A stretch of DNA of 64,000 nt, taken from Verrucomicrobiota bacterium (lineage in GTDB: Bacteria; Verrucomicrobiota; Verrucomicrobiia; Opitutales; Cerasicoccaceae). Shown piece by piece: positions 1-64,000 of the stretch. The translations under genes were made by a program, and so were the position numbers. The stretch lies in contig JBCBUK010000012.1 in NCBI GenBank assembly GCA_039818205.1, forward strand, positions 1 through 64,000. Direction: 5' to 3'. Below the pieces are notes generated by a model. That model saw only the letters and a list, made by a program, of their open reading frames with translations. It ran no database searches and was not told the DNA's origin. Each line of letters begins with the position of its first letter. The stretch's first letter is position 1.

Positions 1-462
1 CGAATGAGCACTCTCCAATCGATCCAATAACGTCAGGAAATGCTGAAAAGCGTCCTCATTGCCCCCAACGAAGACTAAACGTCCTGTGAATTGAGTTGCT
101 CCTTCCACCGCTCTTTTGCTCATAGCATCAGTCTTCCGGATATCATGGGTGGATGCTCTGTAATTTCGGGAGCCGATCTTCTTTAGACCATTACTTGCAG
201 AAAATATCGCCAGCGGATCATAGCTTTTGGCGAGGGCATATGGATTGAGCCTCATGCAAAGTATGTTTTCACCCGCGATTTTTCTGTTCGCTTGAAGATT
301 GGCCAGCGCGTCTAGTGATTCAAGTAATTGCTTTTTGACGCGAACGCGCGCCTCTTCAAAAGAAGCGACAAATGGCTCCTTGAAAGGCGACTTTGGCGGT
401 TCAAATTGACGCCTTAGCTCTTCGCCCTTGGCCAAAATCGGCCTCCTATCTTGCTTTGCCAT
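1..462 (-). CDS. N-terminal part of a probable S8 (subtilisin-like) peptidase, IetS/IteS-like; runs off the left edge
   Basis: Not in the ORF track. Hand translation from ATG at 462 is open to base 1 (MAKQDRRPILAKGEEL...MRLNPYALAKSYDPLAIF...GRLVFV). It starts 6 bp after the AAA ATPase stop, and the LAKSYxP segment resembles IetS-family N-termini. The catalytic domain is not visible. Confidence 0.7.
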   Translation of the reverse strand, partial: MAKQDRRPILAKGEELRRQFEPPKSPFKEPFVASFEEARVRVKKQLLESLDALANLQANRKIAGENILCMRLNPYALAKSYDPLAIFSASNGLKKIGSRNYRASTHDIRKTDAMSKRAVEGATQFTGRLVFVGGNEDAFQHFLTLLDRLESAHS

Positions 463-468
463 GAGATA

Positions 469-1587
469 TTATTTCTTGAGATGATGCTGTATCGTGGTTG
501 AGCTTTTACCAAAAAGCAACGCTAACTGCCTAACTGTCATATTGGTTGAGGCTCTTACGCTTTTGATTAAGGCACTTGAATTTCTTTTGTGCGATAGATC
601 ATTGAAATGAACCATCAGCTCACTACACAGGCATTCAACTAATGGAGTTTCGGCTATCAAATGCCTTCGAATCGCGGCATTTACATATAATTCGATATCG
701 GCGAAACTACGCTCCTCCAGAAGAACAGACAGTCCCTCAAGAATACCTTTGGGAACTTTTTCGCCAGTTGGAAGAATTAATCGCTGAAGTAACTGAACCC
801 TCTCCTTTGACTCCGGCAAAGGCAGCTCGATTTTTAGGTCAAACCTCCTATCAATGGCAGGGTCGACCAACTCATAATGATTAGTCGCAGCAATCAGCAA
901 TGAATGGTTCGGCCAATCCTCAAGCTCCTTCAGTAAGACATTTACGATTCGCTTTAGTTCGCCAACCTCACTGGTATCATCTCGACGCTTCGCAATTGCG
1001 TCAAATTCATCCAGAAGCAACACGCATGGATTATTCCTAGCGTAGTTTAAACTTCGGCGGAGGTTGTCACCGGTTCGTCCTAGCAAGCTGGAAATGCTTG
1101 TCGCCAAATCAAGAGTCGCCAATGGCAGATGAAGGGTTTCAGCGATCCATCTGGCAAGGAGCGTCTTACCAGTGCCAGGCTTGCCTTTAAGTAGAAGCGT
1201 TTGGGTCGGCCTAATCCCTCTGGCCAGCAGACGCTTGGAGTTTTGCCTTTCGGTAAGAACTTGCGTGACCATGTCCTCTATGGCTGGGCATAGGATTGGC
1301 TCACTGATTTCGAAACTGTTCTCTATTTTCAATAAAGACAGGCCTCCTTCGGCATCAGCAGGAGGGGATTCGAGGGCGCTGCGGCGCAGCCCGTTAGTCC
1401 CGCTCATTCGACCTGAAATCAGCCCACTAAGGCGCTCAGCTAACTCGGGGTTTTCATCCTTGCAGGAACGTATCAAACTCAGGCATACAAGCTCGACTTT
1501 CCTGTTATCACCATTCAAGGAAGCTTCGACCAACTTGGGGAGAAAATCGCTCAGGGTTTTTGTTCTATTATTTTTTACTTTTTCCAT
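469..1587 (-). CDS. AAA+ ATPase with C-terminal HTH, IetA/IteA-like
   Basis: Walker A GKPGTGKT, Walker B LLLDEFD, AATN, Arg finger DPAIDRRFD, GELKRIVNVLL; C-terminal MTVRQLALLFGKSSTTIQHHL HTH-like segment. Confidence 0.85.
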   Translation of the reverse strand: MEKVKNNRTKTLSDFLPKLVEASLNGDNRKVELVCLSLIRSCKDENPELAERLSGLISGRMSGTNGLRRSALESPPADAEGGLSLLKIENSFEISEPILCPAIEDMVTQVLTERQNSKRLLARGIRPTQTLLLKGKPGTGKTLLARWIAETLHLPLATLDLATSISSLLGRTGDNLRRSLNYARNNPCVLLLDEFDAIAKRRDDTSEVGELKRIVNVLLKELEDWPNHSLLIAATNHYELVDPAIDRRFDLKIELPLPESKERVQLLQRLILPTGEKVPKGILEGLSVLLEERSFADIELYVNAAIRRHLIAETPLVECLCSELMVHFNDLSHKRNSSALIKSVRASTNMTVRQLALLFGKSSTTIQHHLKK

Positions 1588-1670
1588 TTATAGAACAAAA
1601 AATCGCTAAAACATTGATATATGTCAATTTTTTTGTTCTATATATTTCAATATTCGTAAAATATAGAACA
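1561..1670. promoter_or_regulatory. Two identical-geometry operator-like inverted repeats TGTTCTA-N23-TAGAACA, with a minus-strand TTGACA between them
   Basis: TGTTCTA at 1561 and 1634; TAGAACA at 1591 and 1664; tgtcaa at 1622-1627; very AT-rich. Confidence 0.6.
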
Positions 1671-1674
1671 GAAT

Positions 1675-1935
1675 CTATTTCGCCGGATGCGTCATCTCAT
1701 GGACCTTTTGGAGCTGGCGGATGCTGACATTCGTGTAAATCTGTGTGGTCGACAGGTTCGCATGTCCCAATAGCTTCTGGATATGCCTGATATCCGCCCC
1801 ATTTTCGAGCATGAGGGTTGCGCAGGTATGGCGCAGAAGGTGGCATCCGCCCGATTTCGCGACCCCGGAATCCTTGACATACTGGATCACCAGGCGGCTT
1901 AGGTAGTCCGGGGCCATAGCGTCACCGTACCCTGC
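1675..1935 (-). pseudogene. C-terminal fragment of a tyrosine recombinase/integrase
   Basis: GGCHLLRHTCATLMLENGADIRHIQKLLGHANLSTTQIYT (HxxR, LGH, catalytic Y). Only ~85 codons; the N-terminal domains are absent. Confidence 0.85.
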
Positions 1936-2495
1936 GGATCCGTGGATGAGATCATCGACCCTAATCGATCGTAGGATGTATACTGACGAATATCATTGTG
2001 GGTCTTCACTCCGTCACCATCAAGGTCTACAATAGTGCTTGTTCGTCGATTACGACTATCATATCCATGCCACGTTGTGTTTCCATTTGCATCGATTATA
2101 CTGACCAAATTACCCCGTCCATCGTAATATCGAGTCTCCTCCGCAAGGACCAAATCGGCAGCCCCGTCGGGCCGGGAAGTAGCTGGATACTTTGTTTTTC
2201 TAAGCCGGTTCCGAAAATCGTATTCGTAAGAAGTTTCAAAGCCTCGAGCATCGGTTACTTTACTAAGATTGCTATTCGCATCATATTCCATTGTAGTCAC
2301 TTCACTCTTAGTAGCATCTTCAAAAACCCGCGTCTCGGAAGCTGTTCGGCCTTCCGAATCTCGAGTATACTCAGTGACTAACGGTTTCACCCAAGTTGGG
2401 TCATCGTAACCTTCATCAAGATTCATTACCGTCTTCTTACTCAGAAACCCCGGGTAGGATTGATCGCCATACTCATAATCAACGATCTGCAGCGG
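1899..2495 (-). pseudogene. Internal fragment of an Rhs/YD-repeat protein
   Basis: Repeated YD motifs (YDANSNL, YDFRNRL, YDGRGNL, YDSRNRR, YDRLGS). The frame stays open upstream of the track ATG (LQIVDYEYGDQSYPGFLSKKTV) to ~2495. No Rhs core end or toxin tip. Confidence 0.8.
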
Positions 2496-2583
2496 AGGAT
2501 TTGGCTAAAGCGGTCCGGCTTGGAATCGGATGTCTGCATCCCGCTGATGTAGACCGAGAGTTCGAATCTCTCCGCCTAGACCA
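2492..2583 (+). ncRNA. tRNA-like element, Pro(UGG) anticodon with long variable arm; 5' acceptor strand missing or irregular
   Basis: TCCGG-CTTGGAA-TCGGA anticodon arm (2514-2530); GTCTGCATC/GATGTAGAC variable stem; GAGAG-TTCGAAT-CTCTC T-arm; ends CGCCTAG-A-CCA. Confidence 0.7.
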
Positions 2584-2602
2584 TTTCTCACAATCTATTC
2601 CG

Positions 2603-2675
2603 CGGGGTGTCGTTCAATCAGCAGAGTAACTGTGAAAAATACAGATCGTTGAACGTTCGAGCTCTTCCTCCCCCT
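2603..2675 (+). ncRNA. Degenerate tRNA-like element (pseudo-tRNA), anticodon undetermined
   Basis: Cloverleaf spacing with GGGGTG/CTCCCC acceptor, GTTC..GAGT D-stem, CTGT/ACAG anticodon stem, GTTCGA T-loop; several mismatches, no CCA. Confidence 0.5.
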
Positions 2676-2687
2676 ATCAAATCTCTT

Positions 2688-2759
2688 AGGGACGTAGTTC
2701 AACGAACAGAACACCTCGCTTCTAACGAGAAGATGAAGGTTTGATTCCTTCCGTCCCTA
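2688..2759 (+). tRNA. tRNA-Arg(UCU)-like, non-canonical
   Basis: Perfect AGGGACG/CGTCCCT acceptor; GTTC/GAAC D-stem; CTCG-CTTCTAA-CGAG anticodon arm; GAAGG-TTTGATT-CCTTC T-arm. Lacks the D-loop GG, T-loop C and encoded CCA. Confidence 0.7.
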
Positions 2760-2791
2760 CCCATCCTAAAAACAAACCAACCTAACCTGCC

Positions 2792-3448
2792 ATGAATCAA
2801 GTGACCTCCAAACAAAACACGGTCCGTGATACCATTCAGGTAACGGCAAAGTGCCAAACCACCCTCCTACTAGACAATCTTTGGATGCCCATCCGAGTAA
2901 TTCAAGCAGGGCGGGTGTTTTACTATCTTTTCCGGGACCGAGTGACTTCCCTGGACTTGGATCTAAATCCATACAATCGAGACCAGTGGCTCCATGCCCA
3001 GGCCGATCTAGTCGCATCGGCAAGCTATCCAATGATCTCAAGCGCCCGAGACAAATGGGCCGTTCCAACGATTGCGATCGTCAACCATCCATTCAAGAGG
3101 GATCGAAGAGTATCAAAGAAAGTGTGCCTCGACGAACTCTTGGAACTCTACGACTATACCTGCCAAATCTGCTTGCAGCAGTTCAACCGAAGCGCATTTG
3201 ATCCGAGAGAGATCTTCAATCGAGACCACGTGCTCCCTCGGTCGAAGGGCGGCCCGGACGATGACTTCAATATCGTCCTAGCCTGTAAGCAATGCAACTC
3301 GCAGAAGGGATCTGAGTATCCCTACTACAATGCCAACGGAGAGGAAATTCGAGCCAAGCTTCGAACCACCTTCTCTGATCTGGCAATCGGATCGGCCGGT
3401 ATCCGCAAGGAATGGCGACCATTCCTTTTCAAAGAAGCAGTAGCCTAG
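2792..3448 (+). CDS. HNH endonuclease (McrA-like, Zn-binding)
   Basis: CQIC...RDHVLPRSKGG...NIVLACKQCNSQKG; N-terminal LLLDNLWMPIRVI segment. Confidence 0.9.
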   Translation: MNQVTSKQNTVRDTIQVTAKCQTTLLLDNLWMPIRVIQAGRVFYYLFRDRVTSLDLDLNPYNRDQWLHAQADLVASASYPMISSARDKWAVPTIAIVNHPFKRDRRVSKKVCLDELLELYDYTCQICLQQFNRSAFDPREIFNRDHVLPRSKGGPDDDFNIVLACKQCNSQKGSEYPYYNANGEEIRAKLRTTFSDLAIGSAGIRKEWRPFLFKEAVA

Positions 3449-3451
3449 ACT

Positions 3452-3518
3452 TGTCCATTGGGGAATTGTGTTCCGGGCACGGCGCAAGCCGTTCACGGAG
3501 CATGATCCCCACCGGACA
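3452..3518 (+). ncRNA. Long imperfect hairpin capped by a GCAA tetraloop
   Basis: Nested helices TGTCC/GGACA, TGGGGA/TCCCCA, TGTGTTCCG/CGGAGCATG, ACGGC-GCAA-GCCGT. Confidence 0.5.
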
Positions 3519-3652
3519 CTTTCTAGAACCGCTAGAGCTAGATCAGATTCAGCGTGTTGATATTTCCGCAACGATAACCTTGAAACAAGCTAAACCAGAA
3601 ACACCGGAATTAGTTAAGCAGCCACTAGGCTACCAAAACGGCTTACCAATCG

Positions 3653-5371
3653 CTAGCCACCCAACGGCGGCATCCCGAGAGCATTACGAACTTTGTTGAT
3701 CATATTTCGCCGCAGTCGGTCGTCTTCGAGCTCCATTGATTCGACAATGCCCAGAGTCATCTCCGCATTGCTGGTTATCATTTGATTGACCAAGCCGTCG
3801 ATAGATTCATTTCTCATGCTGCCTTCAGGAATCGACAGCGCCAAGTTCAAGGCATGAGCGGGATCATCCGAAACATACTCCGACGCAGCAACCTGCAACG
3901 CGATTGAATACGAGTCGTCGGACTCCAAGTTTTCAATCCATTCGAGGGCAGACTCCGAATCTTGCTTGATCCAGTTCGACGTAATCTCGCCCACAAGCAC
4001 TCTTCGGACTCGTGGATCGTCGATCGAGTCATAAAACTGCGATGCTCTTACAGGATCCTGTGCTGGCATATTCACGGCAGCGCCATACATCATTGCGTAC
4101 TTGAACGGTTGCTCATCGGCCAATTCATTCGCATAGTCCAAGGCGGCAAATGCATCCTCACGGGACCAAGCCTCTACGACTGACCAAACAGCCTCCTGTC
4201 TGGACGATTCACTTTCCAACGTGTAAGCCCACTCCATCGCAGCATAAGGGTCCTTTCTGGCCAATGAATCACCGATCAACCCCGATACCTGCGCATGCAG
4301 TTCAGCATCCGAGATGGTCGCTAGACGGTTCTTCGCCTCTTCAGGCTTGTTGTAAGCCAACCGATGCTCCAAAGCCTGCAGATGATTTCTCGTATCCAAA
4401 CTTTGCGGCTGTTCGCCAAGCCATTGCTTTGCCCGATCAATATCGTCGACATCCCAATTCAGAACTAGGCTTTGTAATGCTTCGACTCGAGTTGCTCCGG
4501 CTGGCATCGTTTCAACTACTTGAATCGCCGCCTCTGGGTTCACCTCTGCAAGCATATCAACCATCGCAACCGTTAGCCGAGTCCGGTCCGCACCAATCAA
4601 GTTTTCACTAATCCAGTTGGAAGCTAGCTCGCCATCCCGACGGGATAACTCTTTTACCAATACATACTTCAAGAGATCTGATTCCGCCGGCGTTCCTTCT
4701 GATTCCATGTATAGCATGAAGCTATCAATGTCGCGACGGGCCCAATCATGCATTACATCTTTCAGGATGTTGCTGTTTTCGAGCGTATTTGGAAGGCTGT
4801 ACCAATGCGCGATCGCCTCTTCCGGCTGGTTCGATGCCCAGGCGCGAATCATGCCCTCCTTAATTGCGAAATAATCACTTGGGGCGAGTGCATTCTCCGC
4901 AGACGCAAGTGCGCTTCGAGGATCAATGCTCGCCCAATGGGCGAAGAAGTGATTCAGCGTTTCATGTCGATGGTCATGATTCTCCAACGAGGTTAGCACA
5001 GCCATCGCGCCTTGAGGATCAACTTCAGCCCAACGCTCGAGCAAGGCGTTCACGCGGTCCAGATCGATTCGCTCCTGCTGCAGCTGCTGCAAAAGGTAGG
5101 CGTTGAACTGCCCCGGCTCGAGGTTTGCCACCTCAAGCAGTGCATGTACGCGTTTCTGGTAAGGGGATAGCTCCCCATTACCAAATTCGCCCATGCCAGT
5201 ATCGATGACACTCACGTCGTAATCCGTCGCTCGATCAACATCCAGTTGGCCCGCTCCAGAGAACGCTCTGCCGGATGATTCGTTGGCCTGATCGCGAGGC
5301 AACAGTAGACCTATCGCGAATCCAATCGACAAGAACCCAGCGCAGGATCCGATGACTTTTTTACTCACCAT
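3653..5371 (-). CDS. Membrane-anchored/secreted alpha-helical repeat protein
   Basis: N-terminal hydrophobic segment; many W-x3-DP-x2-A-x2-W-like repeats (WAEVDPQGA, WASIDPRSA, WASNQPEEA, ARKDPYAAMEW). Confidence 0.75.
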   Translation of the reverse strand: MVSKKVIGSCAGFLSIGFAIGLLLPRDQANESSGRAFSGAGQLDVDRATDYDVSVIDTGMGEFGNGELSPYQKRVHALLEVANLEPGQFNAYLLQQLQQERIDLDRVNALLERWAEVDPQGAMAVLTSLENHDHRHETLNHFFAHWASIDPRSALASAENALAPSDYFAIKEGMIRAWASNQPEEAIAHWYSLPNTLENSNILKDVMHDWARRDIDSFMLYMESEGTPAESDLLKYVLVKELSRRDGELASNWISENLIGADRTRLTVAMVDMLAEVNPEAAIQVVETMPAGATRVEALQSLVLNWDVDDIDRAKQWLGEQPQSLDTRNHLQALEHRLAYNKPEEAKNRLATISDAELHAQVSGLIGDSLARKDPYAAMEWAYTLESESSRQEAVWSVVEAWSREDAFAALDYANELADEQPFKYAMMYGAAVNMPAQDPVRASQFYDSIDDPRVRRVLVGEITSNWIKQDSESALEWIENLESDDSYSIALQVAASEYVSDDPAHALNLALSIPEGSMRNESIDGLVNQMITSNAEMTLGIVESMELEDDRLRRNMINKVRNALGMPPLGG

Positions 5372-5426
5372 GGTGATTACCTCCGAGCAATTTCAATTAC
5401 ATTGAAAACGTTCACTCTAGAACTTC

Positions 5427-6665
5427 CTAGTAAGTAACGTTCGTTGTGGGGTAGAACGTACCACCGTGAGGTGCTAGATCATGGCGAAAGCACTTGTGGT
5501 AGGTGCCCCACGGCCGATACACAGTACCCCACCACATATTGGAGACATTCCAACTGGTTGTTTGAGGATTGTTCGGGTCTGCCGGAACAAAGCAGGTGTC
5601 CCGCACTCCATTGCGCTGGAATGTGTTTTTGTAAACGATGTTGTGATCACCGACCGGGTCATGAACGACACTCCAAACAGTCAAAAACGCGTGCCACTGG
5701 GGATTTGCGTTGATCATTCCTGCATCGAGGTTTGCGGTATTGCTCTCAACAAGATTGTAACCGCCGTCGTCCGTGTGGAAGCTGATGTCCTGGCTAAAGT
5801 TGTTCCGTATAACGACATTATACTTGGATGCTTGGGTCTGGATCGATACATGACGGATTTTTCCCGCCGTGTTGTTGTAAACCAGATTCGACTCGCCGAA
5901 GATCCGAATATAAGCACTTCCTCCAGCGCCCTTGTTGTAGGCTCCTTCGACATCGGTGTCACGCAAGGTGCAATGACGTGAGCTCATGGTAATTGGCGTA
6001 TGCCCAGCATTCGTTACTTTGCTGCCTTGAATCCAGCAATTCTGATTACTCGGCCCAGCAAAGTTGATCATGTTGACAATAGTATCGTCGCGCCCACCAG
6101 TAATGTCCTCCTGGTTTTCCATCAGGTAGTCCTGTGGCATCAGGCCGGTATTTGTGTAGTACTCGATCTCCATATTCACAATACCGACATCACGTTCATT
6201 ATAGGCATTAAATACCGTCGTTCCAGTAGTACTTGTGCGCCGGCAACGGATTTTAGTGCTATTTTTTCCAGATCCTAATAGAACCACACCATTCTTAAAA
6301 TCAACAAAGCGCCACTTGAAATTAAAAGTAGAATTGGAGATTTTTACCGATCGAAGATTCCCCTGAAAATGGGCATCATTTATCTTAGTCTGAAGGATAT
6401 CGATATCAGACTGAGTCAGAACTTCCTCGCCACTTGCGGTAATCTGGGAATACCAGGGAATCCCACCGACACGGCCCGCATTCTTCCATTCATGCATCTG
6501 ATCATAATTGCGGGAGCTATCATTGGCATTTTGATTAATTATAGCGGTATCAAAGGTGACACCAGGGTCACCAACTCGGCGTGCTTGGGTAGTTAGAAGG
6601 GATGACCCAACGGCCAATACGACAAGCAAGCCGATTCTCGGCTGGGGTATTTTTAGTTTCTTCAT
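5427..6665 (-). CDS. Secreted right-handed beta-helix (pectin lyase-like fold) protein
   Basis: Signal peptide; Asn-ladder-type repeats (NCWIQGS, SNLVYNN, YNVVIRNN, YNLVESN, HNIVYKN). Confidence 0.65.
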   Translation of the reverse strand: MKKLKIPQPRIGLLVVLAVGSSLLTTQARRVGDPGVTFDTAIINQNANDSSRNYDQMHEWKNAGRVGGIPWYSQITASGEEVLTQSDIDILQTKINDAHFQGNLRSVKISNSTFNFKWRFVDFKNGVVLLGSGKNSTKIRCRRTSTTGTTVFNAYNERDVGIVNMEIEYYTNTGLMPQDYLMENQEDITGGRDDTIVNMINFAGPSNQNCWIQGSKVTNAGHTPITMSSRHCTLRDTDVEGAYNKGAGGSAYIRIFGESNLVYNNTAGKIRHVSIQTQASKYNVVIRNNFSQDISFHTDDGGYNLVESNTANLDAGMINANPQWHAFLTVWSVVHDPVGDHNIVYKNTFQRNGVRDTCFVPADPNNPQTTSWNVSNMWWGTVYRPWGTYHKCFRHDLAPHGGTFYPTTNVTY

Positions 6666-7061
6666 AGTTTAAGGGAATAAGCAATCAACGACCTGCAACA
6701 ACAAAGCCAGAACTGAACGTAAGGCTCACATTTGCATTCGCGATTGGGGTAAATGTAATATCAGGGAAGACGCCTACATTTTCCATATTCGCCCCACTAA
6801 TTTCAATAAAATCATTACGCAAAGCAGGTTTATTATCACGCAATCCTTATAGCATTAAAAACGAAAACCCAACCTAATCACAATTAATAAAATTAAGCAT
6901 AGTTAACAATTACTACCATCAATAATCGTCTTCTCTCAAGCATAGCCAACGACATCGCTTTACCCTCTCCAAACATTTGCGCGAGCATTGCGTCCATTTT
7001 GCGCAAATCAGTGCTACCGCAGATCCGATTTGTCGTTAGACTATCTAATGGTCTCACGAAC

Positions 7062-10043
7062 ATGATCAGAATACCCCAGATACTTTTCCTAAGCATTTGC
7101 TTAGCATTGGCCGCCCATTCAATTCGATCCCAAGCAGCATCCACACCCGCGGCCCTGGAGGAAGGGATCTTCCTCCCAGACAAGATTTCGGGCCCTTCCG
7201 CAGAATACTACACCCCCTATTCCGGGAATATGGCGGCGTATCTTTCCCATCCATCAACGGATGCGTTAGTCTACACGAAGATTTCTGGCCCCAACTGGCT
7301 GAAGATTCACTCCGATGGAATCCTCGCGGGTGCGCCGACGGAGGATGACGCCGGAACCAACAGCTTCCTGGTCCGTGTTCAGAATCAAAATGGTGACTTT
7401 GACGAGATGACATTCGAACTCTCGGTGATTGAACCAGAGCTAACGTTGATCGACATCCTTGCCGATGATTTTTCCAACGGCTCTGCGGCGCTTGGCAACC
7501 TCAACCAATGGAGCGATCTTTCCGGTCCCGAAGACAAAGAATACAACTTAAATAACTCGTCGCAATTGATCTTACACGACCGGATCTCAGACGAAAAAGG
7601 CAATGGCCCTCACGACGGCTTCTTTGACACATTACAAGGCTCGTTACCCAACCCCATCGATCTCACGCAGGAAGGGAGTTGGCTGGAGCTCAGCATGGAG
7701 TTCGATGTGTTCTCGGGAAATTATTTTGGTTCCACGATTGCCGACGTAACCGACGGGCTACGCATTTCGCTGGTGGATTCCAATAAGCCCACAGACTCGG
7801 GATGGGGCTTCTTTGTCGGAACCGGTAGTCAATCCATCCACTCGTACCGCGAGATGAGGGGGCTGGTCTCTTCTCAAGCAAAGATTGGCGATGCGCTCAC
7901 CAACGTGAATATTTCCGAGAATGCTCCGCTAAAACGGTTGAAGATTCGCCTTACCCGAGTCGCAAACGGAATCGAGCTGAGCGGTCACCTCGACGAACAC
8001 TCGCTAGCAACCGTTCTAAGCGACAACAATGCGCTTCTCGAGAACCGCATCAACACCCTGGCGATATCCGTCGCGAAATACGACCACGGCGTCCGCGTTG
8101 ACAACGTCGAGGTTCGAGCGTTTAGCCAAAACCGAAACACCTCCGATCTATGGAAGCAGTATGTTGCCGCGAAGGTGGACGAAACCGAGAACACGCTCCC
8201 TAATTTCTCCTATGCAGGCTATCGACACGGAGCCGAACCGCCCCCAACAGTTGCCTGGCCGGTGTATGACGTAACAGCCTATGGTGCGGTTGCCAACGAT
8301 GGACTATCAGACAAAAAAGCGATTCGCAATGCGATCGCCCAGGCAGAGGCAAATGGATCAGGTATCATCTTCTTTCCGCCAGGCCGATTCGATATCAATT
8401 CACCCGGCGAATCAACCCCTTGGGTGAATGATCCGATCATAATCGAGGGTAGTCACATCGTCTTTCGTGGCAGCGGAAGCGGCGAAGGTGGTACCGGGCT
8501 ATTCGCCGAACGCCACATGAACCTTAGTGATGAGAACAAGCTTTGGTCTGCGCCGCGGATAATTCAGTTCAAAGGCTTTGGCGATCGACCAGGGGTTCAA
8601 ACGGCAGTGGTCGGCAATTCCGAAAGAGAGACTTATTCGGTAACGGTCGCGAATGCTAATAGTTTCGAAGCGAACGATTGGATCATTCTTCAGCGCCAAG
8701 ATGCATCCAGCGATGCCGTGGCCGAGGCAGTGGCTCCTTACACCGTCGATCCATCCTGGACCAAACTCATAAACGAGGGCGTCCGAGTCGCGGAGATCCA
8801 TCAAATTGCAACGATAGATGGCAACATCATCACCTTCGTCGAGCCGATTCATTCCGACATTTCGGCATCGGGAAACTGGTCCGTTATCCTGTTTGATCCA
8901 TTGGTAGAGGTCGGCGTCGAGGACATTGCGTTTGTTGGCAATTGGCTCGACACCTTCATCCATCATGATGCTTCGGATCGCGATTCAAGCGGTCGCATCA
9001 TTTCGGATGATAGTGCGTGGAGCGCGCTTTCTTTCTCAAACTGCGTCAATGGCTGGATTCGACGTTGCCGCTTCAAAGATTGGTGCGCCTGTGTCAGCTT
9101 TGGATGGTGTGCAAACATGACCGCCATCGACTTAACGATTGAAGGGAACAAGGGGCACAATGCACTTACGTTTGCGAACAGCACCCATTGCTTGGCAGCA
9201 ATGGTAAAGGACTACGCCAACCATCACCACTCAAGCGGCGTCGCAAACCTCTCAAACGCTTGCGTCTTCTGGCGTTCGGAATACAGTCCGCATTCGTGCT
9301 TTGAATCCCACGCATCGCAGCCAAGGAATACGCTTTTCGATCAGGTATCCGGAGGCCTTATCTACGGCAGGTCAGGCGGCGCTCGCGACAACAAACCCAA
9401 TCACATGGAAAACATGATACTGTGGAACTTCAGCAACACCGGAGATGGAGAAGGCGATCCATTCCAGTTTTTTCGGACGAACGGACTACAGTTTATTAGG
9501 CCCTATGTTATCGGACATCATGGCCATCCGCAGGCCTTCCAAACCAGCATGCTCGCAGGCCTTGAATCAAATGGTGCACCTGTTTATCCAGAGTCTCTTT
9601 ACAATGCGCAATTGAAGGTTCGTACTGGGATCTCCTATCCCTACGTAATCTTTCGGGAATGGGCGACCGGACACGAACTAGATGCACCGCAGAGCGAGCT
9701 TCAACGCGACCCAGACTACGATGGCCGCGTAAACCTAGTCGAGTATGCGACCGGCGGAGACCCCACCAAGGGGTCTATTGCTGATACCACCCTAACCTAT
9801 TCCATCAGCGATCAAAACGAAGGCACAATCGTCAGCTTCACCTATCAACGGCTACGCGATGCGGAGCAACGCGGATTAAACTACTCCATCGAGTATTCTG
9901 ATTCGCTTGAATCCGCAAGCTGGACCTCTGCGTTGGTTCAAGAGGTCGATGTTGTCCCAGTCGACGATTCCTATGAGTATGTCGAATGTCAGCTCCCTGC
10001 ATCTTCTCGAGTCTTCGTTCGACTAAGAATCGAACTAGAGTAA
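7062..10043 (+). CDS. Secreted multidomain protein: Ig-like domain + beta-helix (Pectate_lyase_3/DUF4955-like) + C-terminal extra domain
   Basis: Signal peptide; KISGPNWL..G.L.G.P Ig motif; LPNFSYAGY, YDVTAYGAVANDGLSD, IIFFPPGRF, FESHASQPRNTLFD; start set at ATG 7062. Confidence 0.75.
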   Translation: MIRIPQILFLSICLALAAHSIRSQAASTPAALEEGIFLPDKISGPSAEYYTPYSGNMAAYLSHPSTDALVYTKISGPNWLKIHSDGILAGAPTEDDAGTNSFLVRVQNQNGDFDEMTFELSVIEPELTLIDILADDFSNGSAALGNLNQWSDLSGPEDKEYNLNNSSQLILHDRISDEKGNGPHDGFFDTLQGSLPNPIDLTQEGSWLELSMEFDVFSGNYFGSTIADVTDGLRISLVDSNKPTDSGWGFFVGTGSQSIHSYREMRGLVSSQAKIGDALTNVNISENAPLKRLKIRLTRVANGIELSGHLDEHSLATVLSDNNALLENRINTLAISVAKYDHGVRVDNVEVRAFSQNRNTSDLWKQYVAAKVDETENTLPNFSYAGYRHGAEPPPTVAWPVYDVTAYGAVANDGLSDKKAIRNAIAQAEANGSGIIFFPPGRFDINSPGESTPWVNDPIIIEGSHIVFRGSGSGEGGTGLFAERHMNLSDENKLWSAPRIIQFKGFGDRPGVQTAVVGNSERETYSVTVANANSFEANDWIILQRQDASSDAVAEAVAPYTVDPSWTKLINEGVRVAEIHQIATIDGNIITFVEPIHSDISASGNWSVILFDPLVEVGVEDIAFVGNWLDTFIHHDASDRDSSGRIISDDSAWSALSFSNCVNGWIRRCRFKDWCACVSFGWCANMTAIDLTIEGNKGHNALTFANSTHCLAAMVKDYANHHHSSGVANLSNACVFWRSEYSPHSCFESHASQPRNTLFDQVSGGLIYGRSGGARDNKPNHMENMILWNFSNTGDGEGDPFQFFRTNGLQFIRPYVIGHHGHPQAFQTSMLAGLESNGAPVYPESLYNAQLKVRTGISYPYVIFREWATGHELDAPQSELQRDPDYDGRVNLVEYATGGDPTKGSIADTTLTYSISDQNEGTIVSFTYQRLRDAEQRGLNYSIEYSDSLESASWTSALVQEVDVVPVDDSYEYVECQLPASSRVFVRLRIELE

Positions 10044-10156
10044 AAGCGCAACGCTATCTCCCAGCAATAGATGCTGGACAGATTTCCAAGAAGGAAGCGC
10101 TCAGCAGAGGCAGTGAACGCTTTCTTTTAAATCGTTAGCTGGCCAGAAACGACCTT

Positions 10157-10957
10157 TTATCCCGGAAGAACGTTTAAAACATTTTCCCATTCGAGTACCT
10201 TGGCGAGATCAACTGGCTTCTGCCCGTTTAGGTTTTCAAGGTTGGGGTCAGCGCCAGCCGCAATCAAAATCTCAACCACAAGTGCGTTGCCGGCTAATGC
10301 ATCAGAATGGAGCATGGAATTACCACGCTCATCGCGAAACACTAAGAACTCGTCAGACTTCGCCAGCTGCTCCTTGAGCGACTCCACCATGTTTACACAC
10401 ATTGGATGTTCTCGGCTCATCAACTCCTCCTCGGTTGGCTCCGTTTCCTTCCTAAACATCGAAAACATCTTCTTCTTGATTGGACTTCGCGCCACCACCT
10501 CGATAACAGCTGGATCACCAAAATCAAACCCCCATGCATTATCATGAGCTTGGCAATCAGATTTCGACATTCGGCTTCGCATCAAATTTACCGTGTAGGC
10601 GCCATAGACTCGTCCTCGGATCGCATACATCCAATCGCTGATTTCGCCGAGTTTAAACGAGACTGAATCACCAGCCGATAAACGACTTACCCAATTGGGG
10701 TCATTCATCAACGTTCCCGATAGAGTGAAGCCATCAAACGAAAGATCATTTACCCACATATGCTCGTAGCTCGGTTCTTCATCGGGATCAGTTTCGAAGG
10801 CAACCTTTGTGGCATTTAAGTCTAGGGCCGGAATGATTCGTCGATTCTCCCAAGAAAGTTCTCTCCAGTAATACTTAAACGTATTTTGCGCGGCGAGCGA
10901 GGCCTGGAACATCTCGGAATCATCGTCACCAGAAAATAGGATATTGGTTTCAGCCAT
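10157..10957 (-). CDS. DUF2314 (YegJ-like) protein with C-terminal ankyrin repeat
   Basis: EHMWVND, GTLMNDP, ISDWMY, GAYTVN; LHSDALAGN...GADPNLEN..GQKP; likely start ATG 10957. Confidence 0.75.
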   Translation of the reverse strand: MAETNILFSGDDDSEMFQASLAAQNTFKYYWRELSWENRRIIPALDLNATKVAFETDPDEEPSYEHMWVNDLSFDGFTLSGTLMNDPNWVSRLSAGDSVSFKLGEISDWMYAIRGRVYGAYTVNLMRSRMSKSDCQAHDNAWGFDFGDPAVIEVVARSPIKKKMFSMFRKETEPTEEELMSREHPMCVNMVESLKEQLAKSDEFLVFRDERGNSMLHSDALAGNALVVEILIAAGADPNLENLNGQKPVDLAKVLEWENVLNVLPG

Positions 10958-11097
10958 GGATCGGGCAATGAGCGGATTGGAAGCGCGGTCATCGTCGCGA
11001 TAACCAAGTGTGATCACAACCTAGCGTGACAGTATAACCCGATCAACCCCGGAATAGTTACAATCTAGTTTTATTGAGATTCTGCCGACAGAGCTTT

Positions 11098-11553
11098 CTA
11101 ATCATGGTCATGTCCACCGTAGATCCACAACGGCTGGCAGCTACCAGCAATTTCGAATCCACACTTCTCATAAAACCCAATCGCCCGAGAATCAGCCACT
11201 ACCTGCTGTTGATGAAATCCCGCATAATGCTCGGTCATCCGTCGCATGATCTGCCGGCCAACTCCAAGTCTTTGGTAGTCTGGATGGACACACAGGTGAG
11301 GATAGTAAACAACCAACGCACCATCGGAAATCGCACTTCCGATACCAACCAGCCGATCCCCGTGCCAAGCACTGATCACGCGATGAGAGCCCCGCAGGCC
11401 AGCCATCAGTTGCTCTGGTTTTTCCGCTGAGGACCAACCCAATGCTTGGTAAAGAGCAACCACCTGTTCTTCTGGGAGCTCCTTGTCTTCGCGATACTTG
11501 ATGCCTTCCGATGTCACGGAATCTATTGAATTGCTGGGGTTGTTTGCCATCAC
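11098..11553 (-). CDS. GNAT family N-acetyltransferase
   Basis: VHPDYQRLGVGR motif A, FYEKCGF. Confidence 0.9.
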   Translation of the reverse strand: MMANNPSNSIDSVTSEGIKYREDKELPEEQVVALYQALGWSSAEKPEQLMAGLRGSHRVISAWHGDRLVGIGSAISDGALVVYYPHLCVHPDYQRLGVGRQIMRRMTEHYAGFHQQQVVADSRAIGFYEKCGFEIAGSCQPLWIYGGHDHD

Positions 11554-11748
11554 CGTAAATTCAGTTCCAAATTGATCGAATCATGAAAAAATGCTGATCC
11601 CTCGTTCCCAGGGTTCGATCACCCAATACATGACACCGAAAAACACGACCACTAACTTGCTCGCACTCGAAGAAAATTAGGTCTACCGTTAACCGACTCA
11701 TGTTATTCGCTCGCCTGTTGATTGACCCAACAAACGATTCCATCTGAC

Positions 11749-12621
11749 ATGGCCGACAATACCTTCCTCAGAATTTTTAGATTCGGGGCCGCCTTATCTG
11801 GCTCAATCCTATTGGCTGGCTGCGCCTCTCACGAAAGCGGCGAACAAGCACGGACGGAATCATTTCAACCCTTTGAAGGAATCAAAGTCGGATCCGATTC
11901 GATTCGCAGTTACACGATCGACCGAACAGCGATATTAATTGCAGGAATCGAACAGGCAACAATCTCGCCCAGCACTGGAGAAAACACTAGCAAGGTATCC
12001 TATGATGGCAAACCCAGCGGATTCGGCTCCGCAGTTGCGATTGACCCACGCGGCTACTTTCTAACTGCGGCCCATTGCATCGACGGTCCACACGTTACAC
12101 TATTGATGATGCGAGACAACGGCCTTGAGAGCTTCAGCGCCAGGGTAGTCTATTTGGGAGATCCAGATTCGGAGGTCGCAGACATCGCGATTCTGCATAT
12201 TCAGCAAGGGCTCAATGACGCGTTCACCTGGAGCGCGTCCGCCCAGCTAAATGAGCCGGTTATTAGTGCCGGCTCGTGGGATCGCTCCTCAAGCAACACC
12301 GACCAAGAATCATCGGTCCGTATTCGAATGAGCTTAATTGGCGGTCACATTGTCGATCTGGGCGATTACTCTGAAGGCGGCATCAACTACCGAAAAATCG
12401 AACACGAGTCCCCAATTATCATGGGATACAGCGGCGGGCCGCTAATCAACACGGGCGGCGAACTGCTGGGTATCAACTTGGCGGGAACCGATTTCTTTAT
12501 CGATCCATTCAATCTGGTGCCAGAAATCGCCGAGGCCAGCCGCCCAGACCTTGACTGGCTAACCCAAACGATTGACCAGGACTACCGGCAACTGAGCAAT
12601 GAACAAGCTTTGAACCGTTGA
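11749..12621 (+). CDS. Trypsin-like serine protease lipoprotein
   Basis: Lipobox LLAGC; LTAAHC, DIAIL, GYSGGPL catalytic triad. Confidence 0.85.
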   Translation: MADNTFLRIFRFGAALSGSILLAGCASHESGEQARTESFQPFEGIKVGSDSIRSYTIDRTAILIAGIEQATISPSTGENTSKVSYDGKPSGFGSAVAIDPRGYFLTAAHCIDGPHVTLLMMRDNGLESFSARVVYLGDPDSEVADIAILHIQQGLNDAFTWSASAQLNEPVISAGSWDRSSSNTDQESSVRIRMSLIGGHIVDLGDYSEGGINYRKIEHESPIIMGYSGGPLINTGGELLGINLAGTDFFIDPFNLVPEIAEASRPDLDWLTQTIDQDYRQLSNEQALNR

Positions 12622-12690
12622 GTTTAGAGAATCACGTCCGGTTTCAAACAGTTCAATCTATTCGTGTTGATAGAGAGCGAAAGGAACTGC

Positions 12691-13347
12691 TTAGACCTTC
12701 CCCGAACCCTTCGTGGCTTTGAATTTCCGAAGCACGACAAGACCAGCAAGCACAAGGACGCCAAAAATCGTGATCCAGGTGGCTGGCTCAGGAATGCTAC
12801 TGATCGTGATGGGAGTACCGGCCACACTCTGGAAGCGCCAAGCAGTAATTGCTCCTGGTCCGCTACCATCAGTAAAAATCACTTGGAAAAAGCCATAGGT
12901 TGGCGTTCCGCTGCTGGCGGGATCATATGCGAATCCCAAGTAGCCAAACGAGTTGGGCTTAAACTGATCGGGCCCGGTGCCAACGTGTGCGAAGGGGTCG
13001 CCAACCGGACCGCCAGAAACTGACAAGGCGGCATCAAAGGTGCTCGCTACACTGACTGTCGCCCCCGCACCCAGTTCGGCGGCTGGGCCACCGATTCCGG
13101 TACGAACAAGCTCCATTGAGGCACCGTCTACAATTCCAAGCCCACCGAAGAAGAAATTCAAATCGAAAGACGGCGGCGTTGAATTGGACACGTTTACCGT
13201 GCTTAGATCCCCTGCGAAATCGAGGAAAACACCATCGAAATCCGCCGGGATCGCAATCGGTGAGCTCGGTTTTATGGTCACTAAAGCAGCTCCGAGATTC
13301 CCGGAAATGGCAGTGAAGAGCAAAAGTGTAGATAGGTAGCGTTTCAT
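12691..13347 (-). CDS. PEP-CTERM sorting domain protein
   Basis: Signal peptide; C-terminal IPEPATW + TM helix + basic RKFK. Confidence 0.85.
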   Translation of the reverse strand: MKRYLSTLLLFTAISGNLGAALVTIKPSSPIAIPADFDGVFLDFAGDLSTVNVSNSTPPSFDLNFFFGGLGIVDGASMELVRTGIGGPAAELGAGATVSVASTFDAALSVSGGPVGDPFAHVGTGPDQFKPNSFGYLGFAYDPASSGTPTYGFFQVIFTDGSGPGAITAWRFQSVAGTPITISSIPEPATWITIFGVLVLAGLVVLRKFKATKGSGKV

Positions 13348-13375
13348 TTAAAATGAGTTTCGAAATTCAGCGGAA

Positions 13376-16300
13376 TTAGTTGAACACGACATTCAACCGG
13401 AAGAAGCGGGCTTTACCTCCCAAGATGAAGAATGGGCGAGGGACTTCCACGATCTCGTAGGTACCTCCGTCATCCGAAACGACGGTCGGCGTATCGCTAC
13501 TGGCAACCCAGGTAATCATATCCGCGCTAAACTCAACCGTGTAGCTGAGACCCGCTGCTGAGAAATTCTTGAGCCGGACAAACTGCCCGCTAAAGCTGAA
13601 CGGACTAGTAATCAGAGTGGTGGTCGGCAATCCTGGGGTAAAGTTCGCGATATCGACAACAATCAACTCGCTTGCTCCGGCAACGTTTGGATCGAGATTG
13701 AACGCAAACTTTAGAAGGTTTGCAATTCCATCGCCCGAGGCAGAATCCCCAGGCGCAGCGTTGGTGCCAATCACGAGGCCGTTGGCAGTAACCCACTGCA
13801 AGTACGCACGAGACATGTTCTGCCACTGAAGAAATGGATAAGCAAGCCCATCATCAATTGTCCAAACCGCCGTAAAATCCCAACCTGCAGCGAGGAAGGT
13901 CGCCTCCAACTGCATATCTGCTGTCCCCAAACCAATTGTCCCCAATACCGCTTGATCGGTCGCCTGACCACTCACGGTGGTATCCCAGAAGCTATCCGTG
14001 ACTCCAGTCAGCGGCTGAGAAATACGAGCAACAAAACCTGCCACGGTATTGGCATTGGTCGACGATACTACAGCAGTCGAATAGCAGCGAACAATTGCTC
14101 CATCACTGCGGAGTCGGCCACAGAAACCAGCAACGCGCTCGTTAACGTTGTCTGCAGAATCAATAACGGTTCCGCTGGAATAGCAGTCCTCGGCTTGACC
14201 GTCTTCGAGCTCAGCGATGAACCCGCCAATATACTGACCACCGACAACATCACAGCTTGAGGATGACTGGCGAATCAGACTGCCCTCGTCCAGGGAGCTA
14301 ATGAAACCGCCCGCTTCCCCAGAATCTTCAAGAGCGGTGACCGATCCAGAAGTTGAGCAGAACTCGATGAGCGATCCACCAAACACTTTTCCAGCCAGAC
14401 CACCCACATTATCAAAAGCCGTGATGCTCAAGTTCTCGAGCACTAGGTTGCGAATCGTGGCACCATCCAAACGGTTAAACAGCGTACCAGCATCGCTCAA
14501 ACCCGGTTGATTAACGGTCAGCCCATCAATCACGTAGTAGAACCCATCGTACTCGCCGTAGAAGATATCGATTGCTGGGAAGCCAGCGCCAGCATTGAGA
14601 GCGGCTGACGCCGAGGCATCAATGTCAGCAGTTTGCAAAAAGAACTGATCCCACAAAACGGAATTCTCACTAATCACCAAAAGGTCATCAAGTGAATCGA
14701 CTTCAAATGGCGCAGCACTGGTTCCCTCGCCTCCCAATGGAAAAACCTGAATCGCATAGAGGACGGTATCCGATGTCGATCCATCGTCTGCAGTCACTTC
14801 AACCTCATAGATTCCATCGCCATCAGCATCGCCTGCGGGAGAAGCAACTGGCGGCGCGATGAAACTGAGTTCGCCCAAATTGGTATCGATGGTAAACAAC
14901 GCCTGATCGGCGCCACCGCCACCTGCAACCGCATAGGTAATATTCGCGGGAATTGGGCCAGTTGCCTCAATCGTGGCGACATCACTTTCGCCGTCCCCGG
15001 CAATGACAAAACTTGGTGTCAGCAAGCGAACGCTGCCATCCGGAAAGAAACGAATTCCATCGATCCAAGCGGTATCATCGTTATCGGTCTCGCGAAAATC
15101 TTTCACGTATACCCAGGTAATCTCATCACCTGCAGATACGGTCAAAGTCACCTTTTCCCAATCCTGGTCGCCAGATATTTCATCGCGCGGATCAATCTCA
15201 GCATTTACGAAGAGCTCGAGGAAATCAAAATCCTCCTCAGAGGATACCTTCCAGTAGAAGGTCAACGTGCCATTGCTCGGTGCAGTAACGCTGATCGTGG
15301 TGAACTCATTGTTATCAATGGCACCGGCCTGGAAGCTATAGTCTCCGCCGACCCTACGGGTCTGGTCATCAATAAGCGTCCAATCCGCAGCACCTCCAAG
15401 AGTAAACGGAAGCAAGGCAACATCCAATGGATCATCATTGGGCACCAAGGTAACCAAAAAAGTCTCGCTGATCGTATTGATGGTGTCGTCCGCGAAGATC
15501 TCAACCTCATAGACGTTGTCACCATTGAAATCACCTGCTGGCGAAAACGCTGGCCCAACGACGAAGCTCAAAGCACCACTACTCGGGTCGATACCAAATG
15601 CCGCCTGGTCCTGTCCCGAACCGCCCGCCAACGAATAGGTGATTACTCCATTACCGGTGGCGACAACCGTGTCGATTGCTGTCGTTCCCTCAAAGCCAAA
15701 CAAAGACGTCGAGGAATCAAATTCGAGCATAGGCGGGGTCAAGGTAATCCCATCGACCCAGCCAGTATCGTCATTGTGTGACTCAGCATTGTCCTTGAGA
15801 TAAACCCAAAAAATCTGGTCGCCAGCGGTAACCGGTATGGATACCTCAGCCCAGTCCTGAATGCCAGAGATCTCAAATCGTGGATCTCGCTCGGCGTTCA
15901 CGTAAACCTGAAGATAATCAAAATCCCTTTCGGAGGAAACTTTCCAGAAAAACGAAAGGTCACCGCTTAAAGGAACAGTCGTAGTGAGCACACTCGCTTG
16001 GTTATCGATAATGGCTCCACTTTGAAAGCTGTAGCTGCCACCTCCGGTTCGAGTAACATCGTCAACAACCATCCAGTCGGCATCGCCTTCAAAACTGAAA
16101 GGAAGCAGTGCGCTCTGAATCGGATCCCCCTCGGGAGTCAAAGTCACGGAAACCACCTGACTGATTGTTTCCGCATCGTCCATCGCGAACACTTCGACTT
16201 CGTAGACGTTGTCGCCGTTGTCGTCACCCGCTGGTGAAAAAGCTGGAGCAATGCTGAAGCTAAGAACACCCGAGTTCGTATCGATCCCGAAAAGCGATTG

Positions 16301-16921
16301 GTCGGCTCCCGTGCCCCCGGCCAACGAATAAGTCACCGTGCCATTGCCGTTGGCGGCAACCGTGCTAACTTCCGTCCCGCCTTCGAATCCAAAAACCGCG
16401 ACCGGAGAATCAAACTGTAGCGTAGGTGGTGCGAGGGAAATTCCGTCGACCCATCCCGTGTCGAGACCATTGGACTCAGATCCATCTTTCTCGTAAACCC
16501 AGAAAACTTCATCGCCCGGGTCCAGACGAATCGTTATGTCTGCCCAATCCTGTTCGCCGGATATCTCAAAGCGTGGGCTAAGCTCAAAATTCACAAAGAC
16601 TTGCAGAAAATCGAAGGCCTCTTCCGAGGAAACCTTCCAGAAAAACGATAGATCACCTCCAGCTGGGAATTCCAAGCTCATGATCGACACATCGTCGTTG
16701 CCGATATCACCGCTCTGAAAACTGTAAACGCCTCCCGAGGAGCGGCTTGTATCCGAAACAACATCCCAAAGAGCATCGCCCACGGTGTCCGGAGCACCAA
16801 GCGCCGTCTCAACCGGGTCGCCGTCTGCCGCATCGCCCGGAATCGTGATTGGAACCGCATTCAATGGGATTGCGGCTAACCCCAACAGGGCAGCAATAAA
16901 CAAACGTATCGGCGAGCGCAT
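13376..16921 (-). CDS. Large acidic secreted protein: 3x (beta-sandwich + cadherin-like) modules, GLUG-like region, C-terminal extra domain
   Basis: Signal peptide; triple repeats FFWKVSSE.DFD...DTGWVDGI and GD.NGDNVYEVE; NVGGLAG/YIGGFIA GLUG-like motifs. Confidence 0.8.
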   Translation of the reverse strand: MRSPIRLFIAALLGLAAIPLNAVPITIPGDAADGDPVETALGAPDTVGDALWDVVSDTSRSSGGVYSFQSGDIGNDDVSIMSLEFPAGGDLSFFWKVSSEEAFDFLQVFVNFELSPRFEISGEQDWADITIRLDPGDEVFWVYEKDGSESNGLDTGWVDGISLAPPTLQFDSPVAVFGFEGGTEVSTVAANGNGTVTYSLAGGTGADQSLFGIDTNSGVLSFSIAPAFSPAGDDNGDNVYEVEVFAMDDAETISQVVSVTLTPEGDPIQSALLPFSFEGDADWMVVDDVTRTGGGSYSFQSGAIIDNQASVLTTTVPLSGDLSFFWKVSSERDFDYLQVYVNAERDPRFEISGIQDWAEVSIPVTAGDQIFWVYLKDNAESHNDDTGWVDGITLTPPMLEFDSSTSLFGFEGTTAIDTVVATGNGVITYSLAGGSGQDQAAFGIDPSSGALSFVVGPAFSPAGDFNGDNVYEVEIFADDTINTISETFLVTLVPNDDPLDVALLPFTLGGAADWTLIDDQTRRVGGDYSFQAGAIDNNEFTTISVTAPSNGTLTFYWKVSSEEDFDFLELFVNAEIDPRDEISGDQDWEKVTLTVSAGDEITWVYVKDFRETDNDDTAWIDGIRFFPDGSVRLLTPSFVIAGDGESDVATIEATGPIPANITYAVAGGGGADQALFTIDTNLGELSFIAPPVASPAGDADGDGIYEVEVTADDGSTSDTVLYAIQVFPLGGEGTSAAPFEVDSLDDLLVISENSVLWDQFFLQTADIDASASAALNAGAGFPAIDIFYGEYDGFYYVIDGLTVNQPGLSDAGTLFNRLDGATIRNLVLENLSITAFDNVGGLAGKVFGGSLIEFCSTSGSVTALEDSGEAGGFISSLDEGSLIRQSSSSCDVVGGQYIGGFIAELEDGQAEDCYSSGTVIDSADNVNERVAGFCGRLRSDGAIVRCYSTAVVSSTNANTVAGFVARISQPLTGVTDSFWDTTVSGQATDQAVLGTIGLGTADMQLEATFLAAGWDFTAVWTIDDGLAYPFLQWQNMSRAYLQWVTANGLVIGTNAAPGDSASGDGIANLLKFAFNLDPNVAGASELIVVDIANFTPGLPTTTLITSPFSFSGQFVRLKNFSAAGLSYTVEFSADMITWVASSDTPTVVSDDGGTYEIVEVPRPFFILGGKARFFRLNVVFN
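14740..16780 (-). repeat. Three tandem intragenic repeats of ~225 aa
   Basis: YSFQ(S/A)G, WKVSSE, EISG.QDW, DT(G/A)W(V/I)DGI and SPAGD each occur three times; boundaries approximate. Confidence 0.85.
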
Positions 16922-17308
16922 GGCATCGTGGAAGGTTATCTGGCAGTTCTGAAACATCACAAATTCTCGTTTAGTAATCTTTAGTTACAAACTAAGGAAG
17001 GGTGTTTGATAGGGCTTCTAAATATAAAAACAATCTAAAAATCGGGTTTTTCCTGATTGTCTCATTAAACTAAAGAACCTAGCCGCAGCTCAGCAATGAT
17101 TGAGCCAGATGGCTCTAAATGACAGTTTAGAAAAATGACAGAATTGTCATCTTTGGGCGGCCCTCACCTAGCGTTCTGACTAGCAGCAACTAGCAGAGGT
17201 GTGTCGTCGCAACTTACCGCATATCAATAGCCCAATCAGCGAAGTTTTCTCCAGCGAGCTAGTCATCACACTCGACCTCGCCCAATAGAGCCACTAAACC
17301 CTAATGAA

Positions 17309-18364
17309 ATGGAAAACGTTCGTTTTGGACTCGTTGGCGCAGGATCAATCGCTGGTTATGCCGCGAAAGAGATCAACCAGTTTGAGCACTCGGAAGTCAT
17401 CGCGGCGACCGATTTGAACGAAACGCGGCTCAAAGCCCTATGCGCGGAGCACACGATTCCGAACGCACATAGCGACGCGGCCTCACTCTTTGCTGATCCA
17501 AAGGTGGACGCCGTTTATATCGCGGTGCCGAACAAGTTTCACGCGCCACTCGCGATCCAGGCACTGGAAGCGGGTAAACACGTCATTCTCGAGAAACCCT
17601 TTGCGCTCAACGCCGCGGAAGCAGCTGGTGTTATCGCCGTTGCCCGACAGAGCGGGAAAGTCTTCACCGTGGGTATGAACCAGCGCTTTGACGCCAATCA
17701 CCAGAAGATTACACGTTTTTCCCGCCGGGGAGAACTCGGAGAAATCTATCACGCTAAGGCGTTCTGGACCCGTCGAAGCGGTATTCCGGGGCTGGGAACC
17801 TGGTTCGGCAACCGAGACCTAGCCGGCGGCGGCTGCTTGAACGATATCGGGGTTCACTTCCTCGATCTTTGCCTCTATGCGATTGATCGGTTTGATCCGG
17901 TCTCGGTCTACGGTGCCACTTACACCAAATTTGGAAACCGCGGATTGGGTGCCGGCACTTGGGGCATCTCGGACAAGACCGAGTCCGTGTTTGATGTCGA
18001 GGACTTCGCCAGCGCACTAATCCGCTTTGCCGATGGCTCAACCGTAGCACTTGATGCCAGCTGGGCTGGCCACCAACAATCCGAGGAAGCCATGGGCGTC
18101 GTCCTTTACGGGACTGAAGCCGGCGCCGACGTTTCCGCTGGCAAAATCTTCCGCAATGATCCACTCCGCGAGGACTACGATATCATCGAAAACGTCAACT
18201 CAGACATTCGCTACAAGCACTGCTCGCGGTTTGCCAATTTCACCAATGCCATCCTCGGCAAAGAAGAGCTGTGCGCCACTCATGAACAGGCCCTGGCGGT
18301 CCAGCGAATCCTCGATGCCATCCAAGAGTCGAGCCGCACCGGTCACGAGGTGATTCTATCCTGA
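17309..18364 (+). CDS. Gfo/Idh/MocA family oxidoreductase
   Basis: GLVGAGSIA, AGKHVILEKP, GGGCLNDIGVH. Confidence 0.92.
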   Translation: MENVRFGLVGAGSIAGYAAKEINQFEHSEVIAATDLNETRLKALCAEHTIPNAHSDAASLFADPKVDAVYIAVPNKFHAPLAIQALEAGKHVILEKPFALNAAEAAGVIAVARQSGKVFTVGMNQRFDANHQKITRFSRRGELGEIYHAKAFWTRRSGIPGLGTWFGNRDLAGGGCLNDIGVHFLDLCLYAIDRFDPVSVYGATYTKFGNRGLGAGTWGISDKTESVFDVEDFASALIRFADGSTVALDASWAGHQQSEEAMGVVLYGTEAGADVSAGKIFRNDPLREDYDIIENVNSDIRYKHCSRFANFTNAILGKEELCATHEQALAVQRILDAIQESSRTGHEVILS

Positions 18365-18445
18365 ACGGGTCTGGCCCAACCCCCTCTCAGAGAATCGCGT
18401 TTAGGGTTGAGCTTCTTGAAGAGTCGGCTTGAGTGGTGTGTTTCC

Positions 18446-19984
18446 ATGAAGCAATTTTACATCACAACAGCCATTGATTACGCCAACGGGTCTCCGCACA
18501 TCGGCCACGCCTACGAGAAGGTGTTGACCGACGTCATCGCGCGTCATCGCCGTTTGCGGGGGGAATCCGTGTATTTCCTCACTGGGCTGGATGAACATGG
18601 GCAAAAGGTCCAGCAGACAGCGCAGAAAGAAGGCATCCCGCCAATCGAGTATTGCGACCAAATTGCCGAAAAATTTCAGAATCTGTGCAAAGTCCTGCAG
18701 GTCTCCAATGACGACTTCATTCGCACCACCCAGACACGGCACAAGGATGTCGTCCGCACAATCCTACAAGACTTATTCGACAAGGGCGAAATCTACCGCG
18801 CGGACTACCATGGATTTTACAGTAAGCGTCAGGAGCAGTTCCTGCAGGAGAAAGACAAAGTCAATGGTGAGTGGCCCGAGATATTTGGGGAGGTCGAAGA
18901 GTTTTCCGAGCCGGCTTACTTTTTCAAACTTAGCCAATACCAGGACTGGCTGCGCGAGTTTCTTTTAAAGAACGACAGTTTCATCTTTCCGCGCTTCCGC
19001 CAGAAGCAGGTATTGGAGTTTCTCAAAGAACCGCTGAATGACCTATGCATCTCGCGTCCAAAGGAACGGCTCGAGTGGGGCATCCCCCTCCCCTTCGACG
19101 AAGACTTCGTCACCTACGTTTGGTTCGATGCGCTGACCAACTATATTTCCGCGATCGGCTATGGCAGTGATGAGTTTGAGCAGCGCTGGCCCGCCAATTT
19201 CCACGTCATTGGCAAAGACATTCTCGTGCCGCCCCACGCCGTGTATTGGCCCATCATGCTACACGCAGCTGGGATCCCATTGCCACAAAGTCTGCTCGTT
19301 CATGGCTGGTGGAATATCAACGGCGAGAAAATGTCCAAGACACTCGGCAACATTGTTGATCCAATCGAGCTAGCCGGCCAGGTCGGCCCCGATGCCCTGC
19401 GCTATTTCTTCATTCGCGAAATGAACGTCGGCCAGGATAGTGACTTCTCCGACAAGCAATTGTTAATCCGCTACACCGATGACCTCGGTAACGATTTCGG
19501 CAACTTGCTGAACCGATTGCTCTCGCTGGGTGCACGTCTCCCAGAAAAGAAAATCCCTGAGGTGACGATTGATGAGGAGCCCGAACAAGCCGTGCGCGCG
19601 CTGTGGGAAGAAATCCATCCTGAAGTCCTCGGCCACTACGATGGCTTCCAGTTCCATCGTGGACTTGAGGTCGTCTGGAAGTTCATTCGCAAGGGCAATG
19701 CCTACTTAGAAATTCGCCAACCCTGGAAGCTCCTGAAGTCCGAAGCCGAGCAGGACCAAGCCCGCGCGCGCACAGCCCTGGCATACACCGCGGAGATCCT
19801 GCGGCTCAGCTCGACCTTGCTGCAGCCGGTCATGCCAACGATCACTAAACGAGTATTTGAAAGCATCGGGTATGCACCCACCGATTGTTACGAAGGCAAA
19901 TTGACTTGGGATACCACGACGCTTGCCGACAAGACCTTGGGCGAGCGAACCATTTTGTTTCCGCGCATCGAGACCGAGAAATAA
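18446..19984 (+). CDS. metG: Methionine--tRNA ligase (short form)
   Basis: YITTAIDYANGSPHIGH, YVWFDAL, KMSKT. Confidence 0.95.
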   Translation: MKQFYITTAIDYANGSPHIGHAYEKVLTDVIARHRRLRGESVYFLTGLDEHGQKVQQTAQKEGIPPIEYCDQIAEKFQNLCKVLQVSNDDFIRTTQTRHKDVVRTILQDLFDKGEIYRADYHGFYSKRQEQFLQEKDKVNGEWPEIFGEVEEFSEPAYFFKLSQYQDWLREFLLKNDSFIFPRFRQKQVLEFLKEPLNDLCISRPKERLEWGIPLPFDEDFVTYVWFDALTNYISAIGYGSDEFEQRWPANFHVIGKDILVPPHAVYWPIMLHAAGIPLPQSLLVHGWWNINGEKMSKTLGNIVDPIELAGQVGPDALRYFFIREMNVGQDSDFSDKQLLIRYTDDLGNDFGNLLNRLLSLGARLPEKKIPEVTIDEEPEQAVRALWEEIHPEVLGHYDGFQFHRGLEVVWKFIRKGNAYLEIRQPWKLLKSEAEQDQARARTALAYTAEILRLSSTLLQPVMPTITKRVFESIGYAPTDCYEGKLTWDTTTLADKTLGERTILFPRIETEK

Positions 19985-20032
19985 CTGGCCGCTGGGTAGA
20001 CCAAAGCGCTCGGCCGGAGTCATCAATTCACC

Positions 20033-21457
20033 ATGGAACTCATTTCCCCGGATCGTTTTCCTCAACGCGACCCGCAGTCGTTGACCACCTTCTTGCTGCA
20101 CTGCCGGGATCGCGCCCGCAAGCGCGAGCACGCGCAGTTAGCCAGCATATCGCTTCGAGCCAAACACTTGGATCCGCTCGCAGTGCTGCAGTCGATCTAT
20201 GAACCTGAGGAGCGCCACTTTTACCTAGAACGCCCACAGAGCGAAGAGGCCATTGCGGGAGCCGAGGCCATTATCGAGTCGACGTTTACTGGACCAGACC
20301 GGTTCGCCCAAGTCCGTCGGTTTGCGGATAATATTCTGGAAAATGCGATCGCCATTGGTGACTTGGATGCGCCATTTGCGGGTCCGCATTTCTTCACCGG
20401 CTTCACCTTCAACGACGACAACGAAAACAAGGACGCCTACTTTGAACCGGCAACCGTTTTCGTGCCTCGTTGGCAAGTCGCCCGGCGTCTTGGCGAATAT
20501 GTCGCAACGGCCAACCTCATCGTTGAACCCGATTCCGATGTGGCCGCCCTCTCGCGCAAGGTACTCGCCGCGCACGCCAAATTTGGACGCTTTGACTATG
20601 ACGACCTGCGGGAAGATGGTGCGCCACCGCCCTCGGTGGTTGACCGGGAAGATGTCGGAGGCGATGGCTGGTTTGCCTCAGCCGTGGATCACGCCCTGCA
20701 AAACATCGACATCGGCTTGTATCGGAAAATCGTTTTGGCCCGTGCGGTTGACCTCAAGGCCGACCAACCATTTCGCCCACTGGAAACCCTCGCTCGTTTG
20801 CGGGAGAAGTTTTCATCCTGCTATTCGTTCTCCATTGCCAACGGCAGCGGACAAAGCTTCATCGGCGCGACCCCGGAGCGCCTACTCCGCGTCGAGTCTG
20901 GCCGGCTGTTCACCGAAGCGTTGGCGGGCTCAGCACCACGCGGAGTTAACGCCCGGGAAGACGCCCGACATGGCGCGGCCCTTTTGTCCAGTGACAAAGA
21001 TCTCCGGGAACATCAATTAGTCGTCGAATCCATCATCAAGCGGCTCGGAGAAGTGGATCTGATTGTGAAGCCACCTGCCGGTCCACGCTTGCTTAAGTTA
21101 CCCAATGTCCAGCATCTGTGGTCGCCCATTACCACAGAGCTCACCCAGGATCAGGAGATACTTGCAGTCGCGGCGAAGCTTCATCCGACACCGGCTGTTG
21201 GCGGGCAACCGCGCGAAGCCGCGCGTTCCGACATCGTCCGTATTGAAAACTTTGACCGCGGTCTTTACGCTGGTGCGATTGGCTGGCTCGACTTTCATGG
21301 CGACGGCGAAATGGTCGTCGCGATTCGTTCAGCGTTGATTGATGACCACCGCGCACGGCTTTATGCGGGTGCTGGCATCGTAACCGGATCTGAACCCGCA
21401 CGTGAAACTGCAGAAACAGATTTGAAATTACGCCCATTGCTTGATTCGCTCTCCTGA
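20033..21457 (+). CDS. menF: Isochorismate synthase
   Basis: KIVLAR, FIGATPERL, KDLREH, LHPTPAVGG, YAGAGIV; overlaps the menD start. Confidence 0.88.
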   Translation: MELISPDRFPQRDPQSLTTFLLHCRDRARKREHAQLASISLRAKHLDPLAVLQSIYEPEERHFYLERPQSEEAIAGAEAIIESTFTGPDRFAQVRRFADNILENAIAIGDLDAPFAGPHFFTGFTFNDDNENKDAYFEPATVFVPRWQVARRLGEYVATANLIVEPDSDVAALSRKVLAAHAKFGRFDYDDLREDGAPPPSVVDREDVGGDGWFASAVDHALQNIDIGLYRKIVLARAVDLKADQPFRPLETLARLREKFSSCYSFSIANGSGQSFIGATPERLLRVESGRLFTEALAGSAPRGVNAREDARHGAALLSSDKDLREHQLVVESIIKRLGEVDLIVKPPAGPRLLKLPNVQHLWSPITTELTQDQEILAVAAKLHPTPAVGGQPREAARSDIVRIENFDRGLYAGAIGWLDFHGDGEMVVAIRSALIDDHRARLYAGAGIVTGSEPARETAETDLKLRPLLDSLS

Positions 21458-23187
21458 TGCATCCGTTGCTTCGCGCAAATCGAAACACTGTCTGGGGTGG
21501 CTTAATCGTTGAGTCGCTGGTCCGCTGTGGTTTGAAGCGGGCAATCATCTCACCCGGGTCCCGCTCAACCCCCATCACGCTGGCATTCGCCTTGGATGAC
21601 CGGGTGGAGTGCACCCCGATCCTAGACGAGCGCAGCGCCGCCTTCTTTGCTCTGGGTTGCGCCAAGCTCACCGGAGAGCCAACCGCCTTGGTTTGCACCT
21701 CGGGCACTGCCGCCGCCAACTACCTCCCAGCAGTCATTGAAGCCCACTACAGCGGTACGCCCTTAATTGTCCTCACGGCAGATCGTCCTCCTGAATTACG
21801 CGACTGTGGCGCGGGTCAAACGATCGATCAGGTAAAAATCTTCGGCGACTACGTGCATTACTACCACGAGCTCTGTCTGCCCCCGATGAGTAAGCAGCTG
21901 AACGATCGCCACGCTTACTTAGTTCGCACGATCACTCACGCCTATAGTATTGCCAAACTCCACGAGCCAGGACCGATTCACCTGAATGTTCCCTTCCGTG
22001 ATCCATTGGCTCCGATTGAGGGACCGCTCGGAGGCCCTTTTCCGGCCATCAACAAAAGCCGTCTTCCGCTTTCAAAACCGTTTGCCACCGTTTCGAATCC
22101 ACTCAACGCAGACGACCTACCCTTCGCCGATCGGGATGATTTGTTGGTCGTCGCCGGACCACCGAATGAATTTCTTAGCAAGGAGAACGCACTAGCAGCG
22201 GTTCGCTTATGCGCAAAATTCGGCTGGCCACTATTGGCAGACACCGCGTCCAGCCTTCGCGGATTCGCCCGCGAGCATGAGTGCATCGTCGGAACATACG
22301 ATAGCCTTTTGCGCGACCCAATCCGCCGACAGGACTTGCGCCCAGGCGCTCTCCTCCTTCTCGGGCAATTGCCAACCAGCAAAGTATTGCGAAGTTTCCT
22401 GCAGGAGAATCTCAAGCTGCCAGCGTGGCACCTGGGATCTAACCCACTCAACGTGAACGCCGGATACCACGCGGTAGAAACCGTGTCCGTTCAAGCACAG
22501 GACTTGATCATCGATGACGGCGAACGAAAAGATCTAACCGAGTATGCAAGCCTTTGGCACAAAGCTGAGAACGCTGAACGTCGCCGGCTGAACAAAGCGC
22601 TGACGGCATGCAACCACCTCTTCGAGGGGCGCCTATCGGATCTCCTGGCCAGAACACTCCCTGCGAAAACTCCCGTGTTTGTGGCAAGTAGCATGCCGAT
22701 CCGGGACTTCGAATACTTCTGGCCGGTCAACCGCAGGGCACATCATCTGGTTGTCAATCGAGGCGCCAACGGAATCGACGGAACACTCTCAACGGCAATG
22801 GGCGTCGCGCAAAGCTCGAAGCGATCCGCCGTTCTAGTCACCGGAGACCTCGCGTTTCTACACGATAAAAACGGGCTACTCGCAGCCGATCATCTGAAGG
22901 GCGGTTTGACCGTCTTCCTCATCAATAATAACGGTGGCGGCATCTTCGAACATCTACCCATTGCTGACTTCGATCCGCCCTTCGAGGAATTCTTTGCAAC
23001 ACCCCAGTCCGTTGATTTCGCCAAACTTGCGAATGCGCATAATCTTGAATACCACTGCCCGAAGTCGTGGGATCAAGTGACCGCTCTTGCCAAAAAACTT
23101 CCAAAAAATGGTGTGCGGATCATCGAGCTAAAAACTGATCGCAAGGCCGACAGCGTCTTGCGTAAATCTATTTTAAACGCCAGCTAA
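21457..23187 (+). CDS. menD: SEPHCHC synthase
   Basis: SPGSRSTP, DERSAAFFALG, CTSGTAAAN, NRGANGIDG, GDLAFLHD, NNNGGGIF. Confidence 0.95.
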   Translation: MHPLLRANRNTVWGGLIVESLVRCGLKRAIISPGSRSTPITLAFALDDRVECTPILDERSAAFFALGCAKLTGEPTALVCTSGTAAANYLPAVIEAHYSGTPLIVLTADRPPELRDCGAGQTIDQVKIFGDYVHYYHELCLPPMSKQLNDRHAYLVRTITHAYSIAKLHEPGPIHLNVPFRDPLAPIEGPLGGPFPAINKSRLPLSKPFATVSNPLNADDLPFADRDDLLVVAGPPNEFLSKENALAAVRLCAKFGWPLLADTASSLRGFAREHECIVGTYDSLLRDPIRRQDLRPGALLLLGQLPTSKVLRSFLQENLKLPAWHLGSNPLNVNAGYHAVETVSVQAQDLIIDDGERKDLTEYASLWHKAENAERRRLNKALTACNHLFEGRLSDLLARTLPAKTPVFVASSMPIRDFEYFWPVNRRAHHLVVNRGANGIDGTLSTAMGVAQSSKRSAVLVTGDLAFLHDKNGLLAADHLKGGLTVFLINNNGGGIFEHLPIADFDPPFEEFFATPQSVDFAKLANAHNLEYHCPKSWDQVTALAKKLPKNGVRIIELKTDRKADSVLRKSILNAS

Positions 23188-23202
23188 CTCAATCCGATTC
23201 CC

Positions 23203-24489
23203 ATGCGTTACGAACCGGTCGCCTCCTCGTTTTTCTGTTCCAACCGCCAACGCCTAGGCGCACAGCTGGAGCCCAGCTCCATCGTCGTTCTGCAGTCGAA
23301 CGACATCTACCCAACCAACGCGGACGGCGTGATGCGTTTTCATCAGAACGCAAATCTCTACTACCTTAGCGGCATCGACCAGGAAGACACGTCGTTAGTT
23401 CTTTTTCCCGATGCGGCCGACGAGAAAGATCGCGCGGTTTTGTATGTTCGCGAGACAACCGAAAAGCTCAAGATCTGGGAAGGCGCCAAGCTAACCATTG
23501 CCGAGGCTAAGGAGCTTTCGGGTATCGCCACCGTCAAGCATACTACGGAGTTCTCTGCGGACTTGCACCGCCTGGCGCTGCAAGCAAAGAACATCTACCT
23601 GGAATCCAATGAACACGCGCGGGCCGATCTTGCCGTGCAAACGCGCAACGACCGATTGATCCGGGAATGCCAGGAGCGTTTTCCCCTTCACCGCCTTGAG
23701 CGCCTTGCCCCGCTAATGGCACAGTTGCGGGCCATTAAGGCTGACGAAGAAATTGCCATGATGCGCAAAGCCATCGAGATAACCCATGCAGGATACGAGC
23801 GAGTGCTTAAAGCCGTAAAGCCAGGCATTGGTGAATGGGAACTCGAAGCGGAATTTTCTCACGAATTCATACGACAGAAGTCGCGTGGGTTTGCCTACGC
23901 TCCGATTATTGCCAGTGGCGCCAGCTCCAACTGCCTCCACTACGTCGAGAATGATAAGATCTGTCAGGACGGCGATTTGCTCTTGATGGACATCGGTGCC
24001 GAATGGGGCTACTGGAATGCCGACCTAACTCGGACGATTCCAGTCAATGGTAAGTTCAGCGAACGCCAGCGCGCAGTCTACGATGCCGTGCTTCGAACGT
24101 TTCACTTCGCCAATCGCCAACTGCGTCCTGGCATTCTACTCAAAGACTACAACCAGAAAGTCTGTGACTTCATGGCAGAAGAGTTGGCTGCGCTTGGCTT
24201 GTTGACCGCTGACGAAATCAAAGATCGCACACCGGAGAAAGACCCCGTTCGGAAGTTTTTCATGCACGGCACCTCGCACCATCTTGGCTTGGACGTCCAC
24301 GATGTATCGCCTTTTAATCAGGCGCTGGAAGTCGGCATGGTCTTCACGATCGAGCCAGGCATTTATATCGCAGATGAGGGCTTTGGCATTCGGCTGGAGA
24401 ATGATTTTTACATCGGTGAAGACTCCAACATAGACCTTTGCGAAGGAGTCCCCTTGGAGGCCGACGAAATCGAAGCCGCGATGGCATAA
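23203..24489 (+). CDS. pepP: Xaa-Pro aminopeptidase (M24B)
   Basis: LLMDIGAE...ADLTRT, HGTSHHLGLDVHD, TIEPGIY, GIRLEND. Confidence 0.9.
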   Translation: MRYEPVASSFFCSNRQRLGAQLEPSSIVVLQSNDIYPTNADGVMRFHQNANLYYLSGIDQEDTSLVLFPDAADEKDRAVLYVRETTEKLKIWEGAKLTIAEAKELSGIATVKHTTEFSADLHRLALQAKNIYLESNEHARADLAVQTRNDRLIRECQERFPLHRLERLAPLMAQLRAIKADEEIAMMRKAIEITHAGYERVLKAVKPGIGEWELEAEFSHEFIRQKSRGFAYAPIIASGASSNCLHYVENDKICQDGDLLLMDIGAEWGYWNADLTRTIPVNGKFSERQRAVYDAVLRTFHFANRQLRPGILLKDYNQKVCDFMAEELAALGLLTADEIKDRTPEKDPVRKFFMHGTSHHLGLDVHDVSPFNQALEVGMVFTIEPGIYIADEGFGIRLENDFYIGEDSNIDLCEGVPLEADEIEAAMA

Positions 24490-24517
24490 AAAAACCCGGT
24501 GCAAACACACCGGGTTT
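24488..24517 (-). terminator. Intrinsic terminator between convergent pepP and glgP
   Basis: AAACCCGGTG-CAAACA-CACCGGGTTT with an A-run on the left (U-tract on the minus strand). Confidence 0.75.
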
Positions 24518-24539
24518 CGGAAAATTTTCTATTGCAAAG

Positions 24540-27044
24540 TTATTCAGCGACTGGCTTTAGATTCCAGATCTCATCGGCGTATTGGCCGATAGTACGGTCG
24601 CTGGAGAACTTTCCAACACGGGCGGTGTTCAAGATCGCCATCTTGGCCCAACGCTTCGTGTCGCGGAAAGCATCGTCTACGCGACGCTGCGCATCACAGT
24701 ATGCTTGGTAATCGGCACATACGAGGAACGGATCGCCGCCATCGAGCAAGCTCTTGCGAATCGCGGCCAAGGCATTGGGATCACCCGGCGTAAAGTAATC
24801 GGACGCCAACCAGTCAATCACCGCCTTCAGGTTCTCGTTCGAGTTATAGTAATTGTAGGAGTTATAACCCGAGGAACGTAAACGCTGCACCTCTTCAACG
24901 GTCAGACCAAAGATGAAGATATTGTCGTCACCGACTTCTTCACCAATCTCAACGTTTGCGCCATCGAGCGTTCCAATAGTCAACGCACCGTTGAGGGCAA
25001 ACTTCATATTGCCGGTTCCAGAGGCTTCCTTACCAGCGGTTGAAATCTGTTCCGACAAATCAGCTGCTGGAATAATACGTTCGGCCAGCGTGACACGGTA
25101 GTTCGGCAAGAAGACAACCTTGAGCTTATCGCCAACGCGCGGATCGTTATTGATCTTCTCAGCAACCTTGTTGATCGCAAAGATAATTTCCTTAGCCAAA
25201 ACATATCCGGGAGCCGCTTTCGCACCAAAGATAACCACGCGCGGAACGAAATCGGCATCAGGATTCTGCAGAATCTCACGATAGCGTGTGAGGATGTGCA
25301 ACAGGTTCAGGTGCTGACGCTTGTATTCGTGCAAACGCTTAATCTGGACATCGAACATCGCGTCCGGGCTAACGGTCACACCGCAGTCCTCTTCAATAAT
25401 CTTGGCGAGCACGACCTTATTGTCTCGCTTGATTTGCATGAACTCCTTCTGGAACTTGGCGTCTTCAGCAAAACGATCCAGCTCCTGAAGTTTATCAAGG
25501 TCGGTTGGCCAATCATCGCCAATGCTCTTATCGATCAACGTGGCAAGCTCTGGATTGCAAACCTTCAAGAAACGGCGAGGCGTAATGCCGTTGGTCTTGT
25601 TCTGAATGCGGTTTGGATAAAGCTGGTCGAACTGGTTAAACAGGTTGGCTTTAAGAAGCTCGGTGTGCAGAGCGGCAACGCCATTGACGGCACTACTTGC
25701 GATCACCGCCATGTAGGCCATGCGAATCATCTTTGGACGGCCCTCTTCAATAATCGAGAGTTCCATCTTCTTACTACCGTCGCCAGGCCATTTCGCTTCG
25801 ACCTCTTCCTCTAGGAAGCGGCGGTTAATCTCGTAGATGACCTGCAAGTGACGAGGTAGCACCTTCTCAAAAAGCGGTACCGACCACTTCTCCAAAGCTT
25901 CTGGTAGGAGCGTGTGGTTGGTGTAGGAGAAAACCCCGCGGCAGAGCCCCCAACCTGTATCCCAATCCAATCCTTCTTCGTCGACGAGGATCCGCATCAA
26001 TTCCGGAACAGCAACTGCTGGGTGCGTATCGTTAAGCTGAATCGCAACCTTCTTCGGGAAATCTTCCCAGCCGGTATTCTTCTTTTTATAGCGACGGATG
26101 ATGTCGTGCAAGGAACACGCCACAAAGAAATACTGCTGAACCAGGCGAAGCTCCTTACCGCTCTCTGTCGCATCGTTCGGGTAAAGTACTTTGCTAACCG
26201 TTTCACTCACCGCCTTGTCGCGGACAGCTTCGGTGTAGCCACCACGATTGAATGCATCGAGGTCGAACTCATTCGATGCCTTCGACTCCCACAAGCGCAA
26301 GAAGTTTACCGTGCGCGCACCGTAGCCAACGATTGGAATATCCCAGGGCACACCAATGATTTCGCGAGCGCCAACCCATTGTGGGCTCCAATCACCGCTG
26401 GTAGTATTCTGGTATTCGACATGGCCGTAAAGCGGAACACGTACCTCATACTCCGGGCGAACAATGTGCCAAGGATTACCATGACGCATCCAGGCGTCCG
26501 GATGCTCGATCTGACGACCATCAGCGAACTCTTGTTGAAATAGACCAAACTCGTAGTGGATACCGTAACCAATCGCTGGGAGATCAAGCGTCGCCAACGA
26601 GTCCAGGAAACATGCAGCCAATCGCCCAAGACCACCATTACCCAAGCCCATGTCGACCTCTTGGTCCGCGATCGATTTCAAGTCCAAGCCAAGCTCGGAC
26701 AATGCCTTCTCTGCAATACTATACATCCCGCAATTGACCAAATTATTCTCAGTCAAGCGGCCCATCAGATACTCCAGCGACAGGTAATATACACGGCGTG
26801 CGTTCTCTTCATTGTGAACACCTTGAGTCGCGATATAGCGCTCCAAGATCCGGTCGTTCAATGCGTGGCAGGTAGCTAACCACCAATCGCGAGGCGTGGC
26901 AGTTTGGACGTCTCTGGCCAGTGCATGAACCAGACTATCCTCAATGCGCTTTTTGAATTGTTCGACCGATGTCTCGATGACGAACGGCGATTCTGCTTTT
27001 AACGCGGCTTTCTTCGCCGACTTTTTCTTTTTGGTAGCTGGCAT
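24540..27044 (-). CDS. glgP: Glycogen/starch phosphorylase
   Basis: [43 protein letters not shown] motif. Confidence 0.97.
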
Positions 27045-27267
27045 GATTGCAGTTTTTGGTGTGATAAAATTTGAGCAAGTGATTTGTGGATGCAGAAAAG
27101 GCTATGCCGGGAGCCCACCCCTCGTCAACCACGCTTGAAACGACTTTTCACCCTTAATCGCTTCTAATTCTCAGATATCAAAGGTTTAATATTTCGCGGT
27201 AATTCAGTCTCCCTACTGAATCCATTTTTCACCCAGTCATTCGGAATAAATCTCCAGCTCACTGGGA

Positions 27268-30200
27268 CTACTGACCGGGCTCTTCCGCCAGATCTCGGAA
27301 ATACTCCTCGACGAGCTCACGATATTTTTCCGGCGGCGGTCCACCTTCGCGATTGAAGCGCAGCCGCTGCTCACCGATCTCTTTCCGTAAATACTCCTGG
27401 AGCACCCGAGCGGCCGAATCCAGAATGGCAGCTGGAGTTGTTCCTCCGCCACCACCTTCGCCGGCTTGTGGTGCACTCAACTCCGAGCCGAGTTCAACCA
27501 AAGAATCATCGTTCAAGGCACGGCCCGCCTGCGAGAGGGAATCTCCCAACTGACCCAAGGCATCCGATTGCGAATTGGAAGTACCACGCCCCTGGCCTCC
27601 GGGCTGCTGACCATTCTCACCGCCCTGTCCGGGAGAATTCGAATCCTGGCCTGGACCCTGGCCCTGGCCTTGTCCTTGGCCCTCTCCAGATTGAGCCAAA
27701 GAGCCTTCACCTTGTCCCTGGCCTTGTCCCTCTCCATCGCCTTGGCCCTGGCCTTCACCTTCTCCGGCTTGCCCCTCTTGGCCTTGACCAGACTCGGCCT
27801 GGCCTTCCTGCCCTTGGCTACCAGATTGCTCACTTTCGCCTGCGTTACCGGAGTTGCTCGCCTGGGCGACTTCGCGACGCGCGTCAGCGACACGATCGAG
27901 CAACTGACGGAGCTCGGTGGGAGATAGTCCAGGCAACGTTCCAGCCGCTTCGTCCAGCTGGTTAGCAATATTTGCGAGCGCATCGGCGGCGGCATTCTGA
28001 GAGCTCGCTGCCCGCTCATAACGCTCGTAAAGCAATGCATTTGCTGCGCGCGACATGTTGCGATCGACATTCTGCTGACCCGCCTGTCGGGCAACTTGGC
28101 CCAAGGCTTCGGCCGCCTCCGGAAAAACGCCACCGAGGTCTCCAGTCAGCTCGTCCATCTGTCGCTCAAGCTGAGTCCACTCTTCATTCAGGGCTCGCTG
28201 CTGATTCTCCATCGCATCTTTAGTCGCTTCATTTGGCTCACCTTGCGCGGCCCCACGACTGTCGGCTGCAGCAGCACCTTGCCCTTGGGCGATCCGCTCC
28301 GCCTGCTGCGCAAGGCTGGCTATAGCACCCGTAGCCTCACGACGAATGCGCTCGTCAAGCAGCCCAGCTGCATCCATCAGACTGCGCCGCGCCCGCGAAC
28401 CGGCGCGCTCCGCTCGATCCGGATTTCCCGTACCAGCCGCACTGGCTGCTTGTTCCATCTGGCCCGCCGCACCACGCAAAGCATCCCGAACGTTACCACC
28501 TTGACGCAAGCGGCTCATTTCGTCGGTCAGCGTCTCAACTTTTTCAGAAACTTCATCCTGGAGATCCTGCAACTCTTGCCGCTCAGATTCACCCATTTGG
28601 CCTGGCGCCCGTTCAAAGCGACGATTCATGGTCGCTTGCTCATCGCTGAGACGGTTAATCTCTTCCAACGCATCCTGCATATCCGCCATCGACATGCCGG
28701 TGTCTGATTCGCCCTCCTCTTGAGGTTGCTCACCCGACGCCTGGGATTCCGACTGGCCACCACCGCCCCCAGCCCCTTGCTGCTGAGGCGGAAAGAGTGC
28801 CTGCAAATATTTCTCCAACCGAATCAACAGCGACATCGACTCCTGCATCGGAAAAATCGCATCTCCCGGAAGGTTCGCATTCGCTGCCTCTTCGGCATCG
28901 ACCATGCGATAAATTGCGTCGAGAAACATCTCGTACGGAAGGCCCTCTTCGATAGTGCCGAGAACACCGCCGACTTGGCCCAAAATCCCTTGCGATTCCG
29001 TTGCGAGCTGTGCCAGGTTAGCCCCCAGCTCCTGGCTGCCCAGCGTGCGTCGCTCTCCTTCTTCTAAATCGACTTGATAAGCGTTTCGGATCAAGCGCTT
29101 GAGCTCGGTTATGATTGCGCGCAGATCGACATCCTGTTCGCCGCCTCCTTCGCCGCCTCCGCCACCTTGCTCATTCTCCTGCTCGGGGCCGTCGATCTCT
29201 TCAACAACCTCGATAAAATAAATCTCGGAACGACTGACCTGCGGATCGGGCTCACGATTGTCCCAGGCTTTCGCGAAGTAGGTGATGACATCGCCAAACT
29301 CAACTCCCATCCGGCCCACTTCCAATACCGGCAAACCAGTATGTTCGAGGGGATGATTTTCGTCCGTAGAAAAGATCTTGATCGGAGAGCGTGGCAATCC
29401 CGAAACACTAAGCTCAATCTCTACTCGGCTGACACCATAGTCATCAGCAGCATAGATCTCCATCGGGACAATATCGTCGAGAACAGCCTTGGAGTCCTGG
29501 CCTGGATCAATAATCGCAACAGTCGGTGGTTCATCTGGTTTCACCTCGAGCAAAAAGCGATCCGTCACAGCGCCGCGACCGTCGTCGTTCTGCATCCGAA
29601 ACTGATACTCAGTCGTTTCCTCAGCGATTACAGTGATCTCTTTTTCGAACGCCGTTTCCTCATCGCCAACCCGAAGCCATGTTTCAACCCCGTCCGCCAC
29701 GTTGACCTTGAAATTTACCTCACTACCTTCGACAACAAACAAATCAAGTAGACGCTCAAATGCCAGCGGCTCTTCGCCGGTGTATGCTGGCGGCTGCACC
29801 GCAATCTCGAGCGATTCAATCTCTGGCGGCTCGTAGACGCCGACCTCAAACCAACGAGATTCCAAAGATGGAGTAACGACGCGATACGCAAACGACTCAT
29901 CCAAGGAATACCAGGTAAAATCAAACTGATCACTACCCATCAACGCCATCGGGTAACGTTCGACCCGACCGTCGTCCGATCGGTATTCAATGAACGCTTC
30001 CTGTTCCCAACGCGTGACTTCTGCTTCAACCAGTAGATCCGATTTACGCGGAGCATCCACACTGCCAGGGCCAACAATGAGGCCAGACGGACTCCCCTTC
30101 AGAAAGTCGACGTAATAGAATCGCGCCTTACTCATGACCCGCGATTCCATTGCCCAGTTCGACAAGAAAAATGAAGCGATCACGATGCCGATAATCGCGA

Positions 30201-30642
30201 AGGGATGCGCCCGACGAGGCAAAGTTGCTGTGCGAAAATTCAGCTCTTGAGATCGTTCTTCAACCGAGCGGAATAAAGCTGCTTCAAGTTGGTTCTGGGG
30301 GCCTCCCTGAAGCATCTGAAGCTCAACAGCCGTCGAAAGGCTTTCGTTTAAATCCGGATAACGATCTTCAACCGCACGGGCTAACGAAACGACACTCGGC
30401 CGCTTCACGATCGCCAGAATCAAAGCAGCAACATAGGCGACACCAGCCAAAATTGTCAGCGTAAGGATGAACCGAAAGGCCGACGCCTCTTGCCAGCTAT
30501 CAAGCGCATCGAGCCCATTCGCAACCATGATTGCGATACTGAACAAGCCCAGAAACGAAAACGCCAATACGATAACGAGGAGCCAAAGCAAGGCACCTCG
30601 TTGCCACTGTAAACGCTGATAAAATTCCGGTATCGGATTCAC
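27268..30642 (-). CDS. Membrane-anchored DUF4175-like protein with Ig-like, coiled-coil and Gln/Gly-rich regions
   Basis: 3 N-terminal TMs, AADDYGV, long helical Q/E/A region, C-terminal PPEKYRELVEEYFRDL. Confidence 0.7.
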   Translation of the reverse strand: MNPIPEFYQRLQWQRGALLWLLVIVLAFSFLGLFSIAIMVANGLDALDSWQEASAFRFILTLTILAGVAYVAALILAIVKRPSVVSLARAVEDRYPDLNESLSTAVELQMLQGGPQNQLEAALFRSVEERSQELNFRTATLPRRAHPFAIIGIVIASFFLSNWAMESRVMSKARFYYVDFLKGSPSGLIVGPGSVDAPRKSDLLVEAEVTRWEQEAFIEYRSDDGRVERYPMALMGSDQFDFTWYSLDESFAYRVVTPSLESRWFEVGVYEPPEIESLEIAVQPPAYTGEEPLAFERLLDLFVVEGSEVNFKVNVADGVETWLRVGDEETAFEKEITVIAEETTEYQFRMQNDDGRGAVTDRFLLEVKPDEPPTVAIIDPGQDSKAVLDDIVPMEIYAADDYGVSRVEIELSVSGLPRSPIKIFSTDENHPLEHTGLPVLEVGRMGVEFGDVITYFAKAWDNREPDPQVSRSEIYFIEVVEEIDGPEQENEQGGGGGEGGGEQDVDLRAIITELKRLIRNAYQVDLEEGERRTLGSQELGANLAQLATESQGILGQVGGVLGTIEEGLPYEMFLDAIYRMVDAEEAANANLPGDAIFPMQESMSLLIRLEKYLQALFPPQQQGAGGGGGQSESQASGEQPQEEGESDTGMSMADMQDALEEINRLSDEQATMNRRFERAPGQMGESERQELQDLQDEVSEKVETLTDEMSRLRQGGNVRDALRGAAGQMEQAASAAGTGNPDRAERAGSRARRSLMDAAGLLDERIRREATGAIASLAQQAERIAQGQGAAAADSRGAAQGEPNEATKDAMENQQRALNEEWTQLERQMDELTGDLGGVFPEAAEALGQVARQAGQQNVDRNMSRAANALLYERYERAASSQNAAADALANIANQLDEAAGTLPGLSPTELRQLLDRVADARREVAQASNSGNAGESEQSGSQGQEGQAESGQGQEGQAGEGEGQGQGDGEGQGQGQGEGSLAQSGEGQGQGQGQGPGQDSNSPGQGGENGQQPGGQGRGTSNSQSDALGQLGDSLSQAGRALNDDSLVELGSELSAPQAGEGGGGGTTPAAILDSAARVLQEYLRKEIGEQRLRFNREGGPPPEKYRELVEEYFRDLAEEPGQ
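27647..27818 (-). repeat. Low-complexity GQ/GE repeat within the DUF4175-like gene
   Basis: GQGQEGQAGEGEGQGQGDGEGQGQGQG...GQGQGQGQGPG. Confidence 0.8.
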
Positions 30643-32630
30643 GCTGCTCCCTTGGTTGGTATCGATGACCGTGCGGCCACCAATGATTCAAATGCACAGG
30701 CTAATAGACCCAAAGCTCCAAGCCAAGGCCATAAGGGAACTCCAGATTCCGTTTCGGGCTCGGCTCCCGGACTGAGCGTTCGCCCGTTACCCGCGAGCAC
30801 ACGGCCGCGCACATCGGACAGCACCGCCCCCTGCGGTACCGATTCCTCCCGCGAAATGTTGATCGCAATCGGCTCACCACCAACATCAATCACGCCTGGC
30901 GCTTCCGTTGGATTTTCCGCCACCGACTCACCCAAATACTGGAGAGGCAGGGCGTCGCCGATGGCCAGGCTAACGGCTTCATCCTCCTCCGAGACGCTCT
31001 CCCCCAACATCTCCCAAAGCAACGGGACGAAGGAATTTCGCAACGGAATATCGGAGGCCGCAGTATCCAAATCCAACAGACTGATGATCACCGCGCCTTT
31101 GCCCAAGCGCTCCCGGAGGATCAGCGGATCGCCCGTTTCCGTTTCCAATAGAATCTCCGACGATGGGCCTGGCTTCACACTCCAATATTCATAGATGTCG
31201 GCCAAATACAAATCCTCCCGCGCATCTTCGTCGAACACCTGAGCCAACGCACCGCCGGCCGGGAGGTCACCAACCCGATACACAGTCGAGCGATCCCGTG
31301 CCCGCCGAGGCTTTCCAGTATACGCCGTTTCCGAAATGCCGGCCTCGCGCATCCCACGGAACATGCGTGGTGAAGCCTTACTTGGCGTCACCAAAAGCAC
31401 GCCGCCACCTTCAACAAAAAGCTTAATCTGGGCCCAGGCATCGCCGTCAAAATACGCACCGGTCCCGGGAAGATAAAGCGCATCTACTTGGCTTAGCCAA
31501 TTGGGGTTGCGCCCATCGACTGCCACGAAATCAAAACGCTTAGCCGCCGACTCATCACCGACTTCAAGGGCGCGTCCAACAAAACTCGCCTCCATCATCT
31601 TCTGCGGCTCGTCCTCGGCTGGAATCATGGCTCCAACGACAAAGCCAACTTCGCCACCAAGCCAGAAGTGAAACTGGTCATCCCCTAGATAAAGATTTTC
31701 CTCGGGCCAAGATTCCTCTGAATCAACGGTCAACTTAAGCAAGGCTGCTTGCCCGTTCGCCGGAGCTGCCTCGGCCGGAACCGACAGCACGACCAGGTCC
31801 GTGGAATTCGGGGCTAGATCGACCGTGGCTTCTACCGCAAAACCATCCAAATTCAGAGTGACGGGGACCGGCTCTGACCAATCGTTTTTTACCCGGGCAT
31901 AGATCCGCAACGATCCATCGCTCGCCGGAAAAACCCGCACGGTTTGGATGCCAACATTGCGCTCAGGTTCATTCCGCAAGGAGACAAGTTCGAGTTCCGT
32001 TCCAACGGGAAAACGAGCTGCCGAAGCCTTCTGCCAATCCGAAGCCTGAAAATCCGAAAACACCACGACCTTACCAGGGCGACCATCCAACATCCCCGCA
32101 GCTGCCGCCAAACCAACAGAAGGTTTGCCTGCCCGGTCGAGCTCCAGCGGTGCGTCGGACAAGCTCTTGAGCGCAGCTCCACGATCAAGGGTTGGGGGCT
32201 GGCTCACGATTACTTGATCATCATAAACAACTAGGCCAATCGCAGAATCACTCGGCAATCCGTCCAGATACTGTTCCATCGCATCGCGAAGGCGTTGATC
32301 CATTCCCCGCTGCCCCATACTCGCGGAGGCATCGACCACGAATACCGTGACCGGCGAATCCGCAAGAACCGGAGCCTCGCTGCCCGGACTTACCCAACGC
32401 GGGTTCGCCAAGGCAAGAATCACCGCTGCATACACCAGCAGGCGTAGCATCAGGAGAAGAAAATCCCGTAAACGGCGACGCCCCTGCTGAGGCAACTTCG
32501 ATGGCTCGATGAATCGGGTTGATGGAAAGCGCTGCAAAACCGCCCGCTCACGGTTGATCAAGTGCACGATGATCGGTGCCGCCAATGCCGCCAACCCCCA
32601 CAGGAAAAGTGGTGCCCCAAAGGTTAACAC
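30639..32630 (-). CDS. BatA N-terminal + vWA domain membrane protein
   Basis: APIIVHLINR...FPSTRF...LLLMLRLL...LANP; DASASM MIDAS; VFSDFQ; C-terminal TM. Confidence 0.85.
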   Translation of the reverse strand: MLTFGAPLFLWGLAALAAPIIVHLINRERAVLQRFPSTRFIEPSKLPQQGRRRLRDFLLLMLRLLVYAAVILALANPRWVSPGSEAPVLADSPVTVFVVDASASMGQRGMDQRLRDAMEQYLDGLPSDSAIGLVVYDDQVIVSQPPTLDRGAALKSLSDAPLELDRAGKPSVGLAAAAGMLDGRPGKVVVFSDFQASDWQKASAARFPVGTELELVSLRNEPERNVGIQTVRVFPASDGSLRIYARVKNDWSEPVPVTLNLDGFAVEATVDLAPNSTDLVVLSVPAEAAPANGQAALLKLTVDSEESWPEENLYLGDDQFHFWLGGEVGFVVGAMIPAEDEPQKMMEASFVGRALEVGDESAAKRFDFVAVDGRNPNWLSQVDALYLPGTGAYFDGDAWAQIKLFVEGGGVLLVTPSKASPRMFRGMREAGISETAYTGKPRRARDRSTVYRVGDLPAGGALAQVFDEDAREDLYLADIYEYWSVKPGPSSEILLETETGDPLILRERLGKGAVIISLLDLDTAASDIPLRNSFVPLLWEMLGESVSEEDEAVSLAIGDALPLQYLGESVAENPTEAPGVIDVGGEPIAINISREESVPQGAVLSDVRGRVLAGNGRTLSPGAEPETESGVPLWPWLGALGLLACAFESLVAARSSIPTKGAA

Positions 32631-32690
32631 GGAGCACCTTTCGACTGAGCGCGGTTGGATATCGACAATAGACGCATGATTTACTTTGTT

Positions 32691-33587
32691 TTACAAAGTT
32701 CGATGGTGAAGATACTTAGCCAATGCCAAACCAAGACTGTCGGTCGTCTGCATTCGCAGGTAGTCGACCTGATTCTTAAAGAAGCCTTGGCGCAGGGTTT
32801 CGATGAAAGTCGACATACGCTCACTGTATTGATCCCGAACCGTTTGCGGCCAGGCAATTACCTCTCGCCCAGCTTCCATATCTTTGAAACGAGTCACCTG
32901 TGGCTGCGGCAAATCCAGTTCATCCGGATCCAGCACTTGCAAGGCAATCACGTCACAATGCCGATAGCGAAAGTTACGCAGCAAAGCCGGCAGCGTGTCT
33001 TCAGCCTCCAACATATCGGAAATCAAAACGACGATTCCCCGGTGTTTAAACGGATGCGTTAAATTATCTAAAGTGCGTTGATGCGCCGCGGCGCCATGCG
33101 GTTGCAAGCGAGTCAACGCATGCATCACTCGAGTCAGCTGGCCACTCCGATGACCCGGTTCAACTGCCTCCAACAATTCATCGCTGTAGGCAAATAAGCC
33201 AACGTTGTCCCCCTGCCGCCCTGCAAGATAAGAAATGCAGGCCGCAATCATCGCCGCATAGCGGAACTTCGTACAAACGGACCGCTCACCGCCGTAGTCC
33301 ATCGACCCGGAACAATCAAGCAACACGGTGCAGTTCATGTTCGTTTCCTCCTGATAGACCTTAGTGTAAAGTCGGTCGCTGCGCGCCAAGACTTTCCAAT
33401 CCAGATACTTCAGATCTTCTCCCGGCGTGTAATTGCGGTACTGCAAGAACTCGGTACCAAAACCATGAAACACACTGCGGTGCATCCCGCTGAGAAAGCC
33501 CTCCACCGCCGTCCGCGCCAGCAATTGCATGTTCGCGATCTGCGTCAAATGCGCGGGGTCTAATAGATCTTTGATCGTGGTGGGCAT
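32691..33587 (-). CDS. DUF58 (vWA-like) protein
   Basis: GMHRS..GFGTEF..YRNY.PGEDL..LDWK; DCSGSM; ISD. Confidence 0.9.
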   Translation of the reverse strand: MPTTIKDLLDPAHLTQIANMQLLARTAVEGFLSGMHRSVFHGFGTEFLQYRNYTPGEDLKYLDWKVLARSDRLYTKVYQEETNMNCTVLLDCSGSMDYGGERSVCTKFRYAAMIAACISYLAGRQGDNVGLFAYSDELLEAVEPGHRSGQLTRVMHALTRLQPHGAAAHQRTLDNLTHPFKHRGIVVLISDMLEAEDTLPALLRNFRYRHCDVIALQVLDPDELDLPQPQVTRFKDMEAGREVIAWPQTVRDQYSERMSTFIETLRQGFFKNQVDYLRMQTTDSLGLALAKYLHHRTL

Positions 33588-33741
33588 GGAGAAATCAGAT
33601 TAATCGCTGGGGAGGAAAATTATTGGTTGTTTCCCGCGGCATTCCATGTCTCCCCAGGTTTGGCAAAATTGAATCAAACAGATTTATATAAACCCGCCAA
33701 CCCGTGCCTTCATTTATCACTTCGAATGCCATCAACGAGTC

Positions 33742-34749
33742 TTAGCCTTGCACCGTGGTTAAGAGCTCACCGATCAGTTGGTCGGAGGTCACGCCTTCGG
33801 CTTCGGCGTGGAAACTTGGAATCACCCGGTGGCGCAATACCGGCGTGGCGAGGGCTTTGATGTCTTCCATCGAGACGTTATAACGCCCGTCGAGCAATGC
33901 GCGGGCCTTGCCAGCGAGAACCAACGCCTGCGAGGCGCGGGAGCCAGCGCCCCACTTGATTTTTTCCTTCGCCAAGGCCGTGGCATCCGCCAAGGTCGGC
34001 CGAGTCGCACTGACCAGGTTGACCGCGTAACGAACCACCTCAGTGCCAACCGGCACCGAACGAACCAAGCCTTGGATTTCTTCAATCTCCGGTCCCGTCA
34101 AAACTGCCTGTGGCGTTTCTCGATCCGGCGAAGTGGTCGCCGCAACCATGGCCACCTCATCTTCCGTCGGGAGATAATCCATGACTGTGTTGAGCAAAAA
34201 GCGGTCCAGCTGGGCTTCCGGCAAGGGATACGTCCCCTCCAGTTCAATTGGGTTTTGCGTCGCCAGCACGAAAAACGGCGGCGTGAGCGGATGCGTCTCA
34301 CCGGCAGCCGTCACCTGGCGCTCTTCCATCGACTCCAGCAGAGCCGCCTGGGTCTTCGGCGGGGTCCGGTTGATTTCGTCGGCCAAAACCACATTGGCAA
34401 AGATCGGCCCTTTCACGAAACGAAACGCGCGCTTGCCTGTCGCAGGATCTTCCTCGACCACCTCGGTTCCAAATATGTCGGCGGGCATCAAGTCGGGAGT
34501 AAACTGTATCCGCTTGAACTCCAACGACATACTTTCAGCAAGGCTACGCACTAGCAAGGTCTTCCCAAGCCCAGGAACACCGGTCAGCAGGGCATGCCCA
34601 CGAGCAAACATCGAAATGATGAGCTGCTCAATAACCTCATCCTGCCCCACCACGGCCTTCCGAAGCTCTTTCATCAGGCGGTCACGAATCTCGTGCACGC
34701 GGGCTACGGCGTTTTCTCCGGAAACAGAAATTGGGGGTGGTTGGCTCAT
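33742..34749 (-). CDS. MoxR family AAA+ ATPase
   Basis: GVPGLGKT, RIQFTPDLMPAD, LADEINRTPPKTQAALLE, ATQNPIE.EGTYPLPEAQLDRF. Confidence 0.95.
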   Translation of the reverse strand: MSQPPPISVSGENAVARVHEIRDRLMKELRKAVVGQDEVIEQLIISMFARGHALLTGVPGLGKTLLVRSLAESMSLEFKRIQFTPDLMPADIFGTEVVEEDPATGKRAFRFVKGPIFANVVLADEINRTPPKTQAALLESMEERQVTAAGETHPLTPPFFVLATQNPIELEGTYPLPEAQLDRFLLNTVMDYLPTEDEVAMVAATTSPDRETPQAVLTGPEIEEIQGLVRSVPVGTEVVRYAVNLVSATRPTLADATALAKEKIKWGAGSRASQALVLAGKARALLDGRYNVSMEDIKALATPVLRHRVIPSFHAEAEGVTSDQLIGELLTTVQG

Positions 34750-34903
34750 AACGATTTGCGAAAATTGATTTGATTAGTGGAGAAACTTAAAAACTAACGG
34801 AGTTCCCGCAAATGCTTCGATAAAAAAGTGATCACTTTCCGGGATTGAAATAATTCCTTGGCTCTCCGTCGGATTCGCCCATTTTAGCGCGGATACTCAC
34901 TGC

Positions 34904-36334
34904 ATGCTATTTCACACGACTGAATTCCTCGGCTTCCTAGCGGTCGTTTTTGGCCTCTACTGGCTGTTAGCCAAAAAGTTACGCTGGCAGAACACGTTGA
35001 TTCTGGCCGCTAGCTACTTCTTCTATGGCTGCTGGGATTGGCGCTTCCTCCTGCTGATTGCCCTTAGTTCGATCACCGATTACCTGGTAGCGCTCAACAT
35101 GGAGCGCGGGCCCCGCAAATGGCTCCTGGCCCTCAGCTTGGTTGTAAATCTGGGCATGCTGGGTGTTTTCAAATACTTCGATTTTTTCGTCGGCTCTCTC
35201 AGCGACCTGCTGAGCACGCTCGGTTTCTCGCCAAATTTGACGCTCCTTGGCCTGATCACACCGGTCGGCATCAGTTTCTACACCTTTCAAACGCTCAGCT
35301 ACACCATCGATGTCTATAACCGCAAAATCGAGCCGCTGCGGGACCCAATTGCCTTTTTCTCCTACGTTTCTTTTTTCCCTCAGCTGGTTGCTGGCCCAAT
35401 TGAGCGCGCGCAAAATCTCTTACCGCAGTTTACCCGCAATCGCCAATTCGACTATGCTTTCGCGGTTTCCGGCTGCCGACTCTTCCTGTGGGGCCTTGCC
35501 AAAAAGGTATTTGTCGCCGACCCCGCGGGACGCCTTTGCGATCATGGTTTTGCCAACTATACCGAGGAACCGGGATGGCGTCTCTACTTCTACGTAATCG
35601 CTTTTGCCTTCCAGATTTACGGAGACTTCTCCGGCTATACCGATATGGCCCGCGGCGTCGCCCGCATGTTTGGCTTCGATCTGATGCAAAATTTCCGAAC
35701 CCCCTACTTTGCCACCAGCATTGCAGATTTCTGGCGCCGGTGGCATATATCCCTGACGACTTGGTTCCGCGACTACGTGTTCATACCCCTGGGCGGCAGT
35801 CGAGGGCCCAAGCGCACGACCCTAATCAACGTGATCATCGTTTTCCTCGTGAGCGGCTTCTGGCACGGAGCGAACTGGACGTTTATTGCCTGGGGCGCGA
35901 TCAATGCCCTCCTGTTTATTCCGAGCATCTTCCTGCCTGGCAAAAAACGGGACCCCGAATCCGAAACGGGCCTGATCCCCAGGTTTTCAGACCTTGTTCG
36001 AATCCTAGTCACCTTCAACTTGGTCTGCGTTACCTGGATATTCTTTCGGGCCCCGAATCTCGGCACCGCTTTCGACTACCTGAAGTCGATGATCTTCAAC
36101 AGTCTCGCGGCTCCCGGCGGAATCGTAGTCGCTATTCGGCACTTTGCCAAAGAACCCGCTTTCTGGTCGATCGCAACGCTCCTCGTTTTGGAATGGATTG
36201 GTACCCGGACGCGGTTTAAGATCGATCTGATCCCGACACCCATACGCTGGGCGATCTACCTAGTTGTGTTCCTATCTGCGGTTCTCATCACCCACTTTGG
36301 CAGCAAGGAAAAGTTCATCTATTTCCAATTCTAA
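34904..36334 (+). CDS. MBOAT O-acyltransferase (AlgI/DltB-like)
   Basis: PVGISFYTFQ, FFPQLVAGPI, DFSGYTD, FWRRWHISL, SGFWHGA. Confidence 0.92.
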   Translation: MLFHTTEFLGFLAVVFGLYWLLAKKLRWQNTLILAASYFFYGCWDWRFLLLIALSSITDYLVALNMERGPRKWLLALSLVVNLGMLGVFKYFDFFVGSLSDLLSTLGFSPNLTLLGLITPVGISFYTFQTLSYTIDVYNRKIEPLRDPIAFFSYVSFFPQLVAGPIERAQNLLPQFTRNRQFDYAFAVSGCRLFLWGLAKKVFVADPAGRLCDHGFANYTEEPGWRLYFYVIAFAFQIYGDFSGYTDMARGVARMFGFDLMQNFRTPYFATSIADFWRRWHISLTTWFRDYVFIPLGGSRGPKRTTLINVIIVFLVSGFWHGANWTFIAWGAINALLFIPSIFLPGKKRDPESETGLIPRFSDLVRILVTFNLVCVTWIFFRAPNLGTAFDYLKSMIFNSLAAPGGIVVAIRHFAKEPAFWSIATLLVLEWIGTRTRFKIDLIPTPIRWAIYLVVFLSAVLITHFGSKEKFIYFQF

Positions 36335-36340
36335 GGCCTC

Positions 36341-37273
36341 ATGAAACGCTTCATCATAAAATTGATCGCAATCAGCGCCATTGGAGCCGGTGTCCTGTGG
36401 AGCCTCGCTCTTGTCCTGGATCGGCAACCCTACAAAGACCAGAACAACGTCTTCTTCTGGGCCTTGGCGCATCAGGACGCACACCTTGATATCGCCTTCG
36501 TCGGCTCTTCGCGAGTTGCCAATATGATCGATCCAGCCGCGTTCGATGCGGTCGCTGGGACCCGCTCAATCAATCTTGGCGTTGGCGGCGGAACAGCGGT
36601 CGACTCCTACCTTTTGCTCAAGAAATTCCTGGAGAAGAACCAAGTCGATGCCGTCATCCTCAACATCGACTACCTGACCATAAGCAACTTCTTCGACCTC
36701 CCTTTCCGGGCCTCAGCCTGGAGCCTCTACCTTGACGACGAAGAGGTCTATGACGCCTATCAGAAGATTCATGGACCGAACAAGGCCAGCCTTCTAAAAT
36801 ATGCCCCAACAATACGGCATTTTGAGCATGGTCACGAATATCGTTACTACCTCTTCAATGATCCGCCGGATTCATCGCGGCTCGATGCCACTCAAGGAGC
36901 GCGCCTAAAGGACTCCGCCGCCCACCAAGCAGCGTATCAATACCGGATAACGAAGGCCGACCCGCTGGCCATGGAATATCTCGAGAAAACAATCGCGCTT
37001 TGCCAGGAAAAGGGAATCAATCTCATCCTTGTGCGTGGCCCATTTCATCCTCAGGTCGATGATTTCGCCGACCGCAGCGCGAGCAACCAAACGATCCGGA
37101 AACTCATGACAGAGCATGACCTGGTCCTTTTGGATTATGCCGAATTGTTTCCGAATGACGACGCGTTCTTCAATCTGAATCATACCAAATCCGAACCATC
37201 GCGCCACTACTCAACCGAGCTGGCAAAAGCATTCCAAGATCTCAATTCGGCAAACCAAGACGGGGAGAAATAG
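36341..37273 (+). CDS. Periplasmic SGNH-like partner of the MBOAT protein
   Basis: N-terminal TM, FVGSSR, SINLGVGG, late N.NH; 6 bp after the MBOAT gene. Confidence 0.65.
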   Translation: MKRFIIKLIAISAIGAGVLWSLALVLDRQPYKDQNNVFFWALAHQDAHLDIAFVGSSRVANMIDPAAFDAVAGTRSINLGVGGGTAVDSYLLLKKFLEKNQVDAVILNIDYLTISNFFDLPFRASAWSLYLDDEEVYDAYQKIHGPNKASLLKYAPTIRHFEHGHEYRYYLFNDPPDSSRLDATQGARLKDSAAHQAAYQYRITKADPLAMEYLEKTIALCQEKGINLILVRGPFHPQVDDFADRSASNQTIRKLMTEHDLVLLDYAELFPNDDAFFNLNHTKSEPSRHYSTELAKAFQDLNSANQDGEK

Positions 37274-37276
37274 CGC

Positions 37277-37633
37277 ATGAAACACATTGCCCGACACGAC
37301 AGCGGATGGATCGCCGGCGAAGGCTACCGCAAGCAACCATTGCTGCTCCCGGAGGACCTCAACTGCGACGGAGCACTTGTGCAGATCGTCGAAATCCCGC
37401 CTCATGCCCACTGCCCGGATCACTACCACCGCAAGCAAACCGAAGTATTCTACGTTCTGGAGGGCCGCGGTGAGATATCCGTTGCGGGAAAGCAGATAAA
37501 GCTCGGGCCCGGCGATCTACTGACCACCGAGCCCGGCGAAATTCACAATGCAACAAATCCGTATGACGAGGTCTTCCGCTATGTCGTCTTCAAAACAAAT
37601 TGGGACCCCGAGGATTCGTATTGGAACGACTAA
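37277..37633 (+). CDS. Cupin domain protein
   Basis: HYH...EVFYVLEG...PGEIH. Confidence 0.88.
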   Translation: MKHIARHDSGWIAGEGYRKQPLLLPEDLNCDGALVQIVEIPPHAHCPDHYHRKQTEVFYVLEGRGEISVAGKQIKLGPGDLLTTEPGEIHNATNPYDEVFRYVVFKTNWDPEDSYWND

Positions 37634-38341
37634 TTAGTCACGGCTCATAAAAATCCGGAGCACATACCAGAAAAGTAGCGCGACTGCCGCAAAGAGCTCC
37701 AAAGAGGCACCGACGTACTGATTTTCTTCATAGTGGTGCAGAATATTCGAGGTCGTGTAGAGAATCGCGCCCGCGGCCAAAAATACCATTGCGGCAGAGA
37801 ACCACAAGCCAAGCGAGAAACCAAAAAGAACCGCGGCAACAATGAGCCCCAAGGCAACGAACATTCCGACCGTTAGGATCGAACCCATGAACGAAAAGTC
37901 CTTGCGGGTAATAAAGACGGTCGCAGTCAGACCACCGACAAGCAGTAAGGTCACGATCCCTGCTTGGGCAATCAACGAATTATCCCCAGCTTGCATCTGA
38001 GCCAGTAATAGAATCGGAACAAAAATAAGCGCTTCAGCTACAACATAGAGACCAAGGCCAGCATACTGCGCGCCCAAGGATTTCGTGTTGGCCGCAAAAC
38101 TCCGAGCAACCCAACCGATGATCATAAAGCCGCCCAAAACCATTAACCAAGCAGCACCACCGGATTGCAAGATGCCGATGGCGGCATTGCGGACTGGCTC
38201 AAGACTGAGGAGGAGAGATTCGAGCCCAACAAACGCCAGGATCGCTCCGGCGAGATGAGCGTAGGTGCGGCGGATGAAGCGAGCGCGCGTGTCGGGCGCC
38301 GCATCAGCCATGGAACGAACTGGATAATTTTGAGAATACAT
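37634..38341 (-). CDS. Bax inhibitor-1/YccA family membrane protein
   Basis: FIRRTYAHL, ~7 TMs, RKDFSF, LFWYVLRI. Confidence 0.85.
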   Translation of the reverse strand: MYSQNYPVRSMADAAPDTRARFIRRTYAHLAGAILAFVGLESLLLSLEPVRNAAIGILQSGGAAWLMVLGGFMIIGWVARSFAANTKSLGAQYAGLGLYVVAEALIFVPILLLAQMQAGDNSLIAQAGIVTLLLVGGLTATVFITRKDFSFMGSILTVGMFVALGLIVAAVLFGFSLGLWFSAAMVFLAAGAILYTTSNILHHYEENQYVGASLELFAAVALLFWYVLRIFMSRD

Positions 38342-38549
38342 GACGTTAAAAATATTTCTTGATACGGAAAACTGGACCTTAACGAGCTAAACTCAAGCAA
38401 ATTCGCGTCCAGGGCACAAGGCCTACCGGCAACAAAAACGTCAGCCGACCACATATTTACGCCTAAATAAAGTTTATTCCTGACTGTCTACCAGCACGGT
38501 GATAACGTTCATACCAAATATTTCCTAACCTGCCGTTCAAGAATACGAT

Positions 38550-39473
38550 ATGCCCGAGCCCGCTGATCCGATAGCGAACAAAGCGCCGGAGCCCAAAGTC
38601 GATTGGCCAATCATGCTGGCGACCTATTTGGGCGCTGCTCTCGTGTTCTACCCGCTGGCTCGGTGGGTTTTTAAGGCTACGGAGTCTAGCGAGCAACTGC
38701 TTCATGCCCTTATCGTACTCGCGGCAGCTGGTCTCTTCCTGATCACGGAAAAGCGCCAGCGACTCCGCCTGGTGCTCGATCATGACCGCAGTAGCCTAAT
38801 TCTTCTGGCCAGCTCATTCTTATTGGTCAGCACCACGCTACTTTTCCCTTACCCGAGCGAGGATTCTGGCGTGAATATGCTCAAAGCGGTGATTCTGCTC
38901 ATCGCTTTCGGGTTAACCTTGGCCTCCTTGGTCCGCTTCACACTCGGCCCCGAAGTATCACGGACCGCCCGAGGGCTCATCGTCGCATTCACCATTTTCA
39001 TGCTCCTTGCCCTCGTCCTGCCGCTGCTGGACTGGCCTCTGAGAGAGGTTGCCGGCAAGCTCTCCCTCAACGCCCTGGGCCTTATCGGCTATGGCGGGAA
39101 ACTCACCCTCGCCTACACGCCCGCTCCGGAGCTTATCCTCTCGATTAAGGGCCGGCCATTCATCGTAGCCGCCGAATGCAACGGATTTGGCCTTCTTTCG
39201 TCATCCATCCTTCTGACCATCTTATTGGTAATTTATCGCCGCCTGAAAGCCCTGGACGTTGGCCTTGTTCTCCTGCTCGCAATCATAACCGCATTCGTGG
39301 GCAACACCCTCCGCATAATGGTCATCATACTGCTAGCTCCGAACGTTGAAAATTATATGCTTATGCATGAGATCGTGGGCTTGATTTTCTTCTACGGTAC
39401 CCTCGGATTTCTTTGGTGGTTTATCTACGGTTTCAATAAAGGAAAATCGCTTGCCGGCCCGGTAAAATCTTAG
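38550..39473 (+). CDS. Exosortase/archaeosortase family protein
   Basis: Multi-TM; VAAECNG (Cys), GNTLRI (Arg), MHEIVG (His). Confidence 0.8.
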   Translation: MPEPADPIANKAPEPKVDWPIMLATYLGAALVFYPLARWVFKATESSEQLLHALIVLAAAGLFLITEKRQRLRLVLDHDRSSLILLASSFLLVSTTLLFPYPSEDSGVNMLKAVILLIAFGLTLASLVRFTLGPEVSRTARGLIVAFTIFMLLALVLPLLDWPLREVAGKLSLNALGLIGYGGKLTLAYTPAPELILSIKGRPFIVAAECNGFGLLSSSILLTILLVIYRRLKALDVGLVLLLAIITAFVGNTLRIMVIILLAPNVENYMLMHEIVGLIFFYGTLGFLWWFIYGFNKGKSLAGPVKS

Positions 39474-39507
39474 CTTCCGGCGACCAAAATAGCGGCTTCC
39501 AGAGGGT

Positions 39508-39520
39508 GAGACTCAGTCTC
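39508..39520. promoter_or_regulatory. Palindrome GAGACT-C-AGTCTC upstream of sdhCAB
   Basis: Perfect 6-1-6 inverted repeat ~150 bp upstream of sdhC. Confidence 0.4.
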
Positions 39521-39670
39521 CATTTTGCTCATTAATCCCGTTAATTCAACCTACTTATAAAGCTCCAATTATAACCGGGATTTATTGAAATAACCAACGG
39601 TTTTAACAACGTCTACTTGAGCTCACCTAATGATTTACATCCGTAGATCTTACGAACCGCATTAACCATC

Positions 39671-40447
39671 ATGAGCGCGACTCAAAAACCACGCATCCCT
39701 TCGCTCTTAAAAAAATACCTGATGGCCCTGTCCGGACTGGTCCTCGTGTTGTTCGTTCTCGGGCACATGATCGGCAATCTCCAGTTTTTCGCAGGTCCTG
39801 AAGTTATCAACGCATACGCCTATCATCTGCATCACTTGCCCGGAAATCCGGTTTCGTTGTGGTTGATTCGCCTGGTCCTCCTCGCAACCCTGCTGATCCA
39901 TGTTTGGATGGCGGTATTGCTCACGAAGGAAAATCGCGAAGCGCGTCCGGACACCTACCTGGACCAAAAAACGAGCGTCGCCACCTATGCCTCGCGGACA
40001 ATGCCCATTTCTGGTGTTCTCATTCTCGCGTTCATCGTATTTCACATTTTGCAGTTCACGGTTCGCGTGGTTCCGGAGCATTACGACAAGACCATTGGTG
40101 AATCGAGCATCGAGGTTGGCCACGTGCCACTCGAGTATTTTGATGTATTTGCGATGATGGTTGCTGGCTTCTCGAGCCCGCTGATTTCCTTGTTCTACAT
40201 CGTCACGATGGGTCTGCTCTGCATGCACCTGACCCACGGCGTTTCCTCGATGTTCCAATCGGTCGGCCTCCGCAACGAGTCCTGGCGCCCGAAGCTGAAG
40301 GCCGCCGCACTCGCCTATGGCTGGATCATCTTCCTTGGTTTCGCTTCGATCCCAGCCGCGGTGCTCGCTGGATTTGGCAAGGACTACCTAGCCGACAAAG
40401 AAGCCCAGTGGAGAGCCGCTGCCGCTGTAACCACTCAAAGTCACTAA
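39671..40447 (+). CDS. sdhC: Succinate dehydrogenase cytochrome b subunit
   Basis: KKYLMALSG, HMIGNL, conserved TM His residues, HLTHG..SMFQS.G. Confidence 0.92.
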   Translation: MSATQKPRIPSLLKKYLMALSGLVLVLFVLGHMIGNLQFFAGPEVINAYAYHLHHLPGNPVSLWLIRLVLLATLLIHVWMAVLLTKENREARPDTYLDQKTSVATYASRTMPISGVLILAFIVFHILQFTVRVVPEHYDKTIGESSIEVGHVPLEYFDVFAMMVAGFSSPLISLFYIVTMGLLCMHLTHGVSSMFQSVGLRNESWRPKLKAAALAYGWIIFLGFASIPAAVLAGFGKDYLADKEAQWRAAAAVTTQSH

Positions 40448-40468
40448 CCGTTCAATTTGATCACAGCC

Positions 40469-42448
40469 ATGGAACTCAATTCCAACATCCCTGACGGCCC
40501 AATGGCCGAAAAATGGTCTTCACATAAGACCAAGATTAAGCTGGTAAATCCCTCCAATCGTCGGAAATACCATGTGATCATCGTCGGCTCCGGGCTAGCC
40601 GGCGCGTCCGCTGCCGCATCGTTGGCAGAGATGGGCTATCAGGTCTCCTGCTTTTGTTATCAGGACAGCCCGCGCCGCGCCCACTCGATCGCCGCCCAGG
40701 GCGGGATCAACGCCGCGAAAAATTACCAGAACGACGGCGACAGCATTTATCGCCTGTTCTACGATACCGTGAAAGGTGGAGACTTCCGCTCCCGAGAAGC
40801 CAACGTCCACCGCCTAGCCGAAGTCTCAGTCAACATCATCGACCAGATGGTGGCACAAGGCGTGCCATTCGCCCGTGAATATGGCGGCTTGCTCGACAAC
40901 CGCTCATTCGGTGGTGCCCAACTTTCCCGAACCTTTTACGCTCGCGGCCAAACCGGCCAGCAGCTCCTCCTCGGTGCTTATCAACAGCTCTCGAAGCAAA
41001 TTGGACTGGGCGCTGTTAAAATGTATAACCGCCACGAGATGCTCGAGGTGGTATTGGTCGATGGCCACGCCAAAGGCATCATCACCCGTAACTTGGTCAA
41101 CGGCAAGATCGAGCGCTGGGCCGCCGATACCGTCGTGCTGGCAACGGGCGGTTACGGCAACGTGTTCTTCCTCTCGACCAATGCTCAGGGCTGCAACGTC
41201 ACCGCTGCCTACCGGGCCTACAAGAAGGGCGCTGGCTTCGCCAACCCTTGCTACACTCAAATTCACCCGACCTGCATCCCGGTTCACGGTGATCAGCAGT
41301 CGAAACTAACCCTCATGTCCGAGTCCCTCCGCAACGATGGACGCATCTGGGTGCCCAAGGACAAGGCTGCGGCAGAGAAGATTCGCAAGGGTGAGCTCAA
41401 TCCAAATGACGTCGCCGAGGACGATCGCGACTACTATCTGGAGCGAAAGTACCCAAGCTTCGGCAACCTCGCACCCCGTGACATTTCTTCCCGCTCAGCG
41501 AAGGAAGTGTGCGACGAAGGACTTGGGGTAGCCACTTCCGGCTTGGGAGTCTTCCTTGATTTCCGAGACTCAATTAACCGTCTCGGCAAGGACGTGATTG
41601 CCCAACGCTACGGAAATCTCTTCGACATGTATCAGTGCATCACGGGGGACAATCCATATGAGACCCCGATGATGATCTACCCTGCGGTTCACTACACCAT
41701 GGGTGGCCTTTGGGTGGACTACAATTTGGAGAGCAACATCCCCGGGCTGTTTGTGGCTGGCGAAGCCAACTTCTCGGACCACGGTGCCAACCGGCTTGGA
41801 GCATCCGCGCTCATGCAAGGTCTGGCCGACGGCTATTTCGTTTTGCCCTACACCGTTGGTCACTATCTGGGCCGACAAGGCATTGCCAAGGCTGGCGAAA
41901 TTAAGTCTGACCACCCAGCTTTTGATGACGCCGAAAAAGCCGTTCGCGAACGCATCGACAAGCTCTTGTCCATCAAGGGTGACGAAAGCCCGCGTAGCTT
42001 CCACCAACGACTCGGAAAAATCGTTTGGGACAAGTGCGGCATGGCTCGCAGCAAAGAAGGTCTCGAAGAAGCGATCAAAGATATCCAAGACCTCCGTAAG
42101 GAATTCTGGACCCGCGTCCGTGTCCTTGGTGACGGTGATGAGCTCAACCAGGAGCTCGAACGCGCAGGCCGCGTCGCTGACTTCCTTGAGTTTGGCGAAC
42201 TCCTTTGCCGCGACGCTCTCATGCGTGAGGAATCGTGCGGCGGTCACTTCCGCACCGAGCACCAATACACTCAAGAAGACGAGGAAGTGCAAAGCGGCTT
42301 CCTCTCCGAAGGCGAAGCAAAACGGCACGACGACAAATACAACTTCGTCGGTGTTTGGGAATACCAAGGCGATGACGTGGAGCCCAAACTCAATCAGGAA
42401 TCCCTCGTCTACGAGGAAATCGAAATGGCCACTCGCAGCTACAAATAA
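40469..42448 (+). CDS. sdhA: Succinate dehydrogenase/fumarate reductase flavoprotein
   Basis: [41 protein letters not shown]. Confidence 0.96.
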
Positions 42449-42508
42449 CCGCTCTGAGTCAGTAGACAGCCTAACCAATTCAACTTATCTTTAGAAAGAT
42501 TCTCCGAC

Positions 42509-43270
42509 ATGCACTTACATCTTAAAATCTGGAGACAAAAAAACGGTGACGAGTCGGGCAAGTTCGTGAGCTACGAACTACCCGAAGTCGATGAAGGTTC
42601 CTCCTTCCTCGAAATGCTCGACATCATGAACGAGCAATTGGTCGAAAAGGGTGAGCCACCCGTCGCCTTCGACCACGATTGCCGCGAAGGTATTTGCGGA
42701 ATGTGCTCGCTGGTGATCAATGGCGAGGCCCACGGGCCCGAACGCGCCACGACGGCCTGCCAATTGCATATGCGCCATTTCAACGATGGAGACACCATCA
42801 CCATCGAACCGTGGCGCGCAAAAGCATTCCCCGTCGTCAAAGACCTCGTGGTCGATCGCACCGCATTTGACAAGGTGATTCAGGCCGGCGGCTTCATCAC
42901 TGCGCGCACGGGATCAGCTCCCGACGCCAACGAAATTCCGATCCCGAAGCCAGTCGCCGATCACGCCATGGATGGCGCGGCTTGCATCGGTTGTGGCGCC
43001 TGTGTCGCTGCCTGCCCAAACGGCTCAGCCATGCTCTTCACTTCCGCCAAGGTAGGCCACCTAAACAGCCTTCCCCAGGGACAGGCCGAGAAGTATTCGC
43101 GAGTAACCAAAATGGTGGACGCCATGGATACCGCTGGTTTCGGCAACTGCACCAACTACGGCGAATGCCAGGCCGTTTGCCCGAAGGAGATCACCTTGGA
43201 CTTCATCGCCAAGATGAATCGCGACTACGCAGTCGCCCGCATCAAAAATTTCTTCAACAAGGCCAGCTAA
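42509..43270 (+). CDS. sdhB: Succinate dehydrogenase iron-sulfur subunit
   Basis: [33 protein letters not shown]. Confidence 0.96.
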
Positions 43271-43343
43271 CACCCTGAGCTTGCATCTCAGATTTATCGC
43301 AGTGCGATAAACGCTAGGCAACCGGTCGTTAATCTGAATTTTG

Positions 43344-43375
43344 AGCACCAACGTTACCCGCGTTGGTGCTTTTTT
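43344..43375 (+). terminator. Intrinsic terminator of sdhCAB
   Basis: AGCACCAACG-TTACCCG-CGTTGGTGCT-TTTTT. Confidence 0.85.
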
Positions 43376-43446
43376 GTAAGCGGTCATTGCTGCGAAAAAC
43401 ATTTGGCTCGCCATCGGGGCTCGGGGTTTCCTAGCGTGATCCGCTT

Positions 43447-44799
43447 ATGTTGGAGTCATTGACCGATCGCATGACCCACGCGATGCGCAATTTGCGCGGT
43501 GTTGGGAAGTTGTCCGAAGAGAACATGGCCGAGGCCTTGAAGGAGGTTCGGACTGCTCTGCTGTCGGCGGATGTTCATTTTAAGGTCGCCCGCCAGTTCA
43601 TCGAAAACGTCAAGACCGAGGCCACCGGCCAAGATGTTCTGAAATCGGTCACGCCTGGTCAGCAGATTATCAAAATCATCAACGACGAGCTCGTAAAGCT
43701 CCTCGGCGAAGGCAGCACTCAGCTTACTGACAAAAAGCCGCTGCGCATCATGATGGTCGGTCTGCATGGTGCTGGTAAGACAACAACCACCGTCAAACTG
43801 GCCAAGCGCCTGGCGAAAAATGGCTACAAGCCAGCAATGATTGCCTGCGACGTGTATCGCCCGGCGGCGATTGATCAGCTGCAGACCCTGGGCGAGCGCG
43901 AGGAGATCCCCGTCTACACTGATCGCGACTCCAAGGACGTCCCCAAGATCGGTAAAGCGGGCTTAAAGTGGGCTAAAGAACAAGAACGCGACCTCATTAT
44001 TTTTGACACCGCTGGTCGCCTCCAAATCGACGAGGATTTAGTGCAGGAAATCGTCCGCCTGAAAAAGGAGATCCAGCCGGATGAAGTCCTGCTAGTTGCC
44101 GACTCGGCACTCGGTCAAGAAGCGGTCAACGTCGCCAAACACTTTCACGAAGCTGTCGACCTGACGGGCATCGTCTTGACCAAGCTCGATGGTGACGCCC
44201 GCGGTGGTGCCGCCCTCTCCATGAAGACGATGACCGGAGCCCCCATTAAGTTCATGGGCACCGGTGAAAAGGTCGACGACTTCGATGTCTTCCACCCCGA
44301 CCGGATGGCTCAGCGCATCTTGGGTATGGGCGACGTGGTCTCCCTCGTCGAAAAGGCTCAGGAAAACATCGATCAGGATGAGGCCGCACGCCTGGCCGAG
44401 AAGATGAAAAAGGCGGACTTCGATTTCGAAGACTTTCTCGCACAGATGCGCCAAATCAAGAAAATGGGATCCATTGGTGGCCTGATGAAGATGCTTCCTG
44501 GCGCCCATGATCTGGAAATCGGTGATGAGCAAGAGGACCAGCTGAAGCGCACTGAGGCTATCATTCTATCAATGACTCCCAAGGAACGGCGCAGCCCACA
44601 AATCATCAACGGCAGTCGCCGAAAGCGCATTGCCAATGGGTCGGGCGTCGAAGTGCGTGACGTCAACCAACTGATTAAGCAGTTTGGCCAGATGCGCAAA
44701 ATGATGAAGATGATGAAGGGTGCAAAAGGCCGTAAGCAGATGGCCAAGATGGCTAAGCAAATGGGCGGCGGCGGCGGCCTTGGCCTCCCGGGAATGTAA
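43447..44799 (+). CDS. ffh: Signal recognition particle protein
   Basis: [24 protein letters not shown], Met-rich M domain. Confidence 0.97.
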
Positions 44800-44804
44800 C
44801 TCGG

Positions 44805-45221
44805 TCAATTGGGTGACTCCGATTCTTCCCGTGGCTCGTTCGCGTGGCGCTCCATCCACCAACCAATCAAGGGAAACTGGATCCAGAACGAGAAATAGAA
44901 GATGGTCAGATACCAAAACGGGATGACAAACCCAATCCCCAAGCCCCATCCAATTGCGAGGAGTACGTAGTCATACACGAAGAGCGGAAGGGTCAGATAA
45001 AGGGCAAGCCACAGGGAGTTGCGGAGGTGGCGACCATCTTTCCAGTATCGTCTCAGCGTATAGGCCGTAATCGGGAAATAGACCGCGGTCACAAAAACCA
45101 CGACGACAACCTTCGCCCAATCCGGCCATTGCTGGTAGTATTTCGGCAGACCAATCAGGTAGAAGGTTAGCCAAGTTAGGAAGCTGTAAACAAGCAGCTG
45201 AATATGCTTTTTCGGCGACAT
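44805..45221 (-). CDS. Hypothetical membrane protein (4 TM)
   Basis: 138-aa hydrophobic ORF filling the gap. Confidence 0.65.
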   Translation of the reverse strand: MSPKKHIQLLVYSFLTWLTFYLIGLPKYYQQWPDWAKVVVVVFVTAVYFPITAYTLRRYWKDGRHLRNSLWLALYLTLPLFVYDYVLLAIGWGLGIGFVIPFWYLTIFYFSFWIQFPLIGWWMERHANEPREESESPN

Positions 45222-45270
45222 CGATCAGTTGACGCTATCAAAGCAGCAGAAACCAACGGTTTCAATATCT

Positions 45271-45939
45271 CTAGTGCCAGCGGATGTCTAAATCATGGAG
45301 GCGGATCAGCGGCTCGCCATCATCGTCCTCCGCGCCAGGCTCTTCGATACCCGTTTCGACCGGCTGAGGCGCCGGCTTGTTGGGATCCTCCAGCTCGCCC
45401 TTCGACGCGAGAACTTCTAACAACGCATCGTAGGCACCTGGCTGAGAGAAAATATAGAATCCAGAAATCCGGGGATCGGTTCCCACCGGATAGCCAATCG
45501 GATCTCCGAGCGGCCAAACCGCGTCGTACGGGTGATCCACCATGTCGACGACCGCCTCTAGATTGTCGATGGTGAATCCTCGCTCATTGAGATCAGCCTC
45601 CATGGACTCCAAAACCTTAACCGAACGCACCGTCGCAACGCGGTTCTCGCCAGATTTCTTTCCCGCGATGTAAAAGGCAACGCGGAAGCGGATGATCGCT
45701 CCATCCGCACTCGCCCCCATGAAGACTTCCTCGTCATCGATAAAAGCCTCACGCGTCACATCCAAGCGCCAGGCATCGCGTTCAATCGCGTGCGGACGGC
45801 GGTTATCAATGGAGAGCGCATTGAGCGTATCGTAGCTCTCGCCCTTGTATTCGAAGTCTTGCACCGAGTGGCACCCGGTAAACAACGCGCTAATGACGAT
45901 TCCAGATGCGAGGCTCAAGCGGAGGAATTGATTCTTCAT
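45271..45939 (-). CDS. Hypothetical lipoprotein (paralog of 45966..46631)
   Basis: Lipobox FTGC; DFEYKG...IDNRRPHAIERDAWRL. Confidence 0.75.
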   Translation of the reverse strand: MKNQFLRLSLASGIVISALFTGCHSVQDFEYKGESYDTLNALSIDNRRPHAIERDAWRLDVTREAFIDDEEVFMGASADGAIIRFRVAFYIAGKKSGENRVATVRSVKVLESMEADLNERGFTIDNLEAVVDMVDHPYDAVWPLGDPIGYPVGTDPRISGFYIFSQPGAYDALLEVLASKGELEDPNKPAPQPVETGIEEPGAEDDDGEPLIRLHDLDIRWH

Positions 45940-45965
45940 AACCGATTAATTTCCAAATATTTCCG

Positions 45966-46631
45966 TTAATAGTGCCACTTGATGAAGTCGCCCCAGCCGC
46001 CCGAGGATTCCTCCGCAGCTTCACCTTCTTCAACGACCTCAACCGCCTCAACCGATTCGACAGCTTTATCTTCGCCAACCGACTCCACGATGACTTCCTC
46101 TTCAATTACGATAGGCTCCATGTCGCCAAGCGATTCCAGAAGCGCGTCGTAGGCGCCCTCTTTCGCGAATAAGTAAAATCCAACAACGCGGGTGCGTCCG
46201 CCAACGGTGTAGCCAATGACATTAGCGCCCGTAACAATGGCGACTCGGCGGGTTACGATAAATCCATCCTCCTTCAGCAACTGGACGATCTTGTCCATCA
46301 CCTTGGTCGTGCGTTCGGTGGTATTTTCGGTCCACTTAGATTTCTCGCCGAACATGTGAAATTCCATCCGGAAAACGATCATCGAGCCGTCCTCACTGGC
46401 CCCAATCGTTATGTCCTCGCCCTCTAGAACCGCGTGGCGATCCGGCCCAAGGCGCCAGGCATCGCGTTCGATCGGAAATGGGCGCCGACTATCGATCGTG
46501 ATGTTATCAACCGTCGAGTAGGTCTGGCCCTTATACTCAAAATCACGGCTGGAAGTACATCCAGCCAACAGGGCTAAAAGCAGCACAATGAGCGAATTTC
46601 CCGCGCAACGGTGAATGTCAGAACGTTTCAT
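45966..46631 (-). CDS. Hypothetical lipoprotein (paralog of 45271..45939)
   Basis: Lipobox LAGC; DFEYKG...IDSRRPFPIERDAWRL. Confidence 0.75.
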   Translation of the reverse strand: MKRSDIHRCAGNSLIVLLLALLAGCTSSRDFEYKGQTYSTVDNITIDSRRPFPIERDAWRLGPDRHAVLEGEDITIGASEDGSMIVFRMEFHMFGEKSKWTENTTERTTKVMDKIVQLLKEDGFIVTRRVAIVTGANVIGYTVGGRTRVVGFYLFAKEGAYDALLESLGDMEPIVIEEEVIVESVGEDKAVESVEAVEVVEEGEAAEESSGGWGDFIKWHY

Positions 46632-46735
46632 AGCGGATGTGCGTTTAGCAGCTATACTGCTGAGATCAAAGGCGAAAGCTTTCTCTTAACACAAACGTCA
46701 CACGACGATCATATACAGCATCGCAGCTTGCGTGA

Positions 46736-47764
46736 TCAGGGATCAAACAAGTCCTTCTGCGGCGGATCCACGTCCGCCTCCATCATTACGTCATCGTGCT
46801 TGTGTAGATGGCGAGGTGGCTTCTTTACCCGCAAGGCGAGCGCAGCCTCACCCTCATCCGCTAGGCGGTCACAAATTCGACGGACCTGCATCTTCAGCCA
46901 GCGAGTGGTTTGAGACTTTGCAGTGTAGTCGGCTGGGCCGTAGCTGTCGACCCGGGCATCCTGCTGCAGTTGGTCGTTCTGCAAAAACTCACTCTCGCTC
47001 TCCGGATCATAAACCGCGTAGGTTTTGCCACCATTGCGCCTCACCACAGAAAAAACGGGTACATCGCTCGGACCGTCCGCGACATAGATCATGTTCTCAA
47101 TCGGCACTCGCCGATCCTCGTGAAGCATCTTCGCGTTGACGTCGATATCGGCGTTTTTATTCGAGCCCTTGTTAATCTCAAAAATATACCGGGTTTTGAT
47201 GGTGTTATCGACCATTGAGCCAATTTGCCCGATCTCAAACTCCATCGGAATCTCGAGCTCATCTTGCTGCAGAAAATGCGGGGGCAAAGGAGTTTCGATA
47301 AACTCACAGCCAAAGACGCCGTCCACTTCCGGCGCGATTTTGCTTCCCCGGATCATCTCCGTCAGGCCGGTACTCACGATATAGTGCTCCAAGACAATAT
47401 CGTGCTTTGAGTAGCGCTCCTCCGACTGAGCAATCGCCTTCAAATCGCTGAACAAATCTGGAAGCCCGGGATAAAAGTTCAATTCCGCCCCCAATTCCCG
47501 CAATCGGCTATTCCTGAGCCCCTTCATCGGGCCGTTCTTCACATAGCTCAGAAGGTGGTTTAAATAGACGGTTTCCGGTGACACGCGAACGCCTCGCTCA
47601 GCATAAACTGATGGTAGGGTGTTGACCTCTTGCCAAAACTCCTTATCATTAACTGAAAATGCGCGAAACAAGGGCTCCTGCATGTAGCCGGGAATGAGCG
47701 TTTTATCAAAGTCCCAGATGCAGGCAACAATGCGTCGTCGATTCAGGCTGGCGTTGTTTTTCAT
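46736..47764 (-). CDS. HAD-like hydrolase
   Basis: WDFDKTL motif [14 protein letters not shown]. Confidence 0.85.
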
Positions 47765-47909
47765 TGGTAGAATATTCACCCATTGTTTTTGGCCTGAGCC
47801 AAAGGGCGAGTCTCAAAAAGCTGTTAATTATCGGAATATTTTTATGCGTGATAAGCTCTAATCGAATCCGATGTTGAAATTTCCGACAAATCCTTCTTAG
47901 ATCTCATAA

Positions 47910-49106
47910 ATGAACCGCCGCTTTGGCCAAGGGACACCGCCTCCAGGTCCACCACCAGGCCCTCGTGGACCCGGCATGGGTCCGCCTGGTCCACCTCCGC
48001 CGGTATACATTATTCCGGGTCCGCCTCCAGGCCAGCCCATGGGTCCGCCACCACGCCCGAAAGTTCCTCAGAATAACGAGCGAAAGGGGCGTTGCTTGAT
48101 CAATGAAAAGTCAGGAAAGACAACAAATTCGACCCAGGCAGAGAGCCCCAAGCCAAAAGCCACAAAAGTCAAGCATCGCACCGACCAAAAACAGGGTCTT
48201 AACCTCAATCCGCTCCTATTTTTAAGTGTCGCTGTATTGGCCCTGGGCGCGGGAGTTGGTGTCACCTACCTGCTGATCCAGCAGTGGAACATGGCCGAAA
48301 CGGGTCAGGAGCAAACAACGAGCACGGCCGAAAGCGCAAATCCCGCGTCACCAGAGGTGGCCAGCAATTCGGTTATCGTCGCACCGATTCGAGATTCGTT
48401 CCGCGAGTTGAAATCCGCAGCACTTCAACAACTCGAAGATCAAGCAACTGGAACTGAAGTTCTCCTTAGCAATATGTCGGAAGTCACGGGGATGGCGAAT
48501 ATTCGCTCATTCACCATGACCGCTTCTCAAGATTTCGGCGGACGAATCTTCGACGTTAAGATTTACGCACGCGAACCAAGCTCCATCAGAGCGACCACCT
48601 CGGACAAGACCATGAAGAACACGGTTCTTATCAATGGGCAAGCGGGGCAGATCATCTACTATAGCCACATGGCGAACGATAGCTCCAGCCGAGAACTGGA
48701 TAATTACCAGCGTGTGCGGACACTACTCGCCTACACTCCGCCTCTCGCCTTGTGGCAGATGTCGAGCAACATCGCGGCCATAGAAGATGGCGGCATAGAA
48801 TTCTTCAACGGGGCAGAATGCCAGGTGATTTTGAACGAGGGAATCACGCCTTACATGATCAAGCACTACATCGACCCGAATACCTCGCTTGAATTGGGCC
48901 GTTCAGTTGATTTCGTTGCGAACGGCACGCCTGTGACGTTAACCGTCGTTTTCGAACAGTATAGTCGCACCGGTGGCGTCTTGATGCCCCAAAAGATCAT
49001 CATTCGCGACAAAATACCGTCTATCCAGGAAACAGTGGTGGATGTCAGCGAATGGGAATTCAATCCCGGGCTGCTAAACAGCCTCTTCAAAATCGAGAAT
49101 TCCTAA
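47910..49106 (+). CDS. Pro-rich N-terminus + TM + possible LolA-like periplasmic domain
   Basis: PPPGPPPGP repeats, one TM, beta-rich C-terminal region ending GVLMPQK...EFNPGL..SLF. Confidence 0.55.
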   Translation: MNRRFGQGTPPPGPPPGPRGPGMGPPGPPPPVYIIPGPPPGQPMGPPPRPKVPQNNERKGRCLINEKSGKTTNSTQAESPKPKATKVKHRTDQKQGLNLNPLLFLSVAVLALGAGVGVTYLLIQQWNMAETGQEQTTSTAESANPASPEVASNSVIVAPIRDSFRELKSAALQQLEDQATGTEVLLSNMSEVTGMANIRSFTMTASQDFGGRIFDVKIYAREPSSIRATTSDKTMKNTVLINGQAGQIIYYSHMANDSSSRELDNYQRVRTLLAYTPPLALWQMSSNIAAIEDGGIEFFNGAECQVILNEGITPYMIKHYIDPNTSLELGRSVDFVANGTPVTLTVVFEQYSRTGGVLMPQKIIIRDKIPSIQETVVDVSEWEFNPGLLNSLFKIENS

Positions 49107-49122
49107 GGAAATCTCAAAAACG

Positions 49123-49365
49123 CTAGGCCTTCTTGGTCCGAAGCTGGTCGATCAAGGTAACGCGGAAGAGCGACAAGGCCAACCAAGCAAAGCCGGCCAT
49201 CACAACGGAGGTGTAAGCCGAGAAGAAGAAATTCCAGTGTGGCTCGTAAAATGGAACGTGCGGCGGAATAATCTTAAAACAGAAGACAAGAAACACGACA
49301 CCCGAAAGGGCGACGTCAATCAATGCGCCAAGTGGAGAGACAAGTTTGCGGTCTTCAGCTTCCAT
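49123..49365 (-). CDS. Small 2-TM hypothetical protein
   Basis: 80-aa ORF with two hydrophobic helices, same strand as the SGNH gene. Confidence 0.6.
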   Translation of the reverse strand: MEAEDRKLVSPLGALIDVALSGVVFLVFCFKIIPPHVPFYEPHWNFFFSAYTSVVMAGFAWLALSLFRVTLIDQLRTKKA

Positions 49366-49413
49366 AAGGCCCCAAATTTAGGCCGCTTGTTTCAGTCCGG
49401 TCAACGCGAAAAA

Positions 49414-50043
49414 TCACGCACGAAGGGCCTGAAGCCAAGTTTTCGCCATCAAACCATATCCCGCCGGAGTGGGATGCACGCCGTCGGGAAGCCAATAGTC
49501 CATTTCCTGGCGGCAAGCAGCCGCTGCAAATGCTCCGTCAAATGGGACAAATATGGCGCCATACTCTCGAGCCAGTTGACGGACAACATGAATTTTGGGA
49601 TCCAAATCCGCTCGCCATGCCACCCGATCATCCGGACAGGGGAGCAAGAACGGTTCGCAGATAACCAAATTCACATCTCCCTGCGCCTTAACGGCATCCA
49701 AGATTCTGCGGTAACCCGCTTCAAAGTCTTCGACCCGGGTCGGATCATTGCTGTCGAACGCCCGCCAACAATCATTGACCCCGATTAGTATCGAGAGCCA
49801 GTCCGGCTTCAAATCAAGGCAATCCTCCTGCCAGCGGGCTTCGAGATCGGCAACGCGGTTGCCAGAAATACCCCGATTGAGGATTTTCAAGCCCAACTCT
49901 GGATAGCGAGCTCCCAAAAGAGAGGCGATGATCCGGACGTAGCCACTGCCGAGTCCACCGTCTTCGTCAGTCAGACGACGAGCATCAGTAATACTATCGC
50001 CCTGGAATAAAACTGTTTGGTTGCTTTTAAAGGGGTTTGGCAT
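49414..50043 (-). CDS. SGNH/GDSL hydrolase
   Basis: FQGDSITD, NRGISG, IGVND, DGVHP. Confidence 0.93.
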   Translation of the reverse strand: MPNPFKSNQTVLFQGDSITDARRLTDEDGGLGSGYVRIIASLLGARYPELGLKILNRGISGNRVADLEARWQEDCLDLKPDWLSILIGVNDCWRAFDSNDPTRVEDFEAGYRRILDAVKAQGDVNLVICEPFLLPCPDDRVAWRADLDPKIHVVRQLAREYGAIFVPFDGAFAAAACRQEMDYWLPDGVHPTPAGYGLMAKTWLQALRA

Positions 50044-50195
50044 GTTGCTTGGATGACAGAATTTGGGGCTGGCGAAAAGATCGCATTTCCGCAAATTACG
50101 CTTGGTAAATTCCATAAATAGAATGCCTTGTAAGGTTTCTTCGGTCCACCCGTCAGAAGCTTCGAGCCCTTACGTGAGAAGTAACTAGAAATATT

Positions 50196-50699
50196 ATGCC
50201 GAGTATCATTGAAGACAATATCGTCTGCCTGCGCCAAGGAGAAGCCCTGCTCAACACCTTGGACAATGCTAGCTACGCAAGGCCTCATGAAGTCTGTCAT
50301 GGAAGTTCGATTGGTGGCCACCTGCGACACAACATCGATCATTATTTTTGCTTTTTGCGGGGTCTGGCCACCGGAACCGTCGACTACGACGCCCGGGCGC
50401 GGGATAACCAGCTGGAGCGTTCGATCGAAGCTGCCCAAGCCGCGATTAGCGAAATCATCAATGCATTGAACCAACTAGGTGAGAGCGATCTGGATAAAGA
50501 TATCAATGCGATCATGGACTCTGGAAACGCCGACACCGTTCCCGCTCGCTCGACCGTCCGTCGTGAACTGAAATTCCTGCTAAGCCACACGGTTCACCAC
50601 TACGCCCTGATTTCAACAATCTGCCGATTGGAAGGCCACCTAGCCGATGAGTCATTTGGCGTCGCGCCTTCCACGCTGAAACATCAACTCGCTGATTAG
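50196..50699 (+). CDS. DinB family protein
   Basis: SIGGHLRHNIDHY, YDARARD, RELKFLLSHTVHH. Confidence 0.85.
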   Translation: MPSIIEDNIVCLRQGEALLNTLDNASYARPHEVCHGSSIGGHLRHNIDHYFCFLRGLATGTVDYDARARDNQLERSIEAAQAAISEIINALNQLGESDLDKDINAIMDSGNADTVPARSTVRRELKFLLSHTVHHYALISTICRLEGHLADESFGVAPSTLKHQLAD

Positions 50700-50701
50700 T
50701 C

Positions 50702-51460
50702 ATGTGCACAGCAACCTGGTGGACTGGAGCCGACGGATATGAGCTCTTTTTCAACCGCGACGAGCTAAAGTCGCGGGCTCCCGGCCTACCTCCAAAAAAC
50801 TTCTCATTGAATGGCGTTCGCTATCTGGCACCGATCGACTCCACCGCAGGCGGTACCTGGCTCGTGGTCAATGAGTTCGGTCTAAGCATCTGCCTGATCA
50901 ACCAGTATCCCGACGGAGCCCGCAACCTGGGCGTGCTGCGAATCAGCCGCGGATTGCTGGTTCGATCACTGGCCGATTGCCGGGATTGTCGGGAAGTAAA
51001 GAGTCGCCTGGCGAGAATGGACCTGATTCGCTACGACGCCTTTCTATTGATCGCGGTTGAAGCTAGTGGTGCGGCGTGCACGCATACCTGGGACACCTGG
51101 AATCTGATTTCGGCAGATGAAGCCCAAGGTGCCCAGCCTTTTACGTCTTCGCGCCACATGTCCGCTGATGTCCTTAGAAGCCGGCGCCGACGCTTTGCCG
51201 AGCTCGTAAAACTGCGAGGTGGGGACCCCTCTCCCAATGATCTGCGGGCATTTCACGAATACTACGCTCCAGAAACTGCCGCACATTCCGTCTTTATGAA
51301 CCGCCCGGATGGCGAGACCGTTAGCCTGACCCATGTCGTGGTCAATCATGATCAAATTGTGATCGAGTACGCGCCGCGCCTGCCCGGGGAGTTTCGTTTC
51401 GATCGCGCTACCCAGTTGACGCTCCAACGGGTCGACCTGGGCCTCTCAATCAGCCGATGA
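50702..51460 (+). CDS. NRDE/TANGO2 family protein
   Basis: Starts MCT, FNRDE, AGGTW, SRG. Confidence 0.9.
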   Translation: MCTATWWTGADGYELFFNRDELKSRAPGLPPKNFSLNGVRYLAPIDSTAGGTWLVVNEFGLSICLINQYPDGARNLGVLRISRGLLVRSLADCRDCREVKSRLARMDLIRYDAFLLIAVEASGAACTHTWDTWNLISADEAQGAQPFTSSRHMSADVLRSRRRRFAELVKLRGGDPSPNDLRAFHEYYAPETAAHSVFMNRPDGETVSLTHVVVNHDQIVIEYAPRLPGEFRFDRATQLTLQRVDLGLSISR

Positions 51461-51463
51461 TTT

Positions 51464-54052
51464 ATGTCAAACGGTAAGCGACGCATAGGGCGTTGGATCC
51501 TGCTGGCATATCTCCTCTTACTGGCCGCATCGACCATTGTTCGTTGGAATCTCCCGGCAACGGGAGAGCTGATGCCGGAGCAAGTGCGCGTTTCCTTGCC
51601 GGAATACCGCGGCGAAGAACCCACCGGCGAGACCATTGAAATTGCCTACCGGGACCTGCCAGCCAATCGCCCAGATGCACCCGTCCTGGTCATGATCCAT
51701 GGGAGCCCGATGGGTTCTCAGGCAATGAACAACATGATCGAGCAGCTCCGGGGCGACTACCGCTTAATCGTACCGGACCTACCCGGCTTTGGCGGATCGA
51801 CCCTCAAAGTAGACGATTACTCGGTTTTAACGCACGCGCACAACTTACGTGATCTCCTAGACCACCTACAGATTGACCATGCCCACATTCTTGGCTACAG
51901 CCAAGGCGGCGGGGTCATCTTGGAATTTGCGGACCGCAACCCAGAGATGACGCAATCACTAATCATGGTTGCTGCTATCGGCGTCCAGGAACTTGAGTTA
52001 TTGGGCGACTACACGCTCAACCATGCGATCTACAGCACCCAGTGGCTCCTCTTCTGGCTGCTGGAGAACTTTACTCCGCACTTTGGCTACATCGACGAGG
52101 GACTCCTGAACGTGGCCTATGCGCGGAATTTCTCAGACACGGACCAGCGTCCACTTCGAGGCGCTCTTGAACGCTACGCCGGGCCAATGTTGATCTTGCA
52201 TGGCCAAAATGATGTTTTGGTTCCGCTGGCTGCCGCCGAAGAACACGCACGCCTCGTTCCCCAAAGCAAGTTGGCAGTTGAACCCAACGAGGGGCATATT
52301 TTCCCCTTCACCCATCCCAAGTGGGTCAAGTCGAAGCTCGAGCCGTTTATTAAGAAGATCGAGCGTGGCGAAGCCACTTTGCGATCAACCGTCGAGCAAG
52401 GCTCATCCTCAAACGGTTCCAATCCCGCCGGCCAACTCGCTGCCGCGACGGGCAAGGTGCTGCTTTTCTACTGCATTCTCTTGATCATTGGTACCCTAAT
52501 CTCCGAGGACCTGACATGCATTGCAGCGGGTATCCTTGCCTCCCAAGGCATTATTGGATTCTGGCCCGCAACGGCGGCCTGTCTGGTTGGGATCTTCTTT
52601 GGCGATCTTTGGTTGTTCTACGCCGGGCGCTGGCTGGGCCGCCCCGCAATTAAACGGGCGCCTTTTAAATGGTTTTTGAATGAGCGCGACGTCGACGGTG
52701 CCGAGCAGTGGTTCCATCGGCGTGGGGCAGCGTTGATCTTCTTCACGCGGTTTATTCCGGGTGCCCGCCTACCAACCTACTTTGCGGCTGGAGTACTCCG
52801 TTCCCCACTCAAGAAGTTCATCTTCTACTTCATGCTCGCCGCCGCCATCTGGACCCCTGCGCTGGTCGGACTATCGATGGTGATGGGCCAGACCTTCCTT
52901 GGCTTCTTTGAAAAGTTCGAGAAATGGGCACCACTGGCCTTCGTTGGATTCGTCATCACGATGCTGATGGCGACGCGCATCCTGGCACCACTTCTTACCT
53001 GGGAGGGGCGCCGACTACTTTTATCGCGTTGGCAACGGATGACCAAATGGGAATTTTGGCCGATGTGGGCATTCTATCCACCGGTCTTTTTCTACGTCAT
53101 TTTCCAAGGCTTACGCTACCGCTGCCCGCCCCTGTTCACCGCAGTAAATCCAGCTATGCCCGAGGGAGGATTTTCCGAAGAGTCGAAATCCGCGATATTG
53201 GACGGCCTGAAGGAGGCCGGTGACGTTATCGGGCGCTGGGAATCGATGCCCGCCCTCGGCGAAGATCGCCTCGGCGCTCTGGAGGCGTTTATGAAGCGAG
53301 AGGACCTGACTTACCCAATCGTTTTAAAACCCAACGAAGGCCAGCGAGGCGAAGGTGTCGCGGTGATCAAAGATCGCGAGCAGGCCGCAGACTATCTCAA
53401 TCGCTGCCAACTCAAGGTCATCGCGCAGGAGTTTCTGCCCGGGCGTGAATATGGCATATTTTACTACCGCTACCCCAACCAGGAAACTGGCGTGCTCTGG
53501 GGGATCACTGACAAGCGATTCACCAGTGTTACCGGCGATGGTGAGAATTCCTTGCGCCATCTCATCCTCGCAGACCCACGCGCAGTTTGCGCGGCTCAGT
53601 TTTTCCTCCGTCGACACGCGGAGGACTTGGCAACGGTGCCAGATAAGGACGAAGTTGTGGTGTTGGCCGAGCTAGGCACCCACTGTCGCGGCGCTGTCTT
53701 TCTCGATGGCTCGCACCTGATAACCGACGTTCTCAGCCAAAAAATCGACGAGATCAGCCGCACCTATGATGGGTTTTACTTTGGACGCTACGATGTTCGA
53801 GCCGAGAACGACGAAGCCTTGCAACGGGGCGATTTTCGGGTCATTGAATTAAATGGCGTCACTTCAGAAGCAACCTGGATTTATGACCCCAAACATTCGG
53901 TGTTTTTCGGATGGAAAACTCTCCTGCGCCAATGGAAGATTGCCTTCGAGATCGCTGATCAAAACCGCCGAAACGGCTTCCCACCCGCTAAGTCATCCCA
54001 AGTGCTCTACCTCCTTTTTCACCTGCGCGATCGAGAAGTATTTGAGGCCTAA
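51464..54052 (+). CDS. Fusion: alpha/beta hydrolase + DedA/VTT membrane domain + ATP-grasp domain
   Basis: HGSP, GYSQGG, HGQND, EGH; SEDL, GD, RFIPG; PIVLKPNEGQRG, QEF, GRYDVR, IELNG. Confidence 0.85.
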   Translation: MSNGKRRIGRWILLAYLLLLAASTIVRWNLPATGELMPEQVRVSLPEYRGEEPTGETIEIAYRDLPANRPDAPVLVMIHGSPMGSQAMNNMIEQLRGDYRLIVPDLPGFGGSTLKVDDYSVLTHAHNLRDLLDHLQIDHAHILGYSQGGGVILEFADRNPEMTQSLIMVAAIGVQELELLGDYTLNHAIYSTQWLLFWLLENFTPHFGYIDEGLLNVAYARNFSDTDQRPLRGALERYAGPMLILHGQNDVLVPLAAAEEHARLVPQSKLAVEPNEGHIFPFTHPKWVKSKLEPFIKKIERGEATLRSTVEQGSSSNGSNPAGQLAAATGKVLLFYCILLIIGTLISEDLTCIAAGILASQGIIGFWPATAACLVGIFFGDLWLFYAGRWLGRPAIKRAPFKWFLNERDVDGAEQWFHRRGAALIFFTRFIPGARLPTYFAAGVLRSPLKKFIFYFMLAAAIWTPALVGLSMVMGQTFLGFFEKFEKWAPLAFVGFVITMLMATRILAPLLTWEGRRLLLSRWQRMTKWEFWPMWAFYPPVFFYVIFQGLRYRCPPLFTAVNPAMPEGGFSEESKSAILDGLKEAGDVIGRWESMPALGEDRLGALEAFMKREDLTYPIVLKPNEGQRGEGVAVIKDREQAADYLNRCQLKVIAQEFLPGREYGIFYYRYPNQETGVLWGITDKRFTSVTGDGENSLRHLILADPRAVCAAQFFLRRHAEDLATVPDKDEVVVLAELGTHCRGAVFLDGSHLITDVLSQKIDEISRTYDGFYFGRYDVRAENDEALQRGDFRVIELNGVTSEATWIYDPKHSVFFGWKTLLRQWKIAFEIADQNRRNGFPPAKSSQVLYLLFHLRDREVFEA

Positions 54053-54057
54053 TTACT

Positions 54058-54627
54058 ATGGACCCGAACTACGATCCAGATGCTGCCCCTAGTCTCCACC
54101 AAGCACTGATGGAACGAGACTTTGCTCGAGCACGCGAGTTCCTCAGCAGTGGAGAGTCTCTCGATGACATCATCGAAGACGATGGTTACACCTTCCTCCA
54201 TGTAGCCGCCGCCGAGGGCGATATGGAAATGGTCCAATTTTTCCTGAATCACGGTTGTCCCAAGTCACTAGAAAACTTCAATGAAATCAACCAAACGCCG
54301 CTTATCGCCGCGGCGTCCAACGGACAACTAACGGTGATAAAGCTTCTCCTAGCGAATGGCGCTAAAGTGAATGCCAATGATGAAGAGAGGATCGGCAACA
54401 CGGCGATACGGGAAGCCGTTTATGGCGGCCATGCCAGCGTGGTTGAAGAACTCCTCAATCAGGGAGCAGATCCAACGATTCCGGGATGGATGGCAATGAG
54501 CGCCGTCGACCAGGCATTCTATACGATTGAGGGAGGGATGAACTCAACAGTCGCTCAAACGATTCAGAGTCTTCTTATGCAATTCCCGAGCAATATTAAA
54601 GACCGCTACCTCAATGAGAACGCCTGA
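54058..54627 (+). CDS. Ankyrin repeat protein
   Basis: GYTFLHVAA, QTPLIAAA, GNTAIREA, GADPT. Confidence 0.88.
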   Translation: MDPNYDPDAAPSLHQALMERDFARAREFLSSGESLDDIIEDDGYTFLHVAAAEGDMEMVQFFLNHGCPKSLENFNEINQTPLIAAASNGQLTVIKLLLANGAKVNANDEERIGNTAIREAVYGGHASVVEELLNQGADPTIPGWMAMSAVDQAFYTIEGGMNSTVAQTIQSLLMQFPSNIKDRYLNENA

Positions 54628-54646
54628 TCGGCATCACAAAAATACC

Positions 54647-55213
54647 TTAGGCAAAGTCACGACGAAATCGACGTGCTTCGCGGATGTAGAAGCGCTCGAG
54701 ATGGCGCACGACCTCCGACATTGGCTGGGAATCCGTATAAAAACACGCTCCCGCGCTCAGGTAAATTGGCTCACGCTCGGCTAGCAGCTCGCGGATGCGT
54801 TTACGTGGGTCCGGCACATTTAAAAGCGGTCGATTGGCGTTCCCGCTCGTGCGTTCCAAGATCGTGTCTGGGCTGGCAAACAGGCAGGCGACCAAGCCAC
54901 GCTTTTTCAGCTCATCAATCATCCCTGGAGCCATCACCAACCCGCCGCCGCAGGAAACCACGCAGTTTTTCTCGGGATGGCCGCCCTCGACAAACGAGCG
55001 TTCTAGCCCGCGAAAGTGCCCTTCGCCATCGGCTTTGAAAATTTCTGGGATACTCTTTCCCTGATCCGTCTCGATGGCCTTGTCGGAGTCGATGTGTTGC
55101 ATCTTCATCCGGCGCGCAAACGCACGTCCCACGGTGCTCTTACCCGTACCCATAAAACCCACCAAATATAGATTTGGTCGGACTTCGGCCGGATTGCGTT
55201 TCGCGGAGATCAT
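54647..55213 (-). CDS. aroK: Shikimate kinase
   Basis: GFMGTGKSTVG, SCGGG, RPLL; likely start ATG 55213. Confidence 0.92.
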   Translation of the reverse strand: MISAKRNPAEVRPNLYLVGFMGTGKSTVGRAFARRMKMQHIDSDKAIETDQGKSIPEIFKADGEGHFRGLERSFVEGGHPEKNCVVSCGGGLVMAPGMIDELKKRGLVACLFASPDTILERTSGNANRPLLNVPDPRKRIRELLAEREPIYLSAGACFYTDSQPMSEVVRHLERFYIREARRFRRDFA

Positions 55214-55441
55214 AATGAGATTGATTCCTAGAACTTGTTGGCCCGGACGCCAGGTGCAAGATCTATTGTCCGTCAACCAGTATTGAATCGTGGGCAAGAT
55301 TAGAATGGTTGCAGTTGGATACTCAATGCTATGAGGTTCAATTGCGGAAATGCATTTTCAGTAAGAGTTTAGCTAATGCATGGCATAAAAGGCGCTTGTC
55401 GCTTGAAAAGCCATGCATTCGAGTCATCTTTAAAATTAGCT

Positions 55442-56602
55442 ATGCCAGTTAGTGCTCCCACAAAGTCCCAAACGGACGCCAAGTCTCTCGGCCGCCATCG
55501 ATCCAGCAACGGGCCTCTCGAAATCCTACTACCGCTCGAAGAAGAACTCCACGCGTGCATCACGATGGAAGTCAAGGAGCTCGAGGACCGCATTACCGAG
55601 CACCCGACGCTCAAACCGGCATGGCAGGTGTTAAAAGCTTTTCTGCGGAGGCCCGGTAAACGGGTTAGACCATCGCTGTTCTTGTTAAGTTACAGCATGT
55701 TTGATGGGCGCAAAGCTCCCCCGCCCCGCGCTGCTTTCCGCGTGGCCGGAGCACTGGAAATTTTTCATGCCTTTGCCCTCGTCCATGACGACCTCATCGA
55801 CTGCTCGGACTCGCGCCGCGGTAAACCAACCCTTCACCGTGGCCTAGAGGCAAACGTAACCAGCTGCGCCCGCAATGCAGAAAGCCTGGCGCTGGTCTTG
55901 GGCGATATTCTTTTCGGTTTTGCGATGGAGTGCTTCCTCGATCCCGATCTACCTGGACCTCCGAGCCAAACCGCTATGCGCTACTTCTTGCGCATCGCCC
56001 AAGAAACTGGCATCGGGCAAGCCGCAGAGATCTCCATGCTCGACCAGACACTGGGCGACGTTCGAGAAGCGGATATATTGCGGACTTATCATTTAAAAAC
56101 GACCCGCTACACGGTCGAATGTCCTTTGGTTTTGGGTGCCATTCTTGCCGGTGGTAGCCATGAGGCACAATCTGACCTGAAAAGCTTTGCTAGCCCACTC
56201 GGATTGGCGTTTCAGATGGAGAATGATCTGCACGAAGTCGAACTCCTTCCCGATGTGGCCCCTGAGCTCGCCTATGATTTTCGATGTGGCGTAAAAACGT
56301 TGGCCATTAAGCGTCTCCATGACGCGCTGCCGACGAAGAAACGTCAAATCCTCGTCGAGTCCCTGAAAGTTGCTGACACGCCGGAAGGAGTTACCCGGCT
56401 CGCTAAACTGGTCGAAGATTCCGGGATCATTAAAGAACTTCGACAAGAAATTCGCCAACATTTCATGGAAGCCCGCAAAACGCTGCAGGAGTCCTCTCTA
56501 CCGCAGGCTCAAGTCGCATTTCTAGAGTCCGTTGTATCGTTTATCCAAAAGAATCGTCATCATTCGGAATCTGTTGAGGTTCCATCCGCACAAAGCGCCT
56601 AG
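55442..56602 (+). CDS. Polyprenyl synthetase family protein with atypical second Asp-rich motif
   Basis: GKRVRP, LVHDDLID..RRGKPT, GQ, KT; second motif reads FQMENDLHE. Confidence 0.85.
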   Translation: MPVSAPTKSQTDAKSLGRHRSSNGPLEILLPLEEELHACITMEVKELEDRITEHPTLKPAWQVLKAFLRRPGKRVRPSLFLLSYSMFDGRKAPPPRAAFRVAGALEIFHAFALVHDDLIDCSDSRRGKPTLHRGLEANVTSCARNAESLALVLGDILFGFAMECFLDPDLPGPPSQTAMRYFLRIAQETGIGQAAEISMLDQTLGDVREADILRTYHLKTTRYTVECPLVLGAILAGGSHEAQSDLKSFASPLGLAFQMENDLHEVELLPDVAPELAYDFRCGVKTLAIKRLHDALPTKKRQILVESLKVADTPEGVTRLAKLVEDSGIIKELRQEIRQHFMEARKTLQESSLPQAQVAFLESVVSFIQKNRHHSESVEVPSAQSA

Positions 56603-56661
56603 GGAAACGACTCCCCGGAATCCGCTTGCGGATTGCCGATCGATGATGTTCTAATGGTTCC

Positions 56662-57105
56662 ATGTTGAACGATGTTGAAGAAGTCGAGATCAAGGGAGTA
56701 ATGCCAACATCCAATGGGTGTGCGGTCTTCCTAGGTTGCGAGGAAAAAACATTTGTCATCTACGTAGATCAGGGAATCGGCAACGCCATCTCCATGACGA
56801 TCAATCATGTGAAGAAAGAGCGCCCCCTTACTCACGACCTGATCAACAGTATCTTCAAGGGCTTTAGCGTTGGGGTTGAGCGCGTGGTGATCAATGATGT
56901 CGACGAGGGCACCTTCTTTGCACGTTTGATTTTAAGTATGGATAATGAGCTGGGTAAGAAGATTGTCGAAGTCGATGCCCGCCCCAGTGATTCCATTGTT
57001 CTTGCCCTCCAGGCAGAGAAACCGATTTATGCGGCACGTAAGGTCATTGACGGTGTCGAGGACATGACTGAAATCCTGGAACGGATTCTGAAACAGCAGG
57101 AGTGA
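56662..57105 (+). CDS. Bifunctional nuclease family (DUF151) protein
   Basis: RPLTHDL, TFFARL, DARPSDS. Confidence 0.9.
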   Translation: MLNDVEEVEIKGVMPTSNGCAVFLGCEEKTFVIYVDQGIGNAISMTINHVKKERPLTHDLINSIFKGFSVGVERVVINDVDEGTFFARLILSMDNELGKKIVEVDARPSDSIVLALQAEKPIYAARKVIDGVEDMTEILERILKQQE

Positions 57106-57198
57106 ACGGCAACTGAATTGAAAAACCGCACCAGCACCCCGTATTCCCTATCAGTAACTAGGTACGGGATGCGCGAATTGCCTAGTATTAGAGACAAG

Positions 57199-58302
57199 AT
57201 GAAGCCCCTGCCCGAATCATTAATTGCCGGCCAGCCACCAACGGCGTTAGCCCCAATGCAGGACGTGACCACCCGGCCATTTATGGCCATCGTGAATCAG
57301 TTCGGCCCACCCGACCTCTTCTTCACGGAGTACTTTCGCGTTCATGAACACTCGCGGCCCGAGGCTCATATTCTTGAATCAATCGATGACAACCCCAGCG
57401 ATCGCCCAGTCTTCGCCCAGTTGATTGGTGAGGATATCGAACACATGCAGCGCACGGTGCGGCTACTCTTGGAACACCCCGTTGCCGGAATCGATCTCAA
57501 TATGGGCTGCCCTGCCCCAAAGGTTTACAAAAAGAATGTGGGCGGCGGACTTCTCCGCGACCCACAAAAAATTGACCGTCTGCTTGGCGCACTACGGGAA
57601 GTCTGCCCCGGGCGCTTCACGGTAAAAATGCGAATCGGCTTCGACAACACGGATCCCTACAAGGAAGTGTTGAGCCTGATCAACAAACACGACGTTGATT
57701 TGCTAAGCGTGCATGGCCGAACGGTGAAAGGCATGTATCGCAGCGAGGTGGACTACGACTGCATTCGTCAGGCGGTCGACCACGTCGAGTGCCCCGTCTT
57801 GGCCAATGGTGATGTCTCTTCGGTCGCCAAGGGTCAGTGGGTGCTTGACCACACGGGAGCACACGGACTAATGATCGGGAGACACGCGATTCGCAATCCA
57901 TGGATTTTCCGGCAATTGCGCGAACACTTTGCAAAGCAAAGTATATTTCAACCTAAATTGAGTGACGTCCGCACTTACGTTGACTTGCTTTGGAAAGAAA
58001 CCCGCAAAGGGCGACACGATGAAAATCGACACGTCGCCTACCTTAAAAAATTCCTTAATTTCGTTGGCCAGAGTGTTGATGCCGAAGGAGCATTTCTTCG
58101 GGCAATGCGCCGCGCTCGTACTCCAGAAGAATTCTTTGCGGTGTGCGACGAGCACCTGATCGACAATGGCCACGCCGAGCAACCGTTATCCCCCGAGCCG
58201 TACCCCGGACTCGTGGCGCGCCCCAATCGCGAAGCGGCAGTCGGGCCATCGGCGAGCAAATCTGGAGAACTCACCGAGTGCAGCTTGGACAACGCCACTT
58301 AA
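57199..58302 (+). CDS. tRNA-dihydrouridine synthase family protein
   Basis: LAPM, DLNMGCP, VKMRIG, VHGRT, ANGDV, MIGR; start 57169 or 57199. Confidence 0.9.
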   Translation: MKPLPESLIAGQPPTALAPMQDVTTRPFMAIVNQFGPPDLFFTEYFRVHEHSRPEAHILESIDDNPSDRPVFAQLIGEDIEHMQRTVRLLLEHPVAGIDLNMGCPAPKVYKKNVGGGLLRDPQKIDRLLGALREVCPGRFTVKMRIGFDNTDPYKEVLSLINKHDVDLLSVHGRTVKGMYRSEVDYDCIRQAVDHVECPVLANGDVSSVAKGQWVLDHTGAHGLMIGRHAIRNPWIFRQLREHFAKQSIFQPKLSDVRTYVDLLWKETRKGRHDENRHVAYLKKFLNFVGQSVDAEGAFLRAMRRARTPEEFFAVCDEHLIDNGHAEQPLSPEPYPGLVARPNREAAVGPSASKSGELTECSLDNAT

Positions 58303-58335
58303 GGTGATAAGTCTACAAAGGCTCGACTTATTCCG

Positions 58336-59151
58336 ATGGCACGCAAGAAACCTACTATGCTCCTGCAAATTATCAACGGCGTCGTCATCGGATCGCTCGT
58401 GGCTTACCTCGGCCTTTGCCTTTTTGCGATTTTCTTTGCAAATCGCATGATCTTTCCTGCCCCCGAGCCGAGCTACACCGATAGCAAGGAATACGTGAAG
58501 CTACCCCTGCGTTCCGGCAAGGAGATCACGACGCTCTACCTGGAGAATCCGGATGCGGAATTTACGATCCTCTACAGCCACGGGAATGGCGAAGACTTGG
58601 GCACGATCCGCCCCTTCCTTGAAGATCTCCGCCGGCGCGGTTTTTCGGTCATGGCCTATGACTATCCTGGCTACGGGACCAGCGAAGGTCGCCCAACCGA
58701 GCAAAGCTGCCTTGAGGCGATCGCAGCCGTGTTTAGCTATCTAGTCGTTCTACGTGACGTTGAGCCCGATAAAATCATTTTATTTGGGCGCTCGTTAGGT
58801 GGCGGCCCAACCATCGCACTTGCGTCCAAGAAAGTCGTTGCCGGCGTCATTACGGATGGCACTTACAGCAGCACGTTCCGTGTCGTCACAAAGCGCAAAC
58901 TCTTGCCGTGGGACGTTTTTGATAACCTGGCCGTTATCGACGAAATCAACTGTCCCATCCTGATCATGCATGGAACCGAGGATGGCACCGTCCCGTTCGC
59001 CCACGCCGAGGACCTCTTCGAGAAGGCGAAGGACCCGAAATACAAGCTGTTTATCGAAGGAGCAAACCACAACAATTTGGTTGAATTGGCGGGAAGCCGG
59101 TATTGGGATGCCATTGAGTCCTTTACTGAATCTTTATCCAAACCCCAATGA
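58336..59151 (+). CDS. Alpha/beta hydrolase (ABHD17/Bem46-like)
   Basis: SHGNGED, DYPGYG, GRSLGG, HGTED, NHN. Confidence 0.9.
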   Translation: MARKKPTMLLQIINGVVIGSLVAYLGLCLFAIFFANRMIFPAPEPSYTDSKEYVKLPLRSGKEITTLYLENPDAEFTILYSHGNGEDLGTIRPFLEDLRRRGFSVMAYDYPGYGTSEGRPTEQSCLEAIAAVFSYLVVLRDVEPDKIILFGRSLGGGPTIALASKKVVAGVITDGTYSSTFRVVTKRKLLPWDVFDNLAVIDEINCPILIMHGTEDGTVPFAHAEDLFEKAKDPKYKLFIEGANHNNLVELAGSRYWDAIESFTESLSKPQ

Positions 59152-59705
59152 GTCAATCTGCCCTCGTTATCTTGCACCCAGGCTTTGAGGAGATGGAAGC
59201 CGTTGCGCCCATCGACATTCTACGCCGTGGCGAGATCTCCGTCACCGTTGCATCACTCTCCACCGAGCGATTAGTTACCGGTAAAAACAGTGTTTCCATC
59301 CAAACCGATGCCCTACTCGACGAGGTGCTAGACAATGCTTTTGACATGCTGGTTTTACCTGGCGGCCCCGGAGTAAACCAAGGGCTGCGCCAAGATCCCC
59401 GTGTCCAGTCCATGGTCCAGCAGCAGCTGGCCGCTGGCCGGAAAGTTGCTGCCATATGTGCAGCACCACTAGTACTCTTAGACGCCGGAGTCTTGACCGG
59501 TAAAGCTTACACGGCTCACTTCACAACCGAGAATGAGCTTCCGGGACGCGATACCACAGCGGCCGTAGTCGTTGATGGACAAATCACCACTTCACAAGGC
59601 GCCGGAACCGCCACCGCATTCAGCTTGCAGGTGCTCGCCGAGCTCACGGAAACATCGACGGCCGCAAAGATCGCGGAGTCGATCTGCCTGCAGGCTCCTC
59701 AGTAA
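59148..59705 (+). CDS. DJ-1/PfpI family protein (YajL/ThiJ-like)
   Basis: GFEEME, LPGG, AICAAP, TSQGAGT. Confidence 0.92.
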   Translation: MSQSALVILHPGFEEMEAVAPIDILRRGEISVTVASLSTERLVTGKNSVSIQTDALLDEVLDNAFDMLVLPGGPGVNQGLRQDPRVQSMVQQQLAAGRKVAAICAAPLVLLDAGVLTGKAYTAHFTTENELPGRDTTAAVVVDGQITTSQGAGTATAFSLQVLAELTETSTAAKIAESICLQAPQ

Positions 59706-59723
59706 ACCCAATTCTAGACGACC

Positions 59724-61217
59724 GTGTGGGAAGAAGAATATCCGTTACCCGGCTATCAGTCGAATACCGAGCGCTACGCTACATTGCAATTCATCACGCT
59801 GGGCATCGGTTCAACGTGGTTTGTCGGTGGTGACTTTGCAGGCGGCTACGCCATTTGCGCCTCCATCGCCGCGCTTTCTCTATTCTTCTACTTTTTCCTC
59901 GGCCAGGAAGTCGTCATTTCCACGAGCCAGGATCAAAAACGTTTCCGACGATGGCTCCTCGTGCCCCTCTTATTCATGATCCTTTGGCCGGTGAGTCAGC
60001 TTTCGCCAACCATTACCGAATATGCCATCGGAGACCGAAATTATTTAACGTTCATTGAGCCAGATGGTGTTGGGCCCGTCACCTCAATTCTGGGTCACCA
60101 TTGGCAACCATCCCTATATCTAAGCATGATGCTTATCGCTGCGATAGGTTACACAGCCTTCACGGTAAGCCACTATGCCATCACTCGAACTTTGTGGGTG
60201 CTCCTGATAAACGCCACCGTGCTAGGTGCGGTCGGCTTGCTGACGAGCATCATGCACTGGGAAAAAATTCTGTCCTTCATCACCCCAGCGCAAGCGAACT
60301 TTTTCTCAACGTTCCCATCGGCCCATCAATGGTCAGCCTTTGCGCTTTTTTGGACGGTCGTTGGCTTCGGTTTGTTTTTTCACCTCAAGCGACGACAAAC
60401 TTGGACAAGCCTTTTAGAGAAAAATGGCGCGTGGCTCATCGCTGGTTGGTTAATCCTTGCTTATTCAGCCTATGAAACGGGGACTCCATTTCATCGTTTT
60501 CTTTTGGGCATCAGCGTCGGGCTGATCCTACTTCGCATCGGCACCGCATTGGTTCGCTATATGCGAACCGGCTTTGTCGCGGGTTTAATGGGCATCCTGC
60601 TTTTGCTCGCTGGCATCAGTGCGATTGGCTATAATTTATTCAACTTTGCCAATGAGTTTTCTCTGGCTCAAAGTGACCCATCCCGCGCTCCCTTTGGAAT
60701 TCCTTGGGGCACGCAACTAGCGCTCTGGCGGGACACTTGGCAGCTTTTCTTGGAGCGTCCGTTTTTCGGGTGGGGCGCGGGCTCATTTCAGGACATCTTT
60801 CCGTTCCATCAGCAGGTTGACCTTGGAAATTTCGAGTATACCTCGCCCCACTCGGATATCCTCCATGTACTATTCGAATACGGTATCGTTGGACTGTGTC
60901 TATTGCTGACCTTTCCCATCGTCATCGCCTTCAAATTCGCCTTCTTAAAACAGCGCCGTATGGTGAGCCACTATCTCTGGGGCGCCGTGACCCTCCTAGT
61001 GCTCCTCTCGCTTTTTTGCCAACCGCTGAGCACACCGGCCAACTTAGCATGCCTCTGGTTCGGGATAGCGGCTGCCTACAAGTGGTCAGAGATCGAACCG
61101 GTTACGCCAAAAAGTTTCTCTGCCAAAAACAACGGGGCCACCAGTGAAACCGAAAAAGATAAGAGAAAAAGCCGACCACGGAGGTCCAGCCAGAAGTCGA
61201 AGCGATCGGTGAACTGA
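59724..61217 (+). CDS. O-antigen ligase-like membrane protein
   Basis: Multi-TM; PFFGWGAGSF, PHSD, EYGIVG. Confidence 0.8.
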   Translation: MWEEEYPLPGYQSNTERYATLQFITLGIGSTWFVGGDFAGGYAICASIAALSLFFYFFLGQEVVISTSQDQKRFRRWLLVPLLFMILWPVSQLSPTITEYAIGDRNYLTFIEPDGVGPVTSILGHHWQPSLYLSMMLIAAIGYTAFTVSHYAITRTLWVLLINATVLGAVGLLTSIMHWEKILSFITPAQANFFSTFPSAHQWSAFALFWTVVGFGLFFHLKRRQTWTSLLEKNGAWLIAGWLILAYSAYETGTPFHRFLLGISVGLILLRIGTALVRYMRTGFVAGLMGILLLLAGISAIGYNLFNFANEFSLAQSDPSRAPFGIPWGTQLALWRDTWQLFLERPFFGWGAGSFQDIFPFHQQVDLGNFEYTSPHSDILHVLFEYGIVGLCLLLTFPIVIAFKFAFLKQRRMVSHYLWGAVTLLVLLSLFCQPLSTPANLACLWFGIAAAYKWSEIEPVTPKSFSAKNNGATSETEKDKRKSRPRRSSQKSKRSVN

Positions 61218-61241
61218 CTAACCGTAGAACGAAAGAATCTC

Positions 61242-61931
61242 CTAGTTCCGATCCGCTTGTTCTTGGTCGAGTGGCCCACGCAACTTGCGTTCCAGGAGCA
61301 TCTCGGTATTGCTTTTTTCCAGGTATCCCTTCAATCGCGCGAATCGCTTGGATGCATCAAGCATCTCCAAAAGCTGCTGTTTGATGTCGTTGTCTTCACA
61401 CAGGGTGAAACTGGCGAGATCGACATATGTTTCGGGATCATGGAGACCATCAAGAAAATCAAATACTTCGCTTGGAGCGTGGGACCCAAGCTCTTGTCGG
61501 CGGCGAACAGAACGCGCCAGCTCAACGCGCATCGATTGCAGCTCATCGACGCTCGCCCCAGGATCGGTATCCAGGGGCTCAAATTCGGCCAATCGATAGG
61601 GCTCTTCGCGCAAAATTTTCAGTAGCCGCACCCGCGCCAACCCTTGAAGGATCAGATGTGAACACCCGTCTTTATCTTTCTGACAAGCTCGGACAATGCC
61701 AACCGATGCGATCGGGTATGCCGGTTCAAATTCCCCGGTCAACTGCCCCCGAGTCTCATCTTCGCGGGCAATCACGAACAATCGCTCACGGTCCAAGACA
61801 TCGGCCAACATCTGACGGTACCTCGGCTCAAAAATATAGAGCGGAAGCATCGCGTGCGGAAACAAAACCGTGTTCGTCAACGTCATGACCGGAATCTCCC
61901 GCGGTATGGCAATATCATTAGGCACTACCAC
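61242..61931 (-). CDS. Stand-alone Lon N-terminal substrate-binding domain protein
   Basis: VLFP...LYIFEPRYRQM, LQG..R, KQQLLE; no AAA or protease domain. Confidence 0.85.
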   Translation of the reverse strand: MVVPNDIAIPREIPVMTLTNTVLFPHAMLPLYIFEPRYRQMLADVLDRERLFVIAREDETRGQLTGEFEPAYPIASVGIVRACQKDKDGCSHLILQGLARVRLLKILREEPYRLAEFEPLDTDPGASVDELQSMRVELARSVRRRQELGSHAPSEVFDFLDGLHDPETYVDLASFTLCEDNDIKQQLLEMLDASKRFARLKGYLEKSNTEMLLERKLRGPLDQEQADRN

Positions 61932-61974
61932 TAGTGTGCGCCAGGGTCGCTATTTCGCAACCACGATAGATACT

Positions 61975-64000
61975 TTATTCTGGGCGAGTATTCGGATCGA
62001 CAAACCGCTTTACGGATTGAATCCAGGCATCTTGCTCCTCGGGAGTAGCCAAGAATTCATACCAGTTGATCGCCCGCATGTAGTTTACCAAATCTTCCAA
62101 AAAACCATAGGTGGACAGCACCTCATTCTGTTTTTGGACAAACGCTTCAGTTTGCGCATCAATGAGATCAATAATATTCACTCGGCCTACCCGATACTTC
62201 TCCGTCACGATATCCAAATTCTTTTGTGCACGGTCAGCAGCAATGCGGCTAAAACGAATATCGCTGTAGGATGAGCTCAGTGCATAAAGCGAATCCAGAA
62301 CGCGTTGCTCGATAAACTGCCGGGTGAAGGCTCGGTTGTATTCTTGGCTGCGCACGAGTGCCTTCTGGCGCAGCAAATTGAACACGCGGTTTCCACCTTC
62401 GAATATCGGCAACGATGCCTGCACTGTGACCCGCCACTCGTCGTCCGGCAGATTTCCACCGGCACCTGCGGCGAGTGGTGTCTCGAGCGTTTGCTTATCG
62501 AAGACGTTCTGGTAGTTGAAATTCACTCCCACTGAGGGGACATAGAAACTGCGGCTTGCCTGGTCGTAGCTGAGCTCACGTGCAGCCAGCGTTCTATCTT
62601 CAACCTCGAGTTCCGGCGCATGGGACATCGCATGCTGCAATGAAAACAAACGAAACTGTCGGGCCTGAGATTCGCTGGTGATCAACTCAATGACCCGGCG
62701 AGAGGTTACATCGAAATTATCAGAGTCCAGCCCGATCTCCTCGGCATTCCATTTTGTGCCGAGTTCATCCTGGCCTAGGACTCGGTTCAAGGCGGCCAGC
62801 GCGCTCAACACCTGGCTCTCGGCCAAGGCTACCGTCGCACGGTCCGAGGCCTCCGAGGATTCAAATCGATAGACTTCTTCCGGACCAGCGGTGCCGACAT
62901 CCAGGCGCACCCGTGCAAGCCCGAGATTCGTCCGGGTGACCTCCAAATTCTCCTTGGCAATTGCCAAAATCGACTTCGCGGCAAGATAACGTAGATACGC
63001 TACCGCCGCCTGTTGAACTGTGTCGGACTCAAGACTTTGCTCCTGGAACTCCGCTGCCTCATAGTCCTGCTCAGAAATCAGGTAGCCGGTCACCACCTCG
63101 TCATCGTAGATCATTTGAGCCACATCGACACCCACGCTATTCGCCTGACGCGGAATCGAACCCAGCGAACCGCGAGCCGTTGAATCGTCAACCCGCTGAT
63201 ATTGATAGACCGCATTAATCTGCGGGAGCATCCCGGAAAACGCCTGACGACGAGCCTCGTAGACCGCTTCGGTATCCTCGCGGGTGGCACGGAGTTCATA
63301 ATTTGCCTGCTTGGCCATTTCCACCGCTTTAGTCAAACGAAGGGGCTCTGCATTAATGTTTGGCGCCTCGCCCCCGATGAGCGTGGCATCGAAGAGCATA
63401 TCCGTTGGCAGATCAAATTGGATGCCCGCGGCGGTAACAACGTTCACGTACAGCTGGCGCTCGACCCGGAATAGCGCCGGGATCGACGTTGCCGTTTTAC
63501 CCGAGATTAACTCCTCGATATTCAAGGCTGCCCGGCGCGCCAACTGCTTACGCAAATCGGGCATCGTCCCAAAGAGGAACCCATCGGCCACGCCCGATTC
63601 ACCGGTCATCGCATAGGTCGGTATTCCCTTGGCATTGACGCCAGTGATAAATGCCTCGAGCTGCTGCTCATCCGGGAATCGCAGCGGGGGAAAAAAGAAA
63701 ATGGCTTCCGCGTCATCCGGAATACTCGCTAATGACCCCTCTGCCGTTGCTCCTAGCGGAACAAAGCCATGGTCAATCCCGAGATCACGGTCAATCTCGG
63801 CCAAGAGTTCGGGTACAACGCCGTCTTTGACGTCATCCAAATAGGCGTCAGTAGCGGTGTATAGAACCTTTTTGAATCCGACGAGATCGTGGAAGGTTTT
63901 TACGTCTTCGACCAACGAAATATCTGAGACAATTACCGACAAGTTATTGATTGTGGAACGCCCGTTTTTGATGAAAGGCGCAACGATGCGCGGATCCTGA
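61975..64000 (-). CDS. TolC family outer-membrane protein with N-terminal periplasmic-binding-like domain; 5' end off the right edge
   Basis: Two OEP-like repeats (LPQIN, SLPIFEGG, YRVG..NIIDLIDAQ); the frame is open from 63942 to the window end. Confidence 0.85.
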   Translation of the reverse strand, partial: QDPRIVAPFIKNGRSTINNLSVIVSDISLVEDVKTFHDLVGFKKVLYTATDAYLDDVKDGVVPELLAEIDRDLGIDHGFVPLGATAEGSLASIPDDAEAIFFFPPLRFPDEQQLEAFITGVNAKGIPTYAMTGESGVADGFLFGTMPDLRKQLARRAALNIEELISGKTATSIPALFRVERQLYVNVVTAAGIQFDLPTDMLFDATLIGGEAPNINAEPLRLTKAVEMAKQANYELRATREDTEAVYEARRQAFSGMLPQINAVYQYQRVDDSTARGSLGSIPRQANSVGVDVAQMIYDDEVVTGYLISEQDYEAAEFQEQSLESDTVQQAAVAYLRYLAAKSILAIAKENLEVTRTNLGLARVRLDVGTAGPEEVYRFESSEASDRATVALAESQVLSALAALNRVLGQDELGTKWNAEEIGLDSDNFDVTSRRVIELITSESQARQFRLFSLQHAMSHAPELEVEDRTLAARELSYDQASRSFYVPSVGVNFNYQNVFDKQTLETPLAAGAGGNLPDDEWRVTVQASLPIFEGGNRVFNLLRQKALVRSQEYNRAFTRQFIEQRVLDSLYALSSSYSDIRFSRIAADRAQKNLDIVTEKYRVGRVNIIDLIDAQTEAFVQKQNEVLSTYGFLEDLVNYMRAINWYEFLATPEEQDAWIQSVKRFVDPNTRPE

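Follow-up and report, generated by a model that had tools for sequence, protein, structure and literature searches.

Near one end of a contig from a Verrucomicrobiota bacterium, three tRNA-like elements, an HNH endonuclease gene and a stable hairpin follow one another closely on the plus strand. The initial annotation read them as one cassette coupling a nuclease to tRNA mimics, and the question addressed here is what these parts are and how they came to lie together. The window analyzed is the whole 64,000-nucleotide stretch (contig C12:1-64000) of a 4.85 Mb genome (G000) that is 99.97% complete. Its relevant features are listed below.

1-1673, at the contig end: ietAS defence pair, with ietA (PADLOC E 5e-84) and the start of ietS
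1675..1920, minus strand: C-terminal fragment of a tyrosine recombinase (XerD-like), matching PF00589 positions 113-169 only (E 2e-16)
1899..2504, minus strand: internal fragment of an RHS/YD-repeat gene (PF05593), open frame 2504-1902
2501..2583, plus strand: element 1, the last 83 nt of a tRNA-Pro(UGG) with a class II body, assigned by alignment and pair counts (76% over 91 nt with the intact L058 copy, E 2e-6). Parts: D-loop remnant; anticodon arm 2514-2530 with UGG at 2521-2523 and A37; 9-bp variable arm 2532-2554; T arm 2556-2572; acceptor 3' strand 2573-2579 (G72), A73 and CCA
2603..2675, plus strand: element 2, a decayed tRNA gene (pseudogene) with mismatched acceptor and T stems, a damaged anticodon loop and no CCA
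2688..2759, plus strand: element 3, tRNA-Arg(UCU), a 7/5 cloverleaf with A20, C35 and A73 (RF00005, 64.6 bits, E 1.2e-12)
2792..3448, plus strand: intact gene for a 218-aa Zn-binding HNH endonuclease that has a beta domain at its N terminus (PF01844, E 4e-12)
3452..3518, plus strand: 67-nt GNRA-capped hairpin with a GCAA loop (-41.9 kcal/mol, z -6.5, 0/200 shuffles)
3440-3448 and 3625-3633, no strand assigned: 9-bp inverted repeat that encloses the hairpin and to which an alternative Logan junction maps

Genomic setting

The locus had been described as lying beside a defence island. The IetA match is genuine, but gene fragments intervene between the defence genes and the tRNA-like elements. 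A palindrome at 1631-1673 lies upstream of ietA. The reading frames show the XerD-like recombinase fragment fused to the RHS fragment, whose open frame and repeat homology extend to about position 2500, in place of the 5' end of the tRNA-Pro; five alignments to long RHS proteins each start from residue 2. A second close copy of the RHS fragment is absent from the rest of the genome. DNA of the tRNA-HNH segment matched none of the 15 other genomes of the family (present in 1 of 16), and the right flank matched in one of five congeners, only about 10 kb away. No empty allele for HNH homing was identified, and the congeners were without the flank.

Three tRNA-derived elements

Element 1 is a class II tRNA-Pro whose 5' end has been replaced by the RHS fragment. 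It lacks the 5' acceptor and D strands, roughly the first 16 nucleotides of the tRNA being missing, and its acceptor stem cannot form today. Compared with 225 tRNAs it scored 81.5 (best of 100 shuffles, 49.5), and it had no Rfam match. The element had been placed at about 2492-2583, where it does lie, but its start moves to about 2501, since 2492-2500 is RHS-coding DNA of the minus strand. The expected 5' acceptor strand was absent from window positions 1-2800, and 39 + 11 fuzzy matches to the 5' strand across the genome included none in a tRNA context on inspection. A Logan contig from a possible source run covers 1663-3448 at a depth of 22.6 and crosses the RHS-tRNA junction, so a second assembler also gives this junction. 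Sequencing runs X2 and X3 yielded only short matches, from other organisms.

Element 2 was reported by ARAGORN as a "possible pseudogene" at a relaxed threshold only and had no Rfam match; its score against the 225 tRNAs was 57 (best of 100 shuffles, 43). Element 3 was the only tRNA called by ARAGORN at default settings in the 64-kb window and scored 67 in the same comparison (best of 100 shuffles, 48). It retains A20, C35 and A73, which are arginine identity bases. The A19/U56 combination in element 3 is a compensatory pair that is present in other array tRNAs too: among 84 array tRNAs parsed, 5 had U56, all with A19, and 65 had G19-C56, while position 19 could not be assigned in 13 and position 56 was a different base in 1. 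Judged from its sequence, element 3 is probably a functional tRNA-Arg(UCU). Housekeeping genes for Arg(TCT) and Pro(TGG) are found on contigs C7 and C2, respectively, which makes the tRNA types in the window supernumerary.

These assignments change the earlier picture of the elements. ARAGORN and Rfam, the detection proposed there, recovered element 3, while elements 1 and 2 had no Rfam match though both scored above all 100 shuffles. The statement that all three break canonical rules does not apply to element 3, a normal 7/5 cloverleaf with a compensatory A19-U56 pair, and the 8/4 or 9/3 geometry expected of irregular allo-tRNAs occurs in none of the three. What had been called three tRNA mimics are one truncated tRNA, one that has decayed and one normal.

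A family of tRNA-Pro(UGG) with a long variable arm

Long variable arms are the mark of Ser, Leu, Tyr and Sec tRNAs, and the finding at this locus matters because the broken copy reveals a conserved tRNA type that runs against this textbook split. Intact 97-98-nt tRNA-Pro(UGG) genes with a long variable arm were found in two Opitutales tRNA arrays (G005 and G085), with a tRNA-Arg next in both. The type occurs in both bacterial chromosomal arrays and large phages, with intact copies at L056:4908-5004, L058:5107-5204 and L217:11735-11828, and elsewhere it was seen only inside multi-tRNA clusters. A pattern without acceptor positions matched 3 of 331 genomes of the order, and a stricter pattern matched 1 of 401 genomes of the phylum, this genome. 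Viral contigs gave first 6 and later 16 matches, 15 of which were parsed (L202 was left out), 8 of these with paired stems. Searches with intact tRNA-Pro by blastn against INPHARED phages and plasmids returned short T-arm matches at most.

G72 and A73, positions outside the search patterns, were present in 11/11 paired matches and in 0/33 unpaired chance matches. Across a family alignment of 8 distinct sequences, pairing holds in 97.6% of cells. Both partners vary in 23 of the 28 pairs, among them all 8 of the variable arm, although the sequences are few and related to one another and also served to draw the structure. None of 500 shuffles reached this covariation, and slid controls paired at 38-46%.

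Bacterial proline tRNAs are recognized by C1-G72, A73, G35 and G36, and the main serine determinant is the variable arm (PMC9976931). The element 1 family shares with class II tRNA-Ser the Ser-type D arm and long variable arm, and with class I tRNA-Pro(UGG) the full proline set, from which the window copy differs in having no C1. Phage tRNA-Ser genes have the same D arm as the family, but G1-C72 and G73. The family also differs from the housekeeping tRNA-Pro(UGG) of the host in having A37 rather than G37. The combination of a Ser-type body with proline determinants is not described in the portion of PMC9976931 available to us. Allo-tRNAs likewise have a long variable arm and occur in irregular tRNA clusters near mobile or defence genes, but they are defined by 8/4 or 9/3 geometry (PMC5389517, available portion), whereas the family alignment is 7/5 and the discriminator in all 11 paired matches is A73, not G73 or U73. 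The accessible part of the PMC5389517 supplement has no allo-tRNA entry with a UGG anticodon, and a class II tRNA-Pro is likewise not described in the available portions of PMC7609411 and of the PMC5389517 and PMC8421152 supplements. No description of a class II tRNA-Pro or a natural UGG serine tRNA was found in the literature searched, whose coverage excludes most subscription journals.

Because the family has the proline identity bases, as far as these are set out in the accessible text of PMC9976931, proline charging is likeliest and serine mischarging is possible. Intact members would thus most likely be charged with proline and read CCA/CCG codons on a serine-type body.

The HNH endonuclease and tRNA arrays

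The HNH gene starts 32 nt past position 2759 and is intact, as the initial annotation had it. Residues H146, N160, N169 and C124 are invariant and C127, C165 and C168 are at least 90% conserved among 42 sequences. The predicted model has a pLDDT of 88, and its Foldseek search against the PDB gave nothing at E <= 0.001, the best match being the HNH nickase 4h9d. Comparison with IscB/HEARO (OMEGA) gave an HNH-only match without a RuvC part, an IscB model score of 35 bits against a cut-off of 175, and no Rfam RNA.

Protein collections contained five close homologs (61-91% identity); P0002, P0003 and P0161 (the 90% cluster of P0002) are known here as proteins alone. The clade occurs in 2 of 401 genomes of the order and 1 of 341 of the phylum. 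Homolog loci were found on four genome contigs, two of them relevant, and on five metagenome contigs, which are distant; no close HNH locus was found in viral contigs with A1. In a tree of 31 sequences, the window clade stands apart from the chromosomal paralog and from cyanobacterial and mycobacterial proteins with a support of 1.0. On sequence grounds, the protein is assigned to a tRNA-array-associated architecture and to a phage-like subclade. The chromosomal paralog (C8:53393-53986) has the same architecture, is 32% identical and was matched in 29 of 41 related genomes; tRNAs were found at none of its 8 loci scanned.

HNH genes have been linked to tRNA arrays (PMC8421152; PMC5966550, available portions of both), and several homologs follow this pattern. 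A complete jumbo phage (G721) carries an HNH of the same clade (29% identical, E 4e-55), located 2.4 kb before an array of 33 tRNAs, one of them a class II tRNA-Pro. The HNH of the delta plasmid of Nostoc PCC 7120, which aligns over residues 23-178 of the window protein (24%, E 7e-4), is encoded directly upstream of 24 tRNAs; under another tag, it fits all8564 of PMC8421152 as far as that source is available. A Mycobacterium plasmid homolog lies inside a 28-tRNA array, and tRNA arrays were present at 3 of the 4 plasmid HNH matches inspected (28 records in all). The 3' half of element 2 can be fitted to the N-terminal extension of P0161 with 33 of 42 nt agreeing (maximum of 1000 shuffles, 32; of 190 control stretches, 31), which suggests that this homolog has a tRNA just upstream. 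The statement that HNH genes accompany tRNA arrays thus holds at the family level (G721, Nostoc and Mycobacterium), as does the option of a selfish or mobile unit.

The link is loose, since the 63%-identical homologs L011 and L012 have neither upstream tRNA-like elements nor an array and a tRNA was found within 3 kb at 0 of 25 loci of the freshwater-phage branch. Most HNH homolog loci are without flanking tRNAs, although L011 has a canonical tRNA about 60 nt past the HNH stop. Among phage records with a class II tRNA-Pro, one of five had the HNH; the four others are all incomplete. Of the homolog flanks, some adjoin tRNA arrays, but tRNAs are missing upstream of L011 and L012 and within 3 kb at 25/25 freshwater-phage loci, and the hairpin is not conserved.

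The nearest described system is the Anabaena/Nostoc PCC 7120 trn operon with all8564 (PMC8421152, available portion), with which the window shares supernumerary tRNAs on one strand, including pseudogenes, and a neighboring HNH of the same two-domain architecture. In contrast, the window retains three tRNA remnants only, its HNH lies downstream rather than upstream and in a separate phage-like clade, no promoter was identified in the window, and the tRNA-Pro of Nostoc has the usual length of 77 nt. Supernumerary tRNAs, a patchy distribution and an adjacent HNH homologous to array-linked HNHs are also features of tRNA L-arrays; the long co-oriented run is absent here (three elements, one canonical), and the locus is read as a remnant. 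Mycobacterial and phage array units (PMC5966550, available portion) come close in spacing, with the HNH start 35 nt after a tRNA in L219 and 32 nt here. The jumbo phage shares the HNH clade and the tRNA-Pro type, whereas the window copy is truncated, chromosomal and flanked by RHS and integrase fragments.

The 3' hairpin and inverted repeat

The 67-nt GNRA hairpin reported just past the HNH stop is present, and none of 1200 sampled post-stop 72-mers of the genome folds as well. It belongs to no Rfam family. Relatives in 151 genomes amounted to four weak 22-38-nt matches, the best match in 215 loci had an E of 0.56, and the hairpin showed no match to the region conserved before slipin genes. 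Unrelated stable stems (z below -4) lie past the stop in 3 of 9 HNH homologs. Reading the hairpin as a U-tract terminator was rejected, as no U tract follows. It may serve as a stem that stabilizes 3' ends between convergent genes, or it may belong to a small inverted-repeat element at 3440-3633.

In the Logan graph, the 1663-3448 contig meets a branch at each end, and a fold-back contig connects 3561-3624 with the reverse of 3448-3419 at the 9-bp inverted repeat. Depth is 22.6 on the 1663-3448 contig and 33.2 on the right flank. Candidate readings of the branching and fold-back at 1663 and 3419-3633 are an inversion, a strain mixture or an amplification chimera.

Slipin-linked tRNA arrays in Opitutales

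A second, partly decayed tRNA array is present in the same genome (C16:12700-14300, L015:1700-3300) with a slipin-like gene behind it. The last element of this array is a circularly permuted tRNA-like RNA (L015:3116-3207) that scored 32 bits with the YrlA model, below the gathering score of 69; this YrlA-like RNA occurs despite the lack of a TROVE/Ro60 or RtcB match in the genome. The possibility that the window locus is a piece split off the C16 array was rejected, as the two have no DNA similarity and differ in Arg type.

Slipin homologs were found in 16 of 301 genomes of the order, including this one. Among 15 slipin regions fetched, 11 had at least 3 tRNAs and 9 at least 8 at a relaxed threshold. 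The Opitutales operon (L055-L065) consists of a tRNA array, the slipin gene and then a 120-aa HlpB-like HNH (3 loci), a 330-aa protein or RtcB (L063, L064). Slipin and sometimes RtcB neighbors are shared with Nostoc trn arrays, and the operon parallels the Anabaena TrcR regulon as described in the accessible part of PMC10272220. In 13 loci of Opitutales (L015, L055-L066), conserved non-coding motifs lie between the tRNA array and the slipin gene, within the 520 nt before the latter; they had no Rfam match in the loci scanned and are a candidate for an undescribed structured RNA. The last tRNAs before the slipin leader (L058:5386-5612; L059-L065) have near-identical bodies and many anticodons across genomes, one of them UCA, which suggests anticodon-free tRNA-like elements. 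In the phage array (L217:8550-19250), several normally short tRNAs (Thr, Ile, Asn, Met and Val) measured 86-92 nt by ARAGORN.

Origin of the locus

Positions 2501-3448 are probably a decapitated remnant of a phage-like mobile tRNA array with its HNH gene, acquired horizontally. This reading draws together the observed identities of the parts, the RHS-tRNA junction, the covariation within the tRNA-Pro family and the patchy distribution. The order Pro, X, Arg, HNH is known from the window locus alone, the HNH past the slipin gene in the arrays of congeners is of a different, 120-aa type, and the hairpin is not accounted for, which counts against the reading.

The 3' end of an array of presumably phage-like origin would have entered the chromosome together with the HNH gene. 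A later rearrangement would then have cut inside the class II tRNA-Pro and joined RHS and integrase fragments to it, as the junction and the missing 5' strand indicate, removing the upstream tRNAs and, presumably, the promoter. By analogy, intact arrays would be co-transcribed and processed into extra tRNAs for translational stress or phage infection, and the HNH would be a DNA nuclease that probably aids array spread by nicking or homing. At present, only the tRNA-Arg(UCU) and the HNH could still work, given read-through transcription.

An unlikely alternative is a small mobile HNH unit homing to sites beside tRNA genes, with few flanking tRNAs and never in a long array, for which SegB of T4 provides a precedent (PMC8421152, available portion). 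The canonical tRNA past the L011 stop, the tRNA that P0161 probably has just upstream and the sporadic occurrence of a subfamily well separated from the paralog would fit such a unit, but the restriction of class II tRNA-Pro elsewhere to multi-tRNA clusters argues against it, and the cut in element 1 means that the original unit was longer. It is very improbable that the parts form a ribonucleoprotein or decoy system beside a defence island, with tRNA mimics and the 3' hairpin serving as scaffold, guide or protection for the HNH. Although the same-strand spacing is tight, the catalytic and Zn residues are intact, ietAS is nearby and the hairpin was more stable than all 1200 controls, the elements are explained as truncated, decayed and normal tRNAs, hairpin relatives are absent from the 151 genomes and 215 loci, there is no RuvC part, and promoter-like sites were at chance level (3 vs. 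3.0 +/- 1.7). The idea of one transcript that ties a nuclease to tRNA mimics, decoys or a guide also fails on homologs without upstream tRNAs and an unconserved hairpin. For the RNA-repair systems named in the initial annotation (RtcB, Ro60/TROVE and Y RNAs), there were 0 matches to TROVE/Ro60 or RtcB in G000 and no YrlA-type RNA (RF02553) match in window positions 1-8000, with a weak one on C16; a nuclease-RNA complex is unsupported.

The chance that the RHS-tRNA junction arose as a chimera during amplification or assembly, with a longer intact array in the real genome, is slight. A location near a contig end, the Logan branches and fold-back junction and the unequal depth would agree with a chimera; against it, one contig crosses the junction at a depth of 22.6, and the rest of the RHS gene and the tRNA 5' end were not found in a nearly complete genome.

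Significance

In itself the locus is an ordinary remnant, and mobile tRNA arrays with an HNH are already known; what is new is the family of class II tRNA-Pro. A dual identity of this tRNA(UGG) is a tentative and rather doubtful idea: the serine-type variable arm might permit partial charging by SerRS, which would give phages and stress-induced bacterial arrays a natural Pro-to-Ser mistranslator that can be switched, or else a tRNA-Pro that evades host anticodon nucleases and the G37-methylation requirement. A further lead from the window is a slipin-linked array operon of Opitutales, parallel to the cyanobacterial TrcR regulon. The importance of the locus is carried by the class II tRNA-Pro family and not by the broken copy, and the intact copies in L056, L058 and L217 make charging by ProRS vs. 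SerRS directly testable.
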